The position numbers and the translations under genes were made by a program. The notes under the pieces were generated by a model. It saw nothing but the letters and a program-made list of their open reading frames with translations. It had not been told where the DNA came from and made no database searches. Positions 1 through 64,000 of a stretch of 64,000 nucleotides of DNA are shown piece by piece. Position 1 is the first letter of the stretch. Each line of letters begins with the position of its first letter. The DNA is from a bacterium (lineage in GTDB: Bacteria > Armatimonadota > Fimbriimonadia > Fimbriimonadales > Fimbriimonadaceae), in contig JAIXUN010000001.1 of the NCBI GenBank assembly GCA_027483535.1, positions 101,432-165,431 of the forward strand, written 5' to 3'.

Positions 1-21
1 AGCGATATGGGAAACATACAA

Positions 22-54
22 AAAAGGTCGAGAGAACTAAGCTCTCGACCTTTT
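22..54. terminator. Intrinsic (probably bidirectional) terminator
   Basis: AAAAGGTCGAGAG / CTCTCGACCTTTT 13-bp inverted repeat with A/T tracts, just downstream of the minus-strand PEP-CTERM gene. Confidence 0.8.
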
Positions 55-73
55 CTAGGGTGATTCGGTTTGC

Positions 74-721
74 TTAAGCAGACTTGCGTCGTCGAGCGAA
101 AGCGGCTAGACCGAGGCCAAGCGCGGCAAGGGTCGCGGGCTCAGGAACCAGAGCCGCCTCGGCTGCGAAGTTGTCGTAATAAGTTGAATTAGGAAAGTTA
201 CCGGTACCCGCTTGAAAGAGGAAAGACTGAGCCACTACCGAAGAGTTTCCACCGTTGTTCCAACCCACGCCAGCGTAGCTGGGAAAAACTCCGTTGTGCG
301 GGTCACTGAACACGGTTGCGAGCAACGTTCCTGTACCGTTTGGACCGGAATAAGCGTAGATCACGGCTTGGTCTTGGTCGTTATTGAAATCGCCGAATTC
401 GAATTCGAAGGCAGAGACGGGGCTGCTGAAATTCGCCATGAAGATTCCGTTCCCATTGGAACCGGAATTGTTTGGATTTAGACTGCGTGATCGCCAAGAC
501 AGCGGAAACTGGAATGCTGTTCCTCGGAAAGGATTCGTGTCGATGATGTCAAACGTGGTGCTGGGCCGCGTCAGGGTCATCGTCAGCCCATTGTCGGTTA
601 GGACAAGTGAACTCAGGGCACCACCTGAAGTAGCGGCAAGACCTTCGAACGTGTACATCGAAAACGCCTGTGCTCCACCAACAATGCCGAACGCGGCAAT
701 AGCAATTCCAAAACCTTTCAT
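74..721 (-). CDS. PEP-CTERM sorting domain protein
   Basis: N-terminal signal peptide; C-terminal VPEPATLAALGLGLAAFARRRKSA (PEP motif, TM helix, basic tail). Confidence 0.92.
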   Translation of the reverse strand: MKGFGIAIAAFGIVGGAQAFSMYTFEGLAATSGGALSSLVLTDNGLTMTLTRPSTTFDIIDTNPFRGTAFQFPLSWRSRSLNPNNSGSNGNGIFMANFSSPVSAFEFEFGDFNNDQDQAVIYAYSGPNGTGTLLATVFSDPHNGVFPSYAGVGWNNGGNSSVVAQSFLFQAGTGNFPNSTYYDNFAAEAALVPEPATLAALGLGLAAFARRRKSA

Positions 722-822
722 AGTTTCCCCAGATAAATACTAGCCCAGATTCAGACAAGAGAGGAAACGACCAGAGTCGTTCCCGTATTAATACTAGTCA
801 AGAAAAGGTTAGGAAGGACCCG

Positions 823-1467
823 TCAGATCGGGATGGCGTACGTTTCAACGGGCCCAGAAGCGGGTTTCACGAACACCCCATAGGTCTTCCCGGAGGCGGC
901 ATTGAGGTTAATACTTGTTCCAGTGATAGTGGTGCTGCCAGGAGCAGTGAGGAAGAGCTTGTAGGTGCCTTTGTCCAAGATCACCTCACCCATGCCACCC
1001 GCAACCACGTTAGACCATTTTTGAACGGCTCCCGCGACAGTTGTGGCGGTCGAAAGAACCAAGTGAGCATCCACCGCTTCCGTACCGGAATTCACGAAGA
1101 AAACGGCCGCTTCATTGGAGGTTGGAAGCCGGAAAGGATCGATGAGGAAGACACCTGGATTGGTGAGAACCCAGAACGGCGTTTTGTCGGTCCCCAAGGT
1201 TCGGGTGACGTTCACGATATCCGTCGTCGTTCCGGAAACGCGCACATTGATGTTCTTCGACCCACTTGGCACAAAGAACTTGGTGAAGTTCCCTTTTGCG
1301 GTGGTCGCCGCAAGAGTGCCGTCCACGCGCGTTTCAAGCCCGGGGGTGTCGTAGCCAATGTTTACAATGCCGAAGTAGGCCGTATTTGGAGTCGTCGAAT
1401 TGCCACCCGAACCGCCACCGCAAGCGATGAGACAGAGAAGGACGAGCAAGCCAAGATAGCGGACCAT
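823..1467 (-). CDS. Lipoprotein, DUF4397-like beta-rich domain
   Basis: Lipobox LIAC-GGG; two repeats resembling the DUF4397 pattern (VN...G..T.VDG; FVNSG..AVD.HL); TATAAT 5 nt before ATG. Confidence 0.7.
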   Translation of the reverse strand: MVRYLGLLVLLCLIACGGGSGGNSTTPNTAYFGIVNIGYDTPGLETRVDGTLAATTAKGNFTKFFVPSGSKNINVRVSGTTTDIVNVTRTLGTDKTPFWVLTNPGVFLIDPFRLPTSNEAAVFFVNSGTEAVDAHLVLSTATTVAGAVQKWSNVVAGGMGEVILDKGTYKLFLTAPGSTTITGTSINLNAASGKTYGVFVKPASGPVETYAIPI

Positions 1468-1548
1468 ACGCGATTATAGCGACCCAAGGAACGGTTTAGG
1501 AATCGGAGCGCCTGAACGGAATACGGGAAATCCTGATGAACCCTGGAC

Positions 1549-2271
1549 CTACTTTTTCAAGACGAATCGTAAGAGTTCTTTCTCCCCGCGCGACAGCACG
1601 AGTTCCCCTTCTTCCACGTAGCCCCGATTCACCTTTTCCAAGAGGCGAATGAACTTGGACTCTAGCTGCATCGCGGCTTCCTCACCCGCCATCATGGTCA
1701 TTCCGCCTGGGTCGATTTGCATGAGCGGACCCTCGGACTGATAGTTACCGAAATAGCGGTTCACTCCTCCAAAGCCGTTGATCTTTAGCTCTCGGGAATC
1801 GAAGCGGATGGTGGGTGGCTCTTCGATGCCTTCAAGCTTTTTGCCCTCTACCGCAAAGAGAGTCCAGTTCTTTTCCGATAAGCTCCACGCGGCCATTGAA
1901 GCCACTTTCACCAGAGGCAATACAGGCCGAATCTTCGAGTTTGGACTAATCATGAAAGCCTTGGCCGTCTCGAACATTCTCTTCCCATTGAGCACTACTT
2001 CGGCCCGGAGACCGTACCGGACTCCCTTTTTATAGGCTGCGCGGGGGATGGGCAGTTGGAAAGGGAGAGGCGACTGCTTTCCTGTAAGCGTTTGGGAGAC
2101 CTCGGCCACATTGGTTTGACCTTCCTTCGCAAAGGCATCGAGGCTGACCGTCAGCACGGCTCCAGCCGGGATCGCGATTCTCTCGCGGTGAACGGCCTCA
2201 CCCGCAATCAACTCGAACCCGCTCTGGGTCTGCGCGATGAGAATGCCTGTGACTGCAAGTGCGGAAATCAT
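1549..2271 (-). CDS. YbaY-like lipoprotein domain fused to META domain
   Basis: N-half IPAGAVLTVSL...QSPLPFQL...YGLRAEV (YbaY-like); C-half W.L..VEG...PTIRFD...GFGGVNRYFGNY...MTMMA (META/HslJ). Confidence 0.8.
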   Translation of the reverse strand: MISALAVTGILIAQTQSGFELIAGEAVHRERIAIPAGAVLTVSLDAFAKEGQTNVAEVSQTLTGKQSPLPFQLPIPRAAYKKGVRYGLRAEVVLNGKRMFETAKAFMISPNSKIRPVLPLVKVASMAAWSLSEKNWTLFAVEGKKLEGIEEPPTIRFDSRELKINGFGGVNRYFGNYQSEGPLMQIDPGGMTMMAGEEAAMQLESKFIRLLEKVNRGYVEEGELVLSRGEKELLRFVLKK

Positions 2272-2373
2272 ACAGTGCTTAGACGTCTCAAGCCTCGGAA
2301 AGGCTAACCAAAAAATCCTGGCCGGTGAGCTAAAAGGGCACCGGCCGTTGGTTCAACGTGTCAAGGCTTGGCT

Positions 2374-2901
2374 TTACTTGAAGATCACCTTTGCCGAGGG
2401 ATCAACCTTGTAGAGCGTTTCCCGTCCCGGCATCCAACGTTCTTTGGCGAAGTATTCCGCTGTGACAAGGATGGTTCCGTCCGACTTCAGTTCGCTGATT
2501 CCACGCACCTTGCTGATTCCGTTGGCATCGCCTTTGACCTCTTCTATGGAGGTGAATTTTCCTGCCGAGAGTTCGAGAGTGCCTTCGGTGCGGAATCCGG
2601 CCGTCGTCAGATAGAAGTACCCGACCGCCTTCTTTTCGGCATCCCAGTAGATGAGCGTCTCGCCGCCGTACTCGCCCTCGTTCAGGCTGTGCATGGTTCG
2701 GATGGCCTTTCCGTTCATCGCACGTTCCATACGCATCACGTCCACTAAGGGCTTCTCTGGGGTTGAGTTCTTGAAAACTCCTCGATACGTCTTGTTCAAG
2801 AACGGTCGCAAAGGCTCAAGATGCGGGTCGAGCGATTCCTCCGCAGACGGTCCACTCCCCAGGGGAAGCGCGATGGCGATAATGGCAAGAGCACAATTCA
2901 T
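2374..2901 (-). CDS. Secreted hypothetical protein (beta-barrel-like)
   Basis: 175-aa ORF with signal peptide-like N-terminus; -10-like TAGAGT 6 nt upstream of ATG. Confidence 0.7.
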   Translation of the reverse strand: MNCALAIIAIALPLGSGPSAEESLDPHLEPLRPFLNKTYRGVFKNSTPEKPLVDVMRMERAMNGKAIRTMHSLNEGEYGGETLIYWDAEKKAVGYFYLTTAGFRTEGTLELSAGKFTSIEEVKGDANGISKVRGISELKSDGTILVTAEYFAKERWMPGRETLYKVDPSAKVIFK

Positions 2902-2938
2902 ATTTGAACTCTATCACTCCTTTTGGCGGAGCCGTTTC

Positions 2939-2974
2939 AAAAAAATCCCCCGTCGGACCTTGCCGACGAGGGAT
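2939..2974 (-). terminator. Intrinsic terminator of chemoreceptor gene
   Basis: On minus strand ATCCCTCGTCGG-CAAGGT-CCGACGGGGGAT followed by T tract. Confidence 0.7.
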
Positions 2975-2999
2975 CTCAGGACCTGCTTTCCCGAACGGG

Positions 3000-5432
3000 T
3001 TAGGCGGCTTTCTTGTACGACGGCGTCGTCGTCGCTAGATTCGACCCATCGTCCTTCAGGCGGAACTGTGCGGCGAGCTCTTGCATCTTGACCGCAAGTT
3101 CGCTGAGTTCTGCCGACTGAGCGGTGAGCTCTTCGGTCGCTGCCATCTGCTGTTGAGCGGAGGTGCTGACGCTCTCCACCTGATTCGCGACCTCGTTGGT
3201 CGTTGCCGACATTTCTTGGGCAGCAGCGGCGTTCTCCTCGGCGGCGGCAGCGGCTTGCTCAACAGAGCTCTTCACTCCGTGCGACAAGGTGTCTACACGA
3301 CCCATTCGATTCTCGACTCGCTTTACCGGCTCAGAGAGAGCCTGAACTTGCTCGAGAATGCTCGCGAGCGACTCCTTCGCCGAAGACGAAAGCTTTACGC
3401 CGCTATCGACGGCATCGTTGGCCTCCGACATGGCAGAACTCGACTCGCCGACCAGACCTCGCATCTCCTCGATGAGAGAAGCGATATCGCGGGTAGCTGC
3501 GGCGCACCTTTCGGCGAGCTTTCGGACCTCATCAGCAACAACCGCGAAGCCGCGTCCATGCTCTCCGGCTCGAGCCGCCTCGATGGCGGCGTTCAAGGCA
3601 AGAAGATTGGTTTGACCCGCAATTTCGTCGATGAGATTGACGATCGCTCCGATCTGACCCGACTTCTCGTTCAGGTTCTCAAGACGATTCGCAACCGTGG
3701 CGGTGCGGTTCTTGATCTGATCCATTCCGTCGAGCGTTTGTTGAACAGCCTGACCACCTTGGTTGGCAGTCTTTGCAGCAAGCGTGGTTGCCTGACTGAC
3801 TTCGGTGAGAGCCGTCGTCGCCGACTCAATGGATTCCGCCATTTCGCTCACCTCGTTCATGACCCGATTCAGCAGCATTGCCTGATGCTCGGAAGCCTTA
3901 GCGACTTCGGAAGAAGCATTAGACGTTTCGCCAGAAGCGTGCTGAATGTTGATGGCGCTGTCTGCCACCGACTCGGAGGCGTTCGCAATTTGTCCGGCGG
4001 CACCGGACAACATCTTCGAAAGGTCGGTGACTTTGCCACTCACCTCTTGAAGCGTCTTGATGGTTCCGGCAACGCTCGATACAACGGTTCTCATGGCATG
4101 ACCCATGACATCCTCTTCGGCTTGCGCTCGTTCGTCGTAACGAAGTCGCAGATCACCTGCGGCGATCCTACTTGCCCAGCCCGTGTACTCGCGCATTTTC
4201 GAAACAAGGAACCGCATGCCTGTGGCAAGCCCACCGATTTCGTCGTTACGGCTGTAGCTGATTTCGACGTCGAGATCGCCATGCTGCAATCGGTCGAGCG
4301 CGCCTGCCATTTGCTCGATCGGCTTGGTGATCGAATTTGCGATCATGACCGCTCCGAAAAGGAGGATGGCCACGGTTATGAAAGCGAGGAGTGTGAGTTG
4401 AGAACGCGCGGCATTAGAGGTGGCAAAGAAGTCACTCGCTGCATCAGAAACTAGAACGCTCCACTTGAGCCCCGGATATCCCAGAGCACCCTTGGAGTGG
4501 GTGTAACCAACGGCAACTTCGTTTCCGGAAGCATCTTTGTACACCGAGGTCCCGGATTTTCCGGCGATGGCAGCCTTTGCACCCGGATCTCCCTTTTCAA
4601 CAAGGTTAGCGGCAGCAAATTTTGTTTCGTTGCTCTCGATAGGTTTTTGGGTACCCGCATCCACCATGTAACGGTCCAGAATCAAACCCTTCGAGTCGAT
4701 CAGCGTGAGTACGGGCGACTTCATGCCCGCCTGGGTCATTTCTCCGTGACCCTCGGCGAGGATGTTCTCCACAACCGCCATTCGCGCGTAGTTTCGCCAA
4801 ACGCCGATGACCTTGCCTTTCGCGTCCTTCACAGGGGCACTGAACGCCATGAGAGCACCCGGGTCGTTCTTGAAAATCTGATCCAGGTCCGCGAACTCCG
4901 CGGGTTCGTCTACCCAAGTTCCGGTGAGCTTCTCGGTTTCGACAAACTTGCCTGCAAGGCAGTTTTTGAACCATTCCGAGTTCGCAAAACTCTTCTTGTA
5001 GAGAGACTTGGTGTTGACCGCATTTCCTTCGAAGTCGATGCCGTTAACGGCAACAACACGCCCTTTCAGATCGACCATCATCATGAGGCGATAGACGGGG
5101 CTGTAATTCACCATGTATTTGTTCATGGCGGCGGCGATGGCGTTGTCAGCGGTCGGCTTGTACCAACTGGCCGAGTCTTTGACAACATCGTTCAGTCCAA
5201 AGGCCTGAACGTCACCGTATCGTTCAAAAAGGTTTCGCTCTATCCGACTCACAACGGTTTGAGACTGAGACTGAAGGCTCTCTTCTCTCTGCATCGTGAG
5301 TTGACCAATATTTCCAAGCGCAACAAAGGTGGCAATGATGAGGGGTACCAAGCCAAAGGCTAGGAACATCAGCACCAAGCGGTGCTTCAACGAACGAACT
5401 TTAAACATGTTTTTTCGCGGTCCTGCTCTCAT
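3000..5432 (-). CDS. Methyl-accepting chemotaxis protein (Cache-like sensor, HAMP, MCP signalling domain)
   Basis: Two TM helices, HAMP segment, hairpin-tip motif [37 protein letters not shown]; start may be at 5408. Confidence 0.95.
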
Positions 5433-5663
5433 TTTTGGCAGGTCGGAGCCGTTAGGTTAGGTTTTTGACAATAAGACAAAAAACTGAACAATGAGCTCTT
5501 GGGCGAAATCTGATATTCTTTAGATGAGTAGGGTTTTTTGCTAGGATGGCAAAGTCGTCTCTCCTCGAAAACACACGGATGTGAAAAAATGGCCATTAAA
5601 GGATTGGCGTTAAGGGCACCGACTCGCGGGACGATTTTGTCTACTCAAGACGATCCTCGAAAC

Positions 5664-6770
5664 ATGACGAACCCGGATCCTTCGCAAACGCCGAAGGTTC
5701 AGCGGAATGAAGCTATCGACGTCTTGAAGGGGATCGGTATCACATTCGTCCTGCTCAATCACTGCTTCGCGCGAGGATCGCGAAAGTTTTTGGGAATGTC
5801 TGTCGAAGACGATCCGATCTTATACGCCATCAACCGAGCCATCCACTTTGCGGTTCCGGTTTTCCTTTTCATCTCGTGCGCACTTTTGGCAAGGAGTCTG
5901 GCGAAGCGATTTGATATTGGCAAGTACGCCAAGTCTCGCGCGCGGAAGACCCTTGTTCCGTACCTGGTCGCAAGCCTGCTCTACTTCCTCTGGGCGAACG
6001 GAAACCCGTTCACAACCGCCTGGGATTGGCAGCGTTTAGGCGTGAACCTTCTGACAGGCAAGTCATCGTTCCACTTGTACTTCACGGTTGTTTTGCTTCA
6101 GGCAGGTGTAGCAATACCGTTCTTGATTTCGCTGAGCAACGGCAAGAAGTGGTCGATTCCGGTGGCGTTTGGCGCGGGAATTGCCGCGCAACTTGCGGTT
6201 TACGCAGCACAAAGGGCGTTCTTTGGGTGGCAAAATCCAGGCTCGGTCCTGCTGTGGTACATCCTACCGCTCGTCCTAGGAATCGCCGTCGGCATGGATA
6301 CCGAAAGCACGGTTAAGCTCCGAAAGTATCTGCCGCATTTGGGCGTTGCGACACTTGCAGGGCTTTTGGTTTATGTATGGGTTTCGGTTGGGAAGTTCTT
6401 TGAGCACCCCGGAACGAGCGACCAGATCAACGGCTCGTACGCCATCTTCACCGCCACCTTGAGTCTCTTCCTTTGGACGATTGCTCAGGAATGGCCCAAG
6501 GGTATTGCTCGGCAATACTTCAACGCGATTGGGAAGGTGTCTTTGCCCGTTTTCCTGGTTCACCCGTTTGTAATGAGCCTTGCGGGCGGACCGAGGTTGA
6601 CGAACATCTTCTTAGCAATTCCCGGTGGATGGATCTTTTACTTCCTCACCATCGTGAGCGTGAGCTACGGGTTTGCCGTCGCCTTTTCCAAACTTGGCGT
6701 TGGTCGGTGGGTATTGGGTCAGGGTCCGCTCTTTAACAGAATGAAGCCGGCTGCCGTCAAGGCGGGGTAA
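5664..6770 (+). CDS. Acyltransferase 3 family (OafA/WecH-like) membrane O-acyltransferase
   Basis: IDVLKGIGI...VLLNH, FAVPVFLFIS, FHLYF and SLPVFLVHP motifs; multiple TM helices; ORF track starts at 5538, ATG 5664 preferred. Confidence 0.85.
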   Translation: MTNPDPSQTPKVQRNEAIDVLKGIGITFVLLNHCFARGSRKFLGMSVEDDPILYAINRAIHFAVPVFLFISCALLARSLAKRFDIGKYAKSRARKTLVPYLVASLLYFLWANGNPFTTAWDWQRLGVNLLTGKSSFHLYFTVVLLQAGVAIPFLISLSNGKKWSIPVAFGAGIAAQLAVYAAQRAFFGWQNPGSVLLWYILPLVLGIAVGMDTESTVKLRKYLPHLGVATLAGLLVYVWVSVGKFFEHPGTSDQINGSYAIFTATLSLFLWTIAQEWPKGIARQYFNAIGKVSLPVFLVHPFVMSLAGGPRLTNIFLAIPGGWIFYFLTIVSVSYGFAVAFSKLGVGRWVLGQGPLFNRMKPAAVKAG

Positions 6771-6780
6771 CGTCCGACTC

Positions 6781-7635
6781 GTGATCACTGGGATAATCGG
6801 CGTGCTGTCTTCCGTTGTTGGAACTGTCGTTGGGATGAACCGGGCAGGTGGTGACTTCGAAGCGAATCAGTCGCTGATTGTCATGACCTATAACCTGCGT
6901 TACGGCACGGCCCCAGACGGTGAGAACAGTTGGCAGTATCGACGAGAGTCTGTGATCGAGCTCATTCGATCGGTTTCGCCCGACGTGATCGGGGTTCAAG
7001 AAGCCCTCGCCGGACAAATCGATGAGCTTGTCGCGGCTCTCCCGGAGTACGCGGCGTTTGGCGCGGGAAGGGACGACGGATTGCGCGGCGGCGAACACAG
7101 TTCGGTTCTCTACCGCAAGGATCGGTTAGGACTGATCGAGGGCGGGACGAAGTGGATCAGCGCCACCCCAGATAAGCCGGGTTCCAAGGGTCCGGGAGCG
7201 AACCTACCGCGCGTATTCACCTGGGGTGAGTTCGTCACCAATCAGGGATACCGATTCCTCGCTGTTAATGCCCACCTCGATCACCAATCGGATGCGGCCA
7301 GATTGCTCGGCACGACAAACATGCTCGAGTTCGTCAAGGCGCGTGGCACCAAAGCGGCGCTTGTGATGGGCGATTTCAACTGCACTAAGGGAAGCGCTCC
7401 CATAGACGTGCTGGACAAGAGCGGAATTCTGACCCCTGCCCGACCCGCAAAGGGTCCATACGTGACCTTCAACGGATTCAACCCGACGGTTACGGAGGGC
7501 GAGATGATCGATCACATCTTCTTCACCTCGGGCTGGACGATCAATGAAGTGAGTATCGACCGCCGTCTAACCAAGGCGGGCCGAGCCCCCAGCGATCACT
7601 ACCCCGTAATTGCTAAGGTTTCGCTGGTGCCCTGA
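6781..7635 (+). CDS. Endonuclease/exonuclease/phosphatase family protein
   Basis: MTYNLR, PDVIGVQE, NAHLDH, MGDFN, IDHIF, SDHYPV motifs. Confidence 0.92.
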   Translation: MITGIIGVLSSVVGTVVGMNRAGGDFEANQSLIVMTYNLRYGTAPDGENSWQYRRESVIELIRSVSPDVIGVQEALAGQIDELVAALPEYAAFGAGRDDGLRGGEHSSVLYRKDRLGLIEGGTKWISATPDKPGSKGPGANLPRVFTWGEFVTNQGYRFLAVNAHLDHQSDAARLLGTTNMLEFVKARGTKAALVMGDFNCTKGSAPIDVLDKSGILTPARPAKGPYVTFNGFNPTVTEGEMIDHIFFTSGWTINEVSIDRRLTKAGRAPSDHYPVIAKVSLVP

Positions 7636-8669
7636 GGGAGGCGCTGCTCCTCCTGAGCGAGCACTTCAAAGAACTCTTCGAGCGTTTGGGTGAGCTTGAG
7701 CGCCTCGAAGTGCGGAAAGTCGCCGTGATTGTTCGCAAACTTGATCCACTGCTTCAGGCGAAATAGACCGCCCACCCCGCCTTGCCCAAGGGGACCTTGA
7801 GTCTCTAGCCTGCGTTGCGATCGAAAACCGCTCTTCTCCTTCTTGCGAGCCATTTGAGCGTGAAGGTCGAGTAAGAACTCTTTGAAGAGGGTTTCCCAAA
7901 GAAAATCAGGTTGAGCTTCGTGAGTCAGTCCGAGTTCAGTGGCGATTTGCCAGGACAAGATGGGATTCGCAAGAGCGCTGCGGCCGATCATGAACTTATC
8001 GCACCCGGTCTCTTCGCGGCATCGGCGGAACTCATCGATTGTCCAAATGTCGCCGTTTGCGATGACGGGAATGGCTAGTTGTTCGCGCACTTTTCCGACC
8101 TGTGCCCAGAAGACTGGCGGCTTGTAAGACTGCACTCGGGTTCGAGCGTGGATGGTGATCCAAGAGGCACCCCCTTCTTGCACCATCGCCGCGTTCTCGA
8201 ACACGGGGTCGATGGAGTCCCAGCCGAGTCGGATCTTTGCCGAGACCGGAATCTCTGCGGGAACGGCCTCTCGAACGGCTTGCACGATCTCCCGGATACG
8301 ACACGGGTAGCGGAGCAAAGATGCCCCTCCGTCGTTGCGATTCACCGTGGGTGCCGGACACCCGAAGTTGATGTCGATAGCGGTTGCGCCGACCTTCACC
8401 GCGGTTTGAGCCGATTTTGCCATTCGCACCGGGTCGCCACCAAGGATCTGCACTTGCACGGGCAGACCCGTTTCGGTTTGAGCTCCGGTCAGGAGTTCGG
8501 GAACCTCTCTTCGAAAAACTTTGCCCGGAATGGGCGTTTCGCTCACGCGGAGGAACTCCGTGACGGCATAGGAGAATGCGCCCCATCGACCCTGGAAAGC
8601 CCTCATGGCGGCGTCGGTGACGCCGTCCATGGGAGCCAAAACCAAAGCGGGACCATCTTTGGGGAGCAC
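7599..8669 (-). CDS. dus: tRNA-dihydrouridine synthase (DusC-like)
   Basis: LAPMDGVTD, IDINFGCP, VSAKIRLG, TIHART, VIANGDI, MIGRSAL motifs. Confidence 0.92.
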   Translation of the reverse strand: MLPKDGPALVLAPMDGVTDAAMRAFQGRWGAFSYAVTEFLRVSETPIPGKVFRREVPELLTGAQTETGLPVQVQILGGDPVRMAKSAQTAVKVGATAIDINFGCPAPTVNRNDGGASLLRYPCRIREIVQAVREAVPAEIPVSAKIRLGWDSIDPVFENAAMVQEGGASWITIHARTRVQSYKPPVFWAQVGKVREQLAIPVIANGDIWTIDEFRRCREETGCDKFMIGRSALANPILSWQIATELGLTHEAQPDFLWETLFKEFLLDLHAQMARKKEKSGFRSQRRLETQGPLGQGGVGGLFRLKQWIKFANNHGDFPHFEALKLTQTLEEFFEVLAQEEQRLPQGTSETLAITG

Positions 8670-8696
8670 CTCTTTATTGTGAAGGGTTTCTCTGGC

Positions 8697-9461
8697 CTAT
8701 CGAACGAGCCCGCGCTCTTTCAGGTTCAAGATAGAAACGGTTGCGGTTTCCAATCCGGTGAGATGGCGTAGACGATCCTGCTCGACCACACCCCATTCGA
8801 TGCCAAGTTCAAGAGCCTTTCGCATCGCTTGCTCGATGGGCACCGCACCCGTTCCAACTGCCGTCCACTTTGGTTCTCTCGTTGGCGCCTCGATGACGTC
8901 CTTGATGTGAATGCAAGGGACTCGCCCCGCAAAACGTTCGAGGATCGTGACGGGATCAGCCCCGCCGATGGCGATCCAAGCGATATCAAGCTCAAAGAAG
9001 ACCGAGTCTGGATCGGTCTGGTCGGCGAGAATATCCATTGCCGCCGCACCCCGGAAAGTGTTTCTAAACTCTTGATCGTGGTTGTGATAGCAGAGCTTCA
9101 CCCCGTCTTGGATGAGAACCTGCCCCGCTTTATTAAGCACTTGCGAAACATCGTCGAGTTCTTGCCGGGTCTTGCAAGGAGCCCACCACATGCTCACTTT
9201 AGGGGACCGAATCGATGCCGCTTTGTGCCGAATGCCATCCAGATCTTCGACCAAATCTTGGAGCGAAGCACTTACCGTCAAGGGCTGAAGACCAAGGCCG
9301 TGAAATCGCTTGAGGTTCTCGGAAACATCGCCTTCAAGAAGGAACTCACATCCTTCGATTCCCCGATAACCAAGGGCAGCGACTTTTTCGAGTGTCCCCC
9401 ATAGGTCGACCTTATACTCGTCGCCGACGATGCCGATGAGTCCGATGTTCATTGAATCCAT
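8697..9461 (-). CDS. Sugar phosphate isomerase/epimerase (xylose isomerase-like TIM barrel)
   Basis: YHNHDQEF, FELDIAW, IHIKD, VVEQD motifs. Confidence 0.9.
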   Translation of the reverse strand: MDSMNIGLIGIVGDEYKVDLWGTLEKVAALGYRGIEGCEFLLEGDVSENLKRFHGLGLQPLTVSASLQDLVEDLDGIRHKAASIRSPKVSMWWAPCKTRQELDDVSQVLNKAGQVLIQDGVKLCYHNHDQEFRNTFRGAAAMDILADQTDPDSVFFELDIAWIAIGGADPVTILERFAGRVPCIHIKDVIEAPTREPKWTAVGTGAVPIEQAMRKALELGIEWGVVEQDRLRHLTGLETATVSILNLKERGLVR

Positions 9462-9519
9462 ACGGTTAGGTTAGCCAATCCCGGCGAGGGCCTAACTGTA
9501 TTTACTTACAATGCGAATC

Positions 9520-9969
9520 TCAGAGATTGATCTCGAAGATTCGCCGACCCGTCTGGGGCTTGAGTCCAAGTTTGCGATAGAAGTTTTCCGCCCGGGTGTT
9601 GTGATCGAGCACGGCAAGTTCAAGATGCTTGCACCCCAACTGCTTCGCTTGTTGGATCACTTCTTGGAGGACTTGCGATCCCAAGCCCTGTCCCCGTGCC
9701 TCTTCTACTAGGTAGAAGTCGGTGACGACACCGAGCTTTCCTCCGAACTCGTGGTCGAAACCGAAGGTGAGGACGATGTATCCCATGGGCATTCCATCCC
9801 GCTCGACTTGCCAAAAGCGTCCTAGTTCTGGACTGACCAGTAACGCAGAAATGGCTTTCCGAACTTTCTCATCAAACACAAGTTCGTCGAGTTCGTAGTA
9901 TCGGCTCACCCATCGCTCAGCGGCAATGGCATCAGCGATTACCAATTCTCGGAGTCGAAAACTATCCAT
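9520..9969 (-). CDS. GNAT family N-acetyltransferase
   Basis: DFYLVEEARGQGLGSQ acetyl-CoA motif A; N..AENFYRKLG. Confidence 0.9.
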   Translation of the reverse strand: MDSFRLRELVIADAIAAERWVSRYYELDELVFDEKVRKAISALLVSPELGRFWQVERDGMPMGYIVLTFGFDHEFGGKLGVVTDFYLVEEARGQGLGSQVLQEVIQQAKQLGCKHLELAVLDHNTRAENFYRKLGLKPQTGRRIFEINL

Positions 9970-10062
9970 GTTCAGAGACTATATCTGAGGTCCTTTTTAC
10001 TGACTGAATATGACACTAGCAAATATCTATCGAAAAGAATAGGATGCTGGCGAGGGGAAGAA

Positions 10063-11214
10063 ATGCCATTTTTTAGAAAATTGCTCTTGGGCGTTCTGGG
10101 ATTAGTCGCTTGTTTGGGACCGTCGGGTTGTGGGTGCGGACCAAGTGGGCTCCCTTCCTCTACTCCAACGCGATTCCTTTACGGAATTGATCCATTCGGT
10201 TCTATCAGGATTTGGGGAATCAACCCAACGACCAAGAAAGCGACCGTTTCCAACACTCTCTCGGTGAACGGACCTTCTTCGACGAAGCCGATTGATCTCG
10301 CCTACCATGCTCCTTCGAAACGGCTGATTGTCTTGTACGAATCGGTTCGAACAAGCCCGCCTAACGTTACGGATCCCTCCTCTCCCGGTGTTGTGAGCTA
10401 CGAAGTGACTCTTGGTGGGAACCTCATCAATCCAATCGTTGGCCAAATCTTAGGTCTGCCGACCACGGCGCGGCCAGAGCCACAATCGATTGCGATAGTG
10501 GGTGATAAGGTTTACGTCGGCTTCGACGACGGTGCAGGAAGTTCCCCGGTTGGTATTGCCGAGATGGAGATCCAGCCATCAGGCGCCGTTGTTCAGTTGG
10601 GCACCGGGACAACATCCCTAACCGGGCTAGACCCCACATCCGTTTACGATATGGACGGATTCAACGGCCAGTTGATTTCGGCTCGGAGACCGAGTCAGAT
10701 CGACGTGCGGAATCCGGACTCTTCCGGCAGACTTGCGAATGGGTTCACGACCTCATTCATCGACGCTTTCACCCTGTCGGTGGATGATCCGAGAGCTCGC
10801 CTATTCGTTGGCGGCTTCAATGGTCGTTTGGGTTCTTACTCGATTTCTTCGACCGCTCTCACGACCATCAGTTCGGTTAATCCGGCTTTGTACACCTCTA
10901 GCATGGTGTTCTTGAAGATCCATCCTTCCGGCACCACGCTCTTTGTTGGCGGAGATTTTGTTCGGACGATTTCTTCTTTTGAAGTTGCGCCCGACGGGTC
11001 GATCGGCTCCGTTCGAAACACGGTTGACATTCCCTCGCTCACGGGAGCCGTTTTTGGTGTGGACTGCTCAGAAGATGGATCACTTCTCTTTGTTCTTAGC
11101 CAGGATAATTCACAGGTCTACCTTTACGATGCTTTGGCCGATGGATCGATAGGCGCTCTCACCGATACGGTTGCATCCGGCGGAGTGAATAAGATTCTTT
11201 ACGTCAATCCGTAG
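10063..11214 (+). CDS. Lipoprotein with beta-propeller (lactonase/YncE-like)
   Basis: Cys-containing signal peptide; repeated blade motifs (IHPSGTTLFV, SEDGSLLFV, LSVDDPRARLFV). Confidence 0.7.
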   Translation: MPFFRKLLLGVLGLVACLGPSGCGCGPSGLPSSTPTRFLYGIDPFGSIRIWGINPTTKKATVSNTLSVNGPSSTKPIDLAYHAPSKRLIVLYESVRTSPPNVTDPSSPGVVSYEVTLGGNLINPIVGQILGLPTTARPEPQSIAIVGDKVYVGFDDGAGSSPVGIAEMEIQPSGAVVQLGTGTTSLTGLDPTSVYDMDGFNGQLISARRPSQIDVRNPDSSGRLANGFTTSFIDAFTLSVDDPRARLFVGGFNGRLGSYSISSTALTTISSVNPALYTSSMVFLKIHPSGTTLFVGGDFVRTISSFEVAPDGSIGSVRNTVDIPSLTGAVFGVDCSEDGSLLFVLSQDNSQVYLYDALADGSIGALTDTVASGGVNKILYVNP

Positions 11215-11239
11215 CCATTAGAAGCTGTTTCAAAGGCAT

Positions 11240-11254
11240 TGGCACGATTCTTGC
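11240..11254 (+). promoter_or_regulatory. Sigma54 (-24/-12) promoter
   Basis: TGGCACGATTCTTGC matches TGGCAC-N5-TTGC with GG-N10-GC spacing; ATG 16 nt after the -12 C. Confidence 0.75.
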
Positions 11255-11269
11255 GGGCAAGGGTCTTTG

Positions 11270-11956
11270 ATGAAAACTCTGGTTTCATTCAATACCCTCT
11301 CGCGAGTTGCCGTAGTCGGCGGCGTGCTTGCGGCAGGTTCTCAGGCAATGGCTATCGATCTCCAGTTTTTGGGATCGGGTCAAGGCCGAACTCTCGCCAT
11401 CTCGACCAACTCAGGCGGTAGCTTCAAGAACGTGTTCGGCGGTGAACTTCAAATGAAGGAAGTCGCATCGAATCTCTCGTTCCTGGGCTTCTGCTCCGAC
11501 CCGGTCACGACCATGTCTAGCAGCGCATATGGCACCAGCTTTGGCGGTTCCGATCTCTTGGGTTCCAAGGGACTTCGGGCCGGCTACTTGGTGAACAAGT
11601 ATGCGCCTTCGATCTTCTCCCTTCCGGCTGGCAACGCCCGAAAGGATCAAGCTTTCGCCCTTCAGGTGGCAGTTTGGGAGATCTTGCTCGACAACTCGCC
11701 CAACGACATCACCAACGGAACCTTCCGGGCAAAGGACGAGAGCGGCAACGCTCTTAGCTCTGGCCTGACTTCGCTGATCAACGGCTACCTTTCCGACAAC
11801 GGTAGCGGTGTTGCGAAGTATTACCAATCGAATCTCGGTTCGAACGGTAAGCCTCTCAGCCAGGGCGTTCTCGCTCCGGTTCCAGAGCCTGCAACCATGC
11901 TTGCTCTCGGCGCAGGTCTCGCTGCGTTCGCTCGCAAGCGACGCAACAAGAAGTAA
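11270..11956 (+). CDS. PEP-CTERM protein (thioester/Cys-Gln-bond-like fold possible), paralog A
   Basis: Signal peptide ..QAMA; VPEPATMLALGAGLAAFARKRRNKK tail. Confidence 0.92.
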   Translation: MKTLVSFNTLSRVAVVGGVLAAGSQAMAIDLQFLGSGQGRTLAISTNSGGSFKNVFGGELQMKEVASNLSFLGFCSDPVTTMSSSAYGTSFGGSDLLGSKGLRAGYLVNKYAPSIFSLPAGNARKDQAFALQVAVWEILLDNSPNDITNGTFRAKDESGNALSSGLTSLINGYLSDNGSGVAKYYQSNLGSNGKPLSQGVLAPVPEPATMLALGAGLAAFARKRRNKK

Positions 11957-11989
11957 CTCTCCGGAGTGACTAGCCTTACGGATTGAGGC

Positions 11990-12029
11990 AAAAAAGGAGC
12001 CCTCCTGCATTTGCAGGGGGGCTTTTTTT
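11990..12029 (+). terminator. Intrinsic terminator
   Basis: GCCCTCCTGC-ATTT-GCAGGGGGGC followed by T7. Confidence 0.85.
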
Positions 12030-12056
12030 GGGTGTTTTGGCCCGCTGGAGGCCTTC

Positions 12057-12071
12057 TGGCACGAAACCCGC
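12057..12071 (+). promoter_or_regulatory. Sigma54 (-24/-12) promoter
   Basis: TGGCACGAAACCCGC, GG-N10-GC; ATG 15 nt after the -12 C, mirroring the paralog. Confidence 0.65.
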
Positions 12072-12085
12072 TTCTTAGGGTTTTC

Positions 12086-12772
12086 ATGCTTTCACTTGAC
12101 CGAAACATCACTACTCGCCTAGCCATCTCCCTTGGAGCGGTTGTGCTTGGCGCACAAGCAATGGCTATCGATCTCCAGTTCCTGGGCACGGGCGAAGGAC
12201 GCAACATCAGCATCTCGACAAACTCCGGTTCCAACTTCTCGACCGTCTTCGGTGGAGAACTCAAGATGAAAGAAGTCAGCCCGACGCTGAACTTCACCGC
12301 ATTCTGCGCCGATCCGAAAACGGGAATGGTCTCTGGCCCGTTCGGCACCAGCGAGCTGGATTCGAACGTTCTCGGTTCCCGGGGTCTCCGAGCGGGTTAC
12401 TTGATCAACAAGTACGCCCCGAGCATTTTCAACCTTCCCGTTGGCAACGAGCGCAAAGATAAAGCGGTCGCGCTTCAGGTTGCACTTTGGGAAGTCCTCG
12501 TAGACGGTTCTTCCAGCCCAAACATCACGGGTGGAACGTTCCGAGCCCGCAACACCGATGGCTCCGCACTCAGCGGCTCGGTTTCGTCGCTCGTCCACAC
12601 TTATCTTAGCGACAACGGCAGCGACATCGCTCGATACTACAAGTCCGACGTGGACAGCAAGGGTAAGCCGATCAGCCAAGCCGTCATCACTCCTGTGCCA
12701 GAGCCGGGAACGATGCTCGCCCTGGGTGCAGGAATCGCCGCTTTTGCTCGAAAGCGACGCAACAAGAAGTAA
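12086..12772 (+). CDS. PEP-CTERM protein, paralog B (tandem duplicate)
   Basis: Shares QAMAIDLQFLG, VFGGEL.MKEV, LRAGYL.NKYAPSIF.LP, ALQVA.WE, GTFRA, YLSDNGS and the tail with paralog A; ORF track starts at 12011. Confidence 0.92.
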   Translation: MLSLDRNITTRLAISLGAVVLGAQAMAIDLQFLGTGEGRNISISTNSGSNFSTVFGGELKMKEVSPTLNFTAFCADPKTGMVSGPFGTSELDSNVLGSRGLRAGYLINKYAPSIFNLPVGNERKDKAVALQVALWEVLVDGSSSPNITGGTFRARNTDGSALSGSVSSLVHTYLSDNGSDIARYYKSDVDSKGKPISQAVITPVPEPGTMLALGAGIAAFARKRRNKK

Positions 12773-12796
12773 AGAGCAATCCTGTTGACTCAAAAC

Positions 12797-12833
12797 AAAG
12801 AAGCCCCGATCCAACTTGGATCGGGGCTTCTTT
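12797..12833. terminator. Bidirectional terminator between convergent genes
   Basis: AAAGAAGCCCCGATCCAA-C-TTGGATCGGGGCTTCTTT perfect 18-bp inverted repeat. Confidence 0.85.
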
Positions 12834-12852
12834 AAGCTGTTAGTTACCTAAC

Positions 12853-13722
12853 TTACGGGTTGAAGATCGGAGTCCAGCCCTTCACGCGAACGTTGTTTCC
12901 ACCGTTCGTCGAAGGCGGCCAGCTAAGGAGCGGGTTGCCGTTGCTGCTCACGCTGCATTCGCCTTGCGGTCCCCAGGTGGTCTTGCGCCACTTGGCGTGA
13001 CCGTCCAGGTAGGCAATCGTGGTTCCACCCGCGTGACCACCCCGAGTTGCATCGGCGTTATCAGCGTCGGGGAAGTTCGTGCAGTTCAGGGTTCGGCTGT
13101 ACAGTTCGTCCAGTTCGTCGCCCTCGATCTCACTGTCGGTTGCCTCCAGTAGGAAGAAGGACTCTGCCGGAGCTTCCCAAGCGGTCATGCTTCCTGCACC
13201 GGTTCCCTGCCAGTCACCAATGTGCTCGTTGAAGCCGTATGTGGTGAAGTACCGGATGCTGTCGCAAGTTGCACCGGAACCGTTTGCGCATTGGAGACCC
13301 CAAGATTGTGCGGGTTGCGGCCAAACGCACTGAGCGCGCGCACCGCTTAGCTCTTGCGGATTGGACTCAGGAGCGTTCGGGTTCCAGTAGAAACCGCCTC
13401 GCGACTTCTGAATGGTTTGCGGCTGTTGCTTGCAGTAAGGTTGCAGCAAGAACGGCCAGTAGTAGTTGCCCCAGCGATCGATTTGGCCCGATCCCGTGTT
13501 TCCGGACGGACAGTTGTTGATCAACGGGTCGACCATCAGTTGGTCGTCGTTGTCGGCTGCGTAGAGCATCGCGGCGGTACCGAGCTGCTTCAGGTTGCTC
13601 AGATTCTCCGTTTGCTTTGCGGCCGCCTTAGCCTGGGCGAAAACCGGGAAAAGAATCGCTGCGAGGATCGCGATAATTGCGATCACGACGAGCAATTCAA
13701 TAAGAGTAAATGCTTTTTTCAT
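12853..13722 (-). CDS. Prepilin-type N-terminal cleavage/methylation domain protein with H-X9-DG motif
   Basis: [33 protein letters not shown]-terminus; C-terminal [17 protein letters not shown]. Confidence 0.93.
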
Positions 13723-13777
13723 CAATGCACCAGGGGCGACCGAGTCACCCTCCCCGCGCATAATGGTGAAAGCCAAT

Positions 13778-13817
13778 TGTTAAGAGATCGTAAAAGAACC
13801 GTTAAAGAAATGTTAAG
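13778..13817 (-). promoter_or_regulatory. Four direct repeats with 11-bp period (PhoB/OmpR-type box candidate)
   Basis: Plus-strand TGTTAAG, CGTAAAA, CGTTAAA, TGTTAAG start at 13778, 13789, 13800, 13811; about 55 bp upstream of the pilin-like start codon. Confidence 0.6.
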
Positions 13818-13848
13818 AAAGCCTCCCCGTGAATCTGGGGAGGCTTTC
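13817..13848 (-). terminator. Intrinsic terminator after S9 peptidase
   Basis: GAAAGCCTCCCC / GGGGAGGCTTTC 12-bp stem; T-rich tail on minus strand. Confidence 0.7.
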
Positions 13849-13875
13849 GGTGGCTTCTGTCTTTGGTCGTTCTGA

Positions 13876-16836
13876 TCAGTTCCCGGGCTTGCCGGTAGAG
13901 AGACCCATGTTCGCTCCCTTCTCGACAGCCGGAATTCCCTTCTCCATCCATAGCGGCATCGGAATGCCCTTGAGATAGTGATCGAAGAACTGGCTGAGAC
14001 GGATGCTGAAGTCCTTGCGGTTGCGCCGCTCGACCAGGTTGTGGGCTTCCCCGTTGTAGTTGAGCATCCAGCAGGCCTTCTCCAGACGCCGCATGGCGGT
14101 AAAGAACTCGATGCCTTGCTGCCAGGGCACCGCGCCATCCTTATCGTTCGCCATGATGAGCAGCGGAGTCTTGATCTTGTCCGCGTGGATGAGCGGAGAG
14201 TTCTCTAGATAGCGAAGCGGATACTCCCAAATGGAGCCTCCGATTCGCGACTGACCGCCTTCGTACTGACCCTCTCGGACCACACCCGACTCGCCTCGGA
14301 TTCCGCCGTAGGCGCTGAGCATGTTAGAGACCGGAGCACCTGCGCAGCCCGCTGCGAACATGTCCGTCTCGGTGACCAAGTAGCCCACTTGGTATCCACC
14401 CCAGCTCTGACCCTGAATGCCTACGCGCTTCTCATCGACAAAGCCCTTGCGGAGCACTTCGTGAGTGGCAGGCAGAATGCAGTTGACCGCAGACTCGCCT
14501 GGATAGCCCGTTTTGTACTTGATGTCGGTGACCAGCACGATGTAGCCGTTGCTCACGAAGAGCGGGATGTTGATGGTCGAAGCGCTTGGCGCGGGCGATC
14601 GGTGAAGGTGCAGACCCTCCGAGTCTCGCTCGTAGAAGTAAACGATCATCGGATACTTCTTGGACGCGTCGAAGTTGTTGGGCTTGTAGAGAAGACCTCG
14701 GAGCGGATCACCGTCGTTCGACAGGTAGTCCACGTGCTCCACGGTTGGCCAAACGTAGTCTTTGATCTGCGGATTGGCGTCGGTGATCTTGGCTCGGTTT
14801 TCGAACTTGATGTTGTCTGCCACCCAAAGGTCGGGGAATTCCTCAACGCTTTGCCGAGCGTAAACGATGGTATCGGCTTCCTTGGCTTTGGTGACCGTGT
14901 TCGACGCTTGTCCTCGGAGACCCGCGACCGATCCGAACGACTTCGACTCGAACAGAATCGGTTTCGGCTTGGAGCCGATCTCGTCCAGAGAAGCGAAACC
15001 GCTATCCAGGGTTCGAGTATCCACCGCGCTTAGGAAGAGCGGTTTGGAGAGGTCGACATAGTCAGCATCGCGGTCTAGAGGCACGATGCGGTAGCGCATC
15101 TTGAGGGTTCGACCCCAGCCGTTGGTGAGGTTCTTCGGAGCGGTCTTGCCCGCGATGTCGACATGCCAGATGTCGAACGCGTCGTAAACGAGCACTCCGC
15201 CATCTTTCGTGAAGCCACCAAAGCCGATGAGTCCGGCCGGAGAGGGAACGTCGTTGAGCTCATCCCAGATCGGGGGCAGATCCTTGTTAAGAACCTTTTT
15301 GTCCAGCGATTTGAGATCGTACGAAACGAGTTGCTTGCTCTCTTCCTCGTAACCAATGGCGAACTTGCCATCGGGAGTTTGCGAGAGACCCGCTTCGGTC
15401 TTCTTCACCAGCGGACGCTGCTCGCCGGATCGGAGATCCTTGACGTAGTAGTCTGCGAAAGATTGACCCCAACTGGAGCCTTTTCGATACTTCTGGTTGT
15501 CTGAAACGAGACCGTAGGGGTGATCGAACTTGTTGGATACCGAAGCGTTTTGGAACTCCGGCGACTCTAGTTGGACCTTCTTGTTCGATCCCAGATCGAC
15601 GAGGATTTCGTAGGATCGATTCTTCTCAATAGCAACCTGGTTGAGCTGTTGCGACTGCAGAATGCCGTCTTGCCAGTGCCACACGTCCAGCGCGACCGCC
15701 TCATCCGGGTTGACCTCGGGAGGGGTTTGCGGCTTCGGAGCGACCGCGAATCGCAGTCGCTTTCCAGACTCACTGAAGCTAAGCGCTCCCGAAGAGATCA
15801 CGAAGTCTTTAGGCAGGTCCGCATCACCGACCTTGGCGATTTGCTTGAGTCGGTTGGGCCCCACTTCGAATCGGTAAAGGGACAGGTTGGGAGTCTTTGC
15901 CGCGTAGTCGTCCTTATCGGTAAGGAACGCCAGTTGCTTTCCGTCATCGCTGAGCGTCATGCGCGGATAGCGACCTAGTTGCTTGACGACGTCTACGTTT
16001 TGACCCGTGGCGAGGGTGTGCACAAAAATGCCGTCTCCCTTGCCATCCTTGTCGCTGATTGCCACCGCAAGAACTTCTCCGGTCTTGTTGAAGCTTGCCG
16101 AGGTGACGTTCTCGAGCTTGGTTTCCTTGGCGTCGGAGAGTCGGCGCAAGACGTAGAGGTCACCCGCTCGGTGATCGCTTTTCTTCTTGACTTCGTCCTT
16201 CTTTGGCTCTTCTTTCTTCTCTTGACCCTCACCCGCAGGCTTGATCTCGGTTGCCTTTACTTCAGCTGGTTTCTCTGAAGCGGGCTTTTCGGTCGCAGGA
16301 GTTGGGGCAGCAGGCCGGGCCGCGGGGGCGGGTTCGGGGCGATAAAGCAAGAAGCCTTTGTCTTCTTCGGCGAGTTGCCAAGAGGTCACCTTTGGAACCA
16401 CCGTCTCTTTGCCCGATTCTAGATCGACAATGAGCAGGGCGTTCTTGGGTTGGTCTTCCGGCTTGGCCTTATCCTTACGCGCTTTCTTATAGTCTTCCCA
16501 CTTCGGAAGAACCGTTGCGACAAGGAACTTGGAGTCTCCGGAGAACGAGACGCGCGGAGTGGTTGGTGAACCCGCCGGAAGGGTTAGGCTTTGCCCAACC
16601 GGGAAGGCGTACTTCTTTTTGGTCTTTGTGTTTTGAACTTCCAACACCATGTCTCCCTCTTGAGGAGCGATGGCGTAGGCAACCCACTGACCGTTGTTAG
16701 AAAGAGTGGTGCCTCGAATCGACTTCCAACCGTCGTACACCGAGTGGTCGAGAACTTTCTTGCCGCCGGGCGTTTGCACACCCATCACAAGAACGAGAGC
16801 CATTAAGGCAGATGATTTCATGGCGATAAACCGCAT
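13876..16836 (-). CDS. S9 family (prolyl oligopeptidase/dipeptidyl aminopeptidase-like) peptidase
   Basis: Beta-propeller N-region; GQSWGGY nucleophile motif, NDKDGAV (Asp), GEAHNL (His). Confidence 0.93.
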   Translation of the reverse strand: MRFIAMKSSALMALVLVMGVQTPGGKKVLDHSVYDGWKSIRGTTLSNNGQWVAYAIAPQEGDMVLEVQNTKTKKKYAFPVGQSLTLPAGSPTTPRVSFSGDSKFLVATVLPKWEDYKKARKDKAKPEDQPKNALLIVDLESGKETVVPKVTSWQLAEEDKGFLLYRPEPAPAARPAAPTPATEKPASEKPAEVKATEIKPAGEGQEKKEEPKKDEVKKKSDHRAGDLYVLRRLSDAKETKLENVTSASFNKTGEVLAVAISDKDGKGDGIFVHTLATGQNVDVVKQLGRYPRMTLSDDGKQLAFLTDKDDYAAKTPNLSLYRFEVGPNRLKQIAKVGDADLPKDFVISSGALSFSESGKRLRFAVAPKPQTPPEVNPDEAVALDVWHWQDGILQSQQLNQVAIEKNRSYEILVDLGSNKKVQLESPEFQNASVSNKFDHPYGLVSDNQKYRKGSSWGQSFADYYVKDLRSGEQRPLVKKTEAGLSQTPDGKFAIGYEEESKQLVSYDLKSLDKKVLNKDLPPIWDELNDVPSPAGLIGFGGFTKDGGVLVYDAFDIWHVDIAGKTAPKNLTNGWGRTLKMRYRIVPLDRDADYVDLSKPLFLSAVDTRTLDSGFASLDEIGSKPKPILFESKSFGSVAGLRGQASNTVTKAKEADTIVYARQSVEEFPDLWVADNIKFENRAKITDANPQIKDYVWPTVEHVDYLSNDGDPLRGLLYKPNNFDASKKYPMIVYFYERDSEGLHLHRSPAPSASTINIPLFVSNGYIVLVTDIKYKTGYPGESAVNCILPATHEVLRKGFVDEKRVGIQGQSWGGYQVGYLVTETDMFAAGCAGAPVSNMLSAYGGIRGESGVVREGQYEGGQSRIGGSIWEYPLRYLENSPLIHADKIKTPLLIMANDKDGAVPWQQGIEFFTAMRRLEKACWMLNYNGEAHNLVERRNRKDFSIRLSQFFDHYLKGIPMPLWMEKGIPAVEKGANMGLSTGKPGN

Positions 16837-16891
16837 TTTCCCCGATTTCCCGCTTTAAGAGTTCAGGGAAAATGCGATTCACCGTTGGGAG

Positions 16892-18169
16892 TTAGCCTCT
16901 TCCCTTTCCGAGATAGAGTTCCACCGGGTTTTCGAACTCGAGTTTGAGCACCGTGGCGTTTGGATTTGCCTTCACTTGTGCCACATCTATCCATAGGATT
17001 CCGGGCGTTTCGCCCAGTCCTCCGATCATGGTATACGAGAGTTCCTCGCCATTAAGGACGCTGACTCGGGTGGGTTTGGCGCGGAGTCCTTTGACCGCGA
17101 CCTGATCGACAGGCATATCGAAGACGAACAGATAGAGATTCTTTTTGTCTTTGGAGAAGGTGGATGCTCCGTAGAAGAGCCCAGGGGGCAGACCCGCGAC
17201 CGTACCGTAGATGGCCTCTGCGTTTGGCTTGATCCAATCGCCGAGTTTTTCTAATCGGTCGATTTGCTCTGGCTGAAGGGACCCGTCTTCGTAAGGACCG
17301 ACATCGAGCAGCATGTTTCCGCCCATTCCGATGGTCTCGGCGAACATTCGCACGATTTGCCGGACGGACTTGTGGTTGTTATCCTGCGTCTGATAACCCC
17401 AGCTATCGTTGATGGTGACGCAGAACTCCCAGGGACCTTCTGGCGGGACGATAGGGATTCCTTGTTCGGGCGTGGCGTAGTCGCCGTGATCCAGTAGTCG
17501 GGAGTTGAAGATCGCGTTCGGCTGCCAGTCGGTGAGCTGATCGCGCAGTCCTTTCATGTCGAACTGCTCCGGGTCTCGCTCCCATTCGCCATCGAACCAG
17601 TAGATATCGACGTCTCCGAACTGAGTCGAAAGCTCTTCGAGCTGCGCTCGGTGGAATTGGATGAATCGCTTCCACGCCTCGGGATTCTCCGTGCCCGGTT
17701 CTGGGTAGGCGAACCGGTTCTTGTAACGATCGGTACCGGGTTGCTCGACGCTGTGCCGACTGGGATAGACGGTTGCGTAATCCGGATGAGACCAATCGAG
17801 GTGGGAGTAGTAGAAGCCCACTTTAAGGTCATGCTTCCGAAGGGCGTTGACGTAGGGGGTGATGAGGTCTCTGCCCGCAGGGGTTTTCTTCACCACGCTC
17901 AGATCATTCGCCTGGGTGTCCCACAGAGCGACACCGTCATGGTGCTTCGTAGTGAGCACGGCGTACTTGGCGCCGGATCGGGCGAAGAGGTCGGCCCATT
18001 CCTCGGGGTTGTACTTACACGCGGTGAAGCCGTCGAGCTGCTTCATGTAGTCGTCGTAACTGATCTGGCCGTTGAAGAACGACCACGATTCGGAAATTCC
18101 GTTGACGGCGTAGATTCCGTAGTGAATGAAGATGCCAAGTTTGGCGTCGGGAAACCAGGGTTGCATCAT
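16892..18169 (-). CDS. Alpha-L-fucosidase (GH29)
   Basis: WFPDAKLGIFIHYG, VLTTKHHDG, YWFDGEW, WEFCVTINDSWGY, GGNMLLDVGP. Confidence 0.93.
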   Translation of the reverse strand: MMQPWFPDAKLGIFIHYGIYAVNGISESWSFFNGQISYDDYMKQLDGFTACKYNPEEWADLFARSGAKYAVLTTKHHDGVALWDTQANDLSVVKKTPAGRDLITPYVNALRKHDLKVGFYYSHLDWSHPDYATVYPSRHSVEQPGTDRYKNRFAYPEPGTENPEAWKRFIQFHRAQLEELSTQFGDVDIYWFDGEWERDPEQFDMKGLRDQLTDWQPNAIFNSRLLDHGDYATPEQGIPIVPPEGPWEFCVTINDSWGYQTQDNNHKSVRQIVRMFAETIGMGGNMLLDVGPYEDGSLQPEQIDRLEKLGDWIKPNAEAIYGTVAGLPPGLFYGASTFSKDKKNLYLFVFDMPVDQVAVKGLRAKPTRVSVLNGEELSYTMIGGLGETPGILWIDVAQVKANPNATVLKLEFENPVELYLGKGRG

Positions 18170-18275
18170 TGCGTTGTGACTCTCCGATCTTGAAGCTTAG
18201 GCGATACGGAACTGCTCAACACGTCCCGATTGCGCGAAATCTGCAACCGAAGAACGATTTTGCTAACATGGAACC

Positions 18276-18638
18276 ATGAACCGAGCGATACCCATTGTTG
18301 GTTGGGCGGTGATTCTTCTTTGGTTCATCTCGCTGGGTTTGGGGACCCTGTTGCATAAGGTGTCCTTACTCTGGATTGCGACCGTGCTCCTTTTATCTGT
18401 GGGCGGCGTTGCTTTGATGGCGATAGACAAGCGCCGAGCGCAAGAAAATCGACCCCGCATCTCCGAACGCACCCTGCTCACCTTGGGCGCGCTGGGGGGA
18501 TTCCCCGGTATCTGGTTCGGCATCGATGTCATTCGCCACAAAAGCAGCAAGCCGAGCTTTCTGTGGAAGTTTTTTGGACTCACGGCATTGCATCTCCACC
18601 TCTTCTGGGCAGTCGTATGGTTGACCGGTAAGCGCTAA
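18276..18638 (+). CDS. DUF1294 family membrane protein
   Basis: AIDKRRA...RISERTLL...GG..G......RHKSSK..F. Confidence 0.88.
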   Translation: MNRAIPIVGWAVILLWFISLGLGTLLHKVSLLWIATVLLLSVGGVALMAIDKRRAQENRPRISERTLLTLGALGGFPGIWFGIDVIRHKSSKPSFLWKFFGLTALHLHLFWAVVWLTGKR

Positions 18639-18699
18639 CTCGATAGTTCTTGAACATTCTTTGTAAGGATTCAGGTTTGCCATGAGAACAACTCTTTGA

Positions 18700-19194
18700 A
18701 TGAAGTTCAGGGAACGATCTAAGGTTGCAGACAAAGAGCGGTTTGAGACGCTTGTTGCTCGGCATTCGGGGATCGTTCAAAAGGTCGCGTTTGCTTACGC
18801 GTGGTCGGCTGATGACAGGGCCGATCTAGCGCAGGAAATTCGAATTCGGCTCTGGCAAGCGTTCCCTTCATACGATTCGCAACGGTCATTTTCGACTTGG
18901 ATGTACCGGGTGGCGCTGAACACTGCCCTCACCTACGTGCACCGCAAGCCCCAGGCGACTCTGGCGATCGACGAACAATCGGAAGTTGGAATCGCTGGCA
19001 ACGAGCAAACCGAAAGTCGATTCTTGATCGAATCGATCTTGAGAAGTCTGGACGCGCTTAATCGTGCGCTTTTGATTCTGCACCTGGAGGGCCTTTCCTA
19101 TGCCGAGATCGGCGAGACCTTAGGGCTGAGCGAATCGAACGTAGGTGCAAAGCTCTCGCGCTTGAGGGAGCGACTTCGAACCGATTTCCAATAA
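18700..19194 (+). CDS. ECF RNA polymerase sigma factor
   Basis: DLAQEI...W, FSTWMYRVALNT (region 2); EGLSYAEIGETLGLSESNVGAKLSR (region 4). Confidence 0.93.
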   Translation: MKFRERSKVADKERFETLVARHSGIVQKVAFAYAWSADDRADLAQEIRIRLWQAFPSYDSQRSFSTWMYRVALNTALTYVHRKPQATLAIDEQSEVGIAGNEQTESRFLIESILRSLDALNRALLILHLEGLSYAEIGETLGLSESNVGAKLSRLRERLRTDFQ

Positions 19195-19202
19195 CCGTAC
19201 CG

Positions 19203-19847
19203 GTGATAACTACTATGACTCTGGATCAGATGCAACAACAATGGCAACAGCTAGAAACGCGTGTGGAGGCATTGGAAACAAAGCCCGCGAGGAAACTCAA
19301 AAAGGTGAGTCTCTACTCCTCTCCCGCTTTCGACATTCTGTTCGGAATCCTAATCAATGCGTTCGCTGGAGAGTATCTCTTCCGAAATGTTGAGCTGATG
19401 AGAACCGCCCCGATGTCGTTGCTCCCGATGGCGCTTCTTCTTGCGACGGGTATCGGATTGATTGCCACCGCCGCACGTCAGTTCCACCTACTCAGCGGCT
19501 TTGGCTTGGCAAATAGTCCGTTGCAAAATTGGGAAGCTCTTACTGCAGTGAGAACGCTGCGAGTGAAGACTTTTGCCTGCCTGATGGCAGTTTGGGTCCC
19601 CTTCTGGTTTCTTGTTCCGGTCGCCTTGCTGCAATCACTTGGAGCACATTCGATTTTGGAGAAGTTGAACCCGGGGTGGATGATCGCCAACGTGTTTGTA
19701 GGCGCGGCGATGTATGCGCTATCGGCATGGGCGGCAAAGAAGTGGCTTCCGTCCTCGTCGATCACGACCTTGCTCACGGGTGCAGCCTTGAATCAAGCGA
19801 TTGAAGATGCAAAAGCAGTGAAGCGCTTTGCTACTGATCTCAGCTAA
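19203..19847 (+). CDS. Membrane protein, putative anti-sigma factor
   Basis: 8 bp after the ECF gene; short coiled N-terminus then about 4 TM helices. Confidence 0.6.
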   Translation: MITTMTLDQMQQQWQQLETRVEALETKPARKLKKVSLYSSPAFDILFGILINAFAGEYLFRNVELMRTAPMSLLPMALLLATGIGLIATAARQFHLLSGFGLANSPLQNWEALTAVRTLRVKTFACLMAVWVPFWFLVPVALLQSLGAHSILEKLNPGWMIANVFVGAAMYALSAWAAKKWLPSSSITTLLTGAALNQAIEDAKAVKRFATDLS

Positions 19848-19908
19848 TAAGTCATTGGATAACGGTCCTGATCACCCAGTGTGATCAGGACCGTTTTGTA
19901 GTGATGTC

Positions 19909-21243
<1,335 letters not shown>

Positions 21244-21259
21244 CTATTATGAAGCTATG

Positions 21260-21514
21260 TCAACGAGATGCGCCTGCTACGCGCTCGAAGATGACGTACT
21301 CTCCGAGAACCACCTCCGCAACCTTGTATCCTGCCCTCTGCCAGGACTGGGCGTGAACGTGAGATCCCACAGCTTCGTTTGCCCACCAGGCGCGGTGGAC
21401 GAACGCCGACTTTGGTAGACCGCCAACTAGTTCCCCGACTTCATCGAAGTTCATCCGGACTACATTGGACGACGAATTGTTCAGATGGATTTGGATTGGA
21501 TCGTACTTAGCCAT
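21260..21514 (-). CDS. Small hypothetical protein, DUF7662-like
   Basis: MAKYDP..HL......MNFDEV..LVG.LP.SA..H.AWW.N.....H...W..AGY pattern; SD GGGAGA upstream. Confidence 0.7.
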   Translation of the reverse strand: MAKYDPIQIHLNNSSSNVVRMNFDEVGELVGGLPKSAFVHRAWWANEAVGSHVHAQSWQRAGYKVAEVVLGEYVIFERVAGASR

Positions 21515-21543
21515 TCGTTTCTCCCGATGCTTCAATCATCATT

Positions 21544-21858
21544 CTAGTCAAGGTTGAACACTTCGCGGAGTTCTTTCGAGACGGGCCGGTTATCGGATTC
21601 GGTGGGCATCAGGTCGCTCATGTGCGCCCACCACTTTTGGCACTCGGGAGTCTGCGCGATCGCGTCCCACTCTTCCCTGCTTGTTACCTCGGCGTAACCG
21701 AAGAGATCTCCCGTGGTGGGGTCTAGGAAGATGGAGTAGTTTTGAACGCCGTGGCGCTTGAGCACCTGCTCCAACTCTGGCCAAATAGGATTGTGGCGAG
21801 CCTCGTACTCTTGCTCAGCGCCCTGGCGGACGCTCATTCGGAAGCCGATTCGCAGCAC
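21544..21858 (-). CDS. rhaM: L-rhamnose mutarotase
   Basis: EYEARHNPIWPEL..LK.HG..NYSIFL...LFGY.E...CQKWW..M..LM; GTG start 1 nt after the upstream stop. Confidence 0.92.
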   Translation of the reverse strand: MLRIGFRMSVRQGAEQEYEARHNPIWPELEQVLKRHGVQNYSIFLDPTTGDLFGYAEVTSREEWDAIAQTPECQKWWAHMSDLMPTESDNRPVSKELREVFNLD

Positions 21859-21859
21859 G

Positions 21860-23224
21860 TTACTCTCCGGAAGCGGCCGATGCCGGAGCCGGAGCCGTGA
21901 CAGAAACCTGAGAACCAACGAGGTCGATTACGCGCACCACTTCGTTAACCGTCTTCCGGAACGCGCCCGACTGTTCGATGGCAAGCGCCTCGCATCGATT
22001 CCGAGCGTCTTCGCTGGCTACCGGATCGTTGGCAAACTTCACAAAGAAGTCGGCGAGCAACCCGGATTCGCCCACTCGATAGCCCACCCCGTGAGATTCG
22101 CAAAGAAGTTGGAGCGCTCGGAAGTGACCCCGTCGCCGACCGTACGCCACCGGAACACCCCACGCCACGGGTTCGGTGACGTTGTGACCCATGCCGTCCC
22201 AAGCTCCACCCACGTAAGCGGCCTTGCAGTGCCGGTAAGCCACGGCAAGTTCGCCCATGGTGTCTAAGATCAAAATGTCTTCTTCGCCCGGCGTCACCGG
22301 CGGACCGTAAGGACCGGATCGAACGCGGACCTTTAGTCCCATCGACTTCGCAAGTTGGGCAAGCTCGTCGCGCCGTTCCACCCGCCTTGGGGCGATCATG
22401 AGGCGCATGGGGCGTCGTTCTCGAGCCTTCATAAAGGCTTCCAGAACCCATTTGTCTTCGGCAAGGCTATCGGTGCTGCCACTCACCATGAGCGCCTTTT
22501 CAGCGTCTGGCTTGAGCCAATCTTCCAGGTCTTTCTCTCGAACCGCGCCGAGTTCGGCCTTGCGGAGTTCGAGTTTGATATCACCCGTTACAACGAGGTT
22601 GGTGTTGGTAGAGATGAACTCTTTGGCCCAATCGGCTTCTTGCTGAGTGCGGACCATGACGGTTCGCACATGCTTGAGGAGCCACCGATCAAGCGGGGTT
22701 CGTTTGATGCGGCTGTTCAGTAGAACCACGTGCGTGCCGCCGAGAGCGGCTCCGACCACCAGCACCGGAAATCGGTAGCGCTCGGTGAGGATCATCACGT
22801 CGGGCTTCACTTCGGCCAGATAGCGCATGACCGGATAGAAGAAGTCGAACGGCCAGTAGCTAAGCTCCCAATCGGGGTGGGTTTGACGAACGTCGGAGAT
22901 GGTTTTGGCGTCTCTCAGGGTCCAAGCCAGTTGCACGCGGGGCCTTAGCTCGGTGAGCGCGCCCGCAATTTGTCGCATGATGACGAGTTCACCGTCGCTG
23001 GCGCCGACAAGCGCCACTCGGGGACCGTCTAGCTTGGGTTCTGGACTGTGCTGAACGATTCCGCTGAGCCACCGTTCGGGGTTGATCTCGTCGATCTTGC
23101 GGTACTTCAGGTATCGGCGCACCTTGTGAGCGATGAAGTAAGGCGAGAGTGCCAGGCCCAGAAGAGACCATCCAAGGAGCCCGGGGGACAGGCATAGCCG
23201 TAGAGCTTTGTGACTCGTGCGCAT
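21860..23224 (-). CDS. waaA: Kdo transferase WaaA/KdtA family glycosyltransferase (GT30), diverged
   Basis: GSTD, IAPRR.ER, LDTMGEL..AY....AYVGG....GHN..EP.AWGVPV..G; the 23434 start in the ORF track runs into the tRNA array and is not credible. Confidence 0.75.
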   Translation of the reverse strand: MRTSHKALRLCLSPGLLGWSLLGLALSPYFIAHKVRRYLKYRKIDEINPERWLSGIVQHSPEPKLDGPRVALVGASDGELVIMRQIAGALTELRPRVQLAWTLRDAKTISDVRQTHPDWELSYWPFDFFYPVMRYLAEVKPDVMILTERYRFPVLVVGAALGGTHVVLLNSRIKRTPLDRWLLKHVRTVMVRTQQEADWAKEFISTNTNLVVTGDIKLELRKAELGAVREKDLEDWLKPDAEKALMVSGSTDSLAEDKWVLEAFMKARERRPMRLMIAPRRVERRDELAQLAKSMGLKVRVRSGPYGPPVTPGEEDILILDTMGELAVAYRHCKAAYVGGAWDGMGHNVTEPVAWGVPVAYGRRRGHFRALQLLCESHGVGYRVGESGLLADFFVKFANDPVASEDARNRCEALAIEQSGAFRKTVNEVVRVIDLVGSQVSVTAPAPASAASGE

Positions 23225-23380
23225 TCGACCGCTCGGAGCCTTCCTACGCCCCAATGTCCACAAGTTTACTGCTCTGCCGGCAAGTTTTGGGGTTTTCGGG
23301 GAATGGGAATGGGTCGTTTGGCGATAAACAAAGGGCCCGCGAGCGACGGTAAGTGACGAGTCAGACTGAACGAGACTAGG

Positions 23381-23386
23381 TACAAT
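23381..23386 (+). promoter_or_regulatory. -10 box upstream of tRNA-fragment array
   Basis: GG-TACAAT 11 nt before the first unit; similar GG-TAAACT/TACACT recurs 9 nt before each later unit and the tRNA. Confidence 0.6.
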
Positions 23387-23397
23387 ATCAATCTTCC

Positions 23398-23682
23398 GGG
23401 CGGTTAGCTCAGTGGTAGAGCATCCCGACTTCATCGGGAGTGTCGCCAGATTTCTAGAAAGCCATTCAAGGAATCGGTAAACTTAACTAAGCGGGCGGTT
23501 AGCTCAGTGGTAGAGCATCCCGATTCTATCGGGAGGGTCGCCAGATTCCTAGAAAGCTGTTCAAGGAATCGGTACACTTAACAAAGCGGGCGGTTAGCTC
23601 AGTGGTAGAGCATCCCGACTTCATCGGGAGGGTCGCCAGATTCCTAGAAAGCTATTCAAGGAATCGGTACACTTAACAAAGC
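23398..23682 (+). repeat. Three tandem 95-bp units: tRNA-Val 5' fragment + palindromic pseudo-anticodon arm + promoter-like tail
   Basis: Units start at 23398, 23493, 23588 (tRNA at 23683); first 25 nt identical to the tRNA; unit 1 differs from unit 3 at 5 sites, unit 2 from unit 3 at 4 sites. Confidence 0.97.
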
Positions 23683-23757
23683 GGGCGGTTAGCTCAGTGG
23701 TAGAGCACTTCGTTCACACCGAAGGGGTCGTAGGTTCAAGTCCTATACCGCCCACCA
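23683..23757 (+). tRNA. tRNA-Val (anticodon CAC)
   Basis: GGGCGGT/ACCGCCC acceptor stem, GCTC-AGTGGTA-GAGC D arm, CTTCG-TTCACAC-CGAAG anticodon arm, GTAGG-TTCAAGT-CCTAT T arm, encoded CCA. Confidence 0.97.
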
Positions 23758-23771
23758 TTTTTGAAGGTCCC

Positions 23772-24032
23772 ATGTGGACTCTTTACATCCTCCAAAGCGA
23801 ATCGTCCGGTCGGTTTTACGTCGGCCATACAAACGACATGGTGAGGCGGCTCGAAGAGCATCAATCCGGCCAAACAACCTCAACGCGAAATCGAGGACCC
23901 TGGAAAGTCGTCCACCGCGAGGTGTTCGAATCTAAACAACTCGCTGCGAATAGAGAGCGCCAGATCAAAAGTTGGAAGTCGCGGGTGGCGATTCTAGCTC
24001 TCATCGAGGAGTCCGAAACCGACGATCGGTAG
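23772..24032 (+). CDS. Stand-alone GIY-YIG nuclease (86 aa)
   Basis: MWTLYILQS...FYVGHTND..RRL.EH...T..RGPW.....E.F.....A..RE.QIK.WK: GIY/YIG dyad, conserved Arg, His and Glu. Confidence 0.93.
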   Translation: MWTLYILQSESSGRFYVGHTNDMVRRLEEHQSGQTTSTRNRGPWKVVHREVFESKQLAANRERQIKSWKSRVAILALIEESETDDR

Positions 24033-24087
24033 AGCTTCCCGATTCCATCGGGAGGGTCGTCCCGACCAGTCGGGATACGGCCCACCA
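24028..24087 (+). pseudogene. tRNA 3'-portion mimic with anticodon and T arms replaced by TCCCGA..TCGGGA palindromes
   Basis: GGTAGAGC-T-TCCCGATTCCATCGGGA-GGGTCG-TCCCGACCAGTCGGGA-T-ACGGCCC-ACCA, colinear with tRNA positions 17-75. Confidence 0.85.
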
Positions 24088-24100
24088 CCTCCAGATCCTG

Positions 24101-24289
24101 ATGTGGATCCTCTACATCCTCCATAGTGATTCCTCCGGCCTATTAGGCGAACCCAATCTGCGAATCGATCAGGCTGAAATTCCACCGACTCAACATATAC
24201 GCTCCGTCTTGCAGAGACCAGCCAATACAGAGGTGAATCGCTCGGGTCTGACGACGGGACGAGGAAACCCGACCAACACCCGACCTTAG
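24101..24289 (+). pseudogene. Degenerate second GIY-YIG copy
   Basis: MWILYILHSDSSG versus MWTLYILQSESSG; homology lost after about 13 codons; ATG exactly 329 bp after the first ATG. Confidence 0.8.
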
Positions 24290-24416
24290 ATAAATCAACT
24301 CCAAAACATCGCCTCAGCAAAATTGCCGGTAGCAAGATTGCTTGATCGGATGTATGGTGCCGTTAGCTGCAAAAGATTTGCTCTGTTGCTTCTATTGCTT
24401 TTCTGGGAGGAAAAAC

Positions 24417-24977
24417 ATGAAATCGATTAGAATTTTGGCAATTGCCACCGCACTCGGCGCCCTCGCCACCGCGCAAGCCGCTCAACAAACCTACACCTTT
24501 TCCGGAACCATCACCGGTTCCCTCGGAGGAACAAACTTCTCGGCCAAAGAGTTCAGCATCGTCGGAATCGGCGATAGCTCGACCATCGAAAGTCGGAGCT
24601 TTGGTTGGATCAACACGCTCTCTTCCAACACTTTGACCGTTACCGGATTCGCCCCGGTTTCCATTGCCAACCTTGGCGTGTTCATGAACAACGATGTCGA
24701 CGTAGTCGGTGCCTGGAGAACAGGAACGGAAAACCTCGACGTTTACAATGTCACGATCGGTGAAGATCACGACCTCACCGGTCCCTTTGGGCCAAAGTCT
24801 GGAGCCGCGTTTGCGAACCCGGGATCACCCTTTGCCACCAGCGGTGGCGAGTTCGTCATTGATAGGTTCGATTCTCCTGGTACATACAGCGTAAATGCGG
24901 TTGTTCCTGAACCGGCAACGTTTACGGCTTTGGGAATCGGTGCCCTTATGCTTCGACGACGACGGACTAGCGCTTAG
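24417..24977 (+). CDS. PEP-CTERM protein
   Basis: SD GGGAGG, signal peptide, VPEPATFTALGIGALMLRRRRTSA. Confidence 0.92.
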   Translation: MKSIRILAIATALGALATAQAAQQTYTFSGTITGSLGGTNFSAKEFSIVGIGDSSTIESRSFGWINTLSSNTLTVTGFAPVSIANLGVFMNNDVDVVGAWRTGTENLDVYNVTIGEDHDLTGPFGPKSGAAFANPGSPFATSGGEFVIDRFDSPGTYSVNAVVPEPATFTALGIGALMLRRRRTSA

Positions 24978-24992
24978 TCCGGCTTTAGTCGT

Positions 24993-25029
24993 AAAGGAGG
25001 GCGAGCAGCAGAAGCTGCTTGCCCTCTTT
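24993..25029. terminator. Bidirectional terminator
   Basis: AAAGGAGGGCGAGCAGC-AGAA-GCTGCTTGCCCTCTTT between convergent genes. Confidence 0.75.
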
Positions 25030-25035
25030 GTTTCT

Positions 25036-27735
25036 TCACCGTTGGGGTAGGAAGTCCACCCTACTGGAGGACTTGCTTAGCAGGACACTCACCGCCCCTG
25101 CATCGACCGCAAACTCGCCCTGGACCTCATACTTTCTTAAACCCTTCGCGGGCGACTCCACCCGCAACCGAGCGACCTTCGTAGCAGCGTCCGCCGGACT
25201 CAGCACCACCCGCACTTGCCTGGACGAAGGGTTGAACTCCACCGCCTCGAAGGTTCCGGCATCCAGAGTCAAATACAGACCAACCGGGGCTAGATAAACC
25301 CGCTTTTGGAAGGAATCTTGGGGCTCGACGCGCACCCAACCCGACTTCTGAGACACCCTACCGCCGAACGCCTGCCAGCCGAAGTCGGGCGAGTTCACCA
25401 GATAGGTGCCCGTGTTCATCGAGTGGCCAAAGAAGTTCGGACCGTAGTCGCCGGAATACGCATCCCACTTCAAGGTCGATGGGAACGAGTGGAAGGCCGC
25501 CGATCCGAACCCTTCTTGATCGATGTTCGAGATCGCGCCCATCGTTCCGCCATAGCCGACCCTCAACAGGTAGAGATCGTCGGGATTCTCGCGGAACTCG
25601 TTCAGTACGGGTATAGCGTTTAGTCCCGATCCATAGTGGTGGAGTTGCCGCTCGATTCGGCTGAGCTTTCCGCCGTACAAGAAGTCCCAATATCGCCGAG
25701 CGTTGCCGTTGTAGCCCCAGTGCGGAACGGTTGGCATGTAAGCCAGAATCGAGTTCAAAGAGACCAGCGCCTTATCGTTATAGCCGAAGTATTTGCACCA
25801 GGCGTAAACCTCTTCTTGACCCGTGGAGTCCCACGCCATCTCGCTGCCGAACGGATACTTCTCTTCCTTCCACCTATCGGCTCGCTCTTTCATTCTTTGT
25901 TCGATGAGGGCGAACTTCTCTTGCCAACCTTCTCGTTTCAGGTCTTCCAGAAGCGACTTAAAGATGGTGCCTTCCATCAGCCCCAATCGCCAATAGCCCA
26001 CTCGATCCCAGCCCCGCTCGCTACGGCTCGTCATGAACCGAGTTGTTTCGTAAGCTTGGTCGAGATAGTAAGTCCACGGATTTCTCGTGAGCCCAGGATG
26101 GTTGCGCGCGATTCGGTACAGCGACCACCAGGCCGCAACCACGTGCGGGTAGTTGTATCCGCGACCGATATCGGCCGCATGCGACTTATTCCAGCTGGTC
26201 CAAGTGGTCCAGTTCCGCTGGGGATCATAGACGTAGCCGGGCATCTGAGCGGGTTCGTAGAAGAAAACGCTCTTCCGAACTCCGAACTTGTCCGGTCCTT
26301 CAGAGACCTGGATTTTCCCCCAAAGCACTTTTTCGGCGAACTCTTCTAACTTAGAAACCTCGTCCGAGGTCGGTTGTCCGAACGCCTTCATGGAGTGGGC
26401 CAGCCAGTTCCCCGATCCTCCCTCATCCCCGAGCCCCGCGATCCAAACTCGACTGTCTTGCAGCACCTGTTTGTCGGCTTCACGGTCGTAACTAATGGCG
26501 GCAGGGGCTCTGCCGAACGGGTCTTTGGCGTCGTTGAACCACGATTTACCCGTAAGGAACTTGCCTAGATCGGCAACAGCGGTTGCGGCGGGCTTGATGA
26601 TGTAGTAGCTCACCGTTTGAAGGGTGCCGTCGGTGTAGGTGATGCTCAGGCGGGCTCGGCCCCAAGACTTCCCTTGCACGGTGTAGCCCTTCCATCCGTT
26701 GCGAGCTTCGCGGTTCGGTTGCCAGGAAAGGGCTTCGGGGGGATCGGCTTGAATGGACTTCACCGACTTCCCGTACTTCAAGAACAGCTTGGCTTCCTGA
26801 TCCATGGGCAGGACATAGCCGGGAATCCCGGCAGCCACCGGTCGACCTGCTTTGGCAAGGGTCGATTCCACCTCTCGAAGCGCGGGCGAAGGGAGGAAGG
26901 TTAGCCCGTAGGTTCGCGTTTGCTTAGGTTGAAGGGTTGATGCGGTGGGTACGTTCCACTGCTTCACGCCCTTCCACTCTTGGTCCGCAAAGGCGGAGGT
27001 GTGAACCATCCATTCCATCGTCCCTTCAAAAGTTTGGTTGGACCGCATGGGCTCGTTCAGCAGCCGATACGCTTCCAGCGGGGTTTTTCCGTGAGGGACC
27101 ACCACCATCGTCGGTCCGGTTCCGGTGAGCTGAGTGACCTGAAGGTAGCCCGCCTCTTGACCAATGTACGGATCGACAAAAGAGCAACGCGCGTGGGCTT
27201 CCTCTAACGATCGATCCGAGATGATGTTGTTGAAGGGGACGGGAATACCAAGAGCACCAACTTCTAGGGGATTTTCAGAGAGGTTGGTGATCTCGAAAAT
27301 CAGCGAGAGGTTCCCTTCTTGTTGAACCCATCTCCGGACTACTTTCACGGGGATGCTCGCGGGCAGCGTTGGAGTAAGGTCGGCAACCGCAAGATCAGAA
27401 CCCGACGGGGTAAGTGCCGTTACCGGCTTGCGATTCAGAGCTGTTGATCCGCTCACCCATTCAGTTTTGCCCGACTCTCGGACGCGCAGGGTGAGGTCGC
27501 CAAGGTGAAAGAAACCGTTCGCTCGCCGAATAGAGAGGCGATCGGACGGGAGGAAATCGAAGCCGCCGTAGAAATTGGGGCGAAGGGCAATTGCGGTTTG
27601 AGAGTCCTTGTCTAGTTCAAGAGCATAATCGGGAGTTCGAAATTCTAGGCGACCGGTTTGCTGCCCGGCAAAGGCACTGTTCGCAGAGAGGCTAGCGGCG
27701 ATGGTCAACGTAAGAAGATTTCGAACTGCTGTCAT
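25036..27735 (-). CDS. DUF5695-like secreted glycoside hydrolase
   Basis: Signal peptide; GFYHLGD-like, RGYNYPHVVAA, SEMAWDSTGQEE, WGYNGNARRYWDF, HHYGSGLNA segments. Confidence 0.75.
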   Translation of the reverse strand: MTAVRNLLTLTIAASLSANSAFAGQQTGRLEFRTPDYALELDKDSQTAIALRPNFYGGFDFLPSDRLSIRRANGFFHLGDLTLRVRESGKTEWVSGSTALNRKPVTALTPSGSDLAVADLTPTLPASIPVKVVRRWVQQEGNLSLIFEITNLSENPLEVGALGIPVPFNNIISDRSLEEAHARCSFVDPYIGQEAGYLQVTQLTGTGPTMVVVPHGKTPLEAYRLLNEPMRSNQTFEGTMEWMVHTSAFADQEWKGVKQWNVPTASTLQPKQTRTYGLTFLPSPALREVESTLAKAGRPVAAGIPGYVLPMDQEAKLFLKYGKSVKSIQADPPEALSWQPNREARNGWKGYTVQGKSWGRARLSITYTDGTLQTVSYYIIKPAATAVADLGKFLTGKSWFNDAKDPFGRAPAAISYDREADKQVLQDSRVWIAGLGDEGGSGNWLAHSMKAFGQPTSDEVSKLEEFAEKVLWGKIQVSEGPDKFGVRKSVFFYEPAQMPGYVYDPQRNWTTWTSWNKSHAADIGRGYNYPHVVAAWWSLYRIARNHPGLTRNPWTYYLDQAYETTRFMTSRSERGWDRVGYWRLGLMEGTIFKSLLEDLKREGWQEKFALIEQRMKERADRWKEEKYPFGSEMAWDSTGQEEVYAWCKYFGYNDKALVSLNSILAYMPTVPHWGYNGNARRYWDFLYGGKLSRIERQLHHYGSGLNAIPVLNEFRENPDDLYLLRVGYGGTMGAISNIDQEGFGSAAFHSFPSTLKWDAYSGDYGPNFFGHSMNTGTYLVNSPDFGWQAFGGRVSQKSGWVRVEPQDSFQKRVYLAPVGLYLTLDAGTFEAVEFNPSSRQVRVVLSPADAATKVARLRVESPAKGLRKYEVQGEFAVDAGAVSVLLSKSSSRVDFLPQR

Positions 27736-27855
27736 GTCTGGATAGCCCGATGAAGGGAGCGGAATTGGGGTCTGCGACCTTCCCTGTGCGAGGAGTCTAG
27801 TTGCTAAAGGAGCCCCCTGTCTATACAGTCGAGGACACTGTTGGGGGCGTTGCCG

Positions 27856-28359
27856 CTAATACATCGCTTTATCGCCGTAGAGCGTTTGAATGTAGTTGAT
27901 CTGCCCAAGATGGTAGGTCATGTTCCAGTAGTGCAAACCAGCAATGCCCTGCAACGTCATTTGCTCTCCCCAGGGCATTGTGTGAACTTCGGATAGCCTT
28001 TCTGGCGGTAGGTTGCGAATCGCTTCAACCAGTTGTGCAGTGTTCTCCTGTAGAGCGGTTAAGCACTCCTCGACCGTCTTCCACTGACTCTGTAACGTTG
28101 CGGCCTCTGCATAAGAGTTCGCCTTCCGCTTGTAGTTGGGGTCGAGATAGGCTAAGTACAAGTCCGGCGCAATGGCGCATTCTTGAAGCTGACTGAGTGT
28201 GGTTCGTCCTTGATCGAGAGGCGACCATTCGATCTTCTCTTCGGGCATTCGTTTCACCGTATTCGCCAATGCTTCGGCTGCCCAAAGGGTTGAATTGATC
28301 AGGTTTGAGTTGATCAGGGAGTCCACGCTCAAAGGGTAGCACTGTGAATAGCCTTTCAC
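27856..28359 (-). CDS. DinB/DUF664 family protein
   Basis: Four-helix pattern; W.P....RT...QL.E; C-terminal HYWNMTYHLGQI; true start may be slightly downstream. Confidence 0.8.
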   Translation of the reverse strand: MKGYSQCYPLSVDSLINSNLINSTLWAAEALANTVKRMPEEKIEWSPLDQGRTTLSQLQECAIAPDLYLAYLDPNYKRKANSYAEAATLQSQWKTVEECLTALQENTAQLVEAIRNLPPERLSEVHTMPWGEQMTLQGIAGLHYWNMTYHLGQINYIQTLYGDKAMY

Positions 28360-28409
28360 GAGACTCCTCTTTTTTCACAGAAACGTGAAAAAAGGGGCAC
28401 TTTACGATC

Positions 28410-29414
28410 ATGCTGCAAGTATCTGAGGCGATGCTGCTCTCCTCCCTGGCACTTGGTCTCCTTCTCAACCAACCAATCCTATTGGTGCTTAACAAAGGCG
28501 ACAACACGGTTTGGATCACCGACATGGGTTCGGCGAAGGTTCGGGCCAAGCTGCCGACGGGTCCGAACCCCAATGAAGTTGCGATTTCTCCCGACGGGAC
28601 CATCGGTGCCATCAGCGATATGGGGACCGGCCGGGAGCCTGGGAAATCCATCACGCTGGTTGATCTGAAGAAGGATGTCGTCTTTCGAACCATAAAGATC
28701 GACTCCCAAGCGCTGCCCCACGGGATTCACTGGCTGAACAACAGGAAACTTGTCTTCACCTCCCACGCAACGGACAGCGTCGTAGAGCTCGATGTGGAGA
28801 AAGGGGAGATCACCCGGACCATTCCCACCGAGCAAAAAGGAACGCACTTGGTTGTGTTCTCCCCCGACCAAACCATGGCATACACCGTGAACGCCGTATC
28901 CGAGACGGTGAGCGTGATCGACTTTGTTGCGGGCAAGGTTCTCAAACAGATCACCTGTGGAACTCGAGCCGAGGGAATCTCGATCTCTGCAGATGGGAAA
29001 TGGGTTGCGTGTGGAAATGTCGCTGCCAACACCGTGTCCATCATCGACACGAAATCCCAAGCCGTTTCGCATACGATTGATGGAGTGGGCGGTCCCATCC
29101 GAACTCTCTTCTCAGGAGATGGCAAACACCTTGCGGTCAGCAGCGTGGGTTCTGGCAAGCTGGAGGTTTACGAGACTTCCTCTTGGAAGAAAACAAAATC
29201 GGTTGATCTGAAGCAAAAGCCCGTCGCTAGCCCTCAATACGGAGACCAGTGGCCCGTACCCATGAATCTCTTCCGGATGAAGAACGGCAACCTCCTGGTG
29301 GTTCTTGTGACCTCGCACGTCGTTGCGGAAGTGGATACGAAGCGCTGGGAAGTCATTCGCACGTTCGAAACGGGTCCCCTTCCCGATGGCATGGCGGTCG
29401 CAGGTGGAATCTAG
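28410..29414 (+). CDS. YncE/YVTN beta-propeller repeat protein
   Basis: Repeated TG..P..VAISPDG / VSVID blades; signal peptide. Confidence 0.88.
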   Translation: MLQVSEAMLLSSLALGLLLNQPILLVLNKGDNTVWITDMGSAKVRAKLPTGPNPNEVAISPDGTIGAISDMGTGREPGKSITLVDLKKDVVFRTIKIDSQALPHGIHWLNNRKLVFTSHATDSVVELDVEKGEITRTIPTEQKGTHLVVFSPDQTMAYTVNAVSETVSVIDFVAGKVLKQITCGTRAEGISISADGKWVACGNVAANTVSIIDTKSQAVSHTIDGVGGPIRTLFSGDGKHLAVSSVGSGKLEVYETSSWKKTKSVDLKQKPVASPQYGDQWPVPMNLFRMKNGNLLVVLVTSHVVAEVDTKRWEVIRTFETGPLPDGMAVAGGI

Positions 29415-29486
29415 GCATCGTCTGTGAACCGGAATTGTTCGTTCCGAACCGCTTGACGTCTTCCGGGTGATCCTCAAAAATAGGGC

Positions 29487-31292
29487 GTGGTGCTTGCAAC
29501 CTTCTCGACGCTCGTTCTGCTGGGCTCTTCTCAATCGCAAGCCACGCTCACAAACCTCTCACCCGGAGACTCAGTCGTTTCGATTCGGGCGGTGGAGAAG
29601 TTCCCTCCACTCGCTTCGGACTGGAGCCTTCTGCCGTGGAAAGACCGGTCTGATCAGTTTCTGGACTTAGTATTGAGGCCCGCCGCGCAAGGCGAATATC
29701 TGCCCCTTTTCTGGTGGGACGACACGCAGATTTGGGAAAAGAAAACCACATTCGGCTTGCCGAGCTTTATCGGCATGAAGGGGCAGTGGCAGGTCTTTCG
29801 CAACGCCCATGAAGCCATTGTTACGTCCGGGACGGTTCTGAGCGGGGCGTTGATCGGTCGAGACATGACGCAGGCTCGTCTCCCGGGAAACTCTTCGGCC
29901 GTGAACCTGGTGGGCATGCAATCTGCCTACTTCTCTCCGACGGAGAAGGTTTTTCTGGACGGGATCGGGAGCAAGTCTGGGCAAAGTTTTTGGTACGACC
30001 TCTTTCCGAACATCCTGGTTGGGGCGTTAGTCGCCAAGTATCCGGATCAGGTCGATCTGTCGTCTAAGTGGGAAAACGCCTGCCGTCAATGGCTTCGGGC
30101 GACAAACTCGATGGCGGGCGGAGCCGGATTCAATCACCAGGGATTCGAGATTGCAACCAATCGGCCATTCTTCAAGACGCATCGAGAGACAGACGCTCCG
30201 GCGGGTTTGGCCTATTTGCTCTTGGGCGGATACGGCAAAACGAAGGACCCGAAGTTGCTAGAGGGCGCAAAGTCGTGCCTGGATGCCCTTCAGAAGATCC
30301 CGGTGGATGAGAATCCGAACTACGAGATTCTCACCGCGTTCGGGGTGTACGCCGCGGCCCGGATCAACGCCGAACACCAAGGCAAGTACGACGTTTCCAA
30401 ACTTGCGAACTGGTGTTTCGATCCGAGCTACGTTCGAGGGCGATCACCGAACATGCCAAAGACTGACCTCGGCGATCGGTACGGGGTGATCGGCGGGGTT
30501 TGGGGCAAGCGACCCGTGGCGGGCTTAGTGGGCGCCTCTCACTACACTATCAGCGAAAAAACGGGACCCTCGGGCTATGGTTTCGGTTTCGACACCTTCG
30601 CCTATGCCTGGCCTCTGGTGGCGGCGGTTCGGTACGAACCAAGACTGGCTAATAGTGTCGGGAAGTGGATGTCTCATGCGGTCGATTCGGTGCGGCTGAC
30701 CTATCCGGACCAGATATCTAAAGACAAGCAGACCTGCTTCGATTGGGCAAGCAAGAACACCTTCGCCATTCCCTACGAGGGGCTCATGGAGCGGGACTAT
30801 CGCACCGGGGAGCCGGGTCCCTTTGCGGCGGGCGATCCTCTGCGGGCGGGCTGGGGTCCGCTGGATTTATCCATTTACTCAGGATCCCTCGTCGGTGTTT
30901 TTGGGGCACTCATCAAACCGAGCCCGAATCCAAAATTGCTCCGCCTTTCGCTGAACGCCACCGATTTTCATGCTTTGCCCAGCTATCCAACGGAGCTCTT
31001 TTACAATGCGAATGCGATTCCCGTTAAGGTGCCGTTAGCGATTGGTCCAGATATTCGGCTCTACAATCTCACCGGCCGCCAATGGGTCGCCTCCCCGGGA
31101 GTCACGCTCGCTCCCGGGGAGGCGATTGTGATCGTAGAGACGCCTGCCAAGTACCCACCTGTTCGCACTGGGGGCAAGTTGACGGTGAACAACATCGTTG
31201 TCGACCACGGAATCGTTCCTCTTGCGGCGGAGGCCCGATCTTCGTTCACAGAATTTGCAAGACGAGGAACCAAAGCATCAATCAGCAAGTAG
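29487..31292 (+). CDS. Secreted hypothetical protein, possible (alpha/alpha)6 carbohydrate-active enzyme
   Basis: 601-aa ORF with signal peptide; Trp/Tyr-rich helical segments (SFWYDLFPN, ETDAPAGLA, NPNYEIL); function inferred only. Confidence 0.6.
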   Translation: MVLATFSTLVLLGSSQSQATLTNLSPGDSVVSIRAVEKFPPLASDWSLLPWKDRSDQFLDLVLRPAAQGEYLPLFWWDDTQIWEKKTTFGLPSFIGMKGQWQVFRNAHEAIVTSGTVLSGALIGRDMTQARLPGNSSAVNLVGMQSAYFSPTEKVFLDGIGSKSGQSFWYDLFPNILVGALVAKYPDQVDLSSKWENACRQWLRATNSMAGGAGFNHQGFEIATNRPFFKTHRETDAPAGLAYLLLGGYGKTKDPKLLEGAKSCLDALQKIPVDENPNYEILTAFGVYAAARINAEHQGKYDVSKLANWCFDPSYVRGRSPNMPKTDLGDRYGVIGGVWGKRPVAGLVGASHYTISEKTGPSGYGFGFDTFAYAWPLVAAVRYEPRLANSVGKWMSHAVDSVRLTYPDQISKDKQTCFDWASKNTFAIPYEGLMERDYRTGEPGPFAAGDPLRAGWGPLDLSIYSGSLVGVFGALIKPSPNPKLLRLSLNATDFHALPSYPTELFYNANAIPVKVPLAIGPDIRLYNLTGRQWVASPGVTLAPGEAIVIVETPAKYPPVRTGGKLTVNNIVVDHGIVPLAAEARSSFTEFARRGTKASISK

Positions 31293-31294
31293 TG

Positions 31295-32314
31295 ATGCTT
31301 GTGAAATACTTATTCTCAAAATTGGGATTGATAGCCCTTTCTGGGGTGATTATTGCCGGTTGCGGCGGCTTTGGTTCAAATTCAGTTTCCGACACTCGCT
31401 TTTCAAAGATTGAAGAAGTTCTCAGCCGAGTGACCGCTGCCAGCGAGCGTCAGTCTCTTCGAACTCAGAACTCTCGCAGCGCGACTCGGTCCCGCGCAAA
31501 CTTTGGCATTGACTCTGAGGATTTCATCAAAACCGCGCGTCGGGGAATGCTCCTTCCGCCAGCCCTCAGTTCTCGTGATGGAGATGGTGGCGGAGACGGT
31601 TCCACGGGTGGGGGAGACGGCGGTTCCACGCCTCCCGAACCATCCTTGCGGGATAAGTACAAGGTCGGCGATCGTATTTTTGAAGAGATCTACCAACTCC
31701 ACGCAATTGTTGATGAGTGGGAGATCGGCGAAAATGGCGCTTTTTTGGGTGAGTATGTCAAACGACAAGCCTTCCGCTTCTTCGAGGACGACACCTACTC
31801 CAAGTTGCTCTTTACTTCGCGCGGCTCCACCGACCAAAACGCTGATGGAAGTTGGACATTCACGCAGACACAGGAAGTAACGAACCCGCTTCCTTGGATG
31901 GATTTCATTCGGACCTCGTTCTCAAACACCACGAATTTTGAGACACAGACGGGTCGGCTATCGAGCGAAGTTGAGGCAAAAGATTACATCTTCTCTTCCT
32001 CTGGAACCTACGGAGCAGGTCTCTCCAGATGGGAGGGCGCATACACCTGGAAAGCAACCGGCGAGCGAGTCACCTGGCTTACGACCTACGACTCCGAAGC
32101 CGGCACAGCTCGGTCCCAATACAATGATTCGACAGGATACGCCCTTGATTGGACGACCAACTCGGACGGGTCAGGTTCGTTTACGATCACCAATCCAAAC
32201 GATCCCCTCACTCCGGCAACCGCTACGTTTAATGCGGAAGGAAAGGGTGTGATCCGATTCGCCGACGGAACTGAGAAGGAATTCGACCTGTACGCCGACT
32301 CCATTTTCGGCTAG
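31295..32314 (+). CDS. Hypothetical lipoprotein
   Basis: Lipobox IIAG-C; G/D/S-rich linker; beta-hairpin-rich C-half; ORF track start 31082 overlaps the previous gene. Confidence 0.7.
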   Translation: MLVKYLFSKLGLIALSGVIIAGCGGFGSNSVSDTRFSKIEEVLSRVTAASERQSLRTQNSRSATRSRANFGIDSEDFIKTARRGMLLPPALSSRDGDGGGDGSTGGGDGGSTPPEPSLRDKYKVGDRIFEEIYQLHAIVDEWEIGENGAFLGEYVKRQAFRFFEDDTYSKLLFTSRGSTDQNADGSWTFTQTQEVTNPLPWMDFIRTSFSNTTNFETQTGRLSSEVEAKDYIFSSSGTYGAGLSRWEGAYTWKATGERVTWLTTYDSEAGTARSQYNDSTGYALDWTTNSDGSGSFTITNPNDPLTPATATFNAEGKGVIRFADGTEKEFDLYADSIFG

Positions 32315-32331
32315 TCTCTCCCATCCCTAAC

Positions 32332-32370
32332 GTTGCTCGCTTCAAGCTTGAAGAACTTGAAGCGAGCAAC
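32332..32370. repeat. 15-bp perfect inverted repeat between co-directional genes
   Basis: GTTGCTCGCTTCAAG-N9-CTTGAAGCGAGCAAC, no T tract. Confidence 0.8.
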
Positions 32371-32436
32371 TTCGAGCATTTCTCCCGATCACCGTGGGAG
32401 GTTTCCGTTTCAACCGACTTCACATAGAATGAGCCT

Positions 32437-32781
32437 GTGAAGTTAACCGTTCGGATCATAGATTGCCCTACTCATTCCCCGGGCGAAGGGGCTATAGAAG
32501 TTTTTTGGCAGTCGCGCATTCGGCCTGACGAGTTCACTTCCTCTCCCGATGCGACTTGGACGATTGAAGTTCCGGAAAAGGATGGGAAGTGGACGGGCAA
32601 CTTCGTGGGTCGAAACTCGGACGGTCGACGGTTCTTGTACTTTTCTTGGCAGAACGAACGAGGGATGCGATTTCGCCGAATCAAGCTCTATCAGGAGCAA
32701 GTGACGGGAGACTCGGTGATCATTCGCGGGACGATGCCGGATGGGTCCCCCGCTTGCTCGACCGCGCGAGTCGTTAGCTGA
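32437..32781 (+). CDS. DUF5990-like protein
   Basis: GNFVG....RRFLYFSW....FRRIKL...I.GT.PDGSPACST pattern; TAGAAT 6 nt before GTG. Confidence 0.75.
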   Translation: MKLTVRIIDCPTHSPGEGAIEVFWQSRIRPDEFTSSPDATWTIEVPEKDGKWTGNFVGRNSDGRRFLYFSWQNERGMRFRRIKLYQEQVTGDSVIIRGTMPDGSPACSTARVVS

Positions 32782-32813
32782 TCGCCCCTGTCTGAACCCG
32801 ACTATTTGGCAAG

Positions 32814-32850
32814 AAAAAACTCCCCCGAGACCGTGTGGGTCGGGGGAGTT
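32814..32850 (-). terminator. Intrinsic terminator of PEP-CTERM gene
   Basis: AACTCCCCCGA / TCGGGGGAGTT stem with T tract on minus strand. Confidence 0.75.
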
Positions 32851-32880
32851 GATCATCCGCGAAGCGGAGAAGGTTTTTTC

Positions 32881-33693
32881 TTACTTGCTTCGCTTTCGGC
32901 GAACAACGGCGAGAGCGCCAAGACCAAGCGCGATCAGCGTGCCGGGCTCCGGCGTTTGCTGAAGGTTATAGTTGTCGAAGTAGGCATAAGCCGTTGCTCC
33001 GTTACCAAGACCCAGGTTAAAGATTCGCGAGGTCATATCGAAGTCAAAAACCGTCATTCCGGTTCCCGTTCCGGTGTAGCTCAGATCAAACCCACCCGAG
33101 AGAACGGGCACTCCGTTTACCTCATAGGAAACGACCGCTTCGGTCTGGGAAGCATATTCAACCTTTACTCCGAATCGGTTCCACGTTCCCCGCGTGACGT
33201 TGGGAACATCGGTCAAGAAGAAAGCGAGGGCACCCTGGGCGTTAGGAGCCAAACCGATGACTCGACCGTCACCGAGAATGCCGACCGATCCGAGAAGACT
33301 CGTTCCCCATGCCTCGAGCCCAAAGAATGCATCATTGTTGGCAATGGTCGGAAGGAAGATATCGACGGAAGAAGACAGCGTCCGCTGCGGTGCCGAGTAA
33401 ACGTAACCCGTTGCACCGTTCACGTCCGCCCATGCGAAAGACGAACCCGTTGCCAAGGTTCTTTGAAGTTTGATGGACTGAGTACCGCCGTTCGCTTGCT
33501 CATTGCTGAACGTGTACGTTCCAGACGTTTCGATACCGCCGTAGTTGCCAGTGGAGATGCCACCCTGGACAGCTGAACCAACCAAGAACGAGCCCAATGC
33601 ACCCGATTCGAAGTTGTCGTTTGCAATGACGGTTACCTGCGCCTGCGCCGCCACCGCGCCCAGAAGGACGAGAGAGATTAAGCCAATTTTCAT
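32881..33693 (-). CDS. PEP-CTERM protein (beta-sandwich/lectin-like)
   Basis: MKIGLISLVLLGAVAAQA signal; TPEPGTLIALGLGALAVVRRKRSK; ORF track extension to 34047 not credible. Confidence 0.9.
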   Translation of the reverse strand: MKIGLISLVLLGAVAAQAQVTVIANDNFESGALGSFLVGSAVQGGISTGNYGGIETSGTYTFSNEQANGGTQSIKLQRTLATGSSFAWADVNGATGYVYSAPQRTLSSSVDIFLPTIANNDAFFGLEAWGTSLLGSVGILGDGRVIGLAPNAQGALAFFLTDVPNVTRGTWNRFGVKVEYASQTEAVVSYEVNGVPVLSGGFDLSYTGTGTGMTVFDFDMTSRIFNLGLGNGATAYAYFDNYNLQQTPEPGTLIALGLGALAVVRRKRSK

Positions 33694-33898
33694 TTTAACT
33701 ACCGGGTGCCGAAATCCACATCGATCACGGACACACCCTATGTTAACGCGCAATTTTACGGATACAAGGAAGAAAGAACGTAACCGGCAAAAAAACTGGG
33801 GCTCCAAGCAGTTTTTACAGCATTTTCGGGCAGTTGAAGCGCCTCGATGCCTCATACAACCGTAAATCAACCCCGGCTGGGTGGATCGGCGGTCGTCG

Positions 33899-34450
33899 CT
33901 ATATTTCGTCTTGGTACCAGTCTTTCGCGGGATTGAAATTGGTGTCGCCGCAACCTGGAACTTGCTCGTAGCCAACTTCAATGGCGACCACTTTCCCACC
34001 TTTGATAATGTAGTCGTTGTAAAGATAGGCAAAATCTGCTCCCTCATGGTCCACTTTCACGGCATAACGCCAAATGAGGGAAGCCTTCATTCTGTGAACG
34101 TAATCCGGCGAACTAAGTTTCTCTTTCAACTCTTTAGATTTGATGCCAAGAGCGATTCCGTGCTTCGTCACTTTGTGCAGGCGACGTGTTTCGCGCTGAC
34201 TGCAAAACTTTTCGCTTTCGCAGGTGCTACGGGGTCCAAGGCGGACCAAAACGTGGGAATAATCGCAATCCACAACTTTTAAGGCAACGACATCTTCCCT
34301 TGGATCCAACCAAATGACTTGGGCAACTTCTCGCCTCCGAACCGACAATCCAGCGACCGCATCGGTGACCCTCGGCGAAACTCGCTTAATCGGAGGCTCG
34401 AGCCTTACTGGACTGAACGTAACTGCGGCGAGAATGGCGAGACCGATCAT
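33899..34450 (-). CDS. Secreted hypothetical protein
   Basis: 183-aa ORF with signal peptide, starts 3 nt after the S10 stop. Confidence 0.6.
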   Translation of the reverse strand: MIGLAILAAVTFSPVRLEPPIKRVSPRVTDAVAGLSVRRREVAQVIWLDPREDVVALKVVDCDYSHVLVRLGPRSTCESEKFCSQRETRRLHKVTKHGIALGIKSKELKEKLSSPDYVHRMKASLIWRYAVKVDHEGADFAYLYNDYIIKGGKVVAIEVGYEQVPGCGDTNFNPAKDWYQDEI

Positions 34451-34453
34451 TTC

Positions 34454-35887
34454 CTAGACACCCTTCAAAAAGTCCGCGACATCGACCTTGAGCTTGTCAA
34501 GACACTTCTCGTCGATGTACATCATGTGACCCGCTTCATAGTACGCCTTTGTGATGTTACTTTTGAGGGAAAAATCCAAGCCTAGGTGAGCAACAGTGTG
34601 CTCCGTCGCAAAATACGGCGTGGCGAGGTCGTAATAGCCCGATGCGATGAACACCCGCATGTGAGGGTTCTTCGAAAGAGCCGCTCGTAGGGCTTCGCTG
34701 GTGTCTGGGTGACCCGCGCCCGCGTCTCCATAAGACCAATTCTTCCAAAGCTCACCCGGATTGAAAACGTAATACGGCATATCCGTTTCCCAACCCAAAT
34801 CTCGGGAGAGGAAGTCGTTGATGGTCGACGTGTAGGGGGGCAGAATGATCGTCATCGACGGATCATGCTCGGGGTTCTCAGTCGATGCATTTTCGTCGAT
34901 TCCCTTGAACCGGCTGTCCAATCGCCCAACCGTCCGGCGATCCTTCCTGAGCAGTTCTTTGCAGAAGCGGTGAATGTTGACTCGAAGGTCGGTGGATTCC
35001 ACATATTCGGGGCTGAGGCCAGTGAGCGAGGCCAGTTTCGTCGCAATTTCGGAACGCTCAGAGTCGGTGAGACGATCTCCCTTCGCAAGCGCAAGAACGT
35101 ATTCCCCGTTCGCAAAAGTCTCGGAGTCTTTCAAGGCCTGTTCGAGAGTCTGCGTTCCCAGTTTCTTGTGATACCAAGCGGTTGCGGTGTAGGTTGGGAG
35201 AAAGAGTGGGTAGGGCAAATCGTTGCCTTTGTTGAATCGAGCGGTTTGGAAGTTGAGAATGCTGGAAACCAGGACGATGCCGTTGAAGGCAATCCCTTGA
35301 TCGATCAGGTGTCCAGCGAGTCCCGCCGCTCGGGTGGTGCCGTAACTCTCGCCCACCATGTACAAAGGCGACGCCCATCTCTTGTTGCGCGTGAGATAGA
35401 GGCGGATGAACTCGCCGATGGAAGCGATGTCGCCTTCTAGACTCCAAAACTTCTTCCCACCATCTTGCTTGGCGGGTCGGGAGTACCCGGTGCCGACGGG
35501 GTCGATGAAAACGAGGTCGCAATGCTCCAGCCAGGTGGCGGGGTTGTCGACTAATTCAAAAGGAGGCGCGGGCATGTCTCCGTCCGGCTCCATCTTTACG
35601 CGCTTGGGTCCCACGGTTCCCAAGTGCAGCCAGACCGAAGACGACCCGGGTCCACCGTTGAAGCTGAACATCAGCGGCCGCTTGGAGCGATCTTCCACGC
35701 CGTCTAGCGAGTAGGCCATGTAGAAGACGCCCGCCTCCACCTCGCCAAACTCGTTCTTGATCGGGAGCATGCCAACCGTGGCGGTGTATTTCAGGTCCCC
35801 AACCTGATGGTGCGTGACTACCGGAACCTTCTCAACATCTAGTGGATAGGCTTTTTCTGACTGGGTCGGCGACGGTTGATCACTCAT
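34454..35887 (-). CDS. S10 family serine carboxypeptidase
   Basis: FNGGPGSSS, FIDPVGTGYS, GESYGT, SGYYDLATP, EAGHMMY. Confidence 0.93.
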   Translation of the reverse strand: MSDQPSPTQSEKAYPLDVEKVPVVTHHQVGDLKYTATVGMLPIKNEFGEVEAGVFYMAYSLDGVEDRSKRPLMFSFNGGPGSSSVWLHLGTVGPKRVKMEPDGDMPAPPFELVDNPATWLEHCDLVFIDPVGTGYSRPAKQDGGKKFWSLEGDIASIGEFIRLYLTRNKRWASPLYMVGESYGTTRAAGLAGHLIDQGIAFNGIVLVSSILNFQTARFNKGNDLPYPLFLPTYTATAWYHKKLGTQTLEQALKDSETFANGEYVLALAKGDRLTDSERSEIATKLASLTGLSPEYVESTDLRVNIHRFCKELLRKDRRTVGRLDSRFKGIDENASTENPEHDPSMTIILPPYTSTINDFLSRDLGWETDMPYYVFNPGELWKNWSYGDAGAGHPDTSEALRAALSKNPHMRVFIASGYYDLATPYFATEHTVAHLGLDFSLKSNITKAYYEAGHMMYIDEKCLDKLKVDVADFLKGV

Positions 35888-36112
35888 TCCCCGAGTATCT
35901 CACACCGCGCATCAGCGGGTGAAGCAAGGGGAAAAACCACTCGGTCTGGACGTTTCGGCACCTTCTTCGAAACAGGACTTCAATGAGAACAATGCAGGAA
36001 CAAACTCTACGCGGGCGTTGTTTTTAGCCGAATGAACGTTAGCCAATGGCCGTTAACTGATTAAAGCAGTCATTTTTCGTACCAGGACTAGCCGTCATTT
36101 CTGGATATTTGA

Positions 36113-37645
36113 ATGTTTCACGTCGACCTAGATTCGCCCGCGGCGAGACCAATACGGACGCTGTTTTGGGTCCTTACCGCTGCAGCAGCTTTGATGCTCG
36201 CACCGATTCGGAATCCAGGATTCCTTGACTATATGAACCACCTCGCGCGGTTCTTTGTGATGACGCGAGACTTCCACACTCCGTTCTATCACGCACATTA
36301 CGTCGATAATTTCCATATCTTCCCGAACCTGGGCGTTGACCTTCTTGTGGTTGGATTAGGTCAGATCCTGCCGACCGAAATCGCCTTGAAGCTGGTTGTG
36401 ATGAGCTCGGTTGTCCTGGTCTGTGCAGGCTTCTACCGCCTTTCTCTGCAAGCCCACGACAACAAAGTGTCACCCGTCGTGCTTCTCTTTCCGGTGCTGG
36501 CTTATAGGTTCCCTCTCTTCTTGGGCTTTCTCAACTTCTTCCTTGGGATGGCGCTACTTCCATGGGCGCTGATGGCGTTACGCTCTAAACCGGTCAGCCA
36601 CAAGTGGTATCTAGCGATCTTTGCCTGGGCGATTTCGCTTTACTTCACGCACTTCTTTGCTCTTCTGGTTTTCCTGTTCCTTGCTTTGCTCGATAGCTTC
36701 TTGGATCCGGAAAAGGTCTACCAAAACGGACAGCGGGCCGCCCTAGCGGTGACCCTGTTGCTAGCATTTGTGCTCTATAAGCTGAGTCCTACCAGTCAGG
36801 AGCAGTCGGGAATCGTGTGGTCAAGCCCGGCCGACAAAGTGAAGTTCTTCTTTGCGATCTCAGCGTTTGGTCCCTATTGGATCCTCCCAACGATTCTGTT
36901 CTTCGGCCTTCTGATTTTCATCCTGATTAGAGGGAAAGTTTCCTACGCATCGAAGGATCTCCGCTGGGTCCTCGCGATGACGGGCCTTTTCCTAGTTTGT
37001 CCGTTTGGTTTAGCCATCGCGGCTAGCTACGATGCTCGACTCCCGGTGCTCCTGTTCGCACTCGTGATCTCTTTAGGCACCGTCAGAGCGTCTTCAGACA
37101 CCCTTCGCAAGGGAGTCACCTTCGTTGCGGCAGCCCTGGCTGTTACTCACCTCGGGATCACCTTTGCCACAATGCGCATCACGGATCGTGAAACGGCGAG
37201 AGTTGCGAGCATCTTGAAGCCGATTCCATCAGGAGCATCGGTGGTGACGGTGCCGCTCAATCCTTCCTCGGCCCGGAATCGTTGGACCTGGTGGCCCAAC
37301 CTCAACATGATCCAGTTCGCGGCGGTTCCAGAGCGTCCCATGCTTGTCCATGGAATGTTCAGTTTCAAATCACAGCAGCCGGTGCTGATCAAGGATTCGG
37401 TAATGAACGCTCTCTCCATTCCAATCCTCGACCCCAGCGGAGACGTGGCAGTCCAACAAAAAGGTTACGACTCCTGGCGAGCCAAATTGCCAACCCTCAT
37501 CGAGGGAACATCGCTGAAAGAGGTTTACGTCCTGGTCATCGACTTCGAAAGATCCGGTGCCAGGATCAAAACCGACGACGAGGTTCTGTATGCCGACAAC
37601 ACGTTCCAGTTGATTCGGTGCCTCCTTCCAACCGCGAGGGAGTGA
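36113..37645 (+). CDS. Multi-pass membrane protein, putative GT-C glycosyltransferase
   Basis: DYMNHLAR, PNLGVD, GFLNFFLG, YDARL motifs with about 11 TM helices and soluble C-tail. Confidence 0.6.
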   Translation: MFHVDLDSPAARPIRTLFWVLTAAAALMLAPIRNPGFLDYMNHLARFFVMTRDFHTPFYHAHYVDNFHIFPNLGVDLLVVGLGQILPTEIALKLVVMSSVVLVCAGFYRLSLQAHDNKVSPVVLLFPVLAYRFPLFLGFLNFFLGMALLPWALMALRSKPVSHKWYLAIFAWAISLYFTHFFALLVFLFLALLDSFLDPEKVYQNGQRAALAVTLLLAFVLYKLSPTSQEQSGIVWSSPADKVKFFFAISAFGPYWILPTILFFGLLIFILIRGKVSYASKDLRWVLAMTGLFLVCPFGLAIAASYDARLPVLLFALVISLGTVRASSDTLRKGVTFVAAALAVTHLGITFATMRITDRETARVASILKPIPSGASVVTVPLNPSSARNRWTWWPNLNMIQFAAVPERPMLVHGMFSFKSQQPVLIKDSVMNALSIPILDPSGDVAVQQKGYDSWRAKLPTLIEGTSLKEVYVLVIDFERSGARIKTDDEVLYADNTFQLIRCLLPTARE

Positions 37646-37672
37646 ATGAAAGGCTCTGGTAACCTCTGATTC

Positions 37673-38686
37673 TTGCAACGGCGGAATATTCTTTTCAGCA
37701 CCACACGGGGGTGGAACAGCGGCGACGAGTTCATTCTGTTCGGCGTTCGGCGAGTTTTGGACGATCTCGGGATCGAATACAACCCGGTGATCTTCAACCG
37801 GCACCCGAGCATCACGCCAAAGAAATACACCGCCAAGCGTCCCTTCTTCCCCGCCAAAGCGGCTCCCCACCTCGATAACTCGCATTCGCTAGAAGGGTTT
37901 TCTGGGATCGATTACGTGGTGTTCGCGGGTTCACCGGAATGGGTTGGCGGACCCAGAAACGAGGCCCTTCAGAAGTTCATTCTTGAGAACAATCTTCGCT
38001 GTGCCTTTATCGGCATGGGACTCGCGGGTCCAAGAACCATCGGCGAAAAGCTGGACCGCATCCTCAAGGAACGGACCGAGGTTTTCTTTGCCAGAGACGC
38101 GGCGTGTTACGACCTTGTGAAGCAGTACCCGAACACTCACTTTCAGGTCTGCCCATCCATTTTCAGCGTCCCAAACCCCACTCTCCGAACCGTGACCGGA
38201 CCGAAGAAGGTCGGGTTCGTCATTCAAACCGATAAGACGCCTCATCAGAAGATTTCTTCCGAGTTAGAGACTTACTGTTACGCCCAGTTTGAGATGCTCC
38301 GCAAGAAGTTTCCGACCACGCTGATCGCGCACTACATCGATGAGTTTAAGGCGGCGCGGAGTCGAGGCTACGATGTGGCCTATTCGAGCTATTCCGAGGA
38401 CTACCCGGACATTTTCCGACGCTTCGACGTGGTGGTATCTACACGGGTTCACGGCTGTGGCATGTGCACATCCATGGCGATTCCAAACGCGATGATCCCG
38501 CACGACAAGCGGTCCGATACGGTCACGAAGTTTCGCAGCTACATCGCTCAGCCCGGCGAGAATTTGGCGGATTGGGTGGAGAACTTGGACGTTGAGAAGA
38601 CCTCCGCCGCGATGCTGGACTATCGCCAAGAGATGCACGAGGTTTACATGGGACTTCTCAAAGGCAAGCTATCCGTGCAAAGTTAA
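37673..38686 (+). CDS. Polysaccharide pyruvyl transferase family protein
   Basis: WNSGDEFI, FARD, STRVHG motifs. Confidence 0.85.
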   Translation: MQRRNILFSTTRGWNSGDEFILFGVRRVLDDLGIEYNPVIFNRHPSITPKKYTAKRPFFPAKAAPHLDNSHSLEGFSGIDYVVFAGSPEWVGGPRNEALQKFILENNLRCAFIGMGLAGPRTIGEKLDRILKERTEVFFARDAACYDLVKQYPNTHFQVCPSIFSVPNPTLRTVTGPKKVGFVIQTDKTPHQKISSELETYCYAQFEMLRKKFPTTLIAHYIDEFKAARSRGYDVAYSSYSEDYPDIFRRFDVVVSTRVHGCGMCTSMAIPNAMIPHDKRSDTVTKFRSYIAQPGENLADWVENLDVEKTSAAMLDYRQEMHEVYMGLLKGKLSVQS

Positions 38687-38691
38687 GGGCA

Positions 38692-39675
38692 ATGGGACGC
38701 CTTTCCGGACGACGCTTCTTGGTGATCCGGTACCGCAAGATGGGAGACACTCTCATGGCAACGCCCATCATTCGGTCGCTGGTGGAAGAGGGCGCCGAGG
38801 TGTTCACCATCGGCGAAAAACCGTGGGAAAGAATCTTTTCCACGCTTCCTGGGGTGCAAGGCAATCTCAACGTCTCGAGCGGCAATCCAGGCTACTGGGA
38901 GTGCATTAAGATTGGCTGGGCCGCTCGAAAGTGGAAGTGCGATGCCGCCTTGGTCCTTCGGTTCAGCAACCGAGCGGCGCTCATTGCAAAGGTGGCCGGA
39001 TGCAGTTCTCGGGTGGGAGCGGTTCGGAAAAACAAACCCGTTCTCTGGCGATTGACGAAGAACGTGTTCGGAGCCACGCAGTCGCTTCCGCATCAGGTGG
39101 ACAAGTACTACGCGGTTGCCGATGCCGCAGCCGGCTTTGAACTGACTAGGCGGCCAACGCTCTTCCAATCGAGCGCAGAAGCGGTTGAACTACCCGAGAA
39201 GTTTCTGACCGTTCACCTTGGAAACGGAGGCTCGAATCTTTCCTGGAGCCCGGAACGATTTGCCAATCTTGTCTCGCGACTAAAGGAAACGGGCTGGGCG
39301 GTTGCGGTGACAGGTGATCAGAAGGAGCGCAGTTCTCATTCGGAGGCCATTTCTTGCGCCGACCACGATTTGGTCGGTGCGACCGATCTCGATAAACTCG
39401 CATCAGTATTTGCGAAATCTTCCGTGGTGATTGCTCTCGATGGTGGCGGTTGCCGACTCGCTACGGCGGTGGGCACACCGATTGTCAATTTATCGATCGG
39501 CTTCAACTGGAGCACCTCCACCGTTATGCCTTGGATGGCTCCGGGCGAGGTTGTTGAGCCGAGCCAACGGTGCGCCCAGTGCTCACCTGGCAAGTGCACC
39601 CTCACCGGTACGACGTGCGGGGACAGCCTTCCCGTCGATCAGGTTTTGGCAGCGGTCCAACGCCTTACTGCTTAA
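38692..39675 (+). CDS. GT9 (LPS heptosyltransferase-like) glycosyltransferase
   Basis: RKMGDTLMATP, W..ERFANL, DLVGATDL..LA, DGG..LA.AVGTP. Confidence 0.88.
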   Translation: MGRLSGRRFLVIRYRKMGDTLMATPIIRSLVEEGAEVFTIGEKPWERIFSTLPGVQGNLNVSSGNPGYWECIKIGWAARKWKCDAALVLRFSNRAALIAKVAGCSSRVGAVRKNKPVLWRLTKNVFGATQSLPHQVDKYYAVADAAAGFELTRRPTLFQSSAEAVELPEKFLTVHLGNGGSNLSWSPERFANLVSRLKETGWAVAVTGDQKERSSHSEAISCADHDLVGATDLDKLASVFAKSSVVIALDGGGCRLATAVGTPIVNLSIGFNWSTSTVMPWMAPGEVVEPSQRCAQCSPGKCTLTGTTCGDSLPVDQVLAAVQRLTA

Positions 39676-40469
39676 TTCGCGGTCACTTCTAGATAGCTGG
39701 CGCCTTGCACAATCCGAAAAACGGGGAGGCTGGGCAGCATGGTCTGAACCGCGTCCTTCAGCGATTCCATGGCGCAATCTTCGCTGACGCCGTGGTTCAC
39801 CACGATCAGCGGGTCGCCCGAATCGTTGCAGTACTCGCCGACAATCCAGGCCCGAGCGATATCGTCGACCGTAATCGCCAAATCAGCGCCGAGATCGTAC
39901 AGCGCCATCGCCTCGCTGCAGCAACCCGTTCCGATTCCAACTTTGGTTATGCGGCGGTTGGGGTCGCCATAGAACTCCAGAGTGGACTGACCAACTGGTG
40001 CAGTGCGCTTCGCCATCGACTGCGTGAACTCTAAAGCGCTGGTCTCCGGAATCTCGTAAACGTGCAAATATCGCTGTGAAGCCACGAGTTTCTCAAGTCC
40101 CAAGAACGGTCCCCATAGGAAGGGCGTGCCAACTTCTGGGATCGCATCCCAAACGTCGTGACACCGCAGGATGGTGAGTCCAAGCTCTTCGATGAGGCGA
40201 GCTTTTTCTTCTTTCGCGCGCTCCATTCGCGGGTGTCCCGGCTGGTTTCTCAGCTCAAAGTGATCGAAGAAGGTGGGCTCGTGCGCGACAACAATGTTCG
40301 CGCCTTTTGCGGCCGCTTCTCGGAGGGTGGATGAATAGGGCATCCAGCAGACGGCTACACCTTTCGCTTCGCGATCGGGATCACCCGCAATCACCCGGTC
40401 GACCGTTTTGGCGGGGTCGCAGTGCGGCCATAGGGCGTGCAGGGCTTCGGATATTTGGTGTGCGGTCAT
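39672..40469 (-). CDS. Nif3-like dinuclear metal centre protein
   Basis: AHEPTFF, RCHDVWD, GTGC, VNHGVSE. Confidence 0.85.
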   Translation of the reverse strand: MTAHQISEALHALWPHCDPAKTVDRVIAGDPDREAKGVAVCWMPYSSTLREAAAKGANIVVAHEPTFFDHFELRNQPGHPRMERAKEEKARLIEELGLTILRCHDVWDAIPEVGTPFLWGPFLGLEKLVASQRYLHVYEIPETSALEFTQSMAKRTAPVGQSTLEFYGDPNRRITKVGIGTGCCSEAMALYDLGADLAITVDDIARAWIVGEYCNDSGDPLIVVNHGVSEDCAMESLKDAVQTMLPSLPVFRIVQGASYLEVTAN

Positions 40470-40656
40470 CCTAACTGTCCGATTATCGTCGCTAACATTC
40501 TATCGAGTAGGCATGTCGAGGCGGAATTTTTCTGCTTCGAGACCGAGACAATCAAGCCGTTCGAAATCTATGAACTCCGAAAAGGCAAATCCAAACTTCT
40601 TGGAGTTTGGAACAGGGACATTCCGGACCCTCTCCAAACGCTTTAAGATTGGAACG

Positions 40657-41145
40657 ATGGTCGATTTGTTGAAGACCCAGTACCTCGCCGCCTACGCAAT
40701 GATTCGCAGTTGCATCGAGCTTTGTCCAGACGAAGAGTGGACGAAAGGCGAGCACCCCCGAGCCTTCTGGCGAGTGGCATACCACGCGCTCTACTACACC
40801 GACCTCTATCTCAGCCCATCGCTTGAAAGTTTTGAAAAGCCTGCTGGATTTCAATGGCATCACGTTGTGACTTGGGACGACGACGAGCGTGGCGTTCCAC
40901 CCGTTGAGCACCCTATGACTCGCGCCGACGTTCTTGCCTACTTATCGACTTTGGAGCAAAAGTTGGAGCAGCAGTTGGCGGTCTTGAACCTTGAGGGCGC
41001 CTCCGGGATTCCGTGGTATCCAGTTTCAAAAGGCGAATTGGCTCTGATCACGTTGCGACATTTGTCGGTCCACACGGGTCAGCTTCAAGAACGGCTCTAT
41101 CCGCACGGGCTAGAACCGATCTGGGCGGGTAGTCGAACGAGCTAG
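40657..41145 (+). CDS. DinB family protein
   Basis: IELCPDEEW, FWRVAYH.L.Y, LRHL..H.GQ; alternative start 40570; TAAGAT 7 nt before 40657. Confidence 0.8.
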   Translation: MVDLLKTQYLAAYAMIRSCIELCPDEEWTKGEHPRAFWRVAYHALYYTDLYLSPSLESFEKPAGFQWHHVVTWDDDERGVPPVEHPMTRADVLAYLSTLEQKLEQQLAVLNLEGASGIPWYPVSKGELALITLRHLSVHTGQLQERLYPHGLEPIWAGSRTS

Positions 41146-41212
41146 GGCCAAAGTTTCGTTGGAGTGACAATCCTCACAGTGGGGTCTCTCCGGTTCGGAG
41201 AAGAATATCGGC

Positions 41213-42424
41213 ATGCACTTCCATCGAGCAGGCCTTGCCGCCGTTCTGACCTTAGCGTCGTTGATCTCCTCCGCGCAACAGAATCCCTTTGCGCCGATGG
41301 AGGCAGCGAGGGATCGAAAAGACTACGTCTCGATGGAGCGCATCTGCCGGGCGAACGTGATGAACGGCTCCCGTGCCGAGTACATGGTTCGGTCTTGGAG
41401 TTGGGCGCTTTCTCGCCTCGACCGTTCTGAGGAAGCCATTCAGGTGGCTAGGCAAAATGTGGCTTGGAATCCTTGTGGCTGGAGTTGGGCAAATCTCGCC
41501 GAGGTGTTCTGCAACGCAGGCGAGTTTGCAAAATCTCGTTCCGCCCTTCTGGAGGTGCCCAAATATCGGAGAGCGGGCGAGGATACGCGCGGTGTCGAGA
41601 ATCACTTGCAAAACCGACTCCAGCGAAAGACTTACGAGATCACGTGGAACTTCCCCGTTCTCGATTCGACTCGCGACCGCGTCCGCAGGATCGTCATTCC
41701 GCAGCAAGAGGGTCGAGTTCAGTCGGACGTGACGCTTAGTATCCGGGGAATTGATAACCCGGTCCGCAAGGTTTCGGGCGATGGAATCGCCTACCTAGAG
41801 GTGACCCAAAAACGGGGAGAGCGCCTTCAGATGTCTGGAACCGTCACTATGTCGCCGTTTAGCTGGCGGCCCTTGTTGAAGAATTTCGACCCATCGGCAC
41901 CTCTTTCTGCAGAAGCAATGCTGTGCTTGGGCAGGTCTGTTGAAGGACAGTTTGTCGGAGTCGATCCTGCCTCTCCCGAGATTCAAGCCCACGCCAAGCT
42001 TCTAAAAGGCGCTAACGACTTGGAGACCATTCAGAGAACGATTCAGTGGATTGAGAAAGAGATTCCGTGGACCGATATTCCCGGTCGGCTCAACTCTACG
42101 GATTGCTTCAAGCTCCGCAAAGGGAGTTGCACGCCCCGCAGTCTGGTAGCGATAGCCCTGCTGAGAGCGAACGGAATTGCGGCGAGGGCATGGCGCGGGT
42201 ACTCCGGCGTAGACGGCATGCGTCGTAATCCCAGTCCTCACACCATTCCTCAATTTTTCGTGCGAGGGGTCGGTTGGGTCGACACCGATTTTGGTCTACG
42301 GCCTTGGGAGGCTCCAACCGCCTATTTGCGGATGTATCACCGAGCGGGGTCGGACTATGGATTTCTCGGCGATGGGATCGACCCTGCGAAGGAAGTCACC
42401 GTCCGGCTCTTGAGCGCAAAGTGA
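41213..42424 (+). CDS. Secreted TPR + transglutaminase-like protein
   Basis: Signal peptide, TPR-like helices, GSCT...LLRANGIAAR (Cys), PHT (His), GWVDTD (Asp). Confidence 0.82.
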   Translation: MHFHRAGLAAVLTLASLISSAQQNPFAPMEAARDRKDYVSMERICRANVMNGSRAEYMVRSWSWALSRLDRSEEAIQVARQNVAWNPCGWSWANLAEVFCNAGEFAKSRSALLEVPKYRRAGEDTRGVENHLQNRLQRKTYEITWNFPVLDSTRDRVRRIVIPQQEGRVQSDVTLSIRGIDNPVRKVSGDGIAYLEVTQKRGERLQMSGTVTMSPFSWRPLLKNFDPSAPLSAEAMLCLGRSVEGQFVGVDPASPEIQAHAKLLKGANDLETIQRTIQWIEKEIPWTDIPGRLNSTDCFKLRKGSCTPRSLVAIALLRANGIAARAWRGYSGVDGMRRNPSPHTIPQFFVRGVGWVDTDFGLRPWEAPTAYLRMYHRAGSDYGFLGDGIDPAKEVTVRLLSAK

Positions 42425-42511
42425 ACCTTCGTTTATCTCAGATGACAACTTTCTCTCATTAGGATCAAGGGTTCGCAACTGTCTCAAGGTTCAGCGCGTT
42501 ATTTTGAAGCA

Positions 42512-42871
42512 GTGAATATCCTCTGTCCGAAGTGTCACGAGCTGATGGTGATTGTTGATCGTCAGGGCATCCACATCGACTATTGCGCGCAGTGCCACGG
42601 CGTGTACCTAGATCGAGGTGAGTTGGAAAAGCTGATCGAAATGTCGAATCACCCTCGTTACAACCAGGGTCATCCAGCCCAGGGGCAGCCCTATGGTCAG
42701 CAGGGTTACGGGCAGTCCGCACCCGGATACGTTCCGCCTGCCCCGGGTTACGCTCCGCCTGTGCCGCCGCAACGACAGCCACAGCGCGGATACGACTCGG
42801 ATTACGACTACAACTATCGGTCGAGAAAGAAGAAGAGCGGATTCCTCTCTGAAATCTTCGATTTCGATTGA
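42512..42871 (+). CDS. zf-TFIIB-like zinc ribbon protein with P/Q/Y-rich tail
   Basis: CPKC...IDYCAQCHGVYLDRGELEKL; C-terminal KKSGFLSEIFD. Confidence 0.88.
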   Translation: MNILCPKCHELMVIVDRQGIHIDYCAQCHGVYLDRGELEKLIEMSNHPRYNQGHPAQGQPYGQQGYGQSAPGYVPPAPGYAPPVPPQRQPQRGYDSDYDYNYRSRKKKSGFLSEIFDFD

Positions 42872-42893
42872 GGCAAAGGGTCCTCTGACTTAC

Positions 42894-43460
42894 CTACGAA
42901 GCGGTCTGCTTGATCAGGTGGATCGCTTCCTCGATGCTCAGCCCAGTTAAGTCTACGACCGGCACACCGATCAGTTGCCATTCTTCAGGCAGTGAACGAG
43001 CCATCTCGTTAATGAACCCTTCGAGCAACTCCGGCTCGAAGGACTTGTTTGCTCGAAGCCGATTCCGGCGAAGGTTCTCTTCTAACTCCAATGTGAGGCA
43101 CACAAAGACGGTCCAAGGGCACTCCTCCTTTGCGAACTTTGCCCAGTGAACGTGTGAGCAGTGATCGATGAAGACGTCAAACCCAGCCTCCGAATAAAGT
43201 CGCGCCTGTAGACCGATCGAGCGGTGAGCCAGCTCGAACTGTTGGCTCATTTCGTCTGTCCAAGGGTGTCCCGGATTGGCACGCCCTCCGATGACAAGTT
43301 CGCGAATACGGTCGCCTTCAAGGTGAACGCCTTTTTCTGATTGACTTGCCATCATGCGGCAAAGGGTTGTTTTGCCGATACCTGGTGGCCCGGTTAGGTA
43401 AAGCACCTGCCCTGTTCTTTTGTTCGGGTCCTTCTCCATCAATCTCTCATTCTTGCTCAT
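42894..43460 (-). CDS. AAA/P-loop kinase family protein
   Basis: LTGPPGIGKTT Walker A; nucleoside kinase-like size. Confidence 0.82.
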   Translation of the reverse strand: MSKNERLMEKDPNKRTGQVLYLTGPPGIGKTTLCRMMASQSEKGVHLEGDRIRELVIGGRANPGHPWTDEMSQQFELAHRSIGLQARLYSEAGFDVFIDHCSHVHWAKFAKEECPWTVFVCLTLELEENLRRNRLRANKSFEPELLEGFINEMARSLPEEWQLIGVPVVDLTGLSIEEAIHLIKQTAS

Positions 43461-43506
43461 GTCGGGGGCTATTCCTAGGGAGGGCAGGGGCTAAACTTGG
43501 GCGGCG

Positions 43507-44523
43507 ATGGCAGCAAATAGTGGGGCAGCAAGCAATGGGGCAACTCGCCTTGGATGGATCGGAACGGCTCATATTCATACTCCTGGCTTCTCAAACGAAG
43601 TCTTGAAACGGGGCCTTGAGTGCGGCGGCATTTGGGATCATGACGAGGCACGCGCTCTGAAGAACGTCGAGAAACTAGGCGGTGAGGTTCGTTCTCTGGA
43701 GTCAATGATCGGAGACGATTCAATCGACGGTTTCATCGTTTGCAGCGAGACGGTTCGGCACCTTGAACTGGTCACCGAACTAGTGAAAGCGAAGAAGCCC
43801 ATCTTCATCGAAAAGCCGATGGGATTCAGCGTCGAACAATCTTTGGCGCTGCTCGAGCTTCTCGAACAGAACCAGATTGTCTTCCAAACGGGATATTTCA
43901 GCCGAGGTCAGGCCAATTACAGACTTCTGAAGCAGAAGGTGGAAGAGGGCTTCTTCGGAACGGTCACTCGAGTTCGAGCGAGCAACTGTCACAGCGGAGC
44001 GCTTGGAGGATGGTTCGACACCGATTGGCGATGGATGGCAGACCGATCGCAGTCGGGTGTGGGTGCTTACGGAGATCTTGGAACTCACGTCTTGGACCTC
44101 CTGCTGTGGATTTTTGGAGGCATCACCTCGGTTACGGGATCGCTCTCCATGGGAACGGCTCGATATGAAGGTTGCGACGAACTCGGTGAGGCGTTGCTCA
44201 AATTCTCGTCCGGCGCGATCGGCACTTTGGCCGCCTCTTGGGATGATGTTGCCGACCCGATTCGGATTCAGGTGATGGGCACGAAGGGCCATGCGATGGT
44301 CGGCTCCGAATTCCAACTGGCAGGACCGGATGGGAAGTTTGAAAAGGTCGATGCGGGCGAAGGTGTCCCCGCCGGCTTTGGTGCTTTCCTCGACTATCTC
44401 GAAGGAAAGTCGGTTGAGCTCGTCACGCCGAGAGAGGCTGCGAATCGCGACATCGTGATGGACGCCATCTACCGGGGTGCCGAATCGCAAACTTGGCAAA
44501 GCATCGACTCGCGCTGGCACTAA
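43507..44523 (+). CDS. Gfo/Idh/MocA oxidoreductase
   Basis: FIEKPM, GAYGDLGTHVLD. Confidence 0.92.
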   Translation: MAANSGAASNGATRLGWIGTAHIHTPGFSNEVLKRGLECGGIWDHDEARALKNVEKLGGEVRSLESMIGDDSIDGFIVCSETVRHLELVTELVKAKKPIFIEKPMGFSVEQSLALLELLEQNQIVFQTGYFSRGQANYRLLKQKVEEGFFGTVTRVRASNCHSGALGGWFDTDWRWMADRSQSGVGAYGDLGTHVLDLLLWIFGGITSVTGSLSMGTARYEGCDELGEALLKFSSGAIGTLAASWDDVADPIRIQVMGTKGHAMVGSEFQLAGPDGKFEKVDAGEGVPAGFGAFLDYLEGKSVELVTPREAANRDIVMDAIYRGAESQTWQSIDSRWH

Positions 44524-44533
44524 GCCCTCATCT

Positions 44534-44561
44534 TTCCTCCCGCTCACGAGAGCGGGAGGAA
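44534..44561 (+). terminator. Terminator-like hairpin
   Basis: TTCCTCCCGCTC-ACGA-GAGCGGGAGGAA. Confidence 0.65.
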
Positions 44562-44713
44562 CAGTGCTTTCTTTGTTCGCTAGAGTAACGCTGGCGAGAG
44601 ATCAACAGACCAAAGGTTGCATTACAGTCTCTTTAATCGACTTGTTGGGAGACAACGCCCTCATCCGAGGGCCTTTGGTGTCTTTTGATTCACTACAAGC
44701 GATAGAATCTTAG

Positions 44714-45790
44714 TTGTTGGGACAGTTTCTCCAAGCGACAGGCGCCATTTGTCTGTCTTTCACCCTTGCGTTTATTGTGATGCTCGCCCTCGGACGCGCG
44801 AGATTCAAGTTTGTGCGCAGTCGATTAGAACTGCTGGGCGGTAGCTTAGTCCCTGCCTTTATTGAGCTTGTCCCTGCCGAGCAAGTGTCGTGGAAGTCCA
44901 AATCGAAGCATAAGGATTACACCGAACAGCTTAAAAAGCTGGGATTTCGCTCGGTTGGACTCTTTGAAATTTCTCCGTTGCAACTGGCTTACACGGACGG
45001 CTACTACCGAGATGCCGATCACCTTTTTGCAGGCATCAGCCAGCACCCTCTGGGCGGAATGTGGCTGGACTTCTTTTGCATTTTAGAGAACGGAAAGGGT
45101 GTTGTCTCCACGAATAGCAAGGAGCAAAACCTCAAGTCGAGATCGCCCATGCGCCTTATCTATCGCAACGAGGGGGCCTCGGTTGACACGCTACTATCCG
45201 AGGCGGAACGCCTTCTGCGAGAGAGTGGATCGGAACCGAATCGGTCGCTTAACTTCAAACAGACTCTGCAAGAGTCCTACCACCTTGAGGCGAAGTGGCA
45301 ATACACGGAAGGGGTTTTCAAAGACCTGCAAGTGGATGATCCGCGCATCATCGGGTTTGGGCTCACCGCAGACGAACAGACGCTTGAATGGCTGAAGTCG
45401 GTCCGCGGGGGTCACGTTCCCGTGGAGCCCAGTGCTTCGGTGGACGAACTCGTTCGAGAATTCCTCGGCGAACCCGATTTGACCCCCGATCAGATTTCCG
45501 AGCGGTACTTGCTCGTGCACGATAATCTGGACCTTAAAGAGTTTCGAAAGGATCTGGAGAAGCGATTGGAACTCCCAGAAGGGTCGGTTCAAAACTGGGA
45601 GCCGGAACGCACCTTAACCGGGGCGAGAAACTTCCTCTTTTTTGCGTCGAAGAGCCTGCACTTAAGCGACCATCTCACGAAGGTCGGTGAGGTGCCTGGG
45701 GCGCTTCTGATCGAGATTTACACCGTTAACCTGGCTTCCCAAACAACGGGCGATGAATCTTTGACCGCCGATAAGGACTCCAATGACTAA
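44714..45790 (+). CDS. Hypothetical protein with N-terminal TM anchor
   Basis: 358-aa ORF, TAGAAT 5 nt before TTG, 8-bp overlap with next gene. Confidence 0.6.
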   Translation: MLGQFLQATGAICLSFTLAFIVMLALGRARFKFVRSRLELLGGSLVPAFIELVPAEQVSWKSKSKHKDYTEQLKKLGFRSVGLFEISPLQLAYTDGYYRDADHLFAGISQHPLGGMWLDFFCILENGKGVVSTNSKEQNLKSRSPMRLIYRNEGASVDTLLSEAERLLRESGSEPNRSLNFKQTLQESYHLEAKWQYTEGVFKDLQVDDPRIIGFGLTADEQTLEWLKSVRGGHVPVEPSASVDELVREFLGEPDLTPDQISERYLLVHDNLDLKEFRKDLEKRLELPEGSVQNWEPERTLTGARNFLFFASKSLHLSDHLTKVGEVPGALLIEIYTVNLASQTTGDESLTADKDSND

Positions 45791-48023
45791 TCTTGCCCTG
45801 GTCTGTTTCGCTCTCGTAGGCTCCGGTGCTGGCCAATCCAAGTATCTCCAAGCAGGACCGATTCAGGTCGGTGAGATTGCTGGACCCGCTCAGGTGCGAG
45901 CCGGGGAATCCACGGAATACCTCCTCAGTGTTCAGGGGTCTTACGACAACCCTTTTGATCCGAAGCAGATCGATGTGGAGGCGGTCATCGAGAGCGATGG
46001 CCAAACGGTCCTTCGCCGCCCTGCGTTCTTTGCCGAAGACTTTGAGCGTCGGCTTGTCGATGGCAAAGAGGTCGTGCAGAGTATCGGCAAGCGGGGCTGG
46101 CGGGTTCGAGTGAACTTTCCGGCAGCGAAAAGCTACCGGATGACCATCGTCGCGAAGGATCGATCTGGAACCGCCACCTCCAAACCGTTCAACGTATCGG
46201 TATCGAACCCCTCACCCACGAATCCAGGCTTCATTCGCGTTGCTCCCGATCAGAAGTTCTTTCAGTACGAGAACGGAAAACCGTACTTCCCTGTCGGTTC
46301 CAACGTGTGTTGGGGCGGCGATGCGGGCGTGTTCAATTTCGAATCATGGCTCCCGAAATACGCCCAACAAGGTTGCAACTACTTCCGAGTTTGGCTGAGC
46401 CCGACCTGGACAACCTTTGGGATGGAATCGAAGGGATCCAAGACGGATGGCAAGGGTCCAGGATTTCTCTCCCTGGAGGCGGCTTTTAAGCTGGATCGAG
46501 TGATGGAGCTTGCCCAGACGCACCAACTACGCGTCAAGCTCTGCTTTGAAAGCTACAACGTGTTGCGAGACAAAGACGCTTATCCGGCTTGGGAAGATAG
46601 CGTCTACAATCGCGATAACGGGGGTCCGCTTGTGGCCCCTCACCAGTTTTGGCGGGATCCAGACGCGCAGCGGATGTACCGCAACAAGATGCGCTATTTG
46701 GTGGCTCGCTATGGGGCAGATCCGAACGTGTTCGCCTGGGAGTTCTGGAACGAGGCGGACCTCACGAGAGACTTCCCAGCGGAGGAAGCCCGGGAGTGGC
46801 ATCGGGAGATGGGGGGTTATCTCCGCTCGATCGACGCCTACAAGCACTTGATCACCACGAGTTTTAGCAACGCGATGGGCGTTCGGGCGATCGACACGAT
46901 TCCCGAGATCGACTTCATTCAGACCCACCACTACGGCGGTCCCGATGTGATCTCGCAAGTGGCCATTCAGCAATCTCGAAAAGGGGGCTGGAACAAGCCG
47001 CATTACGTTGGGGAAATCGGAGCCGATTTCACCGGACCGCGTGCCTCGGACGACCCGGAAGGGCTACAGATTCACGATCCGCTCTGGATCAGCACGTGTA
47101 TGGGTTCGAGCGGAGCAGCGATGCCTTGGTGGTGGGATAGCCACATTGAGCCGTTCAACCTCTATCCGCTGTTTGGAGCGTTGGCGAGATTTGTGAAGGA
47201 CATCGACTTCCCGAACGAGGGCTTTCGACAAACCACTCCAAAATTCGCTTGGCAGTCGCCCGCACAGTCGGTGGCGCTTCGCGACCTAACTGTTCCGTCC
47301 GCGGCGGGCGTGTGGGAAGACTCGCCTTTGCATAAACCGAAGACGGTAGTGATCAACAAGGATGGCAAACCCGTATCCGGCGCGCCGATCGCCTCGTTCT
47401 TCCACGGAAGGCGGAACCACCCCAGTTGGTCCAATCCGGTGACGATCCAGGTCGATCTTCCCAGGAAGACGCGTTTCGACGTTGTTGTCGGCGATGTGTC
47501 TGGCTACGGTGGGGCTCGGCTGGAGATTCAGCTCGATAACCAAGTGGTGATGACGAGGGACTTTAGCGATCCTGACGACAACTCGAAGACAGATTCATTG
47601 ACCTCATATCGGGGGGCATACGGTTTCGATGTCTCCGCGGGCAAGCATACGATCGTGGTTCGAAACACGGGGAACGACTGGTTTGAAGCGAGCCTGCGAT
47701 TCAAGAATCTTCAACAGACCCTCACACCGCCTCTTATCGGCTGGGGCACGGTGGGTGATTCAGTAGTGTTGGCATGGGCTCGACTGGCCGACCGAACTTG
47801 GAAGAGAGTGTGTGAGAACAAGGAAACCATTCCGGCCTGCCCACCTTCCATTCTCACCATGAGCGGACTAGCGGCAGGCACATATGAGACCGAGATTTGG
47901 GATACCTGGAAAGGAGCCGCGATTCAGAGTCAAACCATTCGCGTAGGACTTGATGGAGTGCTTCGCGTAAGGCTTCCCGAAATGGATCGGGACTTCGCGG
48001 TGAAAGCCGTTCTTAAGCAGTAA
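45783..48023 (+). CDS. DUF5060-like domain + clan GH-A (GH5-like) glycoside hydrolase
   Basis: Y.NPFDP.QIDV N-domain; AWEFWNE acid/base and HYVGEIG nucleophile motifs. Confidence 0.82.
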   Translation: MTNLALVCFALVGSGAGQSKYLQAGPIQVGEIAGPAQVRAGESTEYLLSVQGSYDNPFDPKQIDVEAVIESDGQTVLRRPAFFAEDFERRLVDGKEVVQSIGKRGWRVRVNFPAAKSYRMTIVAKDRSGTATSKPFNVSVSNPSPTNPGFIRVAPDQKFFQYENGKPYFPVGSNVCWGGDAGVFNFESWLPKYAQQGCNYFRVWLSPTWTTFGMESKGSKTDGKGPGFLSLEAAFKLDRVMELAQTHQLRVKLCFESYNVLRDKDAYPAWEDSVYNRDNGGPLVAPHQFWRDPDAQRMYRNKMRYLVARYGADPNVFAWEFWNEADLTRDFPAEEAREWHREMGGYLRSIDAYKHLITTSFSNAMGVRAIDTIPEIDFIQTHHYGGPDVISQVAIQQSRKGGWNKPHYVGEIGADFTGPRASDDPEGLQIHDPLWISTCMGSSGAAMPWWWDSHIEPFNLYPLFGALARFVKDIDFPNEGFRQTTPKFAWQSPAQSVALRDLTVPSAAGVWEDSPLHKPKTVVINKDGKPVSGAPIASFFHGRRNHPSWSNPVTIQVDLPRKTRFDVVVGDVSGYGGARLEIQLDNQVVMTRDFSDPDDNSKTDSLTSYRGAYGFDVSAGKHTIVVRNTGNDWFEASLRFKNLQQTLTPPLIGWGTVGDSVVLAWARLADRTWKRVCENKETIPACPPSILTMSGLAAGTYETEIWDTWKGAAIQSQTIRVGLDGVLRVRLPEMDRDFAVKAVLKQ

Positions 48024-48030
48024 CAGAACC

Positions 48031-49545
48031 ATGGACCAGGTGCAGTTCGATTTTGTCGTCATTGGGAGCGGGCTCGCGGGTCTTACCTTTGCTCTGGAGG
48101 TTTCTCAGTTAGGTCGAGTCGCCGTGCTCACAAAGGCAGAGGTGACCGATTCGAACACTCAATGGGCGCAGGGTGGCATCGCGGCGGCGGTGAGCCAAGA
48201 CGATTCTTGGAAACTCCACGAAGAGGACACGCTTGTCGCGGGGAGCGGCACCAACGACTCGGATGCGGTGCGCTTTCTTGTACAGGAAGCATCGGCCGCA
48301 ATCGACTGGTTGGTGAACCTAGGAACCCGTTTTGACAGTCATGATGCCCAGCTTGCTCTTGGAAGAGAGGGCGGACATAGTCGAAACCGAATCGTTCACC
48401 ACGCCGACAAAACAGGCTGGGAGGTTGAGCGAGCGATCGTTCAGGCGGTTCGAAACAACCCCAATATCGAGGTATTTGACCACACCTTCGTTGTGAATCT
48501 GCTCACCCACGAAGGACGCTGCGTAGGGGCTCATGCCGTTATCGAGGGCGAAGAGAGGGCGTTTTTGGCACGAGCGGTCATGCTTGCCACAGGGGGCTGC
48601 GGGCGCATGTTCCAGCACACCACCAACCCTCGAGTTGCAACCGCGGATGGGATTGGCCTTGGACACCGAATCGGTGCCGAAATCACGGAGATGGAATTCA
48701 TGCAATTCCACCCCACAACACTTTTCCACCCTCAGCTCCGAAGTTTTCTGATCACTGAGGCGGTGAGGGGCGCGGGCGGCACGTTACGGAACCACCTTGG
48801 GAGACGGTTCATGTACGACTATGATCTTCGGCTGGAGTTGGCGCCAAGAGACATTGTTGCAAGAGCCATGGATAGCGAGATGAAGAAGCACGAGACCTGG
48901 TGCCTCTATCTGGATACCACCCATCTTTCGCCAGAGCTTTTGAAAGCGGAATTCCCCACCATCTATGATCGACTCCAGACCATTGATATCGAGATGGAGA
49001 AAGACTGGATTCCGGTGGTTCCGGCGCAGCACTACTCCTGTGGTGGCGTCGTGACCGATCTGGACGCTCGAACTTCTATTCCCGGCTTGTACGCCTCGGG
49101 CGAGGTTGCTCGAACGGGAGTTCATGGTGCGAACCGGTTGGCGAGCAATAGCCTCTTGGAGGCGATCGTTTTCTCGAAGTCAGCATCGAAGGCGGTTGAA
49201 TCGGAATCGGGTCCTCTCCCCACGAAGTTTGAGCCAAGCCGGTATCGAAGCATTCCGGAATCGGAGGCCATTCGCCTGCGCCGGATCCTGCAAAAGCAGA
49301 TGACTCAAGGGGCGGGCATTGTTCGAACGGACAAAGGGCTACGTGAGACGATCTCGATCATCGATAAGTTGGAGGAAGACTACAATTCCATCCATCGAGC
49401 TCCCTTTGGTCGATACAGCTTGGAGACGTTGAACCTGATTCAGGCCGCAAGATACGTGGCGACGGGCGCCTTGGAGCGTCGCGAGAATATCGGGTTGCAC
49501 TACAACCTAGACATCATCGATCCCAGTTCTGTGTCCACGAAGTGA
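48031..49545 (+). CDS. nadB: L-aspartate oxidase
   Basis: GSGLAGL, WAQGGIAA, EGGHS, QFHPT, LITEAVRG, LAPRDIVAR, HYSCGG, GVHGANRLASNSLLE. Confidence 0.96.
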   Translation: MDQVQFDFVVIGSGLAGLTFALEVSQLGRVAVLTKAEVTDSNTQWAQGGIAAAVSQDDSWKLHEEDTLVAGSGTNDSDAVRFLVQEASAAIDWLVNLGTRFDSHDAQLALGREGGHSRNRIVHHADKTGWEVERAIVQAVRNNPNIEVFDHTFVVNLLTHEGRCVGAHAVIEGEERAFLARAVMLATGGCGRMFQHTTNPRVATADGIGLGHRIGAEITEMEFMQFHPTTLFHPQLRSFLITEAVRGAGGTLRNHLGRRFMYDYDLRLELAPRDIVARAMDSEMKKHETWCLYLDTTHLSPELLKAEFPTIYDRLQTIDIEMEKDWIPVVPAQHYSCGGVVTDLDARTSIPGLYASGEVARTGVHGANRLASNSLLEAIVFSKSASKAVESESGPLPTKFEPSRYRSIPESEAIRLRRILQKQMTQGAGIVRTDKGLRETISIIDKLEEDYNSIHRAPFGRYSLETLNLIQAARYVATGALERRENIGLHYNLDIIDPSSVSTK

Positions 49546-51355
49546 GCTTCGGCAACTCCGGGGCCCAATCGGGAAAGCCGATTGGAGCGGTGCATTCACC
49601 TGCGGCGATGGGCTCGTAGCGCGCGTCAAGCCCTCCTGGTTTTGGCGTCACGAAGAACGTGCGTAGGTTCTCTCCCTTTTCCGCACTGAGCGAGAAAGCA
49701 GAGGCGAGGCGGAGGATTCCGACCAATTTTTCGCGAACGAAGAACCGGAGTTGTGGTTTCTGGGGCACCTTGTCCGTCTCCTCTCCGGCACGAATCCAAA
49801 CCGGGACATCGCCAAGAGAGCGAATGGGGCTGAAGATTGCCGACGCGAGGGGATCGGAAAGGCCCAAGGGGTTGCGGAGCGAGTAGATTGGGCTTCGCCA
49901 GTCTTGCAACGGAAGGAAAAGATCCTGGGCGGCGACAGACTCACCTCGACGTTGCCGATACGTCCGAAGGCCTTCTTCTGCCGATAGTCCAACCTGAGCC
50001 CAGACTCCTACAAGACGATCGCTATCATGTGCTGAAAGGGCACCCGCCACGGCCATTGCCGCAAGGGCTCTTCGGTTCTCCCCTTCCGGCACCCCTCGAA
50101 AGCGAGAGGTCTGCCAATCGAGCCGATAGTTCAGCGCGGTGAGTTGTTTCTCACTCTCTTTTGCGCCGCCGAGTGCGGCTGCATTCACGAGGGAGAGCAG
50201 CGCGTGAGCGGCCGATGCGTATAAGCCCTCCCCGTTCTGCTTGTACATAGCGATGTGTCTCGACCAAGGTTCCCGTTCCATGGGCGACGACTCGTAGAAC
50301 GACGTTTCTAGCTCTCTCGACCAATCTGCGAGGACTTGTCGCCGGGATGCGATGAGGTTCCAAAGGGCGAGACGCTCGACGCCTAGGGGGTCTCTCCAGG
50401 TGGGTTTGGCAAGTTCTGGACCCACGCCTTCCGCTTGAACCACGGCTCGGCCTGCTGGAATCCTTCGCGCCGGAAAAGTGATGGAGAGTCGCCCCCCTTG
50501 GCCCACAAGGATTGGACCCTCGCCCGTCTCGATATCGGTGACCGTGTAGGCCGATGTGACGTTCGCGTAGTATCCGGCGAGTTTTGCCAGATGTAGGGAG
50601 ATCGGCGGGCAGAAGAGTTTTCTGTTGAAGGTGTAATCCACCTTGATGGTTTGACCATCGGCCCGGACACGTGTGTTCTTTCTCGCCAGGATCGGCCCCG
50701 ACCATAGCTCGCTCCATTTTTTTGTCTGTTGAACCAGTCGACCCAAGGCAGCCGCATCTCCGGTTGGGAAGGGTTTCACCCCGGAGGGCAGCCCAATTCT
50801 CAACCAACCACGGTAGGCACGATCGGATCGGATGCGGAAATTGCCCGGTTTGCCCGTGACTTGCATGCCGCATCGCCCATCGATGAAACCAAAAACCAGC
50901 GGCGCTTGACGGTCGCGAAAGCTAATCGTGATCCAATCGGACGCGGGGGTTGGAACTCCGGAATCTACACTTCCTTCGCTCCAAGAGAGATAAGGGGACG
51001 CGGTTGACCGTACGCCAAAGTCGATGACGCCTTCATAGTAGAGAAGGATCCCCGAATCCCACGAATCACAGCGAATCTTGGACGGCTTCCCGTTTCCGCC
51101 ATCCACCGCGATGACCATCGCCTCTCTTGAAACGGCTTGCGGGGTCCAGGATGCGAGTGTCTTCGGAAACCGGAGGAGATCGCTCCCCCCTCCGACGCAT
51201 CGAACGCCCTCTGGGGTGACCCGCACACCCGCCACTTCTGGGGACGTGGTGTATCCGTATCTTCCAAAGCCCTCGAATTCGGAAAGTCCCACTTGAGCGG
51301 GCACCAGCGATGCCAAGCCAAAGAGAAGACTAAAACTAGAAAGGCGCGTTAACAA
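49514..51355 (-). CDS. Secreted hypothetical protein
   Basis: 613-aa ORF with signal peptide; overlaps upstream gene by 20 bp and nadB end by 32 bp. Confidence 0.65.
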   Translation of the reverse strand: MLTRLSSFSLLFGLASLVPAQVGLSEFEGFGRYGYTTSPEVAGVRVTPEGVRCVGGGSDLLRFPKTLASWTPQAVSREAMVIAVDGGNGKPSKIRCDSWDSGILLYYEGVIDFGVRSTASPYLSWSEGSVDSGVPTPASDWITISFRDRQAPLVFGFIDGRCGMQVTGKPGNFRIRSDRAYRGWLRIGLPSGVKPFPTGDAAALGRLVQQTKKWSELWSGPILARKNTRVRADGQTIKVDYTFNRKLFCPPISLHLAKLAGYYANVTSAYTVTDIETGEGPILVGQGGRLSITFPARRIPAGRAVVQAEGVGPELAKPTWRDPLGVERLALWNLIASRRQVLADWSRELETSFYESSPMEREPWSRHIAMYKQNGEGLYASAAHALLSLVNAAALGGAKESEKQLTALNYRLDWQTSRFRGVPEGENRRALAAMAVAGALSAHDSDRLVGVWAQVGLSAEEGLRTYRQRRGESVAAQDLFLPLQDWRSPIYSLRNPLGLSDPLASAIFSPIRSLGDVPVWIRAGEETDKVPQKPQLRFFVREKLVGILRLASAFSLSAEKGENLRTFFVTPKPGGLDARYEPIAAGECTAPIGFPDWAPELPKLTSWTQNWDR

Positions 51356-53420
51356 GGTTGAATCCGATTCGACGCGTTAGATAGGAGTAACCCAGGGAGA
51401 CTTCTCGGGGGCCGATTTTGCGCCCAATGAGAATAGTGTAGTCCACGAAGGTCGATCGATCGACGCGGTCGAAGGTGTAACTGTAACCGATTCGCCAGTC
51501 GGAATCAAAGTAATAAAACGAGTCGATGAAGAACGACTGCCTGTCGAGGTCGAGGCTCTGGTTCCAAAACGCGCCCACACCCAGGTTTCCGTTTCTTACT
51601 GCGAACTCGGTAGAGAGTCGGTAAAGCCCGGTGCCGATCTCCGTAAAGCCATCTCGAACGTAGTCTAGGCTGATTCGGTTAGTGATGTTGTACGGCAGTT
51701 GGTTGTACATGGAGATCTGCCCCAGAAGTGTGATTGGGACAGGCACGTTGGTTCCTTGCACCTGAGCGATGGTGAAGCCTGCTTGGACGGTGGAATCTTT
51801 GGTGAGTTGCAGGGGGTCTGTGGAGCCGCGCAACTGGGCGCCGTACGCTGACTGATTGATCTGCGTGATTACGGGCACGAGATCGCCGTTCCCATCGATT
51901 TGAAGGCTCTCGATGGTTCGATCTCCGACATCGGCCCGCACGCCCGGAAAGAGACGCAGTGGCAGTTTGCCAACTTTGATCGGATCCTTTTCAGCAACAA
52001 GGTTTGCGGCGGCACCGTCGGAGCGGAGCCCCTGGATGCTTCTTTGGACGTTCGAGTTTAGGGTCCATTGGAAACCTTTGTTCTGGTTGCTAACAGAGGT
52101 GTTGAAGAACAAAGACTGTCCTGCGGGGGAAAGCAATTGGAAGGAAGCCTGCGTCCGATCTGAGAGTCGTGAAAACTGGCGGAGTCCCACCTGATAGTCG
52201 TCTCGACCCATGCCCGTGTAAGTAAAAGCCCCTTGCCCTCTGTCGCCGTTGCTCCAGTTGAGTTCGTAGTCAAAGAAGACGCCGCGGTTGGCGTTGAAAC
52301 CTCGTCCCAAGTTTTGTCCGGTGCGGAACCGGACCAAGCTTTCTTGGTTCGGGGAGAGCGTGAGATATTGGGGGTAGTTGACGCTGAACTGGTTATCGAA
52401 GACGTTAACGATGTCGTCTGCAAACAACTGCCCTGGAGGAGCGTTCAGGTCAATTTGGTAGAGCGGGATCGGAAGGATCCCTTTCATGTTCAGGCGAATG
52501 ACGGCCTTGGTGAAGATGATTTTTCTTCCCGGAACGACCAACGCACTCCGGGCGTTGATGCTCTGCGGTTTGTTGATGTCTTTGAATTCGAACGCACCTT
52601 CTGGAACGGCTGTCACGGGACTAGAAATCCCTACCCGGCTAATCTCTCCAAGCGCGAAGACATCCTTTTTTTGCATTGGAACCGGACGGTCTTGATCGTC
52701 TAGGTCAAAAAAGAGGTAGCCCCAAAGAGGCATAAACCAACGAAACTGCGGTCGATAACCCTTGTAGCGAGTCGTTCCAAATCCAGTTCGTTTCTTGAGG
52801 TCTAGGTAGATATCTTGGAAGTAGCCCGACCACGCTGAGGTCTTTACCTGTGCAAACTGGGCCTTGACGATCCCAGACTTCACGTCGTATTCGAGCTTCT
52901 TTGCCTCGATCGTTAGGTCTTTGTAAGCAAGCCGCACCTTTCCCTTCGCGCTAGCTGCAGAGATGAGATATTCGAGTTGAGAGTATTCGAGATTATCGTC
53001 TGTAAATACCTCTACCTTTTCTTGCCCTTGGAGCAGTTCCGACTTGTCCTTCACATAGTCGATTTCAAGGACGCTAGGAAAGGTTCCACCACCAACCTCG
53101 CTTGCGGTGACCTTATCAATGCCGGGGGTGTTGCCGGCGATAAGAATCGCCTGAGCGATGCCTGAGCGTGTGGTAACCACTGACTCCCGGAAGAAGCCGA
53201 GTTTGCTACGGAAGAGAATTCGGGTGCCATCGGGAGCGAACTGTCCCGTCGATACTTCCCGCACTTCAGCGGTAATGGTGATCGCCGAGCGGCCGTCGGC
53301 AACGACCGCCGCAGGAAAAGCACTTAACCGAATCGATCTCTGGACAGCCTGCGCACTTGCGAGGCAGGTAGCCAGGATCATTAGGATCAGGCAAGCGAGA
53401 CGAGATAGACCTCTCTTCAC
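51336..53420 (-). CDS. Invasin-like Ig domain + LptD-like outer-membrane beta-barrel protein
   Basis: A.VADGRS.ITITAEVR Ig start; OstA-like IEAKKLEYD; amphipathic beta strands; terminal Phe; GTG 53420 preferred over 53468. Confidence 0.6.
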   Translation of the reverse strand: MKRGLSRLACLILMILATCLASAQAVQRSIRLSAFPAAVVADGRSAITITAEVREVSTGQFAPDGTRILFRSKLGFFRESVVTTRSGIAQAILIAGNTPGIDKVTASEVGGGTFPSVLEIDYVKDKSELLQGQEKVEVFTDDNLEYSQLEYLISAASAKGKVRLAYKDLTIEAKKLEYDVKSGIVKAQFAQVKTSAWSGYFQDIYLDLKKRTGFGTTRYKGYRPQFRWFMPLWGYLFFDLDDQDRPVPMQKKDVFALGEISRVGISSPVTAVPEGAFEFKDINKPQSINARSALVVPGRKIIFTKAVIRLNMKGILPIPLYQIDLNAPPGQLFADDIVNVFDNQFSVNYPQYLTLSPNQESLVRFRTGQNLGRGFNANRGVFFDYELNWSNGDRGQGAFTYTGMGRDDYQVGLRQFSRLSDRTQASFQLLSPAGQSLFFNTSVSNQNKGFQWTLNSNVQRSIQGLRSDGAAANLVAEKDPIKVGKLPLRLFPGVRADVGDRTIESLQIDGNGDLVPVITQINQSAYGAQLRGSTDPLQLTKDSTVQAGFTIAQVQGTNVPVPITLLGQISMYNQLPYNITNRISLDYVRDGFTEIGTGLYRLSTEFAVRNGNLGVGAFWNQSLDLDRQSFFIDSFYYFDSDWRIGYSYTFDRVDRSTFVDYTILIGRKIGPREVSLGYSYLTRRIGFNLVNAPF

Positions 53421-53423
53421 CGT

Positions 53424-53453
53424 CGCTCCATAGAATAGCGCTCCATAGAATAG
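53424..53453. repeat. Perfect 15-bp tandem duplication
   Basis: CGCTCCATAGAATAG x2. Confidence 0.9.
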
Positions 53454-53475
53454 TCGAAACAACTTCACAAAGAAC

Positions 53476-53506
53476 GACGCCTCCCACTTTAGAAGTGGGA
53501 GGCGTC
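53476..53506 (-). terminator. Terminator-like hairpin
   Basis: GACGCCTCCCACTT-TAG-AAGTGGGAGGCGTC. Confidence 0.75.
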
Positions 53507-53523
53507 CATTAGTTTCGCTTACT

Positions 53524-56370
53524 TTAGCGAGTTACGGTTACAGGAACGTAGCGTCGAACTCGCTCGCCACCATCGCTTTCCGCGAGGATTTCCACCTGGT
53601 AGTTTCCAGGAGCAACCGCTCGGTTGGCGTTGTCTCGAAGGTTCCAGGTCACCGAGTTTTGTCCGGCCTTATCGGCTCGGCCTCGGGTCACGGCGAACAC
53701 TTCTCGACCGTTGGCAGAGAGGACTCGCACGCTAGTCGTTGCATCCGATCCGAGGGTGTAGCTCACAACCACCGGAGCGTTTCGGTTGTCGCCTCGTCCG
53801 TCTCGTCGGACGACGACGCTACCGATGACTGCTCGGCTGGCATATCCCGGCTCGAGTTGAATCTTGAACTCTCGGGTGCTTCGAGCGTCGGCTTGGAAGG
53901 TGTAACCGGAGTTCTTTCGAAGGTCTCGGCTATCTCCCGTCGTGACGTCTACGAGTCGTGCTCGAACGTTCTTCGGAATCGTCGAGAGGTTCGGCCAGGT
54001 GACAGTCACGGGACCTGCGTCTCGTGCTTCTACGGTCATGACGAACTCTTGTCGACCCGTCTTCTCGCTGAGCACCTGAGCCATTCGGCTGGGCTGACCT
54101 GCAACATCCTTTCGGATTGCGAGGCTAACCGCACCATCGACCGGAGCGATCGGAGGCTCGTTGACGACCAGCTTCTGAGCATTCTCAGGGCTGCTTGCCA
54201 CACCGACGAAGTTTTGATCGTCAGCGGTCTTGTCGGTTCGAGCGACGAGCTGGAGTCTCCACTGCTTCTCGGACTGGGTCCAAGCTTGCTTCGCCTCTTC
54301 TCGAACATAGAGTTCGTAGACGGGCGGGAATCGGAGAATCAGGTCCTCGTTCGTGTTGACAAAGATCCAATAGCCTCGCTGAGCCTCAATTCGGTCGGTT
54401 GCTCGGTCGATGAATCGGTAGGTTTGCGTGATGTTGTCCCAGAATGCAAGGCTGCTACCGATGTAACCACGTTGCACCAGTTCCGAGTAGGTGAGAGCGC
54501 CGGTGGAGTCAGCATTGCTGGCACCGATGATCTGACCGAGTTGAATGGCTACCGGATACGGGTTACCGATCAGGTTCCAACCGCTTCGGAGACGAATCAG
54601 AGGTGCACCACCCGAACCATCCGGTTGCGGCTGGCCGTCCGTCGGAGCAGAAGGTCCGCCTTGGAGGGTCAAGAATCCCCGCTCTTGTCGGCTGATGATG
54701 AACGAACCTCGTCCTCGCTCCGGACCCGTTTGCGGGATGTAACCCTTTTGCTCGGGGTCGTAAGCGAAGGCTTGGAAGTCGCTGTCAACTTCGAGACCAA
54801 GAATTTCTTCCCAGACCGGTGCCGAGTAGGACCACGGCGAAGCGACCAAGTTTGCACCAGATCGAAGCACCAATCGCGGTTGGCTGACGGCTCGGATCAC
54901 TCCGTTGAGAGTCTTTACGGGACCTGGATTCGGCTCAACTCGAACTTGGTAGGTGAGTTCTCCCGTAACCGTGTCATCGGCAGTGACCGTGAAGTCAACA
55001 AATCCAATGGTTCGAGGGTTGATTCTCGGGATGACTCGGCTTGGTCCGCCTTGAACGGTGAGACCGCTCGGCAGACTAAGAGTGACTCGTACATCTTCCA
55101 GTTGAATCTCTCGGTCAACCGTTGCGAAACCTCGGTTATTGTCGACGTAGACGCGGATGTTGAACGGATTCTGGCTGAATTCGCTCGGGTTAGCCGGGTT
55201 CAGGTTGATGACCTTCGGCGTATCGACAACCATGCTGTACGGTCGACCGTACTTGGCATCGCCCCAGGTGGTTCGATAGTAAGCGATGATTCGTCGCGAA
55301 GCGCCCGGGTTAACAGGCTGCGGATACCACTTCTGAATGAAGCCAGAGTCATCCGTCATGAGCGTGTCGGACTTTGGCTCGAAGAAGATGATGTCCGGGT
55401 GTCGATCGTTGGCTCCACCGTAGGCTCCGTTCAGGAAGAACGAGTTACCTGCAACGAACTCATCGGCCGGGGTTTGCGATTCCAGCGGGAAGTCAGGATC
55501 GGTGGTCGCATCCGTTGGGCTGTTCTCAACTCGAAGTCCGTAGCCAAGTTGCTGCGAGAGCGAGAAGTTGGCGAAGGATGGGAACAGCGATTGATCGACG
55601 GTTCGTCGGAACCGTTGCTCAACTCGAAGCGGCTTCAAACCAGGGACGGTGACGTACGTATCACCACCGAGAGGTCCACCTGTTGACAGAGCGGGCTGTT
55701 GCTCGGTGAGCAGCGCTACCCAAGCTCCGTACCATAGACCAACAAACTGAGTTGCAGCGGCGTTGTTCTGGAAGTTCCAGTCAAGGCGAGCGGCATCGGC
55801 AACCACGTCAAGGCGAAGAGTGATCAAGACGTTCTCGATCGTCGTTCGCGCGAATATGTAGGTATCCGAAGCACCCGTGAAAAGCGTGTCGAAGCCGTTT
55901 CCACCGAATCGATCACCTGCTGCATTAGCGGCAGCTAGAGTGTCACCGACAAGGACAGAAGCATACGACCAGTTACCACCCGCACTGAACGGCGCGCCAA
56001 ACGTGAGCGCCATGTCGTTGTCGGTATCGGTCTGCGAGCTTCCAATGGGACCATAGGAAAACCCAATTCCACCCGCTGCTTCTGCGGTTGTAGCCGCGCC
56101 AAAGCAGAATCCGGTGTCGCTTCCGTAGGTCGTAGTACCACTTACGCCGAAGGTGATTCGGAATAGATCGTTCTGAATGATCGACGCACCGTAGTCGTCC
56201 GAGAAAACTGCTGTATTTGGATCCGCAGGGCGACAGACGATCCAGCCACCTTGGGCAGAAGCGAGGGCCGTCGCACCGAGCAAGGTTGCGATGGGTACCA
56301 GGCGATTCAATGAAGACTTCATCATTAGGTTTCCAGTTGATGGATGGTTCCCTCCCCCAGAATGTTCCAA
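53524..56370 (-). CDS. Large secreted protein with C-terminal FlgD-Ig-like domain
   Basis: Signal peptide after MMKSS (about 56325); GWNLIGNPY repeat-type motifs; C-terminal SYTL..DA...V..L..NGR.V.......AGQNSVTWN.RD..NR.VAPG.Y. Confidence 0.75.
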   Translation of the reverse strand: MEHSGGGNHPSTGNLMMKSSLNRLVPIATLLGATALASAQGGWIVCRPADPNTAVFSDDYGASIIQNDLFRITFGVSGTTTYGSDTGFCFGAATTAEAAGGIGFSYGPIGSSQTDTDNDMALTFGAPFSAGGNWSYASVLVGDTLAAANAAGDRFGGNGFDTLFTGASDTYIFARTTIENVLITLRLDVVADAARLDWNFQNNAAATQFVGLWYGAWVALLTEQQPALSTGGPLGGDTYVTVPGLKPLRVEQRFRRTVDQSLFPSFANFSLSQQLGYGLRVENSPTDATTDPDFPLESQTPADEFVAGNSFFLNGAYGGANDRHPDIIFFEPKSDTLMTDDSGFIQKWYPQPVNPGASRRIIAYYRTTWGDAKYGRPYSMVVDTPKVINLNPANPSEFSQNPFNIRVYVDNNRGFATVDREIQLEDVRVTLSLPSGLTVQGGPSRVIPRINPRTIGFVDFTVTADDTVTGELTYQVRVEPNPGPVKTLNGVIRAVSQPRLVLRSGANLVASPWSYSAPVWEEILGLEVDSDFQAFAYDPEQKGYIPQTGPERGRGSFIISRQERGFLTLQGGPSAPTDGQPQPDGSGGAPLIRLRSGWNLIGNPYPVAIQLGQIIGASNADSTGALTYSELVQRGYIGSSLAFWDNITQTYRFIDRATDRIEAQRGYWIFVNTNEDLILRFPPVYELYVREEAKQAWTQSEKQWRLQLVARTDKTADDQNFVGVASSPENAQKLVVNEPPIAPVDGAVSLAIRKDVAGQPSRMAQVLSEKTGRQEFVMTVEARDAGPVTVTWPNLSTIPKNVRARLVDVTTGDSRDLRKNSGYTFQADARSTREFKIQLEPGYASRAVIGSVVVRRDGRGDNRNAPVVVSYTLGSDATTSVRVLSANGREVFAVTRGRADKAGQNSVTWNLRDNANRAVAPGNYQVEILAESDGGERVRRYVPVTVTR

Positions 56371-56388
56371 GGGAGGGAGAATTGCCGA

Positions 56389-58446
56389 TTAGTTAGCAGG
56401 AGGCGGCGGAGGCGTTGTTGGCCTCGTTAGTCGGACGTAGTTGCTGAACACATATCGTTCTCGTGTCAGCGCGTCCGCCTTCGGACCTGGTCGGTCGGCG
56501 ATGTTCTTAGCTCCGATTCGGTAGTACACCACGTTCGCATTCTTGATGAATGCCGGGATTTCAGCCCCCGTGAAGTCAATCGAGTCAGATGCGAGAGTTC
56601 CCGAGTCGTTGCGTCGGAAGAGCACTCGTTGATAAACGGTGTTCCGTGCAAAGGTCGGCGTCGTTGCTACCTGCAGAACGTATTCGGCAGTGAACGGGAA
56701 GGCTCCGGAGACGATCGAGGTGAACGAGAACGTTTGAATGTTCTGGAGCACACCTTGTACCGGCGAGATCAACTGAGGACCTGCGGTCGGAGTTGCCTGA
56801 CCGGAGGCGGTTCGAGCGCTTTGGAAGAGACAGAGTGTCTCACCGACTTGTCCCGTCGTTCCCGACGTCGTTCCAGTCGTACCTGCGGTCGTTCCCGTGG
56901 TCGTCGTCGTGCCTGCCGTAGTCGTGCCTGCGGTTCCAGCGGTTACACCGGTGGTACCCGTCGTGGTCGTCGTACCGGTCGTTCCTGCGGTGGTTCCAGT
57001 GGTTACACCGGTAGTTCCTCCGACGCCTCCGTTGGCTCCACCAACTCCTCCACCTGCGAGACCGCCACCTGCGGCTCCACCGGAGTTACCTCCATCGGGA
57101 AGGTCGATTCGGTTGAGACCGTAGATCAACTCTACTTCGAAGACGTAGGGCCGACCCTCTTGAAGGGCAAGCGCCGTACCGGTTCCGTTAGGAGCAGCGT
57201 TCGGGAACGTACATGTCGTTCCGCCGATCGTTTGGAATCGGTAGTAGCTCGTCCCGGTCGGGATGAGCGTGTCCAATACGTTGGTTTGGTTTCCGGCAAC
57301 TACTCGGACAGGAATCTGCGAGTCGTCGTTTCGATAAACCTGCCACTGGATGCGCTGGGTGTTGCCCTTTGCAAATCCGTTCGGCTTCCAAGAAACGTTG
57401 ATCGAAGGTCCGTTGGTCGGGTCGCTCACGGGCTCAGCAATCACTTGACCGACAACTTCTTGCGTGTTGCTGCCAGGGCCAGATGTCACCATCAAGACCA
57501 GTGCAACAATAAGAATTGCGGTAAGCACGCCAGAGCCATCGTTTCGACCGCGCACTCGCTTGGCCACCGCTTCACCCGATTGAGTAAAGCCAGGTCCAAT
57601 TTCCGGCACAGCGAATACGGCTCGAACCTTGTCTCCAGGTTGGAGACCAAGATCACTTCGGCCAATTCGAACGGTGGAGTTCGTAGGTTGAGCTTCAACA
57701 ACTTCCGCAGAAGCAACTTGTCGCTGTCCACGGGTGATGATCACCTGCGTACCGCGCTTGAAGCCTGCTCGAGTTCCAGCGTTGATAAGAGCGCTCTGCT
57801 CAAACGTGTTCAGAACCGTTGCCTCAGGAAGGTTTCGGCTTTGAATGTCTTGAACAGCCTTTTCGCCGGCTTGCGTAAGAGCATCGTTGATGAGAGCCTC
57901 ATCAGAAACGTCTCCCGCTCGAACCGTCGACACTCCGTAAGTGGCCGATCCGTTGATTGGCAGGCCAGAAGCGATGTCGTAGCAAACTACTCGCATTGAA
58001 GCGCGAGCGAGCTTGCCGCCGTTGACTTTTTGAACCACGTAGTCGACGATCTCACCACTGATAATCGTCTTTGAAGCTCGGGAGTTTCGATTGAAAATCT
58101 CTTGACCCACGCGAAGCAAGCTAGTTACCGTCGGGATCGGTTGGGAGAGACCAAGGGTCTCAACTCCCCGAACCACGGTATCTCGCGGCTTCACGTCGTA
58201 CTTCGGATTTTTAGCAAGGGTGCTGGAGATTGCTTCAGCAGCAACTTCTCCAAACTTCGTCCCTTTCTCTTTGCGGTTGTCGAAATCAACAACTGCCCAC
58301 TCCGGCAACTCTACCGACTGCGACGCTCCTGCCTTTGCCGTTGTTGCCGAGAAGGCAACAGCCAGCGAAAATGTTGGCAAAATGAGCGAGGCAGCCACCA
58401 CGTGGCTCACCACTCGACCTGCGAGCGAATTGATGAACCGTCTCAT
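56389..58446 (-). CDS. CsgG/TolB-N-like + FlgT-C-like protein with Thr/Gly-rich linker
   Basis: AVVDFDN...IISGEI...YDIASG; LINAG..AG...G...GLQPGDKV; internal hydrophobic helix; GTTG/TTAG low-complexity tract; Pro tail. Confidence 0.6.
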   Translation of the reverse strand: MRRFINSLAGRVVSHVVAASLILPTFSLAVAFSATTAKAGASQSVELPEWAVVDFDNRKEKGTKFGEVAAEAISSTLAKNPKYDVKPRDTVVRGVETLGLSQPIPTVTSLLRVGQEIFNRNSRASKTIISGEIVDYVVQKVNGGKLARASMRVVCYDIASGLPINGSATYGVSTVRAGDVSDEALINDALTQAGEKAVQDIQSRNLPEATVLNTFEQSALINAGTRAGFKRGTQVIITRGQRQVASAEVVEAQPTNSTVRIGRSDLGLQPGDKVRAVFAVPEIGPGFTQSGEAVAKRVRGRNDGSGVLTAILIVALVLMVTSGPGSNTQEVVGQVIAEPVSDPTNGPSINVSWKPNGFAKGNTQRIQWQVYRNDDSQIPVRVVAGNQTNVLDTLIPTGTSYYRFQTIGGTTCTFPNAAPNGTGTALALQEGRPYVFEVELIYGLNRIDLPDGGNSGGAAGGGLAGGGVGGANGGVGGTTGVTTGTTAGTTGTTTTTGTTGVTAGTAGTTTAGTTTTTGTTAGTTGTTSGTTGQVGETLCLFQSARTASGQATPTAGPQLISPVQGVLQNIQTFSFTSIVSGAFPFTAEYVLQVATTPTFARNTVYQRVLFRRNDSGTLASDSIDFTGAEIPAFIKNANVVYYRIGAKNIADRPGPKADALTRERYVFSNYVRLTRPTTPPPPPAN

Positions 58447-58653
58447 CGTGACGCGTCCTCCATGTTTTCCTCAGTATTGCGGGCGATTTGCCCAAAGAGC
58501 GATGCCGGCCCGTTTTTAGGCGTGCACCCAAGTTGATTCCTAAAGATGGTGTCCAGCAAGCTTAGTTCCTCTACAAAGCGCCCGCATTGAACCCAGCGAC
58601 ATCTCACATGGAGACGCCTCCCGGTTACGGGTCGGTGGAGTATAGCATGATCC

Positions 58654-59211
58654 CTAATCGCAAACAACAGGGTTTCGACGCACTCTTTGAACCTCTTTTT
58701 CTACGATTTTCCAAGTAGTCGCCTCAGGGGCGTCGGTTCGGAAGATAACGTCGCTCGAGATGGCCTTAATTCGGGTTGGCAACTGCCACCGAAGGTACTT
58801 GGAAACGTCCTCTCCGGGGTATCGTAGCGCGAGCCTTCGAAGCTGTTCTTCTGGCCCGCAAGTCACCACCCAGACTTCGTCAAAGTCCATCTGAAGGCAC
58901 GCTTCGTAAAGAAGCGGGATCTCTACGACCTCCGCATCGCCCGTTAGGATGCGCTCCATCACCGGGGCGTGCATGAGAGCATTGATCTTTCTCCGCAGAT
59001 CGGGATCTACGGTCAGGGCCATCCTCAGGTGGTCTCGATTAACGGGCGAGGATTGACCAAGGAGTGCGGCGATCTGATCATTCACGAAGGGATCGTCGAA
59101 AAGGTCTCTCGCAATCGCATCTGCAGACGCGACGGTGAGCCCCAGTTCTGCAATCCAGTTGAGGATAGTGGTCTTTCCCTCGCCTATGCCTCCGGTGAGT
59201 GCGATGCGCAT
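58654..59211 (-). CDS. coaE: Dephospho-CoA kinase
   Basis: IALTGGIGEGKTT, ADAIAR, L.KINALMH, EIPLLYE. Confidence 0.92.
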   Translation of the reverse strand: MRIALTGGIGEGKTTILNWIAELGLTVASADAIARDLFDDPFVNDQIAALLGQSSPVNRDHLRMALTVDPDLRRKINALMHAPVMERILTGDAEVVEIPLLYEACLQMDFDEVWVVTCGPEEQLRRLALRYPGEDVSKYLRWQLPTRIKAISSDVIFRTDAPEATTWKIVEKEVQRVRRNPVVCD

Positions 59212-59257
59212 ATCTCTTATCTTATAGATGCTTGTGATGAGCGCAACATCCGGACAC

Positions 59258-59291
59258 AAAAAAAGCGGGGCGATCTTTCGAACGCCCCGCT
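59258..59291 (-). terminator. Intrinsic terminator after rpsA
   Basis: AGCGGGGCG / CGCCCCGCT stem, T7 on minus strand. Confidence 0.8.
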
Positions 59292-59307
59292 CCTTGCCTT
59301 CTTTTCC

Positions 59308-60879
59308 TTAGGACTCAGTCTCAGGAGTTGCTTCGGGCTCAGCGTCTCGCAGAAGACCTTTGAGCATTCCCAAGCGCTCGCCGATGGTGGCACCGCCGGT
59401 AGCGACGCCTCGTCGGCTGGTGTCCTCGAAGTTGTCGTCGCGACCACGTCGACCGCCTCGGCCAGGAGCACCTGCTCGCGGCTTTCGGAACTCGTCGTGG
59501 AAGTCGCCAGACGAAGGTCGAATCTCTCCGCCGCCGCCAAGGGCTCGCATGGAAAGAATCATTCGTCGCTCATCCGGTCGAAGGTCGAGCACCTGCACGT
59601 CGACTTCTTGACCCTCTTCAACGACTTCTTGAGGTCGCTTCAGACGGCGGTAGCTCATCTCGCTCAGCGGAAGGAACGCTTCTGCGTTCTCAGGAAGCTT
59701 AACGAATGCGCCGCTTTGAACCAATCGACCGATCGTAACCTTAAGGTTTTGACCCGTTCGGTAGTTCTGCTTGATGAGGTTCCACGGATCAGGAAGAACT
59801 TGTCGGTGACCCAACGAGATCTTGCCTACACCCGGATCGAGTCGGAGAACCATGACTTGAATGTCTTGGCCTTCCTTAAACATTTCCTTCGGGTGAGAAA
59901 TGCGTGCCCAGCTCATTTCAGAGATGTGCAGCAGACCGTCAACTCCGCCGAGGTCAACAAACGCACCGTAGTCGGTGAGTCGTCGAACCGCACCCGTAAG
60001 GATGTCTCCGACGTTGACGTTCTTGAAAATCTCGTCCTTGACGTTGGCTCGCTTCTCTTCCTCAGCAAGTCGGTTGGAAAGAACAACTTTCTTTCGCTCT
60101 CGGTCGATTTCAATGACCTTGAGTTCCAGAGGCTGACCCACAAACTTGTCGAGGTTGCGGAGCTTGCCGCTGCCAACGTGAGTGGCAGGAACGAATCCTC
60201 GAACTCCCACGTCGACCACCAGACCACCCTTGACTCGGTCGATGACCTGCGCAGTGATGGCGCTTTGATCTTCGAACGAACCAACGATTCGATCCCACTG
60301 CTCTTCAAACTCAGCGCGCTTTCGGGAAACGATCGCGTTTCCGTCGCCGCCTTCGCTCTTGATGACAACAACGTTGATCTTGTCGCCGATGTTGTAGAGG
60401 CCTTCTGCCGTCGAAAGGTTTTGCTCGCTCAATTCGTTGAGCGGGATGATGCCTTCGGACTTACCGCCAAGGTCAACAAAGAGTCGATCCTTTTCGATTT
60501 GGATAACGGTCGCAAGGACGCGATCACCTTTTTGGTGTCGCTTGTAAGATCCGTCTCCACCGTTCGCATCTTCGATCGTGCCCGCATCAAAAGCGGTCAT
60601 GTACTGATCAAAGAGGTCGGTATCGTCTGCGCTGACCACACCTTCTGCGGCTTTCGGCGCTTCGTCAACTGCTGGAGCAGCGGCTTCGATTTCTACAGCC
60701 GGTGCTTCGGCAACTGCCGTTGCTTCTACCTGGGTCGTGGCCTGTTCGGGTTCAGGCGTGGTCGTCACGGCAGCTTCAGGGGCTGCTTGGGTGGAGTCGG
60801 GCGCCACTTCCGGCGTCTCGACCACCGGAGTTTGACCGCTTTCGTCGGTCGTGGGCGTAGTCATTTCGTCGATCGTCAT
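59308..60879 (-). CDS. rpsA: 30S ribosomal protein S1 (four S1 domains)
   Basis: VDLGGKSEGIIP, VKGGLVVDVGVRGFVP, LTDYGAFVDLGGVDGLLHISE, LVQSGAFVKL. Confidence 0.95.
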   Translation of the reverse strand: MTIDEMTTPTTDESGQTPVVETPEVAPDSTQAAPEAAVTTTPEPEQATTQVEATAVAEAPAVEIEAAAPAVDEAPKAAEGVVSADDTDLFDQYMTAFDAGTIEDANGGDGSYKRHQKGDRVLATVIQIEKDRLFVDLGGKSEGIIPLNELSEQNLSTAEGLYNIGDKINVVVIKSEGGDGNAIVSRKRAEFEEQWDRIVGSFEDQSAITAQVIDRVKGGLVVDVGVRGFVPATHVGSGKLRNLDKFVGQPLELKVIEIDRERKKVVLSNRLAEEEKRANVKDEIFKNVNVGDILTGAVRRLTDYGAFVDLGGVDGLLHISEMSWARISHPKEMFKEGQDIQVMVLRLDPGVGKISLGHRQVLPDPWNLIKQNYRTGQNLKVTIGRLVQSGAFVKLPENAEAFLPLSEMSYRRLKRPQEVVEEGQEVDVQVLDLRPDERRMILSMRALGGGGEIRPSSGDFHDEFRKPRAGAPGRGGRRGRDDNFEDTSRRGVATGGATIGERLGMLKGLLRDAEPEATPETES

Positions 60880-60964
60880 TGGAAATCTCGAAAAGGTTTC
60901 GGTGAATGGGAATGTACCTTAAATCTTGACTCCACCACCGAAACCTGCTTCCGAATCTACGTGG

Positions 60965-62389
60965 TTACGTTAAGGAACGGTAAAGCGATCTGAACTTATC
61001 GTAGGAGTTCTGCGATAAGGATTCGTTCGGTTGCACAACCTTTCTTGTTCGAATCGTCTTCTCTGCCGCTTCTTTCACCGAGGCAAACACTCCTGTGCCG
61101 ACTCCGGCCAGAATCGCGGAGCCCATTGCGGGTCCCTCATCCGATTCCAAGAGAACACAGGGAGCTTCGAAGGCGTTGGCGATAATTTGAACCCAAAAGT
61201 CGGACCCGGCTCCTCCGCCCGTCACCCGCACCTCGGTTGACGAAGCACCTAGCCCCTTTAAGAGCCTGAATCCGTCCAAGAGGCCGAAAGTGATGCCCTC
61301 TAAAACCGCACGGTCAAAGTGAGCCTGGGTATTTCCCAGATGGAGTCCGGTGAAAGAACCTGTGGCGGAAGGGTTGTTGTGAGGACACCGCTCGCCCGCC
61401 AAATATGGCAAGAACACCAGCCCTTCGCTGCCCGTGGGAACGCTCGCCGCCGATTCGGTGATCTGGTTGTAGTTTCGACCGCCCCCGAGGGTGTCGCGAT
61501 ACCAGCGAAGTGCACCTCCGCAAGAGAGCATCACGCCCATCGCGTGCCAGGCTCGGTTCGCATGACAGAAGACGTGCGCCGCACCGCTCGGGTCGTGGGA
61601 AGGTTGATCGAGCGAGGTGAAGACCACTCCACTCGTGCCGAGGCTCACGCTGGTGACTCCTGGAACAACCGCGCCTGTACCGACAGCGGCCGCAGCTTGA
61701 TCGCCGCCGCCACCCACCACCGGGATACCGTCGGCAAGGTTTGCGACTCCGCGCGTGTGCCCCGTGATCTCATCCGATTCAACGACTTTCGGGAAGAGAT
61801 CGATGTTGAAGTTCAGGCCCGTGATGAGATCTTTCGACCATTGCCGAGCGCTCACGTCGAGCAGACCGACACCAGAGGCGTCGGAAACCTCGGTGGCAAA
61901 CACTCCGGTGAGCTTGTAGCGAATGTAGTCTTTGGGCAAAAGAACCTGGGCGACCTTCGCGAAGTTGGACGGCTCGTGATTGCGAAGCCACAACAGCTTT
62001 GGCGCTTGAAAGCCCGTGAGCATGGGGTTCTTGGCGATCTTGAAAAGTGTGTCTCGACCAAGAGTCCGCTCGATCTCCTCGCACTCGGCGACTGTCCGCT
62101 GGTCGTTCCACAGTAGCGCAGGGCGCACCACGTTTCCGGTTGCGTCTAGAAAGACGCTGCCGTGCATCTGCCCGGTAACGCCAATGGCATCCACGTTTGG
62201 CTCATTCAGTTCGGCAAGGCAGTGCTGAACCCCTGCCCACCACGCTTCAGGATCCTGCTCGGTCCACATCGGCTTTGGGGTGAGAAGCGGATACTCTGCC
62301 GATGCCTGCTTCAAGACTCTTCCGGTCTCGTCGATCACGATGCACTTGCATCCGGAAGTGCCGATATCAATGCCGAGCAACTTTGCCAT
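60965..62389 (-). CDS. xylB: Xylulokinase (FGGY family)
   Basis: GIDIGTSG, GQMHG, LWNDQR, GGGDQAA, SLGTSG, FLPYLAGER, TGGGA. Confidence 0.93.
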   Translation of the reverse strand: MAKLLGIDIGTSGCKCIVIDETGRVLKQASAEYPLLTPKPMWTEQDPEAWWAGVQHCLAELNEPNVDAIGVTGQMHGSVFLDATGNVVRPALLWNDQRTVAECEEIERTLGRDTLFKIAKNPMLTGFQAPKLLWLRNHEPSNFAKVAQVLLPKDYIRYKLTGVFATEVSDASGVGLLDVSARQWSKDLITGLNFNIDLFPKVVESDEITGHTRGVANLADGIPVVGGGGDQAAAAVGTGAVVPGVTSVSLGTSGVVFTSLDQPSHDPSGAAHVFCHANRAWHAMGVMLSCGGALRWYRDTLGGGRNYNQITESAASVPTGSEGLVFLPYLAGERCPHNNPSATGSFTGLHLGNTQAHFDRAVLEGITFGLLDGFRLLKGLGASSTEVRVTGGGAGSDFWVQIIANAFEAPCVLLESDEGPAMGSAILAGVGTGVFASVKEAAEKTIRTRKVVQPNESLSQNSYDKFRSLYRSLT

Positions 62390-62531
62390 GTTGTCCTAAG
62401 GATATCCAAGGTACATGGTTGTATCAAACACAGATTCGCGAGAATCGGTGAGCGGTCATCCTCCTAATCGGGCGTTGCCAATGGGTTCTCGGCTGGGCTC
62501 GTACCATTCTTAGATAGACTGGCTGGCAAAT

Positions 62532-63524
62532 ATGTCGATGGACGAATCCCAATCCAACCCTTCTCCTAGCGCTCGCCCGAGGCGCGCCGTCCTCGATGTC
62601 GGTTCGAATAGCGTTCTGCTCACCATTTGCGAGTGGAATGAAGTCGAAGGGCGGTGGATTCAAATCTTCGAAGACACTGCCGTCACCGCGTTAGGTGAAG
62701 GGACGAAGTCGACAGGTCTTCTGGGCGAGCGCGGAATGACCGCTTCCCTAGAGGCCATGAAGCGGTTTTTCGAAAAGGCACAGGCTCTTGGAGCGTCCAC
62801 CGTTGCCGCAGCGACCATGGCGGCAAGGATCGCAACCAACGCGGAGGATTTCAAGACACGAGCCCTCGCTCAGGGCACACCCGTCGGCATTCTTACCGGA
62901 GACGAAGAAGCCGAACTTGGGTTCGAAAGCGTCGCCAACGACCCTCGATTTTCCGCAGATAACCGCATCTCTATCATCGATCCGGGCGGTCACTCTACAG
63001 AGGTCACCACCGCTCTCCGGCAGCCGGATGGCTCTTGGCAGACTCTTTTTAAGAAGAGTCACGCCATTGGGACGCTTGGATTGAAGTCGACTTCCCTCCC
63101 TGAGGAACAGATCAACGGTTTGTCGCTTCTCCGCGCTTCCTCCGAGATCGATGGGGTCATCGGCTGGCGGACTCGGCCCAACGAGGCCGGAACTTGTGTG
63201 GTGCTTGGTGCCACCGGAACGAACCTTGTATCTATCCGAGAAAAGCTCACCTCTTGGCAACCCGAAGTGGTTCACGGAGCGTGGCTGGATTACGAAGAGG
63301 TGAGCAAGGCGGTCGGATGGATGTCGCCAATGACCGACACCGAACGAGCTGCGATTGCTGGAATGGAACCCGGACGGGAAAAGACCATCCACCTCGGAGC
63401 GTTGATCTTGGAAAGATTCCTCTTCGCACTCGGGGCGGAAGGATGCGTGGTCAGCGTTCGGGGTTGGCGACACGCGGTTTTGGAATCTGATCGCTGGTTC
63501 CAACTCGTTGAAAGCAGGAGTTAA
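62532..63524 (+). CDS. ppx: Ppx/GppA exopolyphosphatase family
   Basis: DVGSNSVL, ATMAAR.A.N, GDEEA.L.F, IDPGGHSTE, G.EPGRE..I..G, GWRH. Confidence 0.88.
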   Translation: MSMDESQSNPSPSARPRRAVLDVGSNSVLLTICEWNEVEGRWIQIFEDTAVTALGEGTKSTGLLGERGMTASLEAMKRFFEKAQALGASTVAAATMAARIATNAEDFKTRALAQGTPVGILTGDEEAELGFESVANDPRFSADNRISIIDPGGHSTEVTTALRQPDGSWQTLFKKSHAIGTLGLKSTSLPEEQINGLSLLRASSEIDGVIGWRTRPNEAGTCVVLGATGTNLVSIREKLTSWQPEVVHGAWLDYEEVSKAVGWMSPMTDTERAAIAGMEPGREKTIHLGALILERFLFALGAEGCVVSVRGWRHAVLESDRWFQLVESRS

Positions 63525-63531
63525 AGTTGCC

Positions 63532-64000
63532 ATGGAACAGAGAGCGACTTGGCGCGGAAAGAAGATCGCTTCGTTCGGCTTTACCGCTCTTGTGATTGGG
63601 GCCGTTCTCGTGGTCGGGCGGAATGTCCAGCGCGGCGGGGCTTCCTCCTCGGCCGACCAGATTACGGTGACCGTTGTCGGCGAGATCACCAAACCAGGTC
63701 CGGTACGACTCCCAAAGGGCTCGACCGTTGAGTACCTGCTCTTACAAGTGCGCCCGAAGTCGACCGCCTTGCTTGAGGGGCTGGATCTCAATCGTCAGCT
63801 GAGTGACGGCGATAGAATCGCGGTCCCTCGAAGGATAAAAGCGACGTCTAAATCCACGAAGTCAAAGATTGAAGTGCTCGACTCACTCTGGGCAAAGGAA
63901 CTAGCAACCGCAAGCCCGGACCTGATTGCCAAAATGCTTGGGATTGAGAAAGGTCTCGCCGTTCAAATCAGTCAGCAAGTGAAGGAGAGCAAGCAAGGTC
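63532..64000 (+). CDS. ComEA-like SLBB + helix-hairpin-helix protein (truncated by window end)
   Basis: My translation: MEQRATW...TM helix, VTVVGEITKPG...LP.GSTV, LNRQLSDGDRIAVP, then ELATAS..LI...GI; open to the window edge. Confidence 0.7.
   Translation, partial: MEQRATWRGKKIASFGFTALVIGAVLVVGRNVQRGGASSSADQITVTVVGEITKPGPVRLPKGSTVEYLLLQVRPKSTALLEGLDLNRQLSDGDRIAVPRRIKATSKSTKSKIEVLDSLWAKELATASPDLIAKMLGIEKGLAVQISQQVKESKQG

Follow-up and report, generated by a model that had tools for sequence, protein, structure and literature searches.

The tRNA-Val locus

The window, by which we mean the whole 64,000-nt stretch of DNA that was analyzed, carries an intact tRNA-Val(CAC) gene with an encoded CCA at positions 23683–23757 of the + strand (ARAGORN; Rfam tRNA, 71.1 bits). 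As the first-pass annotation of this DNA had claimed, the gene is preceded by three partial 5′ copies of itself, each 94–95 bp long and starting at 23399, 23493 and 23588, which were recovered as a period-95 tandem repeat extending from 23397 to 23707 (3.3 copies, 94% matches). Each copy contains tRNA positions 1–26, the same as in the real tRNA, followed by a palindrome where the 17-nt anticodon arm would be, then GGGTCG, and then an unrelated spacer that holds a second hairpin, GATTCCT..AGGAATC. The first unit (23399–23492, + strand) bears the palindrome TCCCGACTTCATCGGGA at 23423–23439, with variable-loop bases next to it and the spacer hairpin in the form GATTTCT..AGGAATC; the second (23493–23587, + strand) bears TCCCGATTCTATCGGGA at 23518–23534 and gave a weak Rfam tRNA match of 24 bits, under the threshold of 29; and the third (23588–23682, + strand) again bears TCCCGACTTCATCGGGA, at 23613–23629.

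The stand-alone GIY-YIG gene expected after the tRNA was found as an open reading frame at 23772–24032 (+ strand; Pfam PF01541), which encodes an 86-aa minimal nuclease of the UPF0213/Slx1-like kind and whose ATG lies 14 nt downstream of the CCA. Its TAG stop codon falls within GGTAGAGC, the D-arm remnant of a 5′-truncated tRNA mimic (24028–24087, + strand) that overlaps the end of the gene. This mimic, likewise anticipated, consists of the 3′ half of a D arm, the palindrome TCCCGATTCCATCGGGA at the anticodon-arm position (24037–24053), GGGTCG, a second palindrome, TCCCGACCAGTCGGGA, at the T-arm position (24060–24075), and ACGGCCCACCA, and it ends in the acceptor 3′ strand, ACGGCCC-A-CCA. The same type of arrangement was seen at L001, L004, L005, L075 and other loci. 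What had been described as a decayed second nuclease turned out to be merely a truncated duplicate of about 46 nt (24093–24138, + strand; local alignment to 23765–23809), comprising the ribosome-binding region and the first ~13 codons of the nuclease gene with unrelated sequence beyond, and Pfam returned no match in this fragment or after it. It is the beginning of a second unit, the remainder of which was replaced by unrelated sequence.

The pattern TCCCGA-N3–7-TCGGGA occurs six times in the 64-kb window, against 0.09 occurrences expected. Five of the six lie within the locus, as TCCCGA-N4/5-TCGGGA at tRNA arm positions, in agreement with the count given previously, while the sixth, at 47975, is without tRNA-like flanks. 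The inserted DNA holds the GIY-YIG ORF only, and no integrase, transposase or other recombinase was found within ~10 kb on either side, which upholds the first-pass annotation over that distance. A search with Rfam in E-value mode across the locus gave tRNA and sub-threshold tRNA-like matches and nothing else, and we rejected the idea that the fragments belong to a known RNA family.

Presence, absence and copy number in related strains

An assembly artefact had been named as an outcome that would undo the first interpretation; the locus is not one, because independent metagenome runs contain it at about 18x. The number of 5′ units in the window may be four to five instead of three, since the unit unitig has a depth of 73–84x and the flanks 18–19x. 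The opposite state, an empty allele of the kind that the first-pass annotation had suggested looking for, was found in run X4, in which a flank 99.7% identical to ours joins position 23396 to 23682, skipping exactly 285 bp, the length of three units, and in which depth is zero across 23764–24250. X4 is a nearly identical strain from another sample, and it has neither the fragment array nor the nuclease gene; past its tRNA, the readable 30 nt match nothing in the 64-kb window. With X4 empty and the arrays varying in size, the architecture is not fixed among relatives. Two close relatives, L081 and L083, have two copies and one copy, differently arranged, and a 33-bp inverted repeat present in L081 was not found in the window. 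Run X5 differs from the window at no position of the intact nuclease ORF and at 13 positions between 24036 and 24233. When RNA evidence was sought in public runs for a Flavobacterium psychrophilum locus, the depths of the assembled contigs were ambiguous.

The GIY-YIG protein

The 86-aa protein matched PF01541 at 59.2 bits (cut-off 22.6; E = 4.9e-16), and the only other Pfam match was a weak one to T5orf172. It was matched by phmmer to PDB entries 1ZG2 (E = 2e-8) and 1YWL (1.8e-5), and its AF2 model (pLDDT 84) gave 1ZG2, Slx1 and I-TevI as best fold matches, with 1ZG2 ranked first by Foldseek and Slx1 (7CQ3) aligned at an rmsd of 1.7 Å over 71 columns. In a 30-sequence alignment (A1), each of the catalytic residues Y5, Y16, G18, R26, H30 and E62 is either invariant or conserved in 90% or more of the sequences. 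Profile score and catalytic residues thus both place the protein in the GIY-YIG superfamily, and sequence and fold place it among the UPF0213 or prokaryotic Slx1-like minimal GIY-YIG proteins, with no extra domains. Its closest known kin, BH0048 (1ZG2) and EF2693 (1YWL), have no assigned function. The protein is the catalytic core only; it has no separate DNA-binding module of the kind through which homing endonucleases recognize a long, specific site.

The nuclease gene is under purifying selection, with dN/dS values that range from 0.05 to 0.18, and the family is large, numbering about 5,500 clusters when grouped at 50% identity (E ≤ 1e-10). We rejected a role as a defence or phage protein: PADLOC gave no meaningful match, PHROGs nothing useful, and NCBIfam only a weak match to a group I intron endonuclease. 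Carriage by phages or plasmids was also rejected, as homologs in those collections were rare and distant (<42% identity), and for the same reason we saw no vehicle of transfer.

Recurrence across phyla

To the proposal that small GIY-YIG genes of this kind keep company with tRNA genes, the homologous loci gave a clear answer. A same-strand tRNA ends within 150 nt upstream of the nuclease start at 50 of the 69 loci that have enough upstream sequence; by chance, a tRNA that close would be expected with a frequency of 0.0006 per locus (binomial P of about 1e-145). The palindrome, too, accompanies the gene, as had been predicted: at 43 of 79 loci it falls in the interval from −25 to +95 around the nuclease stop, where it occupies the anticodon-arm position in a fragment of tRNA, and the T arm and acceptor of that fragment agree with those of the local tRNA. 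The reverse search, for the palindrome within a tRNA context, matched at least 120 loci; among the 120 matches listed, 72 have a tRNA within 150 nt and 54 a GIY-YIG gene within 600 nt; about half of these hairpin fragments lack a nuclease gene in their vicinity. The arrangement of nuclease, tRNA and palindrome was found in at least seven bacterial phyla, including Bacteroidota, Acidobacteriota, Armatimonadota, Chloroflexota, Verrucomicrobiota and Patescibacteria, and the host tRNAs are diverse (Val, Ala, Pro, Lys, Met, Arg, Asn, Thr and more). The same tRNA is occupied in a dozen species of Acidobacteriaceae, in which the gene is strongly conserved.

The overall plan of the loci is [5′ fragments]n – intact tRNA – [nuclease gene + 3′ fragment]m. 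Upstream copies (n = 187) keep tRNA positions 1–26 (median 26/26) and have lost the 3′ end, while downstream copies (n = 139) keep the 3′ part (median 30/33) and have lost the 5′ end; the core common to both comprises the 3′ half of the D stem, the hairpin and the variable loop. The ORF always runs into a hairpin-bearing fragment or stops directly ahead of one, so that gene and hairpin would be inherited and duplicated as one unit. Some arrays are long: nine nuclease units at L171, at least 12 at L074, L075 and L078 together, at least 18 upstream fragments with three nuclease units at the tRNA-Lys of L131, and at least 10 fragments at L024. Among the carriers of the element are cultured strains: Leadbetterella sp. 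DM7 (L065), Parapedobacter indicus RK1 (L049), Mucilaginibacter terrigena (L074, L075 and L078) and Paraflavitalea speifideaquila (L141). ARAGORN labels some fragments as suppressor, Gln, Tyr or Cys tRNAs. An intact tRNA with a partial 3′ copy at the far end of an insert also marks the islands and prophages that enter tRNA genes by tyrosine integrases; here, however, the insert of ~250–350 bp contains no recombinase, the anticodon arm of the displaced copy is replaced, and mirror-image 5′ fragments accumulate upstream. We also rejected the upstream fragment and the downstream mimic as the two ends of one tRNA-carrying transposon, because many loci have just one of the two.

The nuclease gene is always co-oriented with the tRNA or tRNA-like unit that it follows, at a distance of 4–150 nt, with spacers that can be as short as 4–11 nt. 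Together with the unit at L105, which uses the Shine-Dalgarno sequence of the host gene that lies downstream, and with the acceptor 3′ strand and CCA that terminate the mimic, this is what one would expect if the tRNA-like pieces were a device for expression or processing, the nuclease being a passenger on the tRNA promoter with its function elsewhere, for example in repair, the pieces serving as RNase P, Z or E signals for its mRNA, and the arrays being neutral by-products of recombination. We consider this very unlikely. The device would leave unexplained the upstream fragment arrays that contain no ORF, the hairpin fragments at tRNAs without a nuclease gene, the invariant sequence of the hairpin stem (see below) and the joint absence of fragments and gene from the empty allele, and RNase P and RNase Z require an acceptor 5′ strand, which is missing from the mimic.

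The hairpin

The hairpin has a GC-rich stem, TCCCGR/YCGGGA, and a variable loop. Five base pairs of the stem are invariant in 318 instances across phyla, and the sixth pair covaries (A-T in 240, G-C in 73, mismatched in three); homologs in Patescibacteria have another palindrome, TCGAGGATCCTCGA. The hairpin also occurs in or beside the T arm, in the mimic of the window and at L147 and L036. The loops found in Acidobacteriota and Armatimonadota are tight, of four or five bases, and bear no relation to the anticodon. Some copies, most of them from Bacteroidota, retain bases of the local anticodon loop and are changed in the stem alone (11 five-mer matches versus 3.3 expected); replacement of the anticodon arm is thus not wholesale, a feature that the model of the first-pass annotation does not predict. 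Cutting of the palindrome at its centre with imprecise repair was rejected: it predicts hypervariable loops, and in most arrays every unit has the same loop.

Because the anticodon arm is the most variable part of the tRNA, and the conserved D and T arms remain and could be used as homology, the replacement would suit an ordinary free-standing homing endonuclease, similar to the Seg proteins of T4, whose target is the intact tRNA gene, for instance the DNA of its anticodon arm; hairpin copies would then be homology arms immune to cleavage, and the arrays scars of cutting and repair. The polymorphism seen in X4, which is presence or absence at the same site in close relatives, fits this explanation, and the full-length stand-alone tRNAs at L111 (Ala, GGC) and L165 (Val, CAC), which combine the hairpin stem with the correct anticodon, have the appearance of functional alleles that resist cutting. 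There is precedent for the genomic setting as well, in that T4 SegB is a GIY-YIG homing endonuclease within a tRNA gene cluster (PMC2330249). An immune allele, however, could have any sequence, whereas here the stem, which covaries, is invariant from phylum to phylum, and the hairpin is also found in or beside the T arm. The targets would have to include many different anticodon arms for a protein without a DNA-binding domain, and beside the gene in the occupied allele there is still an intact tRNA that could be cleaved.

The likeness to T4-type free-standing GIY-YIG genes extends to the domain, to a stand-alone gene among tRNA genes, to variation in presence between close relatives, and to the presumed mode of spread, in which breaks are repaired and the flanks co-converted. 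Seg proteins, however, are ~200 aa or more with DNA-binding domains, whereas the protein here is an 86-aa core of the Slx1/UPF0213 branch, and Seg genes reside in phages, whereas this element is chromosomal and found in many bacterial phyla. We know of no Seg gene with palindrome-substituted tRNA fragments or tandem arrays, and we judge ordinary homing to be quite unlikely.

A different set of observations recalls toxin-antitoxin systems of type III. In the Bacteroidota loci L070, L075, L131 and L065 the order is promoter, repeat array, (tRNA), terminator and nuclease gene, and the layout of ToxIN, with a repeat array before a small nuclease gene, is similar. Like ToxIN, CptIN and TenpIN, these loci would place tandem structured repeats before a small nuclease gene in one transcript, with a terminator in some of them. 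The layout varies, however: arrays lie upstream in the window and at L024, L070, L131 and others, with the intact tRNA between array and nuclease gene, many loci have no upstream array, and the terminator-like hairpin was found in Bacteroidota loci only. The nuclease could accordingly belong to an RNA-level, toxin-antitoxin-like or autoregulatory system, acting on tRNA or tRNA-like RNA, in which co-transcribed hairpin fragments are pseudo-substrate RNAs that bind the protein and neutralize or regulate it, and fragments without a nuclease gene are orphan antidotes. The common core of the fragments does resemble a protein-binding RNA module, retention of local anticodon-loop bases is what substrate mimicry predicts, and nuclease lineages within Acidobacteriota follow the tRNA type, Val versus Ala. 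Metatranscriptome words cover the fragment unit of a Flavobacterium locus, a signal that is weak because these are assembled Logan contigs and DNA carry-over is possible. In addition, a prokaryotic Slx1-like GIY-YIG domain is fused to a TrmH-type tRNA methyltransferase, for which a role in RNA metabolism has been suggested (Dunin-Horkawicz et al., 2006; PMC1564403); that paper mentions no linkage of Slx1-like proteins to tRNA genes or palindromes.

Several findings speak against such a system, which we regard as unlikely. Nine to 12 tandem toxin genes would be atypical of toxin-antitoxin loci, and the antidote would not be in excess, because many loci have a single fragment, 3′ of the ORF. The tight loops of Acidobacteriota and Armatimonadota bear no relation to the anticodon, and mismatches in the stem show no bias for G.U over A.C (five G.T versus four A.C), counts that are uninformative on selection at the RNA level through tolerance of G.U. 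The PADLOC search, as noted, was without a meaningful match. Type III toxins are unrelated endoRNases, whereas here the repeats are tRNA fragments and the gene itself is amplified; to our knowledge, no GIY-YIG enzyme acts as an RNase, or has any activity on RNA.

Discussion

The first-pass annotation had proposed that the nuclease and the palindrome form a pair that amplifies tRNA fragments, in the manner of REP palindromes and their RAYT enzymes. The pairing itself stood, in that the linkage holds in both directions of search and in at least seven phyla and arrays are common; cutting or binding of the palindrome by the protein is putative, and the protein might just as well cut the intact tRNA gene or act on RNA. 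The comparison with REP/RAYT did not stand, because the defining enzyme differs. Both systems would join a nuclease gene to short, flanking, GC-rich palindromes that are amplified in the genome, with some copies at a distance, but RAYTs are HUH (Y1) enzymes of the IS200/IS605 type, whereas the locus encodes a GIY-YIG protein and no such transposase. REPs are dispersed between genes throughout the genome; of the six palindromes in the window, five sit inside partial tRNA copies beside a real tRNA, each at the position of an arm, and one has no tRNA-like flanks. In other genomes, too, the palindromes adjoin tRNAs, although the search pattern itself required tRNA-like flanks.

The explanation that we favor, if with slightly less than even confidence, is that a minimal nuclease of the Slx1/UPF0213 type and its cognate hairpin make up a selfish mini-element that lives in partial tRNA duplications and amplifies them. 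The element would have two parts. The first would be the GIY-YIG gene, of ~80–86 aa with intact catalytic residues and no DNA-binding domain, expressed by read-through from the tRNA promoter; the second would be the cognate hairpin, placed where the anticodon arm, or occasionally the T arm, belongs in partial copies of the host tRNA. Acting on DNA, the nuclease would nick or break the tRNA gene, its vicinity or the hairpin copies, and the hairpin may serve as its binding or immunity site. Annealing of strands out of register, or unequal exchange between tandem tRNA segments, would then enlarge the arrays of fragments and genes, and through the same repair the unit could be copied to a tRNA gene of like type that is still empty, which would be possible because tRNA sequence is conserved between species. 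One intact tRNA would always be retained because selection removes cells that lose it. The association was not described in the open-access papers and bioRxiv preprints that we could search, and the element looks undescribed.

The selfish mini-element has difficulties of its own. An 86-aa protein has no obvious means to recognize a long DNA site; cutting of the intact tRNA gene would leave the occupied allele cleavable; and cutting of the hairpin would not explain invasion of empty sites. The retention of anticodon-loop bases is not predicted by simple gene conversion from a foreign cassette, and about half of the hairpin fragments among the matches listed stand without a nearby nuclease gene. 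Conservation at the same tRNA in Acidobacteriaceae would also fit a function that benefits the host or is addictive.

Two bolder extensions seem to us very improbable even when taken together. In one, the 86-aa protein would function as a ribonucleoprotein with a tRNA-derived RNA, of which the hairpin would be a handle for the protein and the adjoining tRNA half a guide to tRNA genes or tRNAs, namely positions 1–26 in upstream fragments and 44–76 in the fragment that overlaps the 3′ end of the ORF; the omega-RNA of TnpB/IscB likewise overlaps the 3′ end of the nuclease ORF and extends into the flanking target. In the other, the element would represent a new class of mobile element that turns the stem in a tRNA arm into its own hairpin, sparing the loop, and for which the universal conservation of tRNA genes serves as a landing pad.

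If the selfish mini-element is real, a unit of 250–350 bp parasitizes tRNA genes in many phyla; few self-contained selfish units known to us are that small. Many tRNA "pseudogenes" and odd tRNA calls in annotations would be accounted for, as would assembly breaks at tRNA loci and gene calls that are over-extended at the N terminus and begin within a tRNA. The element would also offer a natural system for nuclease-driven repeat expansion and, possibly, a minimal nuclease, specific for sequence or structure and partnered by a defined 17-nt hairpin, that lends itself to direct tests in vitro. If right, this reading would give a biological context to a small "hypothetical" protein that is among the commonest in bacteria.

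Organization of the tRNA-Val(CAC) locus

The sole tRNA that ARAGORN found in the 64 kb was tRNA-Val(CAC) at 23683–23757 (Rfam, 71 bits). Tandem Repeats Finder reported a 95-bp repeat at 23397–23707 (3.3 copies, 94% matches), and direct reading gave three full upstream units, in agreement with the three upstream partial tRNA copies of the first-pass annotation. Each unit consisted of four pieces in fixed order: tRNA nucleotides 1–26 (acceptor 5′ strand, D arm and position 26), matching the real gene at every base; a palindrome of 17 nt, TCCCGA-N5-TCGGGA, in the exact place of the 17-nt anticodon arm; GGGTCG, corresponding to the variable loop and first T-stem base; and a spacer of ~47 nt of unrelated sequence, which contained its own hairpin. 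This second hairpin, GATT(T/C)CT-N13-AGGAATC, is not tRNA-derived (23440–23475, 23535–23570 and 23630–23665), and the upstream units of other phyla, which measured 71–76 bp, lacked it.

The GIY-YIG ORF (23772–24032; 86 codons; PF01541, E = 4.9e-16) started 14 nt past the tRNA CCA, as first annotated; the longest ORF in its frame (23697–24032, 111 aa) had a GTG start inside the tRNA. Its TAG stop fell within GGTAGAGC, the D-loop/D-stem remnant of a 5′-truncated tRNA copy (the mimic, 24028–24087) that carried one palindrome in the anticodon-arm position and a second in the T-arm position, and that ended in ACGGCCC-A-CCA. What had been annotated as a decayed second nuclease 3′ of the mimic turned out to be only a 46-nt duplicate (24093–24138) covering the ribosome-binding region and about 13 codons of the nuclease gene. 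The palindrome pattern was observed six times in the window, compared with 0.09 expected; the sixth match (47975–47992, TCCCGAAATGGATCGGGA) had no tRNA-like flanks and is probably a chance match.

Neighboring genes encoded a Kdo transferase, a PEP-CTERM protein, a DUF5695 protein, ArgG and a sigma factor, and no recombinase genes were found within about 10 kb to either side, consistent with the earlier claim that integrases and transposases are absent. The closest database relatives of the window were loci L081 (85–86% protein identity), with two nuclease copies and other genes between them, and L083 (79%), with a tRNA, a nuclease and a mimic reduced to a decayed start. Gene content from the tRNA to DUF5695 was not alike in the window, L081 and L083, and this segment is therefore variable. 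Several PEP-CTERM proteins were encoded around the locus (24417–24977 and 32881–34047 in the window; L081:429-1160). A 33-bp inverted repeat, GTGTAACCTATGTGTCCGGAACGATCTGTAACC, flanked both nuclease copies and a PEP-CTERM-like ORF in L081 (L081:41-73 and L081:1953-1985); it was not found in the window, and may mark the terminus of an IS or MITE, or stem from assembly where the contig ends.

Strain variation in metagenomes

Two freshwater metagenome runs (X1 and X2) contained the locus at about 18x depth, which argues against an assembly artefact. Contigs there ended at the repeat, and the unitig of the upstream repeat unit reached 73–84x, which, set against the depth of the locus, suggests 4–5 upstream units instead of three. 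At the loose ends (window positions 23397 and 23757) we found contigs of the same depth as this genome, some of which closed with the same tRNA 5′ segment and then GAGCATCCC, while others finished in a second Val-like tRNA with GTAGAGCATCTGGGCTA 13 nt after it; given the matching depth, the window's genome probably contains further fragment-bearing tRNA loci.

The first-pass annotation had proposed looking for an empty allele in relatives, and one was present in X4, a different sample from the same study. The upstream flank of the X4 contig aligned to the window over 351 nt with one difference, joined 23396 straight to 23682, thereby skipping 285 bp (exactly three units), continued through the tRNA and departed from the window 1 nt past the CCA into unrelated sequence. 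Since X4 also had no depth over 23764–24250, we concluded that it contains a near-identical strain without the fragment array and without the nuclease unit. Run X5 showed no differences from the window in the ORF and 13 in the following 200 nt.

Linkage of nuclease, tRNA and palindrome across bacteria

A homolog search with the protein, keeping one genome per species, yielded 80 loci, spread over Armatimonadota, Acidobacteriota, Chloroflexota, Bacteroidota, Verrucomicrobiota and Patescibacteria, with a few from other groups. The predicted enrichment at tRNA 3′ ends was borne out: of the 69 loci whose upstream sequence reached 150 nt or more, 50 had a tRNA on the same strand that ended within 150 nt of the ORF start, and in 43 it ended within 60 nt, compared with a chance expectation of 0.0006 per locus (from tRNA density elsewhere in the same loci). 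Co-occurrence with the palindrome, likewise anticipated, was seen in 43/79 loci, where TCC[CG][GA]-N3-11-[CT][CG]GGA lay at −25 to +95 relative to the stop codon and occupied the position of the anticodon arm in a partial tRNA copy; the T arm and acceptor of that copy matched the upstream tRNA. The stop codon itself came from tRNA-derived sequence, being the TAG of U8-A9-G10 in Bacteroidota, the D-loop TAG in the window and its relatives, and inside the hairpin loop in some loci.

We also searched in reverse with the pattern AGAGCR-TCCCGR-N3-8-YCGGGA-RGGTC, leaving protein information unused, and recovered at least 120 loci. Among the 120 matches listed, 72 had a tRNA no more than 150 nt away and 54 a GIY-YIG homolog no more than 600 nt away; the tRNAs included Val, Ala, Pro, Lys, Met, Arg, Asn, a Thr-Tyr-Gly-Thr operon and Ile-Ala. 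That the arrangement is purely an expression device is very unlikely, as this would leave fragments without genes unexplained. In a MAG labelled Flavobacterium psychrophilum (L137:4059-4290, − strand), two 5′ hairpin fragments lay between the promoter and tRNA-Val(TAC), and no nuclease gene was found near them; thus, a MAG bearing the name of a well-studied pathogen of fish has such fragments too.

Anatomy of fragments and arrays

Hairpin copies 5′ of the intact tRNA (n = 187, all loci) kept positions 1–26 (median 26/26 identical) and only about 9 nt 3′ of the hairpin, while downstream copies (n = 139) kept the 3′ part (median 30/33) and only about 10 nt 5′ of the hairpin. This polarity gives the layout [5′ fragment]n - tRNA - [3′ fragment]m. 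One or more spacers contain the nuclease ORF, which usually comes directly after the intact tRNA (tRNA - gene - 3′ fragment) and sometimes, in L003, L092, L138 and L202, lies upstream of the intact tRNA, preceded by a 5′ fragment or a full-length hairpin tRNA.

Tandem arrays were common. Upstream fragments reached six units in each of L011, L016 and L043, eight in L070, at least 10 in L024 and at least 18 in L131, and nuclease units reached three in L056, nine in L171 and at least 12 in three Mucilaginibacter terrigena contigs (L074, L075 and L078). In L105 the repeat unit took in 21 nt of the host trailer, including the Shine-Dalgarno sequence of the host gene that follows; the host stretch duplicated there starts near tRNA position 15 and stops 21 nt beyond the tRNA. 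Some downstream fragments carried 25–35-nt insertions in the T loop or hairpin loop (L070:3295-3340, L036, L038 and L072), a hint that these loops may be especially prone to insertion or breakage.

Conservation of the hairpin and retention of the anticodon loop

The stem TCCCG/CGGGA was present in 318/493 paired arms in tRNA-like context. The sixth pair was A-T in 240, G-C in 73 and mismatched in three, and therefore covaries; because spacing between the 5-bp stems ranged from 5 to 11 nt, a folded hairpin is favored over a rigid double-stranded dimer site. Homing by an ordinary endonuclease, with the hairpin copies immune to it, is a quite doubtful alternative to a selfish nuclease-hairpin unit, since it leaves the invariant stem unexplained. 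Another perfect palindrome, (A)TCGAGGATCCTCGA(T), replaced TCCCGR..YCGGGA just 3′ of the GIY-YIG stop in L018, L025, L040, L044 and L051 (Patescibacteria and one Gammaproteobacteria MAG), and this differing palindrome suggests that protein and palindrome co-vary. In L044, a D-stem-like GGAGCA stood just before it. The hairpin also replaced or lay beside the T arm (window, L081 and L147/L053) or sat within a T-loop insertion (L036 and L038).

Some copies, most of them from Bacteroidota, kept bases 33–37/38 of the local tRNA's anticodon loop in the hairpin loop, between the invariant arms, for example in Arg(TCT), Lys(TTT), Val(TAC) and Ala(GGC). Five-mer matches numbered 11 (3.3 expected; maximum 9 in 1000 shuffles) and triplet matches 37 (16 expected; maximum 27 in 1000 shuffles). 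Two stand-alone full-length tRNA genes, L111:5662-5736 (Ala, GGC) and L165:7156-7232 (Val, CAC), had the anticodon stem TCCCG/CGGGA, a loop bearing the anticodon that fits the tRNA body, and promoter-like upstream sequence; neither a normal tRNA copy nor a nuclease was found within 1.5 kb, and both may be functional "converted" tRNAs. From these genes and the retained loops, the stem, not the whole arm, seems to be the replaced part. Alternatively, hairpin-stem tRNAs can function and their loops are re-selected. No mechanism is known to us by which both stem strands would be rewritten and the loop spared. An RNA-level system laid out like ToxIN would account for both the common fragment core and the loop mimicry, but we judge it unlikely, because it leaves gene arrays of 9–12 copies unexplained and requires an RNase activity, none being known for the GIY-YIG fold.

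The protein and its relatives

The nuclease is a minimal GIY-YIG core whose nearest relatives of solved structure are two UPF0213 proteins (1ZG2 and 1YWL) and the Slx1 nuclease domain; its AlphaFold model (pLDDT 84) had the expected beta-beta-alpha-beta-alpha-alpha layout. Catalytic Tyr, Tyr, Arg, His and Glu were conserved, and so was a family-specific signature, STRNRGPWK and RERQIKSWKS. Comparing the window gene with its nearest relatives, and these with one another, gave a dN/dS of 0.05–0.18. A profile search matched 23,471 clusters (50% identity) at E ≤ 1e-3 and 5,512 at E ≤ 1e-10. Many of these homologs were over-extended by 20–60 aa at the N terminus or were pairwise fusions, which is what gene calling across tRNAs and tandem units should produce; over-long N termini at these loci are a systematic gene-calling artefact. 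In a neighbor-joining tree, Ala-associated and Val-associated genes of Acidobacteriota formed separate clades, and the Val-associated ones clustered with those of Chloroflexota and Armatimonadota, a pattern that is no more than suggestive given that the tree rests on only 80 residues.

Source databases named the homologs only "GIY-YIG nuclease family protein" or "putative endonuclease," and in open-access papers and bioRxiv preprints we found no description of their tRNA linkage or palindrome. Neither is described in a study of tRNA gene fragments (PMC9897764) or in a GIY-YIG phylogenomic analysis (PMC1564403), which treats stand-alone prokaryotic Slx1-like proteins as the minimal variant and records one fused to a TrmH-type tRNA methyltransferase.

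A candidate selfish element

Several facts point to nuclease and hairpin as a selfish unit: nuclease, tRNA and hairpin are tightly linked to one another, the ORF ends in the fragment, whole units are amplified in tandem, an empty allele exists, no other mobility gene is present, the protein is under purifying selection and the stem is under selection too. Its engine would most likely be break-induced recombination among partial tRNA copies, which would account for arrays on either side of the tRNA, for one intact tRNA being kept and for tRNA conservation serving as homology. We file the element with homing-endonuclease or nuclease-plus-palindrome selfish elements, and there is a real chance that it represents a new kind of selfish element.

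What the first reader, a model, noticed from the sequence alone, without database searches (positions are those of the whole stretch)
23398..23682. 95-bp tandem array of tRNA 5' fragments, each regenerating a promoter before the next copy
Seen: unit = GGGCGGTTAGCTCAGTGGTAGAGCA (25 nt identical to the tRNA) + 17-nt palindrome + GGGTCG (the tRNA variable loop) + a 47-nt tail. The tail contains a GATTCCT..AGGAATC hairpin and GG-TACACT exactly 9 nt before the next GGGCGG. The sequence before unit 1 is different (GG-TACAAT-N11). The units are not identical (unit 1 has 5 differences from unit 3, unit 2 has 4), arguing against a recent slip or misassembly. Inference: each insertion into the anticodon region brings a new -10 box plus tRNA 5' fragment that restores an intact tRNA downstream, as tRNA-targeting integrative elements do. 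The most upstream unit is the most diverged, suggesting polarised growth. The units could also yield tRNA-half-like small RNAs.
Basis: partly seen in the sequence, partly recalled or inferred. Interest (0 to 1): 0.8.

Follow-up and report, generated by a model that had tools for sequence, protein, structure and literature searches.

The report
Dead tRNA copies beside nuclease gene
The 95-base repeats are real: they are dead front parts of a valine tRNA gene, each with its anticodon arm swapped for a hairpin, piled up before the working copy, and they belong to a small nuclease-gene cassette that sits on tRNA genes in several bacterial phyla and that I could not find described.

Summary
There are three 95-bp units (23398-23682) before an intact tRNA-Val(CAC). 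Each unit is tRNA positions 1-25, a 17-nt palindrome in place of the anticodon arm, GGGTCG, and a 47-nt tail.

An intact 86-aa stand-alone GIY-YIG nuclease gene (23772-24032) starts 14 nt after the tRNA. Its stop codon lies in GGTAGAGC, which opens a fourth copy of the palindrome inside a tRNA 3' look-alike (24028-24087). A decayed second nuclease copy follows.

The architecture [hairpin units]n - tRNA - GIY-YIG - hairpin pseudo-tRNA recurs in Armatimonadota, Bacteroidota and Ignavibacteria, with further module loci in MAGs labelled Acidobacteriota, Chloroflexota and Paceibacterota. It occurs with Val, Lys, Ala, Ile, Leu and Phe tRNAs. A closed chromosome carries 12 identical 98-bp units.

Unit ends differ between lineages, so the arrays arose independently, yet the hairpin always replaces exactly the anticodon arm.

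Best reading, partly inferred: these are scars of break repair and unequal recombination among tRNA-derived repeats around a selfish nuclease cassette. They are not serial integrase insertions. Promoter regeneration and small RNAs remain untested. Copy number is polymorphic. No published description was found.

The parts
23381..23397 (+). Leader before unit 1: -10-like TACAAT (23381-86) plus 11 nt. It differs from the inter-unit tail.
   Evidence: Sequence. Local alignment of the leader against the tail is not better than shuffles, with 270 of 1000 shuffles reaching the score. No consensus promoter was found.
23398..23492 (+). Unit 1, the most diverged: tRNA-Val positions 1-25, hairpin TCCCGACTTCATCGGGA, GTGTCG, then a 47-nt tail with TAAACT in place of TACACT.
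   Evidence: 5 differences from unit 3. It corresponds by position to the first, 5'-degenerate unit of the syntenic Fimbriimonas MAG L022.
23493..23587 (+). Unit 2: the same build with hairpin loop TTCTA. Sub-threshold tRNA match.
   Evidence: Rfam tRNA 24.4 bits against a gathering score of 29.
23588..23682 (+). Unit 3: hairpin 23613-29, GGGTCG 23630-35, tail 23636-82 with hairpin 23639-45/23659-65 and TACACT 23668-73.
   Evidence: It is identical to the tRNA at positions 1-25 and 43-48. The anticodon-arm region in between differs at 11 of 17 positions.
23683..23757 (+). Intact tRNA-Val(CAC), including CCA.
   Evidence: ARAGORN. Rfam 71.1 bits. Cloverleaf minimum-free-energy fold.
23772..24032 (+). 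Intact 86-aa stand-alone GIY-YIG nuclease gene (bacterial Slx1-like / UPF0213 type). Its stop TAG at 24030-32 lies inside GGTAGAGC.
   Evidence: Pfam PF01541 E=4.9e-16. PDB relatives 1ZG2 and 1YWL. The conserved residues Y5, Y16, G18, R26, H30 and E62 are kept. Relatives at 79-86% identity lie in syntenic contigs.
24028..24087 (+). 3' pseudo-tRNA: GGTAGAGC-T, hairpin TCCCGATTCCATCGGGA (24037-53), GGGTCG, a second palindrome TCCCGACCAGTCGGGA (24060-75) in place of the T arm, then TACGGCCCACCA.
   Evidence: repeat families D2 and D7. The same module follows the stop codon in relatives.
24101..24289 (+). Decayed second GIY-YIG copy. Only the first 38 nt (24101-24138) still match the intact gene, at 82%.
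   Evidence: Repeat family D3, start-to-start spacing 329. The ORF translation begins MWILYILHSDSSG and then loses similarity.

Best explanation
The array is a by-product of a small selfish cassette that lives on tRNA genes.

The cassette has three parts:
- An intact tRNA.
- A stand-alone GIY-YIG nuclease gene that starts a few bases after the tRNA.
- A tRNA look-alike that overlaps the gene's stop codon. Its anticodon arm is replaced by a GC-rich palindrome, called H here.

Each 95-bp unit is a dead copy of the leader plus tRNA positions 1-48 that carries H instead of the anticodon arm.

Proposed mechanism (inferred):
1. The nuclease makes breaks at the anticodon-arm position of these tRNA-derived repeats.
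2. Repair by out-of-register strand invasion or unequal exchange copies H from the cassette's 3' look-alike into an upstream partial duplicate.
3. Selection keeps one working tRNA at the proximal end.
4. Once one unit exists, ordinary unequal recombination expands and contracts the array.

The -10-like box in each tail is simply duplicated leader. The units cannot be tRNAs, because they lack the T arm and the 3' acceptor strand.

Shown: the anatomy, the link to the nuclease gene, recurrence across phyla, independent origins, and polymorphic copy number.
Inferred: that the nuclease cuts DNA there and drives the rearrangements. It is also open whether H is its recognition site or a cut-resistant patch.
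For: 1. Local anatomy. The GIY-YIG ORF starts 14 nt after the tRNA. Its stop lies in GGTAGAGC, followed by the same palindrome+GGGTCG as in the units. A 329-bp second-order repeat and a decayed second ORF follow.

2. Same architecture elsewhere.
- Fimbriimonadaceae L003 has tRNA-Val(CAC), the ORF, then GGTAGAGCA-TCCCGGCTCGCCGGGA-GGGTC followed by a true T arm and acceptor.
- The closed Ignavibacteriaceae chromosome L065 has 12 identical 98-bp units, tRNA-Lys(UUU), the ORF and a pseudo-tRNA.
- Bacteroidota L017, L038 and L091 and Val(CAC) locus L088 show the same build.
- A DNA-pattern scan of species genomes gave 107 stretches. Sixteen carry 2-12 hairpin copies, and about 33 have a GIY-YIG ORF in the retrieved locus.

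3. Unbiased sample of 80 metagenome loci chosen by protein only.
- 52 have an intact tRNA ending 8-150 nt upstream of the ORF: Val-GAC 36, Ala 6, Ile 3, Leu-TAA 3, Val-CAC 2, Asn 1, Leu-CAG 1.
- 58 of 79 stop codons are TAG; in the listed sequences these TAGs mostly fall in a D-arm-like GGTTAGAGC.
- 61 of 79 have a perfect hairpin of 6 bp or more within 45 nt after the stop. The rate is 5.6% in random windows of the same loci.
- Stems change in a compensatory way: GGCCGAC, TCCCGG, GCCCGAC, CCCCGAT.
- The V-loop, T arm and acceptor after the hairpin match the upstream tRNA at 32 of 32 positions in most loci.
- 12 of 52 also have upstream hairpin units, 1-8 copies. Related contigs carry 8, 6, at least 3, and 2 copies.

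4. Independent origins. Units are identical to the neighbouring tRNA up to about position 26 and again through the V-loop. The homology then ends at a different tRNA position in different lineages, about 48 in the window and further into the T arm in L017, L065 and L117. Periods run from 57 to 98 nt.

5. Recurrent breakpoint. In 12 of the 20 distinct loci where no intact tRNA was called upstream, the ORF is preceded only by a tRNA 3' half. Homology then starts at tRNA position 28-33, the 5' edge of the anticodon loop.

6. Units derive from the 3' look-alike. The L065 units share the aberrant CGCAGAG with that copy's disrupted T arm and not with the intact tRNA.

7. Polymorphism. Contigs with identical flanks carry roughly 4-5 units with a different loop.

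8. Precedent. The phage T6 GIY-YIG homing endonuclease SegB sits among tRNA genes. It is required for tandem amplification of a tRNA+segB segment, and microhomology links the tRNA 5' end to the segB 3' end (PMC13096335; PMC2330249, abstract listed).
Against: - No biochemistry exists for this protein family. It is 86 aa with no DNA-binding domain, so how it would find a site is unknown.
- If the native anticodon arm is the target, the intact tRNA next to the gene should be cut too, and nothing explains why it is spared.
- Only 12 of 52 loci have upstream units. Arrays can expand by RecA-type unequal exchange without any nuclease.
- H is related in sequence across phyla and tRNA identities. That suggests a specific function, such as a binding site or an RNA element, rather than a mere scar.
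- No clean filled-versus-empty allele pair was found, so mobility itself is not shown.
- In the window, the leader before unit 1 is not detectably homologous to the tail. A simple leader-plus-5'-part duplication does not predict that.
Confidence: 0.55

Rival explanations
1. Serial site-specific insertion. A mini-element made of tail + tRNA 5' part + hairpin + GGGTCG inserts again and again right after an existing hairpin-GGGTCG site. Each copy brings its own -10 box. The full element is tail + tRNA + nuclease gene + hairpin.
For: - The tail differs from the sequence before unit 1, both in the window and in L065, L088 and L091. It looks as if it arrived together with the tRNA.
- A 95-bp unit equals the full element with the stretch between its two GGTAGAGCA repeats deleted.
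- TACACT (window) and TATAAT (L116) sit 9 nt before the tRNA start.
- 'Orphan' cassettes in non-tRNA contexts begin at the anticodon loop, as an element end would.
Against: - No integrase or transposase is present.
- Twelve identical units fit unequal exchange better than twelve insertions.
- In L038 the inter-unit spacer equals the leader before the first unit, which is plain duplication.
- The unit's 3' end falls at different tRNA positions in different lineages. A site-specific mechanism does not predict that.
- The outcome cannot be told apart from tandem duplication on sequence alone.
Confidence: 0.15
2. The units are functional RNAs. These would be hairpin-substituted tRNA mimics transcribed ahead of the tRNA. 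They could act as decoys, antitoxins or partners for the nuclease, in the manner of type III toxin-antitoxin repeat arrays, or as tRNA-half-like regulators.
For: - An array of repeats lies upstream of a small nuclease gene.
- The hairpin keeps its pairing through compensatory changes.
- Units fold better than shuffles, z = -3.3 and -3.6 for units 2 and 3.
- The units would be part of any transcript that starts upstream of the tRNA.
- A 2006 survey noted a fusion of a bacterial Slx1-like GIY-YIG domain to the tRNA methyltransferase TrmH and suggested a role in RNA metabolism (PMC1564403).
Against: - Upstream units are optional, present in 12 of 52 loci.
- Tails and unit ends are not conserved between lineages.
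- There is no match in PADLOC for the window protein and no Rfam family other than tRNA.
- The 3' look-alike lacks a conserved 5' acceptor strand, so it is not a full tRNA mimic.
- Breakpoints at the anticodon loop are DNA-level events.
- No RNA data exist for the window locus.
Confidence: 0.12
3. Ordinary replication slippage or unequal crossing-over of the leader plus tRNA 5' part, unrelated to the neighbouring gene. The palindrome would be a chance replacement.
For: Tandem repeats of this size expand and contract spontaneously. Edge units of any array diverge most.
Against: - The same replacement of exactly the anticodon arm by a related palindrome recurs at Val, Lys, Ala, Ile and Leu tRNAs in several phyla.
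- It is tied to the same protein family.
- The palindrome pattern is expected 0 times in the window and found 4 times.
Confidence: 0.08
4. Assembly artefact: a single unit wrongly expanded, or a chimera of strains.
For: - Short-read assemblies of relatives break exactly at the array (L001, L006 and L022 all end there).
- The window's particular unit variants are not recovered in runs X1-X3.
Against: - A cyclic 125-nt unitig at 3.7-4.7 times flank depth in three runs shows at least two, and probably 4-5, tandem units.
- Arrays are present in chromosome-level assemblies (L065 and L067) and in many independent samples.
Confidence: 0.03

Closest known systems
Free-standing GIY-YIG homing endonuclease SegB of T-even phages and SegB-driven segmental amplification (PMC2330249; PMC13096335)
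   Same: - A GIY-YIG nuclease gene embedded among tRNA genes.
- Tandem repeats containing tRNA sequence next to it.
- A junction helped by similarity between the tRNA 5' end and the 3' end of the nuclease gene. Here the ORF ends inside a D-arm-like GGTAGAGC.
- Unstable copy number.
   Different: - SegB is a larger phage enzyme than this minimal protein. This one is an 86-aa minimal domain of the bacterial Slx1-like branch, on bacterial chromosomes.
- SegB repeats contain whole tRNA plus gene (718 bp). Here the upstream units are 95-bp dead 5' parts.
- I did not find, in the parts of the SegB papers I read, a hairpin that replaces the anticodon arm.
tRNA-targeting integrative elements (phage or island integrases with attL/attR carrying tRNA fragments)
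   Same: An intact tRNA is restored at one junction. A displaced tRNA-like 3' piece lies beyond the inserted gene. Repeated events could leave serial fragments.
   Different: - No integrase is present.
- The 'island' is a single 261-bp ORF.
- From general knowledge, displaced pieces of integrative elements are usually 3' fragments with the native sequence. Here the arrayed pieces are 5' fragments with the anticodon arm swapped for a conserved palindrome.
Bacterial Slx1-like / UPF0213 (YhbQ-type) stand-alone GIY-YIG proteins (PDB 1ZG2, 1YWL; PMC1564403)
   Same: Same size and fold family. Sequence match E=2e-8 to 1ZG2. Minimal GIY-YIG domain without auxiliary domains.
   Different: That family has no established function; repair or RNA metabolism was suggested. 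I found no report of a link to tRNA genes or to hairpin-substituted pseudo-tRNAs.
Type III toxin-antitoxin systems (ToxIN-like repeat arrays)
   Same: Short tandem repeats lie upstream of a small nuclease gene, and repeat number varies.
   Different: - The nuclease fold differs: GIY-YIG, not ToxN/AbiQ.
- A tRNA gene sits between the repeats and the ORF.
- Repeats are absent in most loci.
- There was no PADLOC hit for the window protein.

Membership tests
GIY-YIG nuclease superfamily (Pfam PF01541) | GIY-YIG domain with the conserved Tyr, Tyr-x-Gly, Arg, His and Glu positions | tested here: met
   PF01541 E=4.9e-16, 59.2 bits against a cut-off of 22.6. Y5, Y16, G18, R26, H30 and E62 are invariant or nearly so among 26 relatives.
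Bacterial Slx1-like / UPF0213 stand-alone GIY-YIG | About 80-110 aa, domain only, sequence-related to BH0048 (1ZG2) and EF2693 (1YWL) | tested here: met
   86 aa. phmmer E=2e-8 to 1ZG2 and 1.8e-5 to 1YWL. The family is described in PMC1564403.
Free-standing homing endonuclease (Seg / I-TevI type) | A separate DNA-binding domain that gives a long asymmetric target | tested here: not met
   The protein is the catalytic domain only. The match to NCBIfam group I intron endonuclease is 16.7 bits against a cut-off of 56.
Free-standing homing endonuclease (Seg / I-TevI type) | Site-specific cleavage of the allele that lacks the gene, followed by copying of the gene into it | not testable with these tools
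   Indirect evidence only: a recurrent breakpoint at tRNA positions 28-33, duplicated and decayed gene copies, and variable content between syntenic loci. No empty/filled allele pair was found.
tRNA-targeting integrative element | Integrase or recombinase gene within the element | tested here: not met
   The large ORFs in 19.9-27.7 kb are argininosuccinate synthase, rhamnose mutarotase, Kdo transferase, GIY-YIG, a PEP-CTERM protein and DUF5695.
tRNA-targeting integrative element | A direct repeat of the tRNA 3' part at the far end of the inserted DNA | tested here: inconclusive
   A tRNA 3'-like piece lies at 24028-24087 (families D2 and D7). Both of its arms are replaced by palindromes, and the inserted DNA is one small ORF.
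tRNA gene (Rfam RF00005), applied to the 95-bp units | Cloverleaf with T arm and paired acceptor stem, scoring above the gathering score | tested here: not met
   The best unit scores 24.4 bits against a gathering score of 29. ARAGORN calls none. The units lack the T arm and the 3' acceptor strand.
Type III toxin-antitoxin | A ToxN/AbiQ-type endoribonuclease with an obligatory upstream repeat array | tested here: not met
   No PADLOC match for the window protein. Upstream units are present in only 12 of 52 loci.

The most novel reading that the evidence does not exclude
The hairpin that replaces the anticodon arm is the cognate site of the minimal Slx1-like GIY-YIG nuclease, at the DNA or the RNA level. 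Nuclease and hairpin-substituted tRNA mimic would together form a previously unrecognised, phylum-spanning class of mobile element. It would use the conserved D-arm and T-arm sequences of tRNA genes as portable homology. The arrays would then be working parts, such as multiple nuclease sites or tRNA-mimic RNAs, and not just scars.
Probability: 0.15. Interest if true: 0.9.

Novelty: new variant of a known kind. Interest (0 to 1): 0.7.

Why it matters
- Function of an orphan family. Stand-alone bacterial GIY-YIG (UPF0213 / Slx1-like) proteins are very common. This query alone reaches 7,096 clusters at 50% identity. Solved structures have existed since at least 2006 (they are discussed in PMC1564403), yet no function is known. 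A tight, cross-phylum link to tRNA genes and to a conserved hairpin gives that question a concrete, testable answer: a selfish nuclease living on tRNA genes.
- Genome annotation. The link explains a recurrent class of pseudo-tRNA calls. It explains N-terminally over-extended GIY-YIG gene models that read through the tRNA. It also explains assembly breaks at tRNA loci in metagenome genomes.
- Generality of a recent finding. It would show that nuclease-linked tandem amplification at tRNA genes, just demonstrated for phage SegB, has a chromosomal counterpart in bacteria.

Tried and rejected
- Promoter scan. No sigma-70-type promoter was found in 23000-24500, so 'each unit regenerates a promoter' stays a -10-like hexamer only.
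- Rfam at a permissive threshold. Only tRNA hits plus two chance hits under the tRNA itself. No known RNA family covers the units.
- Leader versus tail. The leader before unit 1 is not homologous to the tail above chance, so in the window I could not show that the tail is the ancestral leader. In L038 it clearly is. In the syntenic L022 the region upstream of the first unit holds a further tail-like copy.
- RNA evidence. RNA-labelled runs laid on the Fimbriimonadaceae locus L003 gave only contigs. One 'RNA' run looks genomic, and a true metatranscriptome covers the leader and tRNA but not the ORF. This was uninformative. No RNA run holds the window's array.
- Full tRNA mimic idea. I tested whether the 3' look-alike is a complete tRNA mimic overlapping the ORF end. 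It is rejected in general, because the 5' acceptor strand is not conserved.
- Defence-system and naming libraries. PADLOC gave nothing for the window protein and NCBIfam gave only sub-threshold hits.
- Literature. Seven full-text searches found no description of a tRNA - GIY-YIG - pseudo-tRNA module. Only open-access papers and bioRxiv were searched.
- Noise in the DNA-pattern scan. Many hits are genuine tRNA-Asn(GUU) and tRNA-Val(UAC) genes of Patescibacteria and Verrucomicrobiota whose real anticodon stem is TCCCG/CGGGA. These are not part of the phenomenon.
Full report
**1. The observation**

Tandem Repeats Finder reports an array at 23397-23707 with period 95, 3.3 copies and 94% matches. 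ARAGORN finds one tRNA in the whole window, tRNA-Val(CAC) at 23683-23757, and Rfam scores it at 71.1 bits.

- 25 nt identical to the tRNA 5' end.
- The 17-nt palindrome TCCCGA-N5-TCGGGA.
- GGGTCG.
- A 47-nt tail with a GATTCCT/AGGAATC hairpin, and TACACT 9 nt before the next copy.

Unit 1 differs from unit 3 at 5 positions and unit 2 from unit 3 at 4. The palindrome+GGGTCG pattern occurs four times in the window against none in 100 shuffles.

**2.

Fourteen bases after the tRNA starts an intact 86-codon ORF (23772-24032). It is a GIY-YIG nuclease domain and nothing else (Pfam E=4.9e-16). Its relatives with solved structures are the bacterial 'UPF0213' proteins 1ZG2 and 1YWL, classed as the minimal bacterial Slx1-like branch of the superfamily (PMC1564403). 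The conserved Tyr, Tyr-x-Gly, Arg, His and Glu positions are kept.

The stop codon TAG lies inside GGTAGAGC. That sequence opens a tRNA 3' look-alike (24028-24087). In it the anticodon arm is the same palindrome, and the T arm is a second palindrome, TCCCGACCAGTCGGGA. After it comes the decayed start of a second copy of the gene (24101-24138, 82% identical). The segment from the tRNA 3' part through the ORF is therefore itself repeated with period 329.

The neighbouring large ORFs are housekeeping genes, and none is an integrase.

**3. Is the array real?**

Three metagenome runs have flanking contigs identical to the window. In them the array collapses into a 125-nt unitig, which is 95+30 and therefore a cycle at k=31. 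Its depth is 60-84 against 16-19.5 for the flanks. It carries two base differences from the window's unit 2, one of them in the hairpin loop. A fourth run holds a strain with another loop variant.

So the array exists. Those populations carry about 4-5 near-identical units, and unit number and loop sequence vary. The window's exact three-unit order could not be re-verified.

Contigs of close relatives (L001, L006, L022) end exactly at the array. L022, a Fimbriimonas MAG with the same upstream Kdo-transferase gene, carries the same 95-bp units plus an older decayed one. The organism is therefore an Armatimonadota bacterium close to Fimbriimonas.

**4. The same architecture elsewhere**

Relatives of the protein were looked up in their contigs.
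- In sludge Fimbriimonadaceae (L003-L005), tRNA-Val(CAC) is followed after 9 nt by the ORF. The ORF's stop lies in GGTAGAGCA, followed by TCCCGGCTCGCCGGGA, GGGTC, and then a T arm and acceptor almost identical to the real tRNA's.
- A DNA-pattern scan of one genome per species (GGTAGAGC-N-TCCCG-N6-7-CGGGAG-N-GTC) gave 107 stretches. Some are genuine tRNA-Asn and tRNA-Val(UAC) genes with that stem.
- Many other stretches are hairpin copies next to Lys, Val or Phe tRNAs with a GIY-YIG ORF, in MAGs labelled Bacteroidota, Ignavibacteria, Armatimonadota, Acidobacteriota, Chloroflexota and Paceibacterota. I read the sequences themselves only for the first three phyla.
- Sixteen stretches hold 2-12 copies.
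- The clearest case is a closed Ignavibacteriaceae chromosome (L065). It has twelve identical 98-bp units, each made of tRNA-Lys positions 1-25, TCCCGACTTTTCGGGA, GGGTC, a piece of T arm and an AT-rich tail. Then come the intact tRNA-Lys(UUU), the ORF with its stop in GGGTAGAGCA, and a disrupted tRNA 3' look-alike.
- L017, L038, L088 and L091 show the same build with periods of 68-73 nt.
- The cultured Solitalea longa carries repeated unit+tRNA-Lys blocks.

**5. An unbiased sample**

Eighty metagenome loci were picked by protein similarity alone.
- tRNA adjacency. Fifty-two have an intact tRNA ending 8-150 nt upstream of the ORF: Val-GAC 36, Ala-GGC 6, Ile 3, Leu-TAA 3, Val-CAC 2, Asn 1, Leu-CAG 1.
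- Stop codon. Fifty-eight of 79 stops are TAG; in the listed sequences these TAGs mostly fall in a D-arm-like GGTTAGAGC.
- Hairpin. Sixty-one of 79 have a perfect hairpin of at least 6 bp within 45 nt after the stop. The rate is 5.6% in random windows of the same loci and 7.5% in shuffles.
- Compensatory change. The stems vary while keeping their pairing: GGCCGAC/GTCGGCC, TCCCGG/CCGGGA, GCCCGAC/GTCGGGC, CCCCGAT/ATCGGGG. The centre of the palindrome is free to vary.
- Downstream identity. After the hairpin, the V-loop, T arm and acceptor match the upstream tRNA at 32 of 32 positions in most loci. The 5' acceptor strand is not conserved, so this is not a complete tRNA mimic.
- Upstream units. 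Twelve of the 52 loci also carry upstream hairpin units. Related contigs have 8, 6, at least 3, and 2 copies of a 72-nt unit.

**6. What the units are**

In every array the unit is identical to the neighbouring tRNA up to about position 26. It carries the palindrome in place of the anticodon arm and matches the tRNA again through the V-loop. Where the homology then ends differs between lineages: about position 48 in the window, and further into the T arm in L017, L065 and L117. After that comes a lineage-specific spacer. The arrays therefore arose independently, yet always with the palindrome.

In L065 the units share the aberrant CGCAGAG with the disrupted T arm of the 3' look-alike and not with the intact tRNA. 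The palindrome-bearing part of the units therefore comes from the cassette's 3' flank.

In L038 the spacer equals the leader before the first unit, which is plain duplication. In the window, L065 and L088 it does not.

A -10-like box at the right distance is seen in the window and in L116 but not in most other lineages. No consensus promoter is found here.

**7. A recurrent breakpoint**

In 12 of the 20 distinct loci where no intact tRNA was called upstream, the ORF is preceded by a tRNA 3' half only. Homology to the reference tRNA then starts at position 28-33, the 5' edge of the anticodon loop. This holds for Val, Ala and Ile tRNAs. Together with the exact replacement of positions 27-43 in all dead copies, this marks the anticodon arm as the place where DNA is broken and rejoined.

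**8. Mechanism**

I commit to the following, with the second half marked as inference. The array is a by-product of a selfish cassette made of a tRNA, a GIY-YIG gene and a hairpin pseudo-tRNA.

Inferred steps:
1. Breaks occur at the anticodon-arm position of these tRNA-derived repeats, most simply made by the encoded nuclease.
2. They are repaired by out-of-register invasion or unequal exchange.
3. This copies the palindrome into an upstream partial duplicate of leader plus tRNA 5' part.
4. Selection keeps one working tRNA.
5. Ordinary unequal recombination then resizes the array.

This explains several features:
- Identical units in L065.
- Varying copy number among near-identical strains.
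- The diverged edge unit.
- The tandem or decayed extra gene copies in the window, L001, L017 and L088.

An experimental precedent exists. The phage GIY-YIG homing endonuclease SegB lies among tRNA genes. It is required for tandem amplification of a tRNA+segB segment, and microhomology joins the tRNA 5' end to the segB 3' end (PMC13096335; PMC2330249, from the abstract).

Open points:
- Whether the palindrome is the enzyme's site or a cut-resistant patch.
- Why the intact tRNA is spared.
- How an 86-aa domain finds its target.

The relatedness of the palindrome across phyla argues that it travels with the gene and has a specific role.

**9. Rivals**

It lacks a recombinase and does not predict the variable unit ends.
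- A functional-RNA reading (decoy, antitoxin or tRNA-half-like species) is weakened because upstream units are optional and their tails are not conserved. It is untested, because no usable RNA data exist.
- Plain slippage unrelated to the gene is contradicted by the cross-phylum recurrence.
- Assembly artefact is contradicted by the depth data and by the chromosome-level assemblies.

**10. Novelty**

Seven full-text searches found papers on phage and organelle GIY-YIG homing endonucleases and on the superfamily. None describes this chromosomal tRNA - GIY-YIG - hairpin-pseudo-tRNA module or its 5' unit arrays. Only open-access literature was searched.

The protein family is large: 7,096 clusters at E<=1e-3 and 500 at E<=1e-10. 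I file the finding as a new variant of a known kind, namely a free-standing GIY-YIG selfish element at tRNA genes with associated tandem amplification. It has features not reported for that kind:
- A minimal Slx1-like enzyme.
- A conserved palindrome replacing the anticodon arm.
- Arrays of dead tRNA 5' parts.

Noticed in passing
window 24060-24075; L010 about 117-134; L176/L177/L179 downstream of the ORF: In some 3' pseudo-tRNAs the T arm or T loop also carries a palindrome. The window has TCCCGACCAGTCGGGA. L010 has TCCCCAAAGCTTTGGGGA. L176, L177 and L179 have a 20-nt insertion with TCCCGG..CCGGGA in the T loop. So both hairpin loops of the tRNA-like DNA can be hit.
   Followed up: partly
window 23429-23433, 23524-23528, 23619-23623, 24043-24047: The 5 central bases of the palindrome are hypervariable while the stems and the rest of the unit stay constant. 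The variants are CTTCA, TTCTA, CTTCA and TTCCA in the window, TTCAA in runs X1-X3, CTCTA in run X4 and TCAAA in L022. Three of the 4 differences between units 2 and 3 lie there.
   Followed up: partly
window 23697-24032: The longest ORF call (111 aa, GTG start) reads through the tRNA into the GIY-YIG gene. Many database relatives have 20-60 aa N-terminal extensions that are probably the same gene-calling artefact.
   Followed up: no
L001 1-2000 (JGI contig, syntenic with the window): The relative has two GIY-YIG copies, each followed by the hairpin module, with a 243-aa ORF without any Pfam hit and another ORF inserted between them. L006 has the tRNA and gene abutting DUF5695 with no 3' pseudo-tRNA. 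The locus content turns over fast between close relatives.
   Followed up: partly
L013 147-390; L088 1417-1560: These loci show the tRNA-Val(CAC) followed directly by two tandem hairpin pseudo-tRNA 3' pieces. Each piece is preceded by what looks like the last codons of a lost GIY-YIG ORF. Arrays therefore also form on the 3' side.
   Followed up: partly
L152 and L182, upstream of the ORF: In two 'orphan' cassettes the sequence just before the tRNA 3' half ends in GGTCGGCC or GGCCGGCC, the latter a variant. The former is the 3' arm of the soil-clade hairpin. This suggests chimeric hairpin/anticodon-arm junctions.
   Followed up: no
L028 (Nostocaceae MAG) 2175-3642: A dense array of 14 different tRNA genes was picked up only because its tRNA-Asn has the TCCCG/CGGGA stem. 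It looks like the long tRNA arrays described in PMC8421152 and is unrelated to the finding.
   Followed up: no
L086 about 7700-7720 (Solitalea longa HR-AV): The isolate assembly has an N and a duplicated half tRNA 5' end inside its unit+tRNA-Lys repeats. This points to a mis-assembly at this kind of locus even in a cultured strain.
   Followed up: no

Follow-up and report, generated by a model that had tools for sequence, protein, structure and literature searches.

Palindromic hairpins in tRNA pseudo-copies beside genes for a minimal GIY-YIG nuclease

Partial copies of a tRNA-Val gene stand on both sides of that gene in a bacterium of the Fimbriimonadaceae (assembly GCA_027483535.1, contig JAIXUN010000001.1), and in each of them a palindrome of the form TCCCGA...TCGGGA takes the place of the anticodon arm. 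Between the tRNA gene and the last copy lies a gene for a small GIY-YIG nuclease. How one palindrome came to occupy this place repeatedly, and whether it belongs with the nuclease, are the questions that the locus raises. They were addressed in the window, the whole 64-kb stretch of DNA that was analyzed, and in related loci from genomes and metagenomes. In our best explanation, to which we give an even chance, the palindromes would be the cis-acting hairpin of a selfish element that resides in tRNA genes, encodes a minimal Slx1-like nuclease and spreads by recombination between tRNA copies. We hold with the same balanced confidence that this nuclease, of the GIY-YIG class, is the sole gene of the proposed element. 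The window would then contain one composite copy, made up of three gene-less 5' pseudo-copies, a working tRNA-Val, the nuclease gene, a 3' pseudo-copy with two hairpins, and a stump.

A tRNA-Val locus with palindromes in place of arms

The features of the locus are as follows.

23398..23492, plus strand: tandem-array unit 1, tRNA-Val positions 1-48 in which the palindrome TCCCGACTTCATCGGGA (23423-23439) stands in for the anticodon arm, then a 47-nt spacer
23493..23587, plus strand: tandem-array unit 2, laid out as unit 1, palindrome TCCCGATTCTATCGGGA (23518-23534)
23588..23682, plus strand: tandem-array unit 3, laid out as unit 1, palindrome TCCCGACTTCATCGGGA (23613-23629)
23683..23757, plus strand: functional tRNA-Val(CAC), its native anticodon arm being CTTCGTTCACACCGAAG, found by ARAGORN, Rfam tRNA score 71.1 bits
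23772..24032, plus strand: gene for an 86-aa GIY-YIG nuclease, a minimal protein of UPF0213 / bacterial Slx1-like type
24028..24087, plus strand: 3' pseudo-copy of tRNA-Val, from the 3' strand of the D arm to CCA
24037-24053, plus strand: anticodon-arm palindrome of the 3' pseudo-copy, TCCCGATTCCATCGGGA
24060-24075, plus strand: T-arm palindrome of the 3' pseudo-copy, TCCCGACCAGTCGGGA
24101..24141, plus strand: stump (MWILYILHSDSSG...) left from a second GIY-YIG gene, of which about 39 nt can be aligned to the beginning of the intact one

The 5' array is a 95-bp tandem repeat of 3.3 copies with 94% matches, confirmed in DNA contigs at about 4.6x the depth of its flanks; no RNA run was found to contain the locus. 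The 47-nt spacer of unit 1 carries a hairpin of its own, and the spacer gave no alignment above shuffles with the 3' end of the ORF, the tRNA leader or the trailers. Missing from the upstream units are the T arm and the 3' acceptor strand, and from the downstream copy the 5' acceptor strand. Unit 2 reaches 24.4 bits against the Rfam tRNA model, below the gathering score of 29, and is therefore not a tRNA; the sole tRNA that ARAGORN calls in the locus is the one at 23683-23757. None of the pseudo-copies is a tRNA gene in the sense of a cloverleaf that passes tRNA detectors. The nuclease ORF begins 14 nt downstream of tRNA-Val(CAC), and its TAG stop falls within GGTAGAGC of the 3' pseudo-tRNA. 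The stump implies that the locus once held at least two units of gene plus pseudo-tRNA; the ORF that reads through it has no Pfam match. The flanking ORFs encode a Kdo-transferase-like protein and a PEP-CTERM protein. Rfam searched at E <= 10 gave tRNA-type matches alone, and PADLOC and PHROGs gave none for the locus. In two close Fimbriimonas relatives, compared by flanking genes, the contigs end inside or near the array. A search with the downstream gene found no contig spanning the locus, and an exact-protein look-up found no other place that encodes the identical nuclease.

A sequence-only reading of this DNA had reported the five palindromes, all of which are present at the positions given above. 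TCCCGA-N3-7-TCGGGA occurs six times in the window, compared with 0.09 +/- 0.32 in 100 dinucleotide-preserving shuffles of the window. The sixth match, at 47975-47992, lies inside an unrelated 746-aa ORF. That reading had further described a length-preserving exchange of whole arms between retained flanks, with invariant stems and variable loops, and here its claims needed trimming. The anticodon arm is swapped in register, but unit 1 has GTGTCG instead of GGGTCG 3' of the palindrome. Both the anticodon arm and the T arm are replaced in the downstream copy, but the T-arm swap turns 15 nt into 16 nt. The anticodon arms of the window are 17 nt long; across relatives the length runs from 15 to 21 nt, and 17 nt, although commonest, is found in only 43 of 126 distinct versions. 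Preservation of length is a local accident. Loops do vary more than their surroundings in the window (three of five loop columns, against nine of 90 elsewhere), but not in the 21 arrays of other genomes, where 13 of 97 loop columns and 255 of 1655 other columns vary (p = 0.67). Loop hypervariability, considered as a footprint of repeated cutting, was seen in the window and in locus L079 and was rejected on the arrays overall; mutations are not concentrated in the loops of arrays in general, so that repeated cutting would have gone without a visible trace.

The nuclease and its linkage to the hairpin

The 86-aa protein matches Pfam family PF01541 (GIY-YIG) with an E-value of 4.9e-16 and 59 bits, against a cut-off of 22.6. 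Its closest solved structures are PDB 1zg2 (E 2e-8) and 1ywl (E 1.8e-5), with a weak match to SLX1 (E 0.15). In an alignment of 11 sequences from different phyla, Y16, G18, R26, H30 and E62 are invariant, Y5 is nearly so, and the motif RERQIKSWK is conserved. The enzyme looks active and belongs to a lineage of structure-specific nucleases (PMC1564403). It is a single domain without a fused DNA-binding module, unlike I-TevI and the Seg proteins. NCBIfam returned nothing beyond one sub-threshold match to a group I intron endonuclease, and collections of phages and of plasmids yielded two weak matches each. The family as a whole comprises 7,096 cluster representatives at E <= 1e-3. A 2006 survey describes the Slx1-like lineage as lacking the C-terminal Asn and its eukaryotic members as structure-specific endonucleases on branched DNA; it predicts from sequence that the bacterial members are repair proteins, mentions no cognate hairpin, tRNA linkage or mobility for them, and notes that the characterized GIY-YIG enzymes all act on DNA (PMC1564403).

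Loci were picked by protein similarity to the nuclease alone, 80 from genomes and 80 from metagenomes, and about 80% of the 160 carry the hairpin. The pattern TCCCG-N3-11-CGGGA is found in 55 of the 80 genome loci. A hairpin lies near 76 of 100 genome ORFs and starts between -20 and +24 nt from the stop codon in 60 of the 100. The metagenome set replicates this, with a hairpin in 64 of 80 loci, 54 of them just past the stop. A tRNA ends just upstream of the ORF frame for 50 of the 100 genome ORFs; among the 80 metagenome loci, 54 show the same arrangement. The usual site of the hairpin is the anticodon-arm position of a pseudo-copy of the neighboring tRNA (Val, Ala, Pro, Ile, Lys, Asn and others), and pseudo-copies are nearly always on the strand of the nuclease gene and contiguous with tRNA and ORF. 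The link to the GIY-YIG gene that the sequence-only reading had suspected is therefore upheld: the motif recurs beside homologous genes in at least eight phyla, in pseudo-copies of at least ten tRNA species. Cultured carriers include Mucilaginibacter terrigena 17JY9-4, Parapedobacter indicus RK1, Flavipsychrobacter stenotrophus and Pontibacter locisalis. The nuclease family itself has a patchy distribution across taxa, lodged beside conserved host tRNA genes. Units of gene plus pseudo-tRNA occur in tandem (L074/75/78, L056, L010, L116), and gene-less units are also amplified, in arrays of up to 12. Approached from the motif, the association is looser, with a gene within 260 bp in only 38 of 120 motif-selected stretches; many of the remaining ones lie near stretch ends, and others are gene-less arrays or ordinary tRNA-Val genes.

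In the hairpin, YCCCG/CGGGR forms the basal stem, topped by a free distal stem with a small loop. At stem pair 6, A-T is found 75 times, G-C 29 and C-G 7; at pair 7, T-A 52 times, C-G 23 and A-T 8. These paired changes keep the hairpin intact, and the variants CCCCG, CTCCG and TTCCG have matching 3' strands. Pairing, as read from these alignments, is conserved, and fixed spacing is not. Folded as single-stranded DNA, the hairpin has predicted energies of -5.0 to -5.9 kcal/mol, compared with -2.2 and -0.4 for native arms. We found no U-tract terminator 3' of the hairpin and no terminator between array and gene. The functional neighbor tRNAs have 15 different anticodon stems, with TCCCG in one of 58, whereas TCCCG is the stem in 76 of 97 pseudo-copies, with CCCCG, CTCCG and TTCCG in addition. 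This recurrence, together with the paired changes, rules out random decay of a pseudo-tRNA and indicates that the motif is under selection, both as had been proposed. Hairpins at other sites are few: the T arm (the window and L002), a hairpin nested in a T loop (L142), a D-arm variant (L055) and a non-tRNA setting (L061). The hairpin is not tied to the anticodon arm or to tRNA, and its T-arm and D-arm cases are rare.

A Patescibacteria-type clade arranges the parts differently, with the nuclease gene between two half-sites about 350 nt apart. One half-site, TCCCGA, precedes the conserved N-terminal motif by 24-32 nt; the other, TCGGGA, comes after the stop in the loci whose sequence was followed that far. 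In three loci (L044, L059, L060) similarity of the left tRNA copy breaks off past position 35, which is where the anticodon loop has its apex. Locus L040 has gene-less pieces of 50-56 nt with TCCCGA...TCGGGA ends within tRNA D and T loops. They were weighed as candidate miniature inverted-repeat elements (MITEs), a kind with terminal inverted repeats, no ORF and multiple insertions that duplicate the target. The clade has a second palindrome specific to it, TCGAGGATCCTCGA, and nuclease clades more generally carry palindromes of their own.

Origin of the hairpin and competing explanations

Copying appears to be local. The 25 nt 3' of the hairpin match the tRNA of their own locus at a median of 84%, against 60% for a random tRNA, and the upstream and downstream hairpins of one locus differ by at most 1 nt in 20 of 46 loci, against 1.8% of random pairs. 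Because the D-arm and variable-loop flanks are conserved between tRNA-like repeats, only the arm differs. The in-register swap is thus expected from ordinary recombination, and the earlier idea of a dedicated mechanism that converts any stem-loop is not sustained. The 3' ends of truncated units range from 6 nt past the hairpin to nearly full length. A fixed-distance cut site was sought in these truncation points and discarded, the end points scattering too widely for one. The neighbor's anticodon was also sought in the hairpin loop and is present in 16 of 174, against 9.7 +/- 2.6 expected, five of the 16 being artefacts of CGG in the stem; retention of the anticodon is too weak to be taken as a general feature.

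Some Actinobacteria, Acidobacteria, Verrucomicrobia and Patescibacteria have TCCCG/CGGGA by nature as the anticodon stem of their tRNA-Val, and natural tRNA-Val genes with exactly this stem and a 7-nt loop occur in L086, L089, L105, L120, L150 and L162. Identity with a natural stem points to the origin of the motif: the hairpin stem probably derives from the anticodon stem of tRNA-Val, the ancestral home of the family. The sequence-only reading had named a match to the native anticodon arm of another tRNA in the same genome as evidence against itself, and the natural stems of those phyla bear this out in part. It leaves unexplained the copies of tRNA-Ala, -Pro, -Ile, -Lys and -Asn, the other arms and the sites outside tRNA.

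A passive relic of that ancestry, the arm being shuffled among tRNA copies by ordinary recombination and having no function, is nonetheless improbable, even though the four phyla have natural genes with the identical stem, the exchange keeps the register, the commonest arm length is 17 nt and a minority of loops hold the neighbor's anticodon. Ten to 12 stem bases are unchanged across proteins that have diverged to 40-50% identity, with randomized loops, and the stem is kept by paired changes. TCCCG predominates in pseudo-copies beside at least ten tRNA species, the hairpin is found in T arms, D arms and non-tRNA settings as well, and nuclease clades have palindromes of their own.

An explanation at the level of RNA survives better, and we consider it unlikely rather than improbable. 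In the transcript the hairpin would bind protein, as an operator or decoy that keeps a toxic nuclease in check, or would act as a stabilizer of the nuclease mRNA 3' end on a tRNA-like scaffold; of similarly low probability are the particular versions in which the decoy resembles the repeat-RNA antitoxins of type III toxin-antitoxin systems or the stabilizer is co-transcribed from the tRNA promoter. Such roles would fit the shared strand and contiguity of pseudo-copies, tRNA and ORF, the closeness of the hairpin start to the stop codon (about 25 nt or less for 60 of 100 ORFs), the position of the arrays, which like the toxI repeats of toxN are upstream of the gene, here in the tRNA leader, and the conservation of pairing but not spacing. 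Genuine single mismatches on the sense strand are T.G in four cases and C.A in one, a leaning toward RNA in numbers too small to carry weight, and this wobble test was set aside as too sparse to decide between RNA and DNA. Against RNA stand the DNA substrates of all characterized GIY-YIG enzymes (PMC1564403), the lack of a U-tract terminator, the many arrays without a gene in cis and the Patescibacteria half-sites some 350 nt apart. The miniature copies inserted in tRNA D and T loops indicate insertion at the DNA level.

Two weaker proposals remain. The palindrome could be an immunity allele that resists cleavage and was brought in by homing to replace the native anticodon arm, the true target of the nuclease. 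This follows classical homing-endonuclease logic and would suit the break after position 35 in L044, L059 and L060, yet we rate it slightly below the passive relic, since the host tRNAs have at least 15 different anticodon arms and therefore offer no common nuclease target, the working tRNA keeps its native arm right beside the gene, and a resistant allele need not be one sequence in eight phyla. Scars of an integrase-driven island at a tRNA gene can be set aside almost entirely: partial tRNA duplications are typical of such islands, but the locus, between its Kdo-transferase-like and PEP-CTERM protein genes, has no integrase, the repeats are tandem 5' parts rather than a distant 3' end, and the arm swap would go unexplained.

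For the selfish element that we favor, the following steps may be envisaged. The nuclease would recognize the hairpin as a cruciform or as a single-stranded DNA hairpin, and breaks or nicks made there would be repaired by homologous recombination with a neighboring or sister tRNA-like sequence. The D arm and the variable-loop and T-arm flanks would supply the homology, so that the arm would be transplanted exactly in register and units would be duplicated. Converted copies would afterwards lose the acceptor or T arm, since a tRNA that decodes wrongly would do harm. Several observations run against this, among them the loops without excess mutation, the scattered truncation ends and the looser association seen from the motif. 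A cleavage target that persists beside its own nuclease, even in 12-copy arrays, is a paradox, and the enzyme is an 86-aa single domain without an obvious DNA-binding module. The hairpin may be bound or nicked rather than cut. We propose only tentatively the broader reading in which a GIY-YIG enzyme of about 90 aa, Slx1-like, recognizes a short DNA hairpin or cruciform of specific sequence and acts with host repair to write the hairpin, and sometimes the gene, into anticodon, T or D stem-loops of tRNA. Such a replacement of stem-loops at the DNA level would resemble what the sequence-only reading had guessed. Equally speculative is a new class of nuclease-only mobile element, with autonomous, miniature gene-less and tandem copies across most non-proteobacterial phyla.

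Comparison with known systems

Full-text searches of the literature turned up no account of a tRNA-linked UPF0213 gene accompanied by a palindrome, and a search for YhbQ with GIY-YIG was empty. If the explanation is true, it supplies a biological role and a candidate substrate for a very large family without assigned function, including two structural-genomics proteins, and accounts for a class of pseudo-tRNA arrays that break assemblies and are sometimes mis-called as tRNAs by tRNA detectors (e.g. L049, L045). Should an 86-aa enzyme really read a hairpin stem of 5-6 bp, few known nucleases with both sequence and structure specificity would be as small, and it would be a useful model for the choice of branched DNA by Slx1-type enzymes. 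In sequence family and size the protein resembles other UPF0213 / bacterial Slx1-like proteins (1zg2, BH0048; 1ywl, EF2693).

In IS200/IS605 and REP/RAYT systems, a short conserved hairpin is the cis element, gene-less miniature copies exist, and there is one small nuclease-type gene, whose HUH/Y1 product, a transposase, rejoins DNA itself. The conserved hairpin as a putative cis site and the amplified gene-less copies are shared with the loci described here. Here, however, there is no HUH/Y1 gene, the sole linked gene is GIY-YIG, and the target is an arm of a tRNA gene. A GIY-YIG nuclease cannot rejoin DNA, so movement of any kind would have to depend on repair by the host.

Type III toxin-antitoxin systems (ToxIN) likewise place short repeats, arrayed in tandem, upstream of the gene for a small nuclease. 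Array and gene are on one transcript in ToxIN, with a terminator after the repeats and before the toxin gene, and ToxN is an endoribonuclease of another fold (ToxN/AbiQ), neutralized by its own processed repeats. The present loci differ in that a tRNA stands between array and gene, no terminator was found there, many loci have no array, and the protein is GIY-YIG, of a DNase family, with no PADLOC match. The Patescibacteria-type break after position 35 recalls the group I introns that carry homing-endonuclease genes in the anticodon loops of bacterial tRNAs, but the non-coding sequence is under about 100 nt, leaving no room for a ribozyme, and splicing is not required, since an intact tRNA copy stands beside it.

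SegB and other free-standing homing endonucleases of Seg type in the T4-like phage tRNA cluster offer the parallel of a GIY-YIG gene directly beside tRNA genes. Breaks by the phage enzyme SegB in the tRNA region, with homologous recombination, lead to tandem repeats of tRNA and segB, with microhomology shared by the tRNA's 5' end and the 3' end of the gene (PMC13096335); the tandem units of gene plus pseudo-tRNA are the counterpart here. The phage protein is larger, of the Seg-/I-TevI type with DNA-binding modules, whereas ours is an 86-aa single Slx1-like domain, chromosomal, and nearly absent from phage and plasmid collections. For SegB, we found no report of a conserved hairpin written into tRNA pseudo-copies. 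If our explanation is true, selfish DNA reshapes tRNA gene clusters in cells as SegB does in phages.

The tRNA-Val locus and its nuclease

The sequence-only reading had described a tRNA locus in which incomplete copies carry one palindrome in place of native arms, at equal length and in register, and this description matches the window sequence. The features are as follows.

Features of the locus and position of the sixth palindrome (window coordinates)
23398-23682: tandem repeat with a 95-bp unit, 3.3 copies, 94% matches
23683-23757: genuine tRNA-Val(CAC), found by ARAGORN; Rfam 71 bits
23772-24032: GIY-YIG nuclease ORF of 86 codons (PF01541, E 4.9e-16), starting 14 bases after the tRNA-Val
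24028-24087: 3' pseudo-copy of tRNA-Val, with a palindrome as anticodon arm (24037-24053) and a second as T arm (24060-24075)
24101-24141: first ~13 codons of a second nuclease gene (MWILYILHSDSSG), directly 3' of the pseudo-tRNA
47975-47992: sixth palindrome (TCCCGAAATGGATCGGGA), near the end of an unrelated 746-aa ORF without a Pfam match

Each 95-bp unit joins nucleotides 1-48 of tRNA-Val(CAC) to a 47-nt spacer with its own hairpin, and in every unit TCCCGA-N5-TCGGGA stands in place of the 17-nt anticodon arm. The spacer hairpin, CCAGATTCCT-N13-AGGAATCGG (23446-23477, 23541-23572, 23636-23667), is made of nine pairs; units 2 and 3 have one bulged A in it, and unit 1 has an additional T-G pair. 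No other part of the locus aligns to the spacer above shuffle level. The TAG stop of the nuclease ORF falls within the GGTAGAGC of the 3' pseudo-tRNA. The stump of a second gene beyond that pseudo-tRNA implies that the locus formerly had at least two [gene + pseudo-tRNA] units; the read-through ORF that begins there (24101-24289) has no Pfam match.

The palindrome pattern occurs six times in 64 kb, against 0.09 expected. Folded as single-stranded DNA, the palindromes are predicted at -5.0 to -5.9 kcal/mol, and the replaced anticodon and T arms at -2.2 and -0.4 kcal/mol. The sixth palindrome, with neither a tRNA nor a GIY-YIG gene around it, is probably due to chance; its 746-aa ORF lies just upstream of a gene for a FAD-binding, fumarate-reductase-like flavoprotein.

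In two freshwater metagenome runs, a repeat-unit contig (window 23476-23616) has a depth about 4.6 times that of the flanks (83.6 vs 17.9). The real array is probably longer than three units, and its assembly in the window may be collapsed. A 110-kb contig from run X6 ("organism A") tracks the window over 23678-24047 and is unrelated thereafter, the two parting within the loop of the 24037-24053 palindrome.

The nearest solved relatives of the nuclease are the UPF0213 proteins 1zg2 (E 2e-8) and 1ywl, and similarity to eukaryotic SLX1 is weak. The protein belongs to the minimal bacterial Slx1-like branch of the GIY-YIG superfamily, members of which have been classed as putative repair enzymes; the eukaryotic enzyme Slx1 cleaves branched DNA (PMC1564403). 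The family numbers 7,096 cluster representatives (E <= 1e-3). The window protein has no match in libraries of anti-phage defence or phage proteins and is nearly missing from phage and plasmid collections. The best-scoring representatives, P0001 and P0002 (205-214 aa), each contain two GIY-YIG stretches and may reflect gene calling across tandem units.

Distribution of the hairpin and the nuclease

Eighty genome loci were collected with the nuclease protein as sole bait (L-numbers denote loci fetched for comparison). The nearest relatives are from Armatimonadota (70%); the remaining carriers are Acidobacteriota, Bacteroidota, Chloroflexota, Verrucomicrobiota, Ignavibacteria, Patescibacteria and a few proteobacteria. 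The genes mostly lie on the same strand as, and just 3' of, a tRNA gene, chiefly Val or Ala, with Pro, Asn, Lys and Arg as further cases. Of the 80 loci, 22 contain the window's palindrome exactly, and 55 contain the core TCCCG-N3-11-CGGGA. A hairpin lies near 76 of the 100 nuclease ORFs in these loci, with a start at -20 to +24 nt relative to the stop codon in 60. An independent set of 80 metagenome loci agrees on this layout of hairpin, nuclease and tRNA, with a hairpin in 64, directly past the stop codon in 54, and a native tRNA upstream in 54.

The arrangement in the window, tandem hairpin-bearing 5' pseudo-copies before a working tRNA, recurs in unrelated lineages, with four units in L079, six each in L011 and L016, at least eight in L024, nine in L112 and twelve in L155. 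In L112 (5886-6960) the nine tRNA-Lys pseudo-units and the real tRNA-Lys are followed by an array of tRNA-Pro pseudo-units with TCCCGCCTTAGGCGGGA, and no nuclease gene was found within the 8 kb examined. Complete [gene + pseudo-tRNA] units are amplified as well (L074/75/78, with a 350 bp period; L056, L010, L116). The first of two tandem units in L116 (1790-1815) has lost the left half and loop of its palindrome (GGTAGAGC-TTTCGGGA), which is intact in the second. Within Armatimonadota alone, the hairpin occurs in pseudo-copies of tRNA-Val, Ala, Pro and Ile.

One clade of the nuclease protein tree, from Patescibacteria, lacks the compact hairpin. Its members have TCCCGA 24-32 nt upstream of the conserved N-terminal motif and, in the loci inspected in full, TCGGGA 10-60 nt past the stop, so that the gene lies between two half-sites; a perfect palindrome of their own, TCGAGGATCCTCGA, follows just 3' of the ORF. 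In L040 (2922-2971, 3449-3504), Saccharibacteria tRNA genes have gene-less insertions of 50-56 nt in the D arm (TAG^CTCAG) and the T loop (GGTT^CGAATCC); these are bounded by TCCCGA...TCGGGA and enclose a TCGCGGATCCTCGA palindrome. In L044, L059 and L060 the left tRNA copy ends after anticodon position 35, and beyond the insert lies a full tRNA; L017 and L018 have protein genes as hosts, with a stretch of the host gene duplicated on both sides. The half-sites may thus be the ends of inserted DNA, or a split target, and the compact hairpin of the window would be the two ends abutted. Two Saccharibacteria loci (L021 2531-2944, L032 997-1263) have a second, clearly different GIY-YIG ORF immediately 5' of the family member.

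Selection, probable origin and in-register placement of the stem

Anticodon stems were surveyed by tRNA context only, with stem sequence disregarded. Functional tRNAs adjoining nuclease genes have 15 different stems, and TCCCG in only 1 of 58; pseudo-copies have TCCCG in 76 of 97, the remainder being mostly CCCCG, CTCCG and TTCCG. The variants keep a complementary 3' strand (CCCCGG..CCGGGG, CTCCGA..TCGGAG, TTCCGG..CCGGAA). Beyond the five core pairs, pair 6 (A-T 75, G-C 29, C-G 7) and pair 7 (T-A 52, C-G 23, A-T 8) vary freely with complementarity kept, and total hairpin length ranges from 15 to 21 nt. Judged from these comparisons, the motif is selected, as a hairpin. Pairing preserved despite variable spacing favours recognition of a hairpin formed within one strand (cruciform, single-stranded DNA or RNA) and speaks against a rigid dimer on B-form DNA. 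The nuclease proteins diverge to 40-50% identity but retain the catalytic residues and an invariant RERQIKSWK; set against this divergence, the 10-12 stem bases are the sole conserved non-coding part of the unit.

At least 120 stretches of the genome collection hold the motif in tRNA context. Among the matches listed, 38 have a nuclease gene at most 260 bp away, others are gene-less arrays, and further ones are ordinary tRNA-Val genes with a natural TCCCG/CGGGA anticodon stem and a normal 7-nt loop (L086, L089, L105, L120, L150 and L162, from Patescibacteria, Verrucomicrobia, Acidobacteria and Actinobacteria). These natural stems suggest that the hairpin probably derives from the anticodon arm of tRNA-Val, the commonest host of the family. 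The sequence-only reading had named a match to the native anticodon arm of another tRNA in the same genome as telling against its proposal that stem-loops are converted into the motif; the natural tRNA-Val stems go part of the way towards such a match, but they do not account for the persistence and spread of the motif. A full-length tRNA-Ala(GGC) in Algibacter (L125 5662-5736) has the palindromic stem with a 7-nt loop (TCCCG-ATGGCAT-CGGGA) and may be a working tRNA that has acquired it.

The hairpin is flanked on both sides by local tRNA sequence: over the 25 nt 3' of it, identity to the neighbouring tRNA has a median of 84%, against 60% for a random tRNA. In 20 of 46 loci the upstream and downstream hairpins differ by at most one base, as do 1.8% of random pairs, so the copies of a locus are related by recent local duplication or gene conversion. 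Because tRNAs at nuclease loci hardly differ in the D arm and the variable-loop/T-stem region, recombination between a hairpin-bearing and a native copy visibly swaps the arm alone. For the in-register anticodon swap, such recombination is a simpler account than a dedicated converter; the rarer placements it does not cover. These are the T arm (window, L002), the T loop, with the hairpin nested in it (L142), the D arm, replaced by the variant CCCCGCC..GGCGGGG (L054/L055), the 5' half only of the anticodon arm (L048, L073), and a site outside any tRNA (L061). Such placements show the hairpin to be a feature of the nuclease gene rather than of the tRNA.

Possible mechanism and comparison with known systems

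Our preferred reading, held at about even odds, is that the hairpin is the putative cognate DNA site of the nuclease. Homologous recombination between tRNA-like repeats would repair the breaks or nicks arising at this site; that repair would transplant the hairpin, duplicate units and occasionally move the gene to another tRNA gene; converted copies would afterwards be disabled as tRNAs. Paradoxically, the target would persist beside its own nuclease. Also counting against a cognate site, loop hypervariability is not general across the arrays, and the units are truncated at variable points. No empty-site allele was recovered, the contigs of two close relatives ending inside or near the array. 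The main rival, which we consider rather improbable, is a role at the RNA level, as an autoregulatory or antitoxin-like hairpin or an mRNA end; such a role would fit the shared orientation, the placement of the hairpin at the stop codon and the arrays in the leader. None of the RNA runs searched contains the locus.

In the full-text literature searched, with subscription journals outside its coverage, neither tRNA-linked UPF0213 genes with a conserved palindrome nor such pseudo-tRNA arrays are described, and no papers were found for YhbQ with GIY-YIG. We file the locus as a homing-endonuclease-like selfish gene at tRNA genes; that it represents a distinct hairpin-directed, nuclease-only mobile element is a tentative proposal that we lean against. 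The closest precedent for the cognate-site reading is phage SegB, a GIY-YIG endonuclease encoded beside tRNA genes, whose breaks lead to tandem amplification of tRNA and segB (PMC13096335).
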